The notes under the pieces were generated by a model. That model was given only the letters and a program-made list of their open reading frames with translations. It did no database searches and had not been told where the DNA came from. From contig BAAFSQ010000086.1 in assembly GCA_054661495.1 (NCBI GenBank), forward strand, positions 4,808-36,807: a stretch of DNA of 32,000 bases, in the 5' to 3' direction. This stretch comes from Zygophlyctis sp. KS116 (lineage: Eukaryota; Fungi; Chytridiomycota). Positions 1-32,000 of the stretch are shown here, in pieces; the stretch's first letter is position 1, and each line of letters starts with the position of its first letter. A program made the position numbers and the translations under genes.

Positions 1-1203
1 AACCAGACACTGTAGAATTTCAAGGGTTGGCAAAGTCTTTTGCTGACAAGGAGTTGAAACCAAACATATCAAATTGGGATCAGAATGAGATATGGCCTGT
101 AGACACTTTTAAAAAAGCTGCGGAATTGGGATTTGGTGGGATTTACTGTTCAGAAGAGTTTGGTGGTTCAGGGTTAAAACGTCTGGACGCGAGCGTGATT
201 TTTGAGGCTTTGGCTACTGGATGTGTATCTACTACGGTATTTTATTATAATTTTTATTAAGGCATTCATCTCAATACATAATATGGTTGCTTTTATGATT
301 GATAAATTTGGATCGGATTTTCTTAAAAAGAAATATTTACGGGACTTGACTAGTATGAGTGCATTAGGTTCTTATTGTTTAACTGAACCAAATTCTGGAT
401 CTGATGCTGCATCGCTATCTACTTTAGCTGTAAAAAAAGGTGATGAATATATTTTAAATGGTGAAAAAGCATTTATTTCTGGTGGTGGAGTTTCAGATTT
501 TTATATTGTGATGGCAAGGACAGGTAAGAATAATTTTAAGAATTTTAGGAGGATCAGGACCTAAAGGAATCTCTGCATTTTTAGTACCAAAAGGTACAAA
601 TGGGCTTTCTTTTGGGAAAAAGGAAAAAAAGATGGGTTGGAATTCTTCTACAACTGCTGCTGTTATATTACAGGATGTTTGTATTCCAGATTCACATTTA
701 ATTGGGATGGAAGGTCAAGGATTTTCTATTGCAATGCATGGATTAAATGGAGGTCGTGTAAATATTGCATCTTGTTCTTTAGGCGGAGCAACTTCTTGTT
801 TGGATCTTGCATTAGATTATGTCAAGAATCGGTCTCAATTTTCTTCTCCTTTAGTAGAATTTCAGTCTGTACAATTTAAATTAGCCGATATATTTACAGC
901 TTTAAGTGCATCACGTTTAATGATTCGTCAAGCTGCTGTTTTATTGGATAATGATGATCCTAATGCACCAATGTATTGTGCCATGGCAAAGGTTTTTGCT
1001 ACAGATGCATGTTTTAATGTATTTTATTCCAGTTTTTATAATTATAGGCGTCTAATGATTGTTTACAATTATTTGGAGGGTATGGATACCTAAAGGATTA
1101 CAAGGTTGAACAATATACAAGAGACTTGAGAGTTCATCAGATTCTTGAAGGAACAAATCAGATTATGAGATTGATAATTGCTAAATCCTTGACCAAGAAT
1201 TAA
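1..1203 (+). CDS. ACAD8: Acyl-CoA dehydrogenase, isobutyryl-CoA dehydrogenase type (5' truncated by window); introns 237-261, 524-548, 1019-1047
   Basis: Spliced protein has [49 protein letters not shown] and [31 protein letters not shown] is typical of the ACAD8 group. Three GT-AG introns (25, 25, 29 nt) restore the frame. Confidence 0.9.
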
Positions 1204-1302
1204 GAAATCATTATTAAAATGTATCTTGTTCCTGTTTGATAATTAAGAAATCAAAATGTTGAGTTGTCCGAAATATCAAATTTCTGGGTTAGGCCGCACA
1301 TT

Positions 1303-2932
1303 ATGGAAAATAACTTGCCAGTATATCTACAAGAGCCTTTTGAAGCATCTAGCCTTACTATCCTTGAGATAATTCAGATTCTAACGCACCATGGAGTTCC
1401 TCTTCCTTCCGCCAGACAACGCAAGGCTTTCTATGTTGAACTGATCAATAAATCTCTTGAGCAGTACAAGGAGGAATGGATTGCAGAATTCCAAAAGTCA
1501 AAAAATCCTTTTCAGTCTTTTACTCAGTCTCCAGTCGTCATTTCTCCGTTAAGAAAGTCGCCTCGTAAAACACCTCAAAGGACTCCAAAATCCACTCCAT
1601 CAAGGGAAAAAAAGGAAACTCCTAAGAATGCTCCTCCAAAAGACAATGATTTATCATTTCAAACTCCAACAAAATCAAAAGTTCCTACAGTCAAGACTCC
1701 ATATGTAGTTCGGACAGCGCCAGCCGCCCCTCAGCAAAACAAATTTAGATATGGATCGATTCTCATCTTACTTTTCGCCATGGTCATTTCTTCAAAATGG
1801 TTAACCTTTTGTGATGATAAGCACAGTTTTCTATGTTTGCCCTGCCCTCGGTTTTCTAAATGTTCTGGTCGTACGATATTGAAATGTACTAGTCCGGACT
1901 GGGAATTGAAAAGAGGGTGGTGGATGACAGAATGGAATTCTAACTATATTCTTTGGCCATTTAATATTGATTATTGTCAAGACAAGACTAGGCAAATAGC
2001 AAAAGAAACTAAAAAGCTTTTAAAGTTGGGTATGGCAGTAATTTTGGTCTAACTTTACAGGGATGATGTTAAATAAAATAGTAAATACGTGGGTTGGAAA
2101 AGCAGAATGTGGGGAAATAATTCAAAATGATAAGAATTCTTGGGCTTGGTCAAAGAGTAACTCAAAAATGGCAATTTTGGGGATGCCTGTTTCAATTGCA
2201 AAGGAAATGTTAAAATCTATGGCTGGGTCTCATAAAGATGAAGAGTTTGAAGATCTCTGGATGAAGCTCTTGGATAATATTATGGGGTCTGCTAAAAAGC
2301 TTAAACTTGAGTTAGAATTAGTACTGGACGATACACATAGGCAGCATAGACTTTTTAAATCATTTTCTCCTCCTATTCATTCTTTTTCATGTCAGCTAAA
2401 AATGGGTCTCCTTGGCTTAGCTCAAAGATACTCAATGACTCTTATTGGACTCGGAAGTTTGCTAGCACTTTTGACTATATTTTATGCCAGAAAGCAGGCA
2501 TCTCTAAGAGAAGCTATGGTAATTAATCGTTTAGTGGAAGATATTTTGGATGCCATTCAACAGGAAACACATCTTCATACCAAAGACAAGACTAAGCATC
2601 CATTTCCAGGACTGTCTTTATCACAACTCAAGGATCATTTTTTACCACTATTCTCTTCAAAGCAGCGCGGACTAAAGCCTTTGGATCCTATATCTGGGTT
2701 TCCTTGTGAGAGTGATGCTAATGATCGCACTAGATGGTACTTGGATGAACTTACCCGTTCAAGAGTCTGGTCTCGCGTCTATGCAACTCTTGGATCCAAT
2801 ACACTATTAAAAGAAGCAGCCATGGATGTCTCAGGAGAAACTCAAAATATTCTAGTTTTTGTTGGAAGTCATTCTTTGGGATGGTCAACTCCAAAAGCAA
2901 AAGAATCTCCCAAAATAGTTGAAAACTTTTAA
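1303..2932 (+). CDS. SRC1: Inner nuclear membrane LEM/HeH + MSC domain protein (Src1/Heh1/Man1-like); intron 2030-2060
   Basis: N-terminal YLQEPFEASSLTILEIIQILTHHGVPLPS resembles the HeH/LEM domain. It is followed by an S/T/P/K-rich linker, a TM helix, CLPCP..C and a second TM. A 31-nt intron with a CTAAC branch point joins the two ORFs. Confidence 0.8.
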
Positions 2933-2948
2933 TATTTTACTCTTCCAC

Positions 2949-3880
2949 TCAAATTATAGTCAACATGGGCTTAAATGATGATTTGTAAGCAGTAAATCCC
3001 TTTAAACTTCTTCTCTTTTGAAGCCTCCTAAAACCTTCTTGTATATGACACGGAAGAAGAGGAGTTTGAGTAGAATGCATTCTAGTAAATATGGATGTCT
3101 GTCCTGAATCTCTCCTTATATCCAAGACTTCGGATTCATCCCATTCATTCTTCACCTTTAGTCCCTATTCATAAATTTCAAAAAAAGTACCATTTCAGTT
3201 AGAGATCGAACACATTCATACGCAAAAAACCCTAAAATGTCCATTACATCCGAACTAGATTTATTTTCATAATATCTATTTGTATTTAGAAATAAATTCT
3301 CACCTTTGCATTTCACACCAATCTCTAAACCTTTTTAGTTTTTTAAATGTGAATGAAGCCTGTCTGCATTCGGCATAGTAAATATATTCCTCCTTTGACA
3401 TGACCCTAGTAGCTGCATCAGCATTCTTGAATTTTACCAAAAAATAAAAAAAACCTTTAGTCTATCTTGATCATACAGAATCTCTGGATCTTCAAATCTC
3501 TGCGTATCATTTCTATCTGGAATAAATTCAGCAAATGGATCCCAAAAAAATGAAATGAACTTTTGTCTAGGTCTTTCAACCTCCACCTCGACCTCATCAT
3601 ACGAATTGTCCTTCAAGTTCTTTCTGATATCTTTCCACGATAAAAACTCTCGAAGTCTTGAAACTTTTTGTGCGTTATCCCGAACAATGAATATCAAGTC
3701 CTGCGGTTGAATTATTCTAGAATTTCTTTTATGAGCACAACACAACCCTCGAGTTATTATTTCCAGTATCTGTCGCTTTGTTATATCTTCTACTAGTAAA
3801 AGAGTTTCATCGGCCGGTTCTCGACTTTCGCCCATAACAAACATCATTTGTTGTATTTCAGACTGGAAATGGCTCTTCAT
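2949..3880 (-). CDS. SPT3: SAGA subunit Spt3 (TFIID-18kDa family); introns 3426-3454, 3276-3303, 3165-3190
   Basis: FQSEIQQMMFVMGE, RLREFLSWKDIRK, MSKEEYIYYAECRQASFTFKK.KRFRDW and DILGFFAYE after removing 29/28/26-nt introns. Confidence 0.92.
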
Positions 3881-4010
3881 CCTAAACTAGCCACTGACCC
3901 GAACCTCGCTCTAAGGCAAACTAAACCTAAAAAGGAAAAATATCGGACACGCAGGATCATTGTAAATCTCTCTATTTAGAGTTATTTAATCAACCTTTTA
4001 AGCTGGTTCT

Positions 4011-4058
4011 CTATTGTGGGGAACTCAAATAAAATTTCTAAATCGTAGAAAGTTAATT
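4011..4058 (-). repeat. 3' flank element D of the Cys-rich gene family
   Basis: Reverse complement AATTAACTTTCTACGATTTAGAAATTTTATTTGAGTTCCCCACAATAG matches 20869-20907 at 37/39. Its right half matches 18914-18940, and its 16-nt core TTAACTTTCTACGATT recurs at 9318-9333. Confidence 0.85.
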
Positions 4059-4064
4059 GTATTG

Positions 4065-4205
4065 TTACTTGCATTGACCTTTATTATTACCTTTATTATT
4101 ACCTTTCCTAGAAGTACTATCTTCTGGAAATTCACATTTATTAGAACTGCATTCGTCTTTTTTTGAACATTTAGCACCTTTTTTGCCCAAACACTTCTTT
4201 TCATC
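4065..4205 (-). pseudogene. 5'-truncated remnant of a Cys-rich secreted protein gene
   Basis: Minus strand reads DEKKCLGKKGAKCSKKDECSSNKCEFPEDSTSRKGNNKGNNKGQCK*. This is the same GxxCx5Cx4C module as the genes at 9726 and 20258, and it is followed by element D. There is no start or signal peptide, and homology stops at the direct repeat at 4206. Confidence 0.8.
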
Positions 4206-4303
4206 TAATCGGACGAGCAAGTCTATATTGTATTCAAGCAAGAATGCAAAGAGTTCCTATCATCTTGGTTCCTCAACTTTGGGATCTTTTATCAGCTAGA
4301 TAG
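4206..4303 (+). repeat. 98-bp perfect direct repeat, left copy
   Basis: TAATCGGACGAGCAAG...ATCAGCTAGATAG is identical to 5299-5396. Confidence 0.97.
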
Positions 4304-4361
4304 ACAAAAATGAAAATCAAAAAATGCATTTAGTTTTATCTCTAATAAACTTATTGCGGAT

Positions 4362-5059
4362 TTATGGATTTATAACCTGAGTCAGATCTGGATATTGCCC
4401 ATTGATGTTTCCACTATTTGATGAGAAATAAAAACTTACCTGGGATAATAATAGCAGACGTTTATTTTTCTATCGGCATTCTTAGCAAAAGCGCATCCAA
4501 CATCAGTGGTACCTGGCCACATCATCTGGGTAAAACGGTTTATTTGATTGAATTGGAAGACGCCAGCAGATGGCTTACTTTTCCATTCGCTAAGATACTG
4601 CTTGTATTTGTCAGCCTGGCCGTAAAACATATCGATCGAGGGGCTGCAGACTAGCTTATTTCGCCATGGATATGTTACTTGAGCAAGATTAGCTCCATAC
4701 TCATAGCTTGCATTAACGCTTAGAGGTTTTGATTTGACAATCAAATGCTCCGCCCATTTTTGAGCCGCCTGTGTCAGGGAAGCGTTCCATTTAAGCATTT
4801 TGAGTTTCTGGCCTGCTTTATTGTCACGATACAAGTTTCGATAATAGTTTTGTGTATCGATGCAATCTGTCTTCCATTCATTGTATGAACCCAGAGAAGT
4901 AAGCTCAGATGCAGGAGTGCCGGGACGGGTAAGAGTCAGAAGCTGGTTCTGCGGTGTTGTTGCAATTGATCGCTTGAGTAGCTGATTTCTAGCTACTGAG
5001 CCTAGGGAGCTTTGAAGCAAAGTAATCATAACAATCAGGAATGCGTTTGTAGTTTTCAT
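4362..5059 (-). CDS. Secreted CAP/SCP/PR-1 family protein; intron 4414-4439
   Basis: Signal peptide, LKWNASLTQAAQKWAEHL, YGANLA and FTQMMWPGTTDVGCA. After a 26-nt intron it ends VCYYYPSGNINGQYP...*. Confidence 0.9.
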
Positions 5060-5298
5060 TTTTTTTAGTAAGAATTAGCGGCCAATAATTCAGACAAATG
5101 TGTGGCTGCCGGACGACGCCGCATGTTTCATGAGCGGAATAGTTCTGGGAATGAAAATTCAGAGATCCGCTTAATCCTTACTAATGCTTTTTAGAGAGAA
5201 GAAACTTACGTATTTGTTTTTCATGTTAATATTGATATAATCGCTGAGACTGATTAGTTTGAATTTATATCATATGACGTTTTGTCCAAAATTAAAAA

Positions 5299-5396
5299 TA
5301 ATCGGACGAGCAAGTCTATATTGTATTCAAGCAAGAATGCAAAGAGTTCCTATCATCTTGGTTCCTCAACTTTGGGATCTTTTATCAGCTAGATAG
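5299..5396 (+). repeat. 98-bp perfect direct repeat, right copy
   Basis: Identical to 4206-4303; the two copies bracket the CAP gene. Confidence 0.97.
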
Positions 5397-5536
5397 GCCT
5401 ACAAATCTCGGTCGCTGATCCTTTCTCTTATCATTTTTAGAAGCTGGATGTGAGAAAACAACAGTCGAAGTATTAACCATTTAATTTTATTGTTTATGAT
5501 GATATAGGAAATAATCCATCTCTGAAGAGTACTTTC

Positions 5537-8500
5537 CTAATCACAATCAGAAACTGTTAATCTAGGAACAACATTCATTGCCATCAGTTCCTGAAATAGC
5601 AGTTTACATGCATATGGGATTTTAACTGTTGATACATTTGCACGCGACTTACAGTATGGGCAGTACTTATGCCATCCTCCAATAAGTCCACATTGAGAGC
5701 AAACATCCAAATTATATTCATCTGAAGAAAATAATAATCGCTCAATCAAAAGTGATGATGCACCATGAGAAATCATGCAATCCCTTTCCATTTCTCCAAT
5801 TCTAAGCCCTCCATCACGACTACGGCCTTCAGTGGGTTGACGAGTTAAAACAGCTCTTGGTCCTCTTGATCTTGCATGCATTTTATCCATAACCATATGT
5901 TTGAGTTTCTGATAATATATTGGGCCAAAAAAAATATAAGCTTCAAGAGGCTCTCCTGTAATCCCAGATGTTACATAATCCTTCATATTAACATTTTTTT
6001 AAATACCTTTCCAGAGTAAGAATAACCATGATCAATTAATATTCTAGACATATCTTCGACTTTACTACCTCCAAAAGCCTATTGATAAATAATTTTAAGT
6101 ATACAGTTCCATATTGAAAATTTCCCGTTAAAACTCCTGCTTTTCCTGCTAAAAGTTCGATCATTTTTCCAACTGTCATTCGAGATGGGAATCCATGAGG
6201 ATTCATAATAACATCTGGAATAACACCAGAATCAGCAAATGGCATATCTTCCTGGCTGACGATTATTCCACATACACCTTTTTGACCATGGCGAGAAGAA
6301 AACTTGTCGCCTAATTCTGGTCTTCTGGTTTGACGAACCATACACTTTACCATTGTTTGATCTTCTTCATTTGTCGTTATGATCACCCTGTCCACTACTG
6401 ATGTGCCTGGGTATTTATACGTTAGAGGGGTTGGCTTAAATGTTGCACTTGCTGTATCTGCAACTGAAGAATCTGTGACCCTTATCGATGTTTCCTGTGG
6501 TGACTGCTTATTGACCAGGACCGACCCGCTAAATATTTTTTCACCCACCCCAACAATTCCATCCGATCCAAGAGCTTCATGCTTACTTATTTTCTGATTA
6601 GTGTTTGGGTCTATACTGGCATCTACTAGACGGTCAAATGTCTGATTTGGATACGACTTAATCATTGTAGAAAATTTGCGCATAACCTGACAGCGTCCAA
6701 ATCCTCGGTCGAGAGCGGCTTTATTAAGTACGAGAGCATCTTCAATATCATAGCCCGAATAACTCATAACCGCAACCGTTGCAGTTTGTCCAGCCGGGAC
6801 TTTATCATAATGAATCAGCTCTATAGTTCGTGATCTAACCATTGGGTTCTGAGAATATACCATCAAGTATAACAGAGTATCAGCCCTGCAAAGTTGATTG
6901 TATGCTATGATTCCAATTGCTTGTTTTCCCATAGCACATTGGTAGGTATTTCTGGGAGATTGATTGTGGTGGGGATAAGGAATTAGACCAGCTACTGCCC
7001 CAAGAACTGTAAAAGGGGCAATCTCTAAATGACTAGTATTTGGATAATCCTCCTCTAATTTAGAGTAATGGATATCTGATTCATATAAAGCTAAATCAGC
7101 ATCTGTTTCCTCATTTGTGTCTAAATATTCAATTTTGCCTTGATTTACAAGGTCTTCAAAGCGAAGCCGTCCATGGATGATATCTCTCAAGTCTTGCTCC
7201 TTTACAAGACTTTCTCCTTTCTCCACTATAATCATCGGTCGACAAATTCGCCCGCCATCACAAGAAATATGTATCGTTCTCTGACTAATCGTACGATATA
7301 TGGAGACTAGAGGTCCCACTCTACCACATCTTCTCAATTTCCGAAATTTTCGAACGAACTCTACTGGTTTCCGATGTACTCCTAGCAAAACACCATTTAA
7401 TAACACGAGATAGGTAGAATCAGTAGAATATAAATCTGCACCAACTACAACATTTATCTCCTCTACTCCTAAAGCAAAGACGAGTTTTCGAACTGGTTCA
7501 TCTTCTGAATCGGTAGTTATATGCGTCATAAGCGCTAAATTTTTAATAAGACCACAAGCTTCTCCTTCCGGAGTGTCTGATGGACACAACATCCCCCACT
7601 GTGATGTTTGCAAACTTCTAGGACCAGATACTTTTCTTGTTTTTTCAAATTGAGAGGAAATTCTGGTTAGCATCCCTAACGCAGAAACATAGCTTAAACG
7701 AGATAAAACTTGTGTGACACCAGCTCTCTCCATTCTAAATCTCTTTACATTCCAATTTCCAGATGATATAGCTCTGAATAATCCATCTGTGATGAAGCGA
7801 GAAGTCTGAGAAACAGCAGCAGCAGCATCGTATTGTGAAGTTCGGTTTGTACGTTTTAATTGAGCATCAACTGCTCTCTTAATAGAAGAAGCCCAAGATT
7901 TAAACAAATCTTCAAACAATAAGGAAAGCAATTGTCCAGCACTAATAATTTGAAAAAATAAAAATTACAGTTCGAGACGTTTGTTTCCAACAAAATCTCT
8001 ATCATCAACTATTCCACCATCTCTTGTAGCTTGTAAAATTCTCCTTACCATTAAAGCAGCATAAACTACTTTAGGACGATAATTGGGCTGTCCTAAATGA
8101 GTTTGAATAGGGATGTGAGCCAATATGGTGGTTGTTAAAAGTTCCTTTGCTTCTTCAGGAAGATTTCTTTTCGTTCCCCATTTTATCGGTCCAGTTGCAG
8201 ACATCTTCACCTTTGATCCAATCCAATCCATTGCTTGCTTCTGAGTTATAATTTCATTCTCTGTAGCATCAACAATAGAGGGCAAGAAAAGTTCCATAAA
8301 TTCTTTATCTTTTCCACAAACCATTTCCATGATTTCTTGATCAGTTTCTATCCCCATTGCTTTGAAAAAAATAACAATAGGAATATCTGAAGAAAATGAA
8401 TTATGTTTTAAATGAACTTTTTGCTGTTTCCCTAGAGTAATTGTAGTTTTTGATTTTTTTTCGTGAGTTGAAGAAGTTACATTGGCTCCAATACATCCTA

Positions 8501-9139
8501 GACGATCAGTTTCAACAATAATTCTATTCTTTGAAAGTTGTTCTTGAATCAAAATAACTTTTTCAGTTCCTCTTATAATAAAATATCCACCTGGATCTAA
8601 TGGACACTCTCCCATATCAACAATATCTTTTGCAGACTTATCCTTGAGTACGCATTTTGAAGATCTTAACATGATTGGCATCCTCCCAATTTCAATATTT
8701 CTCTTAATCACAACTTGTTTTCCTCTTACATACTCAATGTCTACAATGATTGTTCCTCCATATGTTATATCTCTAAGCCTACATTCTTGGGGCGTGAGTT
8801 CGTACGAAATTCCCTTCTGGACATCTTGAGCTTGTGGGCTCTTGACCCTAATATCCAGAAACTTTAGATAGAAATGAGGATCAACATCCGAATCAACTTT
8901 AGAATTTGCCATTAGAATCTTTTTTATATCGGTTTCAATAAAATAATTAAAAGAGTCCAAATGCTGCTTTACCAGCCCCTTGGTTTGCAAAAAAGCAGGA
9001 ACAAGTCTCCATTTATCCTGCATTGATTAAAAAGATTATTTACCTCTGCAGTATTGATCGGATCTGTAATGCTTTTCCCTAGATATCGCAGGTTGTCCGA
9101 TCCAGCAACATCAGCTTCAAAAATTGATGCTCCGCTCAT
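5537..9139 (-). CDS. RPC2: RNA polymerase III second-largest subunit (Rpc2/Ret1/POLR3B); introns 9018-9043, 7942-7968, 6079-6104, 5981-6006
   Basis: [85 protein letters not shown] and a C-terminal zinc ribbon. Four 26-27-nt introns. Confidence 0.96.
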
Positions 9140-9446
9140 TTTTCCTTTAAGCCACAGTCCTCTGCATAACCATCAGTGCCTCAAACGTACGAGGTGTTCA
9201 TACTCTAGGTTTTAGACTTTTCACTACGAATGGCTCTGAACCCTCTTACCGTTTACTCTAAAAATTTGAATGAGCCGTTGTAGACCTAAGCAGACTTTGA
9301 CATGGAAGATCTGGAACTTAACTTTCTACGATTATTAATGGTTGTCCATAACGGAGTTGAGTATCAAGGAGATTTGGAAACTTGGAAATTCAGAGAGGTT
9401 GTAGATTTTCAGATTTCTTAAAACTCAATCTGTCCGATATTTTAAT

Positions 9447-9596
9447 GATTATCTCAATACAAGAATGAACTAGATGGCAATGATAACAATCTTGAAAAAC
9501 TAATTCATTTATTTACTCTTTAAAATATTATCTAGATCTCTACTACAACAGTCCATCTCTCCTTTTACTAATTAAATTGACCCATGTCATCCATAG
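9447..9596 (+). repeat. 5' flank element A of the Cys-rich unit (copy 1)
   Basis: 9447-9547 aligns with 18687-18789, including exact AAAAACTAATTCATTTATTTACTCTTTAAAATATTAT. ACCCATGTCATCCATAG at 9580-9596 equals 18792-18808. Confidence 0.88.
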
Positions 9597-9630
9597 GTGG
9601 GACAGCCGGTGGGACAGCATTTTTGCTCAC

Positions 9631-9687
9631 GTCATCCGGCGGGACAGGAACGGATATAAAAGGAGCTGATTTTGGGTGGGACATCTT
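9631..9687 (+). promoter_or_regulatory. Shared 57-bp promoter module B (GTCATCCGG / GGGACA / TATAAAAGG)
   Basis: 55/57 identical to 20193-20249. It contains TATAAAA and lies directly upstream of a Cys-rich ORF in both places. GGGACA occurs 4 times in 9599-9683. Confidence 0.8.
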
Positions 9688-9725
9688 GTAAAAAAACTAA
9701 AATCTCATTCTTCTAAATCTCGAAA

Positions 9726-10124
9726 ATGAAACTTACTATTTTGACTGTTGGAATTATTGCATTGTTTAATGTAGTTAGTTGTGGTCCGGGATTGGGATTG
9801 GGTTATCCTTGCAAAAAAAATAGCAATCTTATATATAGCTGTAAGAAAGAACTCGAGTGTGTTGATGGCAAATGCAAGGCTAAACTTGGCGAAAAATGTG
9901 AGAAGAATGATGACTGTGTTTCCAAAAACTGTAATCTAGACACAAAAAAGTGTTATCTCCCAAAAGCCAATTCTGTTGGATTGGACGGATATTGTAATAT
10001 GGAATCAGAGTGCAAAACTGACTTCACATGTAAGTCTAACAAATGCAAGAAAATAAAAGGCAAAACATGTGGGAACAATAATGAATGTTCATCCGCGTAT
10101 TGTAAAGCAGGTCGTTGTCTTTAA
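9726..10124 (+). CDS. Small secreted Cys-rich protein, 4 x four-Cys modules, intronless
   Basis: Signal peptide MKLTILTVGIIALFNVVSC, then 16 further Cys in repeats such as GEKCEKNDDCVSKNC and GKTCGNNNECSSAYC. Lys-rich. Confidence 0.88.
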   Translation: MKLTILTVGIIALFNVVSCGPGLGLGYPCKKNSNLIYSCKKELECVDGKCKAKLGEKCEKNDDCVSKNCNLDTKKCYLPKANSVGLDGYCNMESECKTDFTCKSNKCKKIKGKTCGNNNECSSAYCKAGRCL

Positions 10125-10162
10125 ACACATTACTAAAAAAGATTTTCTTTTATTTATTATTT

Positions 10163-10194
10163 ATTGAGCTTCATTTAGTCTCTGGAATTTTTAT
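10163..10194 (+). repeat. 3' flank element C of the Cys-rich unit
   Basis: ATTGAGCTTCATTTAGTCTCTGGAATTTTTAT is identical (32/32) to 18891-18922. Confidence 0.92.
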
Positions 10195-10335
10195 AAAGGA
10201 CTGCCAAACATGTTTAATCAATAAAGTACATGTTGACCAGTGTAATGTTGCATGATTCTAAATATTTATTGTGACTGCTTTATAAAGATTTGGGCTGATC
10301 ATGAAACAGGACCATCTACATCTAATGTTTGAGCC

Positions 10336-10362
10336 TCTGTCCCTCAGAGTCTGAGGGACAGA
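10336..10362. repeat. 27-bp palindrome (13-bp perfect arms, 1-nt spacer)
   Basis: TCTGTCCCTCAGA-G-TCTGAGGGACAGA. Confidence 0.9.
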
Positions 10363-10720
10363 TCAGTTCAGATGAACGTGTTTGATAGCCTAGGTAGAAC
10401 TAAACAAGTAGCTTTGGGAATTCTCATAAATGGAAGTCCTAGGAAATCAATTAATAATTGTTTTTAGTAGTATGATAAATAATAATAAATTTTACTTGAA
10501 GTGTTTCATCTCGTACAAATCTAATCTTACTTTAGGAATAAATAGCCGCCCAAAGATAATACTAAATAAACATTTTCTTCTTTTATTCTACATTTTGGAC
10601 AATCTGTTCACATTAATACATGCTGAGACTTATGAGACTAATCAGTTAAATGTTTTTGAAACAAGATTTATTTTACAACCAACTTTAAAAGCTGCACAAA
10701 TAATCAGTCATTGATCAGGC

Positions 10721-13536
10721 TTAGTTTGTTGGTTGGAAGCTAGAAGATAACATACCAGAGATATTGTTTGCCATTCTAATATTGATTCCCACAAAATTCA
10801 AAAACTGTACTGATACCAGTTTAGTAACCACAGAATGAGTTTGTAAAGAGGCTAAATTCAGAGATTTGGCGTTGAACAGACTTATAATGGGCTCGAAAAA
10901 CATTCCAAAAAGCTCAAACCATCCAATTTGCCAAACTGCCATTCTTGGTGCATCAGAAGGACTAATCCCAAGCCCAGTATCAACTTGTATTTTAACTCCA
11001 AATATAATGGCTGGAATAGTTACCAAGGAAATATCGGTAAATGCACGCTAAAAATTAGATATACCAAACTTACAGGTTTTCCGCTCAAAAAATAGTGATT
11101 GGGATTTAATTGTCCAAGTACACTTCGGACCATTTTTATGACCAATTCAATAACCCAGGAATACCAATTTCCAAAAAACATTGGATCTGGATGATTAAGT
11201 GAATATTTCATTTCTTCTGCGTCAATGTGATCCAGTTGATTAATCGGATATGCAGGGATGGCAGCAATAACTTGAAACAAAGACTGCATTATCTGCGGAT
11301 ATTCAGTAAGTTTTCCTGGGTTATTAACAGATGACATCTTATCGGCCACTCTTTGGTATTTATGATTTCTAAAATCCTCCATTTCTAATGTAATACAGAA
11401 AGCACCATTCATTAACATATATGCCATCAAGTTGGTACATCGTTGCATCCAATCATAGATTCCCAATCGATGATCTTGCAGCTCTTGATTATCCATCGCA
11501 TAGGTACGATTATCATGATTCCAAGTGTGGAGTAGTAACTCTGGGTTAGAAGAGCCGCTGAGAACCTCAACATCAACTGCTGTAAATGGTGCATTCTGAT
11601 TATAGAGTAAGTACTGATAGGTTCCAAGTAGACCACCCAAGAAACAAAGAATGTCCAGAAGCGATAAGTCAGATTTTTGCCTATTAAATAAAATCACTAG
11701 AATTATTACCCAAATTTTTTTGCCCAAAAATCATGTAAAAATGGAATCTTCAGGGGAATAATCATAAACTTCAATGCCATATTCCAATATAATGGAACTA
11801 TTTGCATCAGTGAACCTAATAGATGTCCAGTTACATGTTCAACTCCAAGAAAAGCTGATCGAAGTAGATTCAAAATCTTTGATAGGCCCATATTCGCGAA
11901 TGAAGTATTTGGTCCAAATTTAAGTTTTGGCATCGAAAAAGATTGAAATTCATCCATGTCAAATGCCTTTCCTATATCATGTCCTGCGTCCTGACAGACC
12001 TTTATAATACTTTCAACCAGAGACTTTGCCTCTTGATCCATTACTAAATTCGGTAAACTATTCACGATCCGATCTTGTAACATAAATGTATTTGCATCTG
12101 CTTCCATACTTTCCATATCTTTATAAGTCTTCACAAACTGTGCTTGCGCAGAACCTTTTGCCAATTTAGAAGAACTAGCAAAGCTCAAATCTTTCACGCC
12201 AAGTTTTTTCATTGCCTTTTTAAAGCTGCGGTCAGAATAGCGAGTAAAATTCTTCAAACTTTCCATATATATATCCTTTGCTAGATCTATCCCAAAAAGT
12301 GACAATGGCGCTAATTTTCTATAAAATAGACTAAGAAACGCAGTAGAGTGTGAAATATCATCCCAACGAATCTTAGAAACCAAGGTCTCTATCAGCCTAC
12401 GAATAGCAATCCCAGATTTATGAAGGATTGTTACAACTGTTTGCCAGGCATTTTCTACAGTACTGATCAAATGATGTCTCCAGCCTTTCTTCTCATCACG
12501 AGCAAATAATACCATGTGCTTTTGGTTTGTCCGAGGATGTGAAAGAATGTGGTCATCCGATTCATGAACTACAAAAAAATCATCATTAGCCTCAAATCCA
12601 GAAATATTCAATGCATTAGCCAAACCAACTTGAGATTCACTGTCTTCCAAATCAGGATTTCCAACAAACGAACGCTTAAACAAATCTTTTTGGAGTGGTA
12701 AATCATCAACAATATAGGTCGTCAACTTGTTTTTGACAGAATCATACTTGAGTCCACTATGTTCGGACAGAGGTTTATCTTGCACCCCAGACCCACCTTC
12801 CACCCCAAACTTGATTCTAGCATTTGGTAATGGGGCATGAGATCCAGAGAAAATTAAAGATAAAGAAGAGACCATAGAATGAGCAAAAGCATCATTTAAT
12901 GACGGTTCAATAGCCATCAACTGTGAAGGTGTAACATGAGCCAACTTGTGTAAAATAGGAGAATCAATATGCGCAACGACCCTAACCATGAATTCTGGAA
13001 CCTTACCATTGATCTTTGGACATTGCAGCGCTCTGAATGAAGAGCGGAGGAAACAAATGATCAAGAGACTCTACTCCATCTAGCGGAATTGAAAAAGAAA
13101 CTCTCCCAAGCAAATTTGTCACAAAACTCTGAGATTCATCAGATGATAAACTGCAGTCATCAAAACCACCATTTCCCTGCTCAACAATGCAGGGTAAGGA
13201 AGATTGCGACTTGATTCTAATCAAATGTCCGGGAATCGGAGCTCTTTCATCCATCCCAGAATCAACAACCGAAACAATCACATGCAATGCCTTGGATAGC
13301 GACCATGGATGCTGTCCCTCCCATCCAAGTCCTTCTGATAACTCTGATTGGACTTGGATGATGGGAAGGGTATTAGGAGATTGAAGAAAGTCTGAATCTT
13401 TTGGCATGGCCAAGTATTCAAATGGTTTCCAATCTCCTTCAGATACTAATGCATCCGCTGAACCAAATAATATACTCAAGATCGTAGACATTCCTAGAAT
13501 AACCGAAAATGTCTCTGGTACATGCAAGTCTAGCAT
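10721..13536 (-). CDS. Large (~900 aa) uncharacterised, probably secreted protein, paralog A; introns 12982-13006, 11681-11709, 11048-11073
   Basis: Four ORF-track pieces join in frame through 25/29/26-nt GT-AG introns. The N-terminus is hydrophobic (start could be a downstream Met). Colinear with paralog B. Confidence 0.85.
12323..13362. repeat. ~1.04-kb near-identical block, copy 1
   Basis: Matches 15291-16330 (offset 2968). Translations are identical apart from one E/D change; the only mismatch I found is 13333 vs 16301. Confidence 0.93.
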
Positions 13537-13687
13537 TTTAATTACTTAGGGCTATGGTAGGTTTTGATTGTCGATTACAAGGAAAATTTATTCACTTTGC
13601 AACGACGAATTTTCGCTTTTTTCATGCGTGTTTGATCATGCTTTTTATGAAAAAAGGTCAAATTTTAGGTCAAGGTGTATTTTAGGT

Positions 13688-16480
13688 TTAAACATCCTCT
13701 GGCTGGAAACTCGATGAGAGCATTCCTGAAATATTATAAGCGATACGGATATTTATGGCCGCAAAGTTCATGGCTTGAATGGCCAAATGTTTGGCAACGA
13801 GAACATATGTACGAGATCTTTCACTTGACATTGTAACATATGGTAAAAGAGCCTCAAAATAATATCCTGCGATTTCAAACCATCCCATCCATAAAACAAC
13901 CTGGCGAGGATAGTCATTTTTTGCAATCTGTTTTCCCATATCATGCTGAATTCTTACACTCCAGAATGTAGTTGGCGCTAAAAGTTAAAAAAAATAGAAA
14001 ATACATACCTGCAACAAGAACTAAATCAGTTATAATTCTCTAATTTAATTAATATAAATGAAAATACCAATGGTCCTCCGACAAATGGATGATTGCTATC
14101 TACGGTTCCGACAATAGTTCTGACAGCTTTTGTAAATAATTCAATGACCCATGAATACCAGAGTTGCAGATATCTTGAATCTGGATTGTCAAGTGAATTT
14201 TGCAAAATAGTTGCATCGGTTGTTTCAAGTTGATTAATGGGATATGCTCCGATTGGGCCAACCATTTGAAATAATGAAATTAACATTTGTGGTCCATTTG
14301 TTAATTCCCCAGGATTCTCCATAGACGATATTTTTAATCCCTTTGCCAATCTTTGGTCATTACGACGATCCTCTACTAACAATGCTAAATCATATGCTCC
14401 ATTCATTAATGACCAAACCATCATATTGAGACATCTTTGGATCCAATCATAAATTCCAAGTCGGTGTTCCCGCAGTTCCGGCTGATCCATTGCGTAAGTT
14501 CTAGGATCTTTATTCCAAGTATATAAGAAAAGTTCAGGATTAGTTACACTATTTAATACTTCAATATCAGTTGCATCAAATGGCGCCTTCTTGTTAAATA
14601 TGCGATACTGATGTGCGCCATAAGAACCACCCAGTAAACAGAGAATATCAATTAATGATAATGAAGAACGATTACTTATTTTGAGAATAAAAAAATATTA
14701 CCCAAATCTCTTTGACCAAAAATCATACAAAAATGGAATCTTCAATGGTAGATTCATAAAAGATAGAGCTAAATTCCAGTAAAAAGGAACAAATTGCATA
14801 AGCGCCGCAAATAGATTACCTCCAACATGTTCAGCTGTAAGTAAAAAATTTCTTAAATACTGTAGAGCTTTAGCCAAATTAAGTTTCATGAGATGGTTTA
14901 GACTGGGAAGTTTCACTGAATTTGTATTAATCTTATTCATTTCATGATAATCGAATGAATTCTTTACTGAATCACCGGCTTCACGGCATACTTTGAACAA
15001 TCTTTCTAAAACAGTCTTATTACTATAATCCATGGAGATTTGTTTAATATTATTCACAAATCTATCATGAATCATCGCTGTATTAGCGTCCAGAGTCGGA
15101 TCATTCGTAATATTAGAAAATTGAGATTCTGCCTTTAATGACTGCTGGAAGTTGATATTGTTTACTCCCATTTTTCTTATCGCCTTTTGTATCAAATCAT
15201 CGGTATTATTTGCAATATTTTTCAAAGTCTCTCCGAAAATATCCCGAGCCATATCAAATCCTTTTAATGATAATGTACCCAACTTCCTCAAAAATAGACT
15301 AAGAAACGCAGTAGAGTGTGAAATATCATCCCAACGAATCTTAGAAACCAAGGTCTCTATCAGCCTACGAATAGCAATCCCAGATTTATGAAGGATTGTT
15401 ACAACTGTTTGCCAGGCATTTTCTACAGTACTGATCAAATGATGTCTCCAGCCTTTCTTCTCATCACGAGCAAATAATACCATGTGCTTTTGGTTTGTCC
15501 GAGGATGTGAAAGAATGTGGTCATCCGATTCATGAACTACAAAAAAATCATCATTAGCCTCAAATCCAGAAATATTCAATGCATTAGCCAAACCAACTTG
15601 AGATTCACTGTCTTCCAAATCAGGATTTCCAACAAACGAACGCTTAAACAAATCTTTTTGGAGTGGTAAATCATCAACAATATAGGTCGTCAACTTGTTT
15701 TTGACAGAATCATACTTGAGTCCACTATGTTCGGACAGAGGTTTATCTTGCACCCCAGACCCACCTTCCACCCCAAACTTGATTCTAGCATTTGGTAATG
15801 GGGCATGAGATCCAGAGAAAATTAAAGATAAAGAAGAGACCATAGAATGAGCAAAAGCATCATTTAATGACGGTTCAATAGCCATCAACTGTGAAGGTGT
15901 AACATGAGCCAACTTGTGTAAAATAGGAGAATCAATATGCGCAACGACCCTAACCATGAATTCTGGAACCTTACCATTGATCTTTGGACATTGCAGCGCT
16001 CTGAATGAAGAGCGGAGGAAACAAATGATCAAGAGACTCTACTCCATCTAGCGGAATTGAAAAAGAAACTCTCCCAAGCAAATTTGTCACAAAACTCTGA
16101 GATTCATCAGATGATAAACTGCAGTCATCAAAACCACCATTTCCCTGCTCAACAATGCAGGGTAAGGAAGATTGCGACTTGATTCTAATCAAATGTCCGG
16201 GAATCGGAGCTCTTTCATCCATCCCAGAATCAACAACCGAAACAATCACATGCAATGCCTTGGATAGCGACCATGGATGCTGTCCCTCCCATCCAAGTCC
16301 GTCTGATAACTCTGATTGGACTTGGATGATTGGAATATTTTGCAATTTCCTAGTAATGAATTCCGGATCATTTTCCACTGAAAGAAATTCAAATGGTTTC
16401 CAATCTTTCTCATTGGCATTAACAGAATCTGCATTGATCATGCAGTAGAAAATGATTAAAATAGGGAATGCATTCAACAT
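13688..16480 (-). CDS. Large uncharacterised, probably secreted protein, paralog B; introns 15950-15974, 14675-14701, 14040-14067, 13978-14008
   Basis: Signal-like MLNAFPILIIFYCMINADS. The spliced product aligns with paralog A through to the C-terminal NISGMLSSSFQP. It contains a 31-nt micro-exon (14009-14039). Confidence 0.85.
15291..16330. repeat. ~1.04-kb near-identical block, copy 2
   Basis: See 12323-13362. Confidence 0.93.
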
Positions 16481-16539
16481 ATTAGTTGACCAGAAGAACA
16501 AAAAAAACGAGAAAATTTTTCTTTCAAATTTTTATAGTT

Positions 16540-17631
16540 TTAGGGCTGATTAACAGTCCCACAATTGACTAGACACCCAGAGAATACTTTATTCAAAACT
16601 ATAGCTAGTCTATATCCACCTAAAATTACTATATGAAATAAAAATTACCTTTAGCAATCTGAAAATCAATAAATTCCTTTGAGTTTTCATAATAAGTTTT
16701 TCCAAAATCCTGATTTGGATCCTTTTCAAATCTATTCCAAACAATCGAACATCCAAATGAATTTTCCTCGTTCACCCAATCTACAATTGTTTGAAGATGA
16801 CCTAGAGAAGTTCTAGCCTGAAAGCTTAAATTCTCTACCCATGTTTCCTTTAGATCAGAATATATTCCATCTTCAAGTAATTCAGTCAAATACTGTGTAT
16901 AAACCGTGTCCGATCGATTAAAATCCAATTTTATATGTTTCTCAATCATTAGAGTATCCCATAGAGTATGAAAATTTCTAGAATGAGTATTATCAAATTG
17001 AATCTTGTCTTCATTCCCTCCCCGATCTAAATTTTATAAAAATCATGAATTATACCTCTTGAACAGAGATGAAGTGGTTGAACTAAATCTCCTATAAAAT
17101 GTACTAAAAATTTCAAAGCTATTGATTGTGTAGTATCATTATATACAAGAGTAGAATCAGTCAATTTACGAGAATTCCAAGCACCATGCTTGTGATTCTG
17201 ATGCTTGGCAAGCTTGGTAAATCTCAGCTGATCAGTGTAATTTGTAATTGCACCGACTAAACACTGTCCTTTTTGGATTAATTATGAGTAATATTACCGT
17301 TCGGACAATCTCTTTCATCTACATATCCGCAACTATAAGGAGGATTATCTTGAGAGTCAACATAATGATATGGGCCTGACCATCCAAAATTATGAGAAAT
17401 TCTTACTTGATCAGCCCAACTCTAGAATTAATTTTAATAAAATACCGCAATTTCAGAAATCTTTTGTTGACCTAAAATCTCAATGATTGCATTACTAGTT
17501 TCATGATTTATAAAAGACTCTGCTACTCTTGCAATCGCTGCATGGCCTAGATTTATAAGTTTAAAAGTACCTGTATGACCCCAAGATTGTACAATACTTG
17601 TAAAGCAAATTAAGAATGCGATAATCAGCAT
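16540..17631 (-). CDS. Secreted S1/P1 nuclease; introns 17547-17570, 17422-17445, 17269-17297, 17027-17055, 16620-16648
   Basis: Signal peptide, then WGHTGH, ASWADQVR, HYVD, CLVGAITNYT, ALKFLVHFIGDLVQPLH, RGGN, FHTLWD and IAKGGYRLA. Alternative in-frame starts at 17652 and 17673. Confidence 0.93.
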
Positions 17632-17691
17632 TTGAACACGTTTAATCAGCATTTGAACACGTTTAATCAGCATTTGAACACGTTTAATCAG
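17622..17691. repeat. 21-bp tandem repeat x3.3 spanning the nuclease start codon
   Basis: Unit TAATCAGCATTTGAACACGTT at 17622, 17643 and 17664, plus a partial TAATCAG. Confidence 0.95.
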
Positions 17692-17775
17692 ACGCTTGAA
17701 AATCAAACTAGTTGTAGGACTGTTCATAGTTCCAGATTTAGCTCAAAATTTAAAGTGCAGGATAGAATAACTACT

Positions 17776-17805
17776 AATCATGAAAATCATGAAAATCATG
17801 AAAAT
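17776..17805. repeat. 9-bp tandem repeat (AATCATGAA)x3
   Basis: Seen directly in the intergenic gap. Confidence 0.85.
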
Positions 17806-17821
17806 AAAGATAATGTATTTT

Positions 17822-18397
17822 TTATAGAAATCTACTAAGAGACTCCTGAGACTGACAAGATTCAATTGTTAGGGCAGATTTGGGTTTTGATAATTCTTTC
17901 AAAGATTTCTTGATTGATAAATCAGTAAAAATAGAGTCATATTCAGGAGAAGGGGGTAAAATATAATAAGGAACAGGGGTTTGTGTTCGTGAAGATTCTA
18001 AAGAAACTCGTTCTTGCATTGAGCCTAATCCAGAAGCTGATTCTAAAAAAATTGATGGTATTCCTTTTAAGTGACTCTGATGTCTTCTCCTCCTCCTAGC
18101 AACAAAGCCTAAAAGTAGACCTAAAATCAAAAGACTAGAAACGAGTAAAAGAGTAAAATGCAAAAAATTGAATCCCATACTTTGTCTTGTAATGATGGCA
18201 GTCTCTTGAGATTGTTTGGATATAATAGGGCCTATATTCCCTGAATGTTCTTTAGAAAGATTAATTCTTGATAATTGTCTTCCATTATTCCTGTAAATGT
18301 TCCTGTCAGATATATGTTGTTTGATTGGAGAATGATTGATTTCTGTAAGGGTTGCACCAGAGACTGTACATAATAAAGAAAGTTTAGCTAATTTCAT
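17822..18397 (-). CDS. Hypothetical single-pass type I membrane protein (191 aa)
   Basis: Signal-like N-terminus, a hydrophobic helix followed by the basic stop-transfer RRRRR, and a Ser/Pro-rich tail. Confidence 0.65.
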   Translation of the reverse strand: MKLAKLSLLCTVSGATLTEINHSPIKQHISDRNIYRNNGRQLSRINLSKEHSGNIGPIISKQSQETAIITRQSMGFNFLHFTLLLVSSLLILGLLLGFVARRRRRHQSHLKGIPSIFLESASGLGSMQERVSLESSRTQTPVPYYILPPSPEYDSIFTDLSIKKSLKELSKPKSALTIESCQSQESLSRFL

Positions 18398-18686
18398 TTT
18401 AAGCTTTTGCTTTGTGGAAAATTTTCGTGGAAGAAATGAAAATTTTAGATAAAGTTGACAGCCGAGATCCCGATTCTCCTTACCGGGTAAAAGGTGTCTA
18501 AAGTCAGAACTCTAACCTAGATTCAAACCTAGGGCAGAATCAAAGTTTCGGACTTGAGTTTTAATGAGATTTCCACTCGGCAATTTTAATTTATGTACCA
18601 AGTTTTAATTGAGATCATTTCCACAAGTATGGGTTATTCCATAGCACAACATTGAACGAATGCAGCATTATTTTTGAAAGTAACAA

Positions 18687-18940
18687 GATTATCTCAATAC
18701 AAGGATTATCTAGAAGGCTATGATAATATTCTTTAAAAAAACTAATTCATTTATTTACTCTTTAAAATATTATTTATCTCTCTACTACATAACCCATGTC
18801 ATCCATAGTAAATTCGTCACTTTGCTTACTTCATCCTGAGGTGAAACGTTACTTTGCTTATGTCATTCCGGACAAATAAAAAAGCTACTGATTGAGCTTC
18901 ATTTAGTCTCTGGAATTTTTATTGAGTTCCCCGCAATAGA
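18687..18940 (+). repeat. ORF-less composite of cassette flanks A + degenerate B + C + D
   Basis: A at 18687-18808. TTTGCTTACTTCATCC and TTTGCTTATGTCATTCCGG (18821-18871) resemble TTTGCTCACGTCATCCGG at 9622. C at 18891-18922 and the right half of D at 18914-18940. Confidence 0.85.
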
Positions 18941-18987
18941 TTGTCCAATCAAAATAGGCAACGATCAATTACATCAACTAGAAATTA

Positions 18988-20159
18988 ATGATTAAAGTTT
19001 TACTCTTTTAACAATTTACCAATCCAAATCTAGTACTTTCCAGATTAAATTCAATCGACCTGAAGGAATTTTAATCTGTCATTTAGCAAAAAATTATCTA
19101 AATGGTGTTGCTTCATATCCTGTATCAGATTTAACCCATCAAAATGCACCTGTTCATAGAGCTTATTGCTATGAATCTCAACCAGCTGATAGAAAATCCA
19201 TGTCTTTAAAAAGTGATTCACTGCAGAAGAAAAAGAGCACCCAAAAATTATTAGAAAATTCTAATACATACAAAGATACAGCCTTGAATAATTAACTTTT
19301 AGATTCTCTAAGCAAGGAAAGTGAATCTAGTCTAAGCCGTGAAAGAGGAATGAAACTATCCAGGAAAATCTTTCGAATTCTTAATCTCATTAGAGCCATA
19401 GCTGTTGCAATATACGCATTTGTTCCAACTTCAAAACAGTTAGAAAACAATGACGTGATTGCTTTAGGGGCAAAGAATTTGCTCATCACTTCACTTGTTT
19501 TTGCTGCATTTGACGTTGCTGTAGCTTTTATCAGACTCTTCCCCCAATATTTCTGGTATTTCTGGGATGTCAAAAATTGGGATCCTGTAAATTAAAGTTA
19601 CTAATTCCTAGTTTGCAAAGACATATACAGTTCGGGCTATCATTGAAATCATGATCTAATTATTGACATTATTCCAGTTCTACTTAATATGATTGTTCGT
19701 ATTTACATGTACAGAATGTCCGAAATCCTCGCAAATCCCTCAATTCAAGATAGTATCTACAACATTTCTATTTCTATAAGCCAAGTGAATGATATTTTCA
19801 AATATCAGAATTTAATAATTCTCATGTGCTTTGTTGCTACTTTAGTGTATACCATTGCCTTTCATGCAGCATCAGTAATGTTTTACTTATCTTGGGACAA
19901 AAAAGCAACAATTCTAGGATTTTTAGTCTTTTTAAAGAGTTTACTTCTTTTGTTTGATATTTTAACGAATGGAATGCTTTTATACAAAGTACTTGTATTT
20001 AAAGGAATTGATCTTTTTGATTTACATGGACTTTTAGGATTTACAATTTCTATTGTTGCGCCGTCTCCTATAATAACCTTGGTGACAAATGGTATCATTT
20101 CATTTATACTTTTACTTGTAGGCCTTGTAAATATTCTTCTTCACTACTTCATTTGCTAA
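18988..20159 (+). pseudogene. Probable pseudogene of a multi-pass membrane protein
   Basis: ATG at 18988 gives MIKVLLF, then needs a frameshift (~19006) to enter a ~95-codon frame. An in-frame TAA at 19293 lies inside an intron-like 27-nt segment (19276-19302) with an AT instead of GT donor. A canonical intron sits at 19587-19611, a second frameshift near 19646, and several hydrophobic helices follow. Confidence 0.55.
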
Positions 20160-20192
20160 TAATGCCAATAGAAAAATACCGTCATCCAGCAT

Positions 20193-20249
20193 GTCATCCG
20201 GCGGGACAGCAACGGATATAAAAGGAGCTGATTATGGGTGGGACATCTT
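20193..20249 (+). promoter_or_regulatory. Shared 57-bp promoter module B (copy 2)
   Basis: 55/57 identical to 9631-9687; preceded by an extra GTCATCC at 20181. Confidence 0.8.
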
Positions 20250-20257
20250 CTAAAAAA

Positions 20258-20845
20258 ATGAAATCATCTCTCTTCTGTCTTTTGGTTGCTTTACTCTCCA
20301 TGGCTGGGAATGTTCAAGCTGTATGTACAGCGTGTGAAACTAATCAGTATTGTACAGGGAGTAAATGTAAGAACAAAAAAAATGGAGGGGGTAGTTGCGC
20401 TAATAAAAAAGAGTGCTTCTCCGACAATTGTATTAATGGCCAATGCGGATGTACCAAAACATGCATTTCAGGCCTAACTTGTATTAACGGAAAATGTGAA
20501 GAGAAAAGAAAATCCGGCGGCTATTGCGATAATGACAATATGTGCAAATCTGGCAAATGTTTATCGTCGACAAAGAAATGTGTTGACTGTAAGGTACAAG
20601 CCGACTGCCCAAAAGACAAAGCTTGTATTGATTGGGAATGTGTTCGATTCGACAAACAAGAAATCGGCTCCTATTGCCAAAAAAATTTTTGGTGCAAATC
20701 TAACAATTGTTCCGACGACGATAGATGTATTGGTACAAAAAAAAATGGGGCAACATGCGATAGAAACTCTGACTGCGCTTCAAACCATTGCCAGCATTAT
20801 GGAAATTCGGACGGAGTTAATGTACCGAGTAGATGCGTGCCTTAG
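20258..20845 (+). CDS. Secreted Cys-rich protein, 7 x four-Cys modules, intronless
   Basis: Signal peptide MKSSLFCLLVALLSMAGNVQA and 28 Cys in the mature part (e.g. GGSCANKKECFSDNC, GATCDRNSDCASNHC). The upstream ATG at 20234 lies inside the promoter module and is TTG in the other copy. Confidence 0.88.
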   Translation: MKSSLFCLLVALLSMAGNVQAVCTACETNQYCTGSKCKNKKNGGGSCANKKECFSDNCINGQCGCTKTCISGLTCINGKCEEKRKSGGYCDNDNMCKSGKCLSSTKKCVDCKVQADCPKDKACIDWECVRFDKQEIGSYCQKNFWCKSNNCSDDDRCIGTKKNGATCDRNSDCASNHCQHYGNSDGVNVPSRCVP

Positions 20846-20868
20846 GGTTAAAATGCGAAAAAAGACAA

Positions 20869-20907
20869 AATTAACTTTCTACGATTTATATATTTTATTT
20901 GAGTTCC
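20869..20907 (+). repeat. 3' flank element D (copy after Cys-rich gene 2)
   Basis: 37/39 identical to the reverse complement of 4020-4058. Confidence 0.88.
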
Positions 20908-20940
20908 AACATGAGTTTTAGTATAACTGATATTTGATTA

Positions 20941-21400
20941 TTTGAATTTAGTAGTCAAATTCAAATTGTGTTTCTCAAATGATTTGATGGCTATTTGGCA
21001 GGGATTGGAAAAAATGAGTACTGCTGAATGATTTAGCTGCAGCATTTTAACATGTTCAAGTGTAAATACTTGCAAAGGACTATCGACAAGATTCAATGAA
21101 GGAATTGAAACTCTTATATCTTACAAAACTTTTCTTGAATGTCTCAAATAGTTTATTTGAAATTATTTGTTATTTGAAGTCGAATTCAAATATAATGAGC
21201 CCATATTTGAATTTGACTCAAATTCGTAGTCCAAGTAAACCTCATGACAGACACTTTTCGGATGTGAATGTGCTTGGAATGGATTATTTGTCGGATAATA
21301 TGCCTTTTTTTTATTTATCAGCAATAGACAAACGGTATAAACTTTATAAAGTCTGTTGAAAAGATTTCTGGTCATAATTAATGATTCCATATGAAAATGG
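20941..21400 (+). pseudogene. Possible decayed coding remnant (restriction-endonuclease-fold-like, uncertain)
   Basis: Broken frames give FDGYLAGIGKNEYC*, KDYRQDSMKELKLL and VNVLGMDY...FFYLSAIDKRYKLYKV, with multiple stops and frameshifts. Family resemblance is by recall only. Confidence 0.25.
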
Positions 21401-21541
21401 CATCATTCGGTGCTCTATTTATACTACTGTTGTACCATAAAGAGCATTTGCGCTAGAAAAAGGGCACAAGAAAGGTTTCAAGTTGTCCGATATCTAACCT
21501 GTTCCGTGAGCAAGGGGAGCCCTAGTTAAGATCTGAAAAAG

Positions 21542-21988
21542 ATGAGAAACTGGACAATAATGATGATGATTTTTACAACAATCCTTCTCTTTACAAAAGT
21601 TAATGCAAAAGATGCAAGTCTTGATCAGGTGAAAGGAATGATTTTCGATTGGAATGAACTAATAAATCTTCAAAATGAGATGTCTGGACAATATTTCAAA
21701 GAATCTAATAGATCGATTGTAAAAAGAATGTTTCATTGGTACTACAATGGTATATTGGGGTTTGGTAATGCATATGTAACTGCAAAGGCAAGATTTGATT
21801 ATTACTTCAAGGATTTCTTTCAGAAAGCAAATGCATTCACAGATCAATGTTTTTTGATTTTAGATAGCTTTAGACTATCAATGTTTTCTGCAAAGATTAT
21901 TGAAATATTTATCGGATATGCAATCGCTGTATACTCTATTACATTACTGTATTTATACTTTCAGACGCTTAATAGCACTTTACAATAA
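21542..21988 (+). CDS. Hypothetical protein with signal peptide and C-terminal TM helix (148 aa)
   Basis: Hydrophobic N-terminus ending VNA, C-terminal IIEIFIGYAIAVYSITLLYLYF, and TGTCCGA 52 bp upstream. Confidence 0.6.
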   Translation: MRNWTIMMMIFTTILLFTKVNAKDASLDQVKGMIFDWNELINLQNEMSGQYFKESNRSIVKRMFHWYYNGILGFGNAYVTAKARFDYYFKDFFQKANAFTDQCFLILDSFRLSMFSAKIIEIFIGYAIAVYSITLLYLYFQTLNSTLQ

Positions 21989-22015
21989 AGATATTAATAA
22001 GGTGGAAAAGATTTA

Positions 22016-23639
22016 TTACTTTTTAATGACATCGAAATCTGCAGGAGGGAATATAAGTCCATACATGACAGCCAACGCCTCTAGTATAACTGCAAAGAAT
22101 TGAAAAACAGCAGTAATTGGAATATGAAGTATAATCAAAACAAAGTTTTTTCTCTTATCAATGTCTTGAATTAGGATTCCCAATATGTAGAGATAGACAA
22201 AGGTCACAAAGGAAAAGTCCTTTAAGAGTCCAAACCATCTAGGAGTACCCAGTTTCACAAAGAATCCCAAGACAACTGATGCAACGGTAAAATATAGAGA
22301 TAATGTTCCTAATGTCCAAAAAAACCACCATATCTTTGGTAGAACTTGAGGAAGACGTCGAATACCAACATACCAACGGCGACGTTGTTTTAAGAATCCA
22401 ATCAAGTCTAATGGTGATTGTTCACGTACAATTCCAGGAATTTTCCCACATTTGTATCCAAGTTCCCATGCATGAGTTGCAAATTGATAATCTTCGGTCA
22501 AGGAACCAAGATCCCAGGTAATGGCATTTTCAACCATTCCATTAGTTAATAAAAATGAACCGTGTGCTCCAAACATTGGGTTATGGAAGAAATCATATTG
22601 TAAATGAAATCTAGCCAAATCATCTCCAACTCTAATTGCATCACCAACAGTGAAAAACCAATTTGCCCAATATCGGTACTGATTATATATAATAATCCCT
22701 TGCCCCCAAGTATATTGCTTTTGATACCGAATAAAGTTTAAAACTTGATGAACACTTTCATCGTCAATCACAGATTCCTCATCAAGATGTAATATCCAGT
22801 CATATTCTGTATATTTCATTGTTTGTCGGTACCATTCGAGAGCACGAGCCTTATATTTTGACTGGCCAGTTTGAAAGCTTTTCGGACAAGTAAAACAATT
22901 CACTTGATCAAAATAGTATGGCTCATCAGTCAATACATGAACTCGAATACTTGGATCAAGTTTTTCTAAATGTTTATGAGCATTCCAAGCCCTCATTACT
23001 GCCTCTCTATTATCCCCTTTTGTAACTGTTAAAATGTATAAATTATCAATTCTTCTGGCCTCGCTCTCGTCATGCACAAGAAATTTTGTTGTTCGAAACG
23101 GTAGAGCTAAAGAAATAAAGCAAATTAAAGTGTAAGGAAGTGGTAAAATCCATCCTAAGATTAATTGAATTCAAATTACCAATCTTCCACCAACATGACA
23201 TATTCCAGATGTCGTCATCATTGTAATCCTGCTGAAGGACAAATGTCATATAATAAGTAAACCCGAGTATGAATGCTATGTGGATTATCCACATTTCTGA
23301 TAATAAATTCATCACAGTCTTTGTATTCCCAGTGTTTGTTAAAATTTGTGGCTCATTTGTTTCACTGATTGCTTTTGAGTTATGATCCTTTTCCAATGTA
23401 TCAAAAGCACTTTGACCATTCAATATAACCGAGTCTCGGAGATCAATCTTTTTACCAAATTCAGCCAATGATTCGGAAGATGTATTAAACTGTAATATTC
23501 TAGGACTTTTTGCATCAGTTTTCTCATTTGTAGAATTCTGATCTATTTTGGTGGATGAATCTGTATTCTTCAACTCTTCTTGCGATGTTATCTTAACGTT
23601 GATCTTGGGAGGACTTTCACTGATATTCGGGTGGCTCAT
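22016..23639 (-). CDS. Glycosyltransferase family 2, egghead/BRE-3-like beta-1,4-mannosyltransferase; intron 23155-23179
   Basis: KYKARALEW, WILHLDEES, GQGIIIY, HGSFLL, SLTED and EQSP....FLKQRRRW (QxxRW), with N- and C-terminal TM helices. A 25-nt intron joins the two ORFs. Confidence 0.85.
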
Positions 23640-23887
23640 TTAATAATTTTAAGAATGATTACGAATGCCGATTGTTCTTGTCTGACGTAGCCGGATTACG
23701 TGCGTTTGTCCCAACCATGGCATACGCAGTCTGATATGCACCAGAAATTTGGCGTTTAATTTTGAGTCCATTTTACATTTAGTTAGCTCTGATTCTTGGG
23801 TATTCAATTCATGTCCGAACATACTTGGTTCATAGGCCCCTACCGTCAACCCAGCGTTTTTTATGAAACTGAGACGTTTCAAACTTT

Positions 23888-26800
23888 ATGCAATCAGAAA
23901 ACTTGAAGAAATCTACCCATGCTGATGCAATATTAAGAGCATCGGTTACTAATCATGATTGGTCCGAAGATAAAGAGAAACCCTCTTATCAACTGAAAGC
24001 ATTGTTCATTAGAGCTTACTACATTCAAAAAAGACAAATGTTTACAAATATACTCTGCATTGGTTTATGTCCATTCTTGATCATTTTTATTTCTACCATT
24101 CTAGGTGTGATTGCAAATCAGATATTTAATAATATTACAATATCTGGTAAGTTAATTTTATGCTAATAAGTAGATGATATTTTGTCATGTTCTAAATTAT
24201 CTTCTGTAGATGAATATGGGTGGCCATTACCTGTAGGAAGGAATTTGCCATTTACAGTCTCGAATTCACGAGTAATAAGGCATCTCAACTTGTTTAAAAC
24301 CGATCAACATTTGAAATTTTTATCTATTTCAAGAGATGATTTTAAATATTGTGAATTCTGGCTGGATAGTTTGAATAATTTGAACAAAAGTACTGCACCT
24401 ATTTCTTGGGATTCGTAAGGATTTTGTAATTTAATGCATTTAGAACGTTTCTGTCTCAGCCAATCAGGCCTTGGCTAGCTATTTTGAACGAGTCTTCCAG
24501 TCCTAACAGAGACTATGCTGTAAAAGAGTTGTCCAGAAACCAAATGTTTCCGCATATAGTTTATGGAGCTGCTCCAAATATCATTAAAAATCTTCCAATT
24601 ATCAAGAAAACACCGATTTTAAATGATTCTTCTCAAATGATGAATGATTTTTTAACCAAATCAAATACTTTATCAGATTCAATCTTTGGACAGATCAAGC
24701 CAAGATATTGGATAAATCTATCCTCTCCTCTTGACTTTCATTTTCAAAAAGTACCTATTTTTACTCAATTAGCATCGCATAAAACACAACAAGATATGGA
24801 TATTTATTTTGCTGAAAAGATACAGGATGCATTATTGTTATTTTCTACAATGAACAAGTCAATTATTTATCAGCCTATACCTTCTGATTCAGAATTGACA
24901 ACATTTTATAATTCAATTCAAAACACTCTCAAGGAACTTCCACATGGAGGGATTTGGATCGAAAAACTAGATCATAGAGAGCGAAATTATAAGTATACCC
25001 TGCAGTTTGGAAGGGAAAAGCGGCTTTCTTTAATTCCTGAACTAGGTAAAAGACTTATTATACAACAAGCGCAACTTGGAAATTCTATCCTTCGATTTAG
25101 TAATCCGCCAAAACTTGGAAATTACTCTATTATACAAGGTCTTCGAGCATTTCCTCATTACGTTCGCGGGGACTCGTTTAAATACCCAATAGCTGAATTT
25201 ACTGCACGACTACTATTTCCTTTGGGACTTTCTTGTCTTATTCCTGTTTTTGTTGTTACTCTGGTAAAGGAAAAAGAATCAAAAACTGTTATAATGATGC
25301 GCATGGTAAAATCTATTTCTTTTAATGTATTAGAATGGCGTGAAGCTTTCAAAGTATTTATTAGTTCAATATTGTGTCTTTTTGATTCTTTACTGGCTTT
25401 CAGCAGCATCTTTCTTAATATGTGGAAGTTTATCTGGAATGGAATTCTTTGATAATACGAGTCTGTCAGTATTATTGACAGTTTTAAGTATATGGGGGCA
25501 TTTGCTGATATGCTTATCTTTATTTATTTCTGTATTTTTTAGGCGCAGTCGCAGAGCGTTGGTGTTTGTATTATTGATGATATTATGCAGCGTATTGATG
25601 CATCTTGTTTTAATAAGGTTTTCGCCAGATACTCTTCCGGAGTCAATTTACTATACTTGGCCCCCTTTAACTTTTTATAAGGCGCTCGATATAATCAATG
25701 TAGCTTCTTACTCATCTTTTCAAAAGGTAGTTGAAAATATTTTCATATAATAGCCATATGCATACTCTGATCTTGTAGTTGGGAACGAATTATACAACTA
25801 CCTTTTGATAATGTATTTCCAAAATACACTATTATTTGCACTCGCAGGTTATCTCAGTTATGTCACTCCAACAGAATTCGGCGTTCGTAGACCTTGGCAT
25901 TATGCATTGTATCGAGTATTTCGCCAATGTTTTGGGATAAAAAAGAAGAGAAAAATCGCTGGGATAAAATCTCTGGAAGAAGCTGAATTGCTTGTTTTAA
26001 AAGGTACTTCTGATGATGAATTGGTTAAAAGAGAACGACACAAAGTTCTTTGTACCAAAGAATATGAAAATGCACCTTTAGTGATTAAAAACATCACCAA
26101 AATTTATCACAGAAGCAACATTTCATTATCTAACTGTGCAATAGACAGAGTAACATTTGCAATAGAGAAAGATACAGTATTTGGGCTCTTAGGCTGCAAT
26201 GGAGCAGGAAAGTCCAGCCTTCTTGGGATACTCACTGGTCTATTTGAAGCTACTTCAGGGACAGCTTATGTTGCAGGTTATGATGTCTGTACCGAAACAA
26301 AACACGTATATCGGAATATTGGAGTCTGTCCTCAATTTAATATTCTTTGGGATCAGATTACTGTACGAGAACATTTATTATTTTATGCAAGAATCAAAGG
26401 AATTCCTAATTCAGAAGAAAAAGAAGCTGTTCGAGAAGTTTTGCAAAATGTTGAGCTTCTTGAAGATGAAGATGTTAAAGCCCAGAACTTGTCTTTTGGA
26501 GAAAAAAGAAGATTAGCAATAGGTATAGCCTTAATAGGATATCCAAAAGTTATCTTTATGGATGAGCCAACGGTAATTATTTTATTCTCTAAACTTAGAA
26601 TGGTCTTGATCCTATCATGCGACGCCAAGTCTGGAATATAATCCATAATATTAAAAAGGATAGAGCGATTATTCTTTCCACACATTCAATGACAGAGGCC
26701 CAAGTTTGCTGTCAGAAAGTAGGAATAATGAAAAATGGAGCTTTAACGACTATAGGAACACCATTAGAGATTTGCAAACTCTATTCTAATGGGTACAGTT

Positions 26801-27102
26801 TAACTCTAAAATTTGTTGAATCAAAACGAGACATTGCAGAAAAATTTATATCCACAATTCTTCCAACCATTACTAATCATAATCAAATCAATCCGACTCT
26901 TGATCGCTATATATTCCAAGCCTCTACAATGGACATTGCAAGAATTTTCTCAGACTTGAAAACCCACTCATTAGAATACAATATATCCAGTTGGGAAATT
27001 TGTGCTAACTCACTTGCTGATGCATTTCAAACCATACATGCAGATGACCCAGATAATGATTTTGAAAAAGACTTTAGTTCGTGGATCACTAGCAGTTCTT
27101 AA
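23888..27102 (+). CDS. ABCA-subfamily half-size ABC transporter; introns 24147-24170 (or 24173), 24415-24443, 25306-25333, 25727-25753, 26573-26598
   Basis: LVKEKE..MMRMNG, EFGVRRPW, Walker A GCNGAGKSS, IGVCPQFNILWDQITVREHL, Walker B IFMDEPTNGLDP and ILSTHSMTEA. Confidence 0.92.
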
Positions 27103-27118
27103 AATTTTTATTTATTTT

Positions 27119-27823
27119 CTAAAATATTGTTTTTAGATAAGATACATACGCCATCCCCGTATTTTCTTTAGCTTCTGTCCCTGCCAAATATTCCTGATTT
27201 ATCCTCTTTGGAGTTTTAATAGCCTGATTATTCTTTATACATTCCACACAATACAACAAATGATTCTTTACATCTTCATTATATGCATAATCTATAGGAG
27301 TAAACCCTTTTAAATTATTTGCTGTAACTAATGCTTTTGCCATCATCAATGTAGTTATAATATCAAAATAACCCCAAGAAGATGCAATATGTAGTAGGGT
27401 AGAACCCTCAGAATCCTTCAAGGGCTCATCAACACCTACTCCTAACTCTAGTAGCTTACTAATCATTTTAAGATTTCCTTTTTCTATAGCAACAGCAGCA
27501 GGAGTTTTCCCCTGTAAATTTGATAAATTCATTGCAGATGGATATTTACAGAGTAATTTGAAGAATGCATCTTCATTTTCATACATGCAAGCGATTAGAA
27601 TTCCAGAATTCCTAGAAAAATCTGTAGAAATAATTCCATCGTGAAGAGAGTAAAAATAATCAAACATTTCAATTTGATGAAATTTTATGCAATAAAAATA
27701 AATTGGCCATCCGTTCTCAGGATCACAAATATCCTGAAAATTAGATTTTGTTTTTTTCAAGAGTGAGATTGTAAATGTAAGATTTCCATTGCAGATTTCC
27801 TTTTTAAGAATATTGAAATCCAT
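27119..27823 (-). CDS. Ankyrin-repeat protein resembling TORC2 subunit Avo2 (a final tiny intron may shift the stop)
   Basis: GNL, DPENGW, GKTPAAVAIEKGN, GSTLLHIASSWGY and GFTPIDYAY. The overall pattern recalls fungal Avo2. Confidence 0.75.
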   Translation of the reverse strand: MDFNILKKEICNGNLTFTISLLKKTKSNFQDICDPENGWPIYFYCIKFHQIEMFDYFYSLHDGIISTDFSRNSGILIACMYENEDAFFKLLCKYPSAMNLSNLQGKTPAAVAIEKGNLKMISKLLELGVGVDEPLKDSEGSTLLHIASSWGYFDIITTLMMAKALVTANNLKGFTPIDYAYNEDVKNHLLYCVECIKNNQAIKTPKRINQEYLAGTEAKENTGMAYVSYLKTIF

Positions 27824-27865
27824 TTTCACCGTTTGACCTGACCATACACCTGACAGAGGAAAAAA

Positions 27866-29045
27866 ATGAAAAGTCAAATCCGATTTATCAATTTAATGAC
27901 AGAGTTTTCAAAATCTCTGAAAAAACAAATGCAAGAAAATAAAGAATTTCAGGAAAATCTTAAACTCATTTCTAATGAATCAAGTAAAATTAAAGAATCA
28001 GAAACAATGTCAAAAGCTAGAGATGCAATGAAGGAATCTTCCAAAGTTGTTAAAAATGTCTCAAAAGCAATTGAAAATTTGTCAGAATCTGAAATTGTCA
28101 AAAAGTCTGGACAAGTCTTGGTTCAAACTGGAAAGATTGTGGGAAGGGTAAGTTTTTGTCTAGGTGAAGTTTTAGGCTGCAGAACCAATTCTTCAAACTA
28201 AAGCTGCAAAAACAGTCTCAAAAGGAGTTTCATCCGTGACTAGAGAGATTCTAGACTCTTCATCAAATGCTTTTTTTGCAGAATATAAACCAAAAGAGCA
28301 GAGAGATAAAGATAGACTTTTAACATTGAAAAAATCAACCCTAAAAGGTGAAACAAGACAGATTGGACCTAATGAAAATGCAGGACAAGATGTGGTTTTA
28401 CATAAATCATCTAGAATATCCAATGCTTGGAATAAATTTAAACAGGATTCAGCTATCGGACAAACTCTTTTTTCTGTAAAAAGAGGGGTAGAAGAATCAG
28501 ATCATCCAGTTTTTGAATTTATTAGGAATTGGAGAGAAATGACTAGAATCAAGGAAACTGAAGAAGCCAAAGTTATCAAATGTATCAAAACTGTGGATCC
28601 ACTTTTTAGAAAAGATTTGTTTTTAAAGGAAATGACGCAATATATTATTCCAGATATATTGGAATTGGTATTAAAAGAAGATGCAATTGGAATAAGTCCT
28701 TGGTGTAGTGAAAGTGCTTTGGCAAAATTAAAAGTTGGATTTGAGGCTTCAAAGAGTCAAGGATTGATTCCAGATTCAAAATTATTAGATATTAGAAAAG
28801 TTGATATTCGTCAAATGACTCTATTGGAAGACGAGCTACCTGTCATTTTAATAGGGTTTTCTACTCACGAACTCTTGGTATATAAGAATAAAAAGGGTAA
28901 AGTAGTACTTGGTTCTGACGAATCAATTCAGACTGCACATTATGTGATTGCATTTACAAAAAAGCAGCTTTTGGAAGCTGAAGCTCATATTGAACCAAAA
29001 ACAAATGGGTGGGTAATTATAGACTGGAATCGTGTGCAGTTTTAA
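27866..29045 (+). CDS. TIM44: Mitochondrial import inner membrane translocase subunit Tim44; intron 28148-28175
   Basis: QENKEFQENLK, VVLHKSS..AWNKFK, EESDHP, VDPLF, YIIPDILE, WCSE, SKLLDIRKVDI and GKVVLGSDE. Confidence 0.9.
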
Positions 29046-29090
29046 CACAAATAGAGTATTTCTGGATAGAAAATTTGAATTCATGATTTC

Positions 29091-29319
29091 TTGAACAAAG
29101 GGAACCATTATTTTTTGAACTTTGTCCGAAACTCCATCTTTTATGAATGGGTTAAGAGTCTGTCCATGTGCTAAAGCAAGACTACAATAAATTTGAAGTA
29201 GTAAGACCCCATCTAAAGTAAGCGGCCATCAATTTTAAAAGGTCTCGTGAAATTCAGGTTGGGAGTCAGGACAATGTCGGATCCGAGGTAGTTCAAAGAC
29301 TTTCCCAGTAATAACTCAA
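29091..29319 (-). ncRNA. Candidate structured RNA or degenerate foldback element (unassigned)
   Basis: Six nested complementary segments plus internal hairpins that need G-U pairs on the minus strand. No Rfam family recognised by eye. Confidence 0.35.
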
Positions 29320-29348
29320 AAATAAACAATTACAAACACGAAAGCCAA

Positions 29349-30095
29349 TTAAATTGCCATAGACTGCCTTAATTCTTCTAATTCTGCATCCTCATCACTA
29401 ACAACCTTTTTTACAGGCCTTGGAGGTTGTGAGATTGCTAAAATCAATTAAATAAAAACCAAAATACCTGGCATTGCTGTAGTTGGCACCGAAGGAGCAA
29501 GATTTATATCAACTTTATCTCCTTTTTCAAATAATAATTCATCTAATTCTTGTTGTTCTAATAATTCCAATTCTTCATTTAATTCATCTTCATCAAATTC
29601 AATTCCAAAATTCACTGGTTGCGATATTGCTTCTGAAATTTCATTTGCCAAATCCATTTGTTCTCTTATATCATCCATTGTATTATCAACTTTATTAATA
29701 TCTCTTAAAATTTAGTATATATTAAATTACAGTGATCCATGAATATTCTTCATTGCGTCTGCCCCAGCCTTCATTGCATTCATTGTTTCTAAATTTATAT
29801 TTGCATTTTCAATAGCCATAACTTGAGTTTCTAGCGTCATTCTTGAGCCCATAATTTTATTAATTTGGTCTTCTAGAGCTCTTTTTCTCTTTAGAGCCAT
29901 GAGAGCCACTATAATTATTCCAGGTAAAATACCTCTTTTATTTTTAGTAGCGTTTGCTTTTGCGATTTTCAATTCATTTTCAATTTTTAAATTCAAGAAT
30001 TTTTCCCTTTTCTCCAACATTTCCAGAGAATCTCTTATTCTAACAATCGCATCTTTAGGAGTATCTTTAGTTTTGGCTTTTCCAAAGAGATTCAT
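29349..30095 (-). CDS. SNF7: ESCRT-III subunit Snf7/Vps32; introns 29909-29932, 29704-29730, 29438-29467
   Basis: KNKRVALMALKRKR, TLETQVMAIENANINLET, DINKVDNTMDDIREQM, DEDELNEELELLEQ and a C-terminal ELEELRQSMAI. Confidence 0.95.
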
Positions 30096-30100
30096 CGCGT

Positions 30101-30307
30101 TTAAAGATTTTATAAAAATTTAAAAAGTATTTTCCTGCGCCTGGAATTGAACTCTGGTCTTTTCTTCTCTACTAGATTTATTAAAGATTTTATAAAAATT
30201 TATAAAAATTTAAAAGTATTTTAGTATTGACAAGAATTGAACTCTGATCGTAAGCAGCCTGATAGAAAGACTGACAAGACTCTAACAAGAACAAGAATCG
30301 AACTCTG
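30101..30307. repeat. Imperfect local duplication with three GAATYGAACTCTG motifs in the divergent promoter
   Basis: TTAAAGATTTTATAAAAATTTA at 30101 and 30181. GAATTGAACTCTG at 30144 and 30234, GAATCGAACTCTG at 30295. Confidence 0.8.
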
Positions 30308-30321
30308 TGCCTAGGTATCTC

Positions 30322-31218
30322 ATGAAAGAATTTTTACAAGAATTCCTTCAAAAGCGGCTAATCTTTTATCCGCATTTACTTTTACAAGAAGAATCTGCAA
30401 TTACAACAGTCAGTTTATTTCCTTTTCTTCCAGTCAAAGAAAGAGATGAATCCCTAATTTGTAAATGTCTTTATGGATCAAGACTAGCAACTCCCAGTTT
30501 TGATAATTCTTTATTGTATTTAGAAAAGGAATTATGGAATTCAATGACTCTAAAACCAATAGAAAATACTTTATACTATCAAGATTTAAACTATAATTCT
30601 AAAAATTTGGATTTCTCTGGTCTAAAATGTACAGAATTCTTAGGGTTCGGACACGGATTTTTAGTTTTTGAAAATCTAAACGACTTGAACGATGCAATCA
30701 AGAAATTAAATTCTAAAGATGATATTAAAGTCTTGACATTTCAAGAATATACGAAAAGAATAGCGGAATACACTAATTTGATCAAGGAAAGGAATCTAGA
30801 ATTATCAATTTTAAAATCAAATTTATATAATAGGAATTCTGAACGGGAAAATGGGACAGTATATAGGTTTAGAGGAGTTCATTCAGGTACAAATTCAAAG
30901 ATTTTGAAGAAATTGTTTGAAATTGTGGCGCCGGTTTGTTTTTTAGAGTATATAAAGGGATCTAAACAAGGAAAAGTACGGTTTAAAAGTCAAAATGGAG
31001 GGAATTTGGCAAAATTATACTTTTCTAGGGAATTTATAAGTCAAAAAAGTTGGGATGATTTAGGGAGTTTTTCTACAGATTTAGAAAAAATGGATAGGAT
31101 TTTATTGGAAAAAATAGAACAAGAAAAAGACTCTGGTTCTAATTTAAAGAGAAAAGTACAAGATTCTTCTCTGTCAGAAGAAGAATCACTAAGAAATAAA
31201 CATACTAGATTTTCGTAG
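30322..31218 (+). CDS. RRM-containing RNA-binding protein, La-related (Larp7/Pof8-like xRRM), intronless
   Basis: RNP1-like GHGFLVFENLNDLNDAI. The C-terminal GTVYRFRGVHSGTNSKILKKLF..VCFLEYIKGSKQGKVRF resembles the xRRM/RRM2 of La-family proteins. Confidence 0.6.
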   Translation: MKEFLQEFLQKRLIFYPHLLLQEESAITTVSLFPFLPVKERDESLICKCLYGSRLATPSFDNSLLYLEKELWNSMTLKPIENTLYYQDLNYNSKNLDFSGLKCTEFLGFGHGFLVFENLNDLNDAIKKLNSKDDIKVLTFQEYTKRIAEYTNLIKERNLELSILKSNLYNRNSERENGTVYRFRGVHSGTNSKILKKLFEIVAPVCFLEYIKGSKQGKVRFKSQNGGNLAKLYFSREFISQKSWDDLGSFSTDLEKMDRILLEKIEQEKDSGSNLKRKVQDSSLSEEESLRNKHTRFS

Positions 31219-31329
31219 TCTCTTGTTTTAATTGATTCGGACATGCACAATTTCTAAATATTTAAAATTAATATTGTTTTTCAAATTTTTAGAAAATAGA
31301 TAACAGAATGTTTGTAGTCACAACAAGGC

Positions 31330-31629
31330 TTAAATAATAATTTTCTTGTTCTGAAAGAGATTTTTTCTGCGAACCAGGTCTATAAACCTTGTTTGATTAT
31401 TGTATACTGCTTCTTTCAAAATATAATTCCGGTTTATATAAGGATCGACATACTGCATACGAAGCAGCCAACTAGAAAGATTAACGCTATTGCAACAGGC
31501 AGCAGATTTATCTTGAAATCGACCTTTACTTTCTTGTTTAGCCTGGTAGTCTGCATAAAATTTAGATTCAAAAGCTCTGAATATCATTGCTTGATCTTTG
31601 ATCCGATCCTGAATTTCATCTTGCTTCAT
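31330..31629 (-). CDS. Short hypothetical ORF with one degenerate ankyrin-like repeat (possibly a remnant)
   Basis: VDPYINRNYILKEAVYNNQTRFIDLV resembles VDPS..DNYA...A...G...IV-type ankyrin repeats. Confidence 0.3.
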   Translation of the reverse strand: MKQDEIQDRIKDQAMIFRAFESKFYADYQAKQESKGRFQDKSAACCNSVNLSSWLLRMQYVDPYINRNYILKEAVYNNQTRFIDLVRRKNLFQNKKIII

Positions 31630-31857
31630 ATATACAATTTTGATGGGATTATCGTCTGGTAGTCTGTCTACTGTTGGTTGAGATCAAAAAATGTGCTAGT
31701 CTCGTTTTCGATTTAATTGCCCAGGTCCTCGCTAAAGCGACCACTAAATCGATTTCTCAAACTAATTTTTTTGCTTGATCTTCTTTCTGCTTGTTTTGTG
31801 CTTTCATCCAAGCGGAAATTTATTCTTTGGTAAGACGTCATCTTCCTCTTTCAAACA

Positions 31858-32000
31858 ATGCAAAACGAAGATATGACTGGAAATACCGGTTTGCCTCAAG
31901 AGAATTATTTTGAAATTTCAGACGCTCAGGAAATCAATGATATATGCAAAAGAGAAATAAAGATTAATGATTCATCGTATGTTGGAAAAGGATGGGCAAG
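31858..32000 (+). CDS. Start of an unidentified gene (runs off window)
   Basis: ATG at 31858 is open to the window end (MQNEDMTGNTGLPQENYFEISDAQEIND...). Confidence 0.4.
   Translation, partial: MQNEDMTGNTGLPQENYFEISDAQEINDICKREIKINDSSYVGKGWA

Follow-up and report, generated by a model that had tools for sequence, protein, structure and literature searches.

Shared promoters and signal-peptide segments mark a probable dispersed family of secreted-protein genes in Zygophlyctis sp. KS116

Four units in a 32,000-nt stretch of Zygophlyctis sp. KS116 DNA (the window, by which we mean the whole stretch analysed) are probably members and wrecks of a small, dispersed and co-regulated family of secreted-protein genes, and not the cargo of a transposon, a reading to which we assign a probability of about 0.6. 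The family would have spread by DNA-level segmental duplication, in pieces of ~1 kb bearing bits of the donors' neighbours, and the copies would then have been subject to birth and death while their mature regions diversified, many copies having died through deletions between promoter and ORF or 3′UTR, a LINE insertion or frameshifts. Two things, function and re-homogenisation, would keep the signal-peptide segment and the flanks near-identical. Presumably, non-allelic gene conversion or recombination both re-homogenises and re-assorts them, and would also have put promoter and signal peptide before unrelated cargo. Predicted factors binding the promoter boxes would switch the whole set on together.

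A sequence-only reading of the window had described four units built from the same non-coding modules (A, B, C and D) around differing ORFs. All four are present (Table 1), and every identity figure was reproduced by repeat search and direct count. Module B is identical at 55/57 positions between units 1 and 2 (9631-9687 and 20193-20249), within a wider block of 87% identity (9628-9714 and 20190-20276), module C at 32/32 between units 1 and 3 (10163-10194 and 18891-18922), and module D at 37/39 between unit 2 (20869-20907) and the reverse complement of 4020-4058 in unit 4. Segments 9447-9547 and 18687-18789 of module A are 85-94% identical, and a D core at 9318-9333, matching at 16/16 positions, sits inside the copied tail of an LRR-type gene. 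With BLAST E-values of 1e-13 to 1e-31, these module pairs are not chance matches. C and D, which had been taken for separate modules, align as variants of one 3′UTR, whose core TTATT(T)GAGYTYC occurs in two versions.

Table 1. Features of the window, numbered from its first nucleotide
Feature	Position	Strand	Evidence
Unit 4: Cys-module ORF tail, 4065-4205, and D-type 3′UTR, 4020-4064; without promoter, start codon or signal peptide	4020..4205	-	
CAP/PR-1 gene, 4436-5059, flanked by 98-nt direct repeats, 4206-4303 and 5299-5396	4206..5396	-	Pfam CAP, E = 8.5e-15
LRR-type gene tail, copied with unit 1 from a C124-like donor	9292..9446	+	C124 homology starts at 9292, 88% over 217 nt
Upstream promoter extension A: A1, 9447-9547; A2 and first CATGTCATCC box, 9548-9595	9447..9595	+	At least 11 genome copies; alignment
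Unit 1 core promoter (module B of the sequence-only reading)	9596..9697	+	GGGACAG in excess in the window
Unit 1 core boxes: two GGTGGGACAGC, 9596-9618; CGTCATCC, 9630-9637; GGCGGGACAG, 9638-9647; TATAAAAGG, 9655-9663; GGGTGGGACATCTT, 9673-9686; A run after		+	
Unit 1 gene, 132 aa: signal peptide MKLT..., then 4 Cys modules	9726..10124	+	
Unit 1 3′UTR with module C, 10158-10194, and 139 nt of co-copied flank	10125..10333	+	
Perfect 13-nt palindrome CTGTCCC...GGGACAG, immediately past the end of the duplicated unit	10336..10362	.	
Unit 3 wreck: A1, B′ promoter variant (decayed TATA), C 3′UTR and second copy of the 3′ core motif	18687..18940	+	
Unit 2 promoter, B only, without A: CGTCATCC, CATGTCATCC, GGCGGGACAG, TATAAAAGG (20217-20225), GGGTGGGACATCTT	20180..20257	+	
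Unit 2 gene, 195 aa: signal peptide MKSS..., then 7 Cys modules; paralog of the gene on contig C36	20258..20845	+	
Unit 2 3′UTR, module D	20846..20907	+	

Unit 3 indeed has no ORF, with stops in 6/6 frames. Its entire ORF is deleted and B′ is joined straight to the C 3′UTR, the two sides of the junction having just a few nucleotides in common. Unit 4 is likewise the decapitated Cys-module ORF tail with D that had been described. In unit 2, the signal peptide starts at the ATG at 20258, an in-frame ATG at 20234 falling within the promoter block, and the full promoter fits into the 98 nt between the stop of the upstream gene (20159) and this corrected start. The 3′ region of unit 1 is 94% identical to metagenome contig L025 (5311-5486), and the homology stops at 10333. 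The CAP/PR-1 segment adjoins the truncated end of unit 4; its 98-nt direct repeats are perfect copies of each other, and no donor for gene and repeats was found elsewhere in the assembly. Rfam gave no match over the whole window, and a bacterial promoter and terminator scan is uninformative for a eukaryote. In the unique flanks, three DNA runs match the window without a difference and hence provide no independent strain comparison; the variants observed in them stem from paralogs, and their depth sums do not equal copy numbers.

The pattern extends beyond the window when the modules are searched against the whole assembly. The same TATA promoter, in which ACGTCATCC and GGYGGGACAG boxes recur on either side of a TATA box, occurs at ~15 loci on at least 14 contigs, some of which may be haplotypes and not paralogs, because C124, C200, C774, C507, C861 and C1048 are 1-2 kb contigs or contig ends. 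In the assembly, A is found in at least 11 places, B in 6-7, C in 4 and the protein family in 6; a complete promoter of their own is present at no fewer than 7 loci, and ~5 are promoter-less fragments. Two degenerate promoter patterns run over the whole assembly added the C36 locus only, together with two chance matches inside or beside housekeeping genes (C192 and C301), and the reversed patterns, used as a control, gave 0-1 matches. The window holds 11 copies of GGGACAG where 1.4 would be expected. The boxes probably bind a factor of bZIP/ATF type (ACGTCA) and a putative GGGACAG-binding factor. The genes follow a common plan, in which an optional AT-rich extension (A) and a ~70-nt core (B or B′) are followed by a leader of 10-45 nt, a nucleotide-identical signal-peptide segment, a fast-changing mature part and the 3′UTR. 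Wrecks are numerous among the copies, with deletions, a LINE insertion and frameshifts, and ~8 genes are intact.

Every readable gene behind this promoter starts with a signal peptide. Cys-module proteins are encoded by units 1 and 2 and on contigs C124, C861, C242, C430 and C36; the other cargo consists of a Cys protein of another kind (C1), an LRR protein whose exons hold one repeat each (C200/C4), a non-Cys protein of 176 aa (C294) and an ORF of 33 aa (C24). The mature parts are mostly tandem DUF7107/EB-like disulfide modules. At the Pfam DUF7107 gathering score of 24.6 bits, the C861 protein passes (25.7 bits), and most members fall below, including unit 1 (15.6), unit 2 (18.1) and C36 (23.0 bits). 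For the unit 1 protein, an exact-sequence look-up gave no match, and the one relative recovered by homology search comes from a freshwater metagenome in ENA. Its AlphaFold model (pLDDT 75) has only weak knottin and Dickkopf/colipase-like resemblances, and a Foldseek search against the PDB returned nothing at E ≤ 0.001 (best E = 0.05). ESM Atlas features provide a lead only, to Dickkopf_N and DUF7107-type clusters. The sole RNA support is one 169-nt metatranscriptome contig, which lies on the unit 1 ORF (9902-10069) and not on the flanks.

The ends of the copies bear on how they spread. Unit 1 includes 155 nt of LRR gene tail from a C124-like locus; in C124 itself, the counterpart of this stretch closes a complete ORF. 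In C774, where the copy lies downstream of the ATR gene, it has a stretch that, at the C861/C1048 locus, starts with the stop codon of the upstream gene. Such fragments of donor-neighbour genes within the copies therefore point to segmental duplication. The 5′ end of the homology varies: it lies at 9292 with C124 and at 9447 with most copies, and in C774, C861 and C1048 the homology reaches 91 nt further upstream.

The sequence-only reading had proposed a non-autonomous element or recombination through conserved flanks. The former would be a mobile element, of MITE-, Helitron- or cargo-carrying type, that brings along the promoter or the entire cassette and so scatters effector genes. The scatter of copies over many contigs, often at contig ends as is usual for repeats, is consistent with this, as are the full, empty and decapitated units and a LINE fragment in one copy. 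However, repeat and hairpin searches found no inverted repeat pairing the ends of units 1, 2 or 3, neither TSDs nor a sharp common 5′ or 3′ end was found, and the shared 5′ region stops variably and takes in pieces of unrelated neighbouring genes. Furthermore, the conserved block extends into the coding region, no transposase was seen associated with any copy, and the empty and decapitated units amount to simple internal deletions. We consider dispersal by such an element very unlikely; the data lend it no support, and no new type of mobile element emerges from them. What holds of the proposal is the promoter itself, which is compact, in effect portable, and precedes non-homologous cargo. Two specific routes were also rejected. 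A Helitron, which would have 5′ TC and 3′ CTRR ends and an internal subterminal hairpin, was discarded on the grounds that the only hairpin, the palindrome of Table 1, lies outside the shared unit and that the 5′ end falls within a gene tail. A processed retrocopy, which would begin at the transcription start, was discarded on the grounds that the copies reach 70-250 nt beyond the TATA box on its upstream side and that neither C nor D is followed by a poly(A) tract.

The flanks are better conserved than the ORFs, as had been noted: B is 95% identical between unit 1 and unit 2, whose proteins are distant paralogs (32% identical, E = 9e-8), and no nucleotide similarity was found between the two genes outside B. 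Signal-peptide coding is identical at 51-54 of 54 nt between paralogs (pS 0-0.08), whereas synonymous sites differ in the mature part of the same pairs (pS 0.18-0.69), a divergence that may be overestimated, as an alignment of repeated Cys modules does not necessarily pair orthologous ones. Fisher tests of signal peptide versus mature part give p = 7e-6 for unit 1 and C861, the best pair, and p = 4e-4 for C124 and C861. In the closest pairs, dN equals or exceeds dS, with dN/dS of ~1.4-1.5 in three pairs of 37-97 codons compared without a site model, one partner being a pseudogene.

An ordinary paralog family under purifying selection only, in which promoter, leader, signal-peptide segment and 3′ signal are each constrained at the nucleotide level with neither conversion nor shuffling, could accommodate part of this. 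The promoter is densely packed with repeated boxes, and a more distant relative has retained its core: metagenome contig L043, whose other segments are 69-90% identical to the KS116 genome, has a 37-nt identical promoter core before another signal-peptide and Cys gene. This conservation argues that the flanks and signal-peptide segment are functional. Ragged boundaries and a low copy number (~15), both observed here, had moreover been named by the sequence-only reading as counting against itself. Selection alone fits less well with promoter spacers conserved as well as the boxes, with synonymous sites frozen in the signal peptide and near saturation in the mature part, and with the far-upstream A1 (~100 nt), which is 88-98% identical between genes with saturated mature parts. 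Nor does it readily explain non-homologous cargo behind the same promoter and signal peptide, or the full set of promoter and signal-peptide combinations described below. We regard it as unlikely.

These combinations indicate a reticulate history. Box-1 variants of GTGGGACAG-type and TAAATACGTCAC-type, and the TATA-proximal variants B and B′, are each found with both MKLT and MIS signal peptides, and for multi-nucleotide blocks 4/4 combinations are present in the alignment. As every pairing of promoter sub-block and signal-peptide type is represented, recombination or gene conversion is implied. Synonymous divergence is also heterogeneous within genes. In the same window, tandem paralogs share a 1142-nt block that is 96.5% identical, with 65% identity at its flanks, a conversion tract which shows that gene conversion acts nearby. 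Of the sequence-only reading, recombination or gene conversion is thus supported and transposon-type dispersal is not; as a whole, that interpretation is partly supported.

Recombination might play a larger part than the re-homogenisation in our preferred reading. The promoter and signal-peptide block and the 3′ block could serve as recombination handles, with ectopic conversion continually re-assorting and exchanging mature parts of secreted binders or effectors and promoter-less fragments acting as donors; we think this improbable, and if true, it would amount to a germline cassette-diversification system in an early-diverging fungus. A programmed version, in which the promoter-less Cys fragments (unit 4, C507, C134 and C18) are silent donors whose segments enter promoter-bearing expression sites by conversion, in the manner of VSG or Pneumocystis MSG switching, appears more improbable still. 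Variable cargo is bracketed by conserved 5′ and 3′ blocks, and several promoter-less fragments retain the 3′ block, as such a system would have it; but at least 7 loci own a full promoter, the fragments are few, some with stops (C18) or very short, and somatic or high-rate switching is without support. L025 bears on the same question. Its ATR gene matches that of contig C774 at 99% identity, yet the cassette resembles C861 on the 5′ side and unit 1 on the 3′ side, and the contig looks like a mosaic of C861-like, C124-like and unit-1-like parts. It is itself broken, however, and since chimeras can arise in metagenome assemblies, we do not take it to prove recombination.

As probable members of a dispersed, co-regulated family, these loci provide a marker: the shared promoter, with ACGTCATCC and GGYGGGACAG boxes and a TATA box followed by a signal peptide, would flag secreted proteins that are regulated together in a chytrid-like microbe widespread in fresh water. 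In this lineage, to our knowledge, little is known about either effectors or promoters. The promoter, apparently self-sufficient within <100 nt, might also serve as a tool for chytrid expression constructs.

Several known systems resemble parts of this arrangement. The mimp elements of Fusarium oxysporum are true MITEs with inverted repeats and are not themselves promoters. In the report by Schmidt et al. (2013; PMC3599309), mimps sit in the promoters of effector genes of this fungus and aid in finding further candidates; the KS116 block is similar in being short shared DNA upstream of secreted-protein genes that can be used to find more. Unlike a mimp, it has no TIRs or TSDs, contains the TATA box and runs into signal-peptide coding. 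Oomycete effectors of modular build, for example Crinklers, and conotoxin precursors combine a conserved N-terminal secretion or targeting module with C-terminal parts that are diverse or hypervariable, and a role for recombination where the modules meet has been proposed. These are defined at the protein level, whereas the conserved unit in KS116 is mainly non-coding (promoter and leader) and includes the signal peptide only. The mature proteins, as tandem short disulfide modules, resemble the Pfam DUF7107/EB-module domains.

The closest parallel is the pattern of the Hessian fly SSGP (small secreted salivary gland protein) genes, which strongly conserve the promoter, both UTRs and the signal-peptide coding while the mature region is highly diversified, explained by positive selection together with concerted homogenisation (Chen et al., 2010; PMC2955719). 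The KS116 family shares this reversed conservation, with promoter, UTR and signal-peptide coding kept and mature coding diverged. SSGP-1 genes form tandem clusters and have a conserved intron (PMC2955719), whereas the KS116 genes are dispersed over many contigs and intronless, with many wrecks and with non-homologous cargo behind the same promoter and signal peptide. The family thereby offers an independent case of conserved flanks with a diversifying mature protein, one in which the balance between constraint and gene conversion is measurable.

The repeats that the sequence-only reading had listed among four loci of the window (units 1 to 4) were all recovered at the identities given for them, and the pattern extends genome-wide (see table). 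Unit 3, described as lacking an ORF, is without any open frame, and unit 4, described as the 3′ end of an ORF plus D, is indeed a Cys-module ORF tail followed by D, without a start codon. The proteins of units 1 and 2 are distant paralogs made of one kind of module (32% identity, E = 9e-8), and B is the only part of the two loci that is alignable as DNA. The window (contig C86, positions 4808-36807) belongs to a eukaryotic assembly (12.7 Mb, 1175 contigs, ~35% GC), the window genes include an intron-bearing gene resembling the second-largest subunit of RNA polymerase III as well as a CAP/PR-1 gene, and the stretch is present in many metagenome runs from freshwater, lake and estuary.

Across the assembly, module A (the upstream promoter extension) occurs at 11 places or more, module B (the core promoter) at 6-7, with a variant, B′, at several more, module C at 4 and the unit 1 protein family at 6, and D in BLAST-recognisable form is confined to the window. 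The promoter architecture was searched with two degenerate patterns (0-1 matches for reversed-pattern controls), which returned the known family loci, a locus on contig C36, two chance matches and nothing else; in total, the promoter is present at ~15 loci, spread over no fewer than 14 contigs. Several copies lie at contig ends or on contigs of 1-2 kb, as would be expected where repeats fragment a short-read assembly. Modules C and D of the 3′ end can be aligned with each other and have a common core, TTATT(T)GAGYTYC, at equal distance from the stop codon, and hence are two versions of one 3′UTR. D-like 3′UTRs are also found in C242 and C430, and in unit 3 the core appears a second time, after C.

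Alignment of all copies defines the gene plan: an optional A0 of 91 nt (C774, C861 and C1048 only), A1 (~100 nt, AT-rich), A2 (~35 nt), a first CATGTCATCC box and, after it, a block of one of three types (GTGGGACAG, TAAATACGTCAC or GTGAAACGTCAC), a second CACGTCATCC box, GGCGGGACAG, TATAAAAGG, either GGGTGGGACATCTT or else CTGCCATTGTTT, and an A run leading through a leader of 10-45 nt to the ATG. The window contains 11 copies of GGGACAG, where 1.4 would be expected, and unit 1 alone has four of these boxes. The unit 2 promoter is fully contained in the 98 nt that separate the ATG (20258) from the stop of the preceding gene (20159). Within its block, a T-to-A change at 20234-20236 has produced an additional in-frame ATG, 24 nt ahead of the one that starts the signal peptide; this extra ATG probably precedes the transcription start and is unused.

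Every readable gene behind the family promoter starts with a signal peptide, of which four types, named from their first residues, were distinguished. MKLT precedes the Cys-module proteins of unit 1, C124, C861, C242, C430 and the metagenome copy L025; MKS is found in unit 2 and C36; MIS precedes a different Cys protein (C1), a 33-aa ORF (C24) and an LRR protein with one-repeat exons (C200/C4); and MIF precedes a 176-aa non-Cys protein (C294). The MIS-coding DNA is confined to those four promoter-bearing loci (C1, C24, C200 and C4). Pfam similarity of the Cys modules, to DUF7107 and EB, is weak, with C861 above the DUF7107 threshold. The AlphaFold prediction for unit 1 (pLDDT 75) gave no significant match in the PDB and only weak knottin and Dickkopf/colipase-like resemblances.

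Features of the window and broken copies elsewhere
Feature	Position	Compared with	Identity or state
Module A	9447-9547	18687-18789	85-94% identical
Module B	9631-9687	20193-20249	55/57 identical
Module C	10163-10194	18891-18922	32/32 identical
Module D	20869-20907	reverse complement of 4020-4058	37/39 identical
D core	9318-9333		16/16 identical
CAP/PR-1 region	4206-5396		gene at 4436-5059, minus strand, one 3′ intron
98-nt direct repeats	4206-4303	5299-5396	perfect
Palindrome	10336-10362		perfect, 13 nt, 1-nt spacer
Tandem paralogs, minus strand	12300-13435	15268-16406	1142-nt block, 96.5% identical; adjacent parts 65%
Unit 3			ORF lost; promoter joined directly to 3′UTR
Unit 4			5′ part lost
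C507			A1 fused to mid-ORF
C134, C18			mid-ORF fragments fused to promoter remnants; stops in C18
C1048 (L016)	~300-790, minus strand		5′-truncated non-LTR (LINE) reverse-transcriptase fragment, sense orientation, immediately after TATA box
C430			ATG replaced by GTG; frameshift
C4			8-nt deletion in signal peptide
C242			last module frameshifted
L025			premature stop

Homology between unit 1 and C124 begins at 9292, inside the end of an LRR-type ORF that is complete in C124, and stops at 10333, indicating that unit 1 is a copied segment of ~1.04 kb which includes 155 nt of the donor's neighbour. In the C774 copy, downstream of an ATR gene and probably continuous with C507, A0 starts where C861 and C1048 have the stop codon of another gene. 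The copies share no termini and lack TIRs, TSDs and poly(A) tails; together with the dragged neighbour pieces, this argues for segmental DNA duplication and not transposition or retroposition. The proposed mobile element is unsupported; a portable promoter, with conserved flanks serving as sites of recombination, is a reasonable reading.

The supposedly stray D core sits within the copied LRR-gene tail, and at this very point the donor-like C124 copy has, in a stretch of 20 nt, 5 substitutions and a 3-nt indel; the agreement of the core with D may reflect coincidence or a very small patch of conversion. The palindrome, which contains GGGACAG and its complement, begins 3 nt past the 3′ end of the duplicated segment and could be a break-prone site of copy insertion or a putative binding site. 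The CAP/PR-1 gene is bracketed by the two 98-nt direct repeats, the whole directly abutting the truncated end of unit 4, and the assembly has no second copy of the gene or of the repeat.

Within the MKLT family, signal-peptide coding is identical at 51-54 of 54 nt (synonymous difference 0-0.08), and the mature parts of the same gene pairs differ at synonymous sites by 0.18-0.69 (Fisher p for the contrast, 7e-6 for unit 1-C861 and 4e-4 for C124-C861). In the closest pairs dN equals or exceeds dS (unit 1-C124, 0.20 versus 0.13; unit 1-L025, 0.23 versus 0.16), on small counts and with a pseudogene as one partner. For the close pair unit 1-C124, upstream non-coding difference is ~10-12%, near dS, and the pattern mainly reflects fast amino-acid change. 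In distant pairs, synonymous sites are far more diverged than the flanks, a contrast that requires homogenisation, constraint on the nucleotides themselves, or the two acting together. The MKLT and MIS signal peptides are each found with either version of the alternative multi-nucleotide promoter blocks, so that all four pairings exist, both for box 1 (unit 1, C124, C1/C4, C200) and for B versus B′ (unit 1, C861, C1, C24). Furthermore, the block shared by tandem paralogs in the same window reads as a classical gene-conversion tract, and together these observations favour some homogenisation or recombination. Constraint is also supported, since L043, a JGI metagenome contig from a more distant relative whose other segments are only 69-90% identical to this genome, retains 37 identical nt surrounding the TATA box in front of a further signal-peptide and Cys gene. 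L043 (Ga0315906_10331168) carries a terminal direct repeat of ~100 nt (1-100 and 1243-1340), indicating a ~1.24-kb unit that either is repeated in tandem or was circularised in assembly, and its positions 602-711 match a repeat on at least five contigs of this genome.

In three DNA runs, the unique flanks 9000-9360 and 10304-10500 are without any difference, and the modules yield many short variant contigs corresponding to the assembly paralogs and at least one more; these runs therefore cannot serve as an independent comparison of strains. In one estuary metatranscriptome, a single contig of 169 nt maps to the unit 1 ORF (9902-10069, one difference) and none to the flanks, which weakly suggests that unit 1 is transcribed.

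No paper describing such a family was found in the chytrid literature. The closest described phenomenon is that of the Hessian-fly SSGP families, which combine conserved promoters, UTRs and signal-peptide coding with a diversified mature part, a pattern ascribed by the authors to positive selection and concerted homogenisation (PMC2955719). The association of effectors with mimp elements in Fusarium is a looser analogy (PMC3599309).
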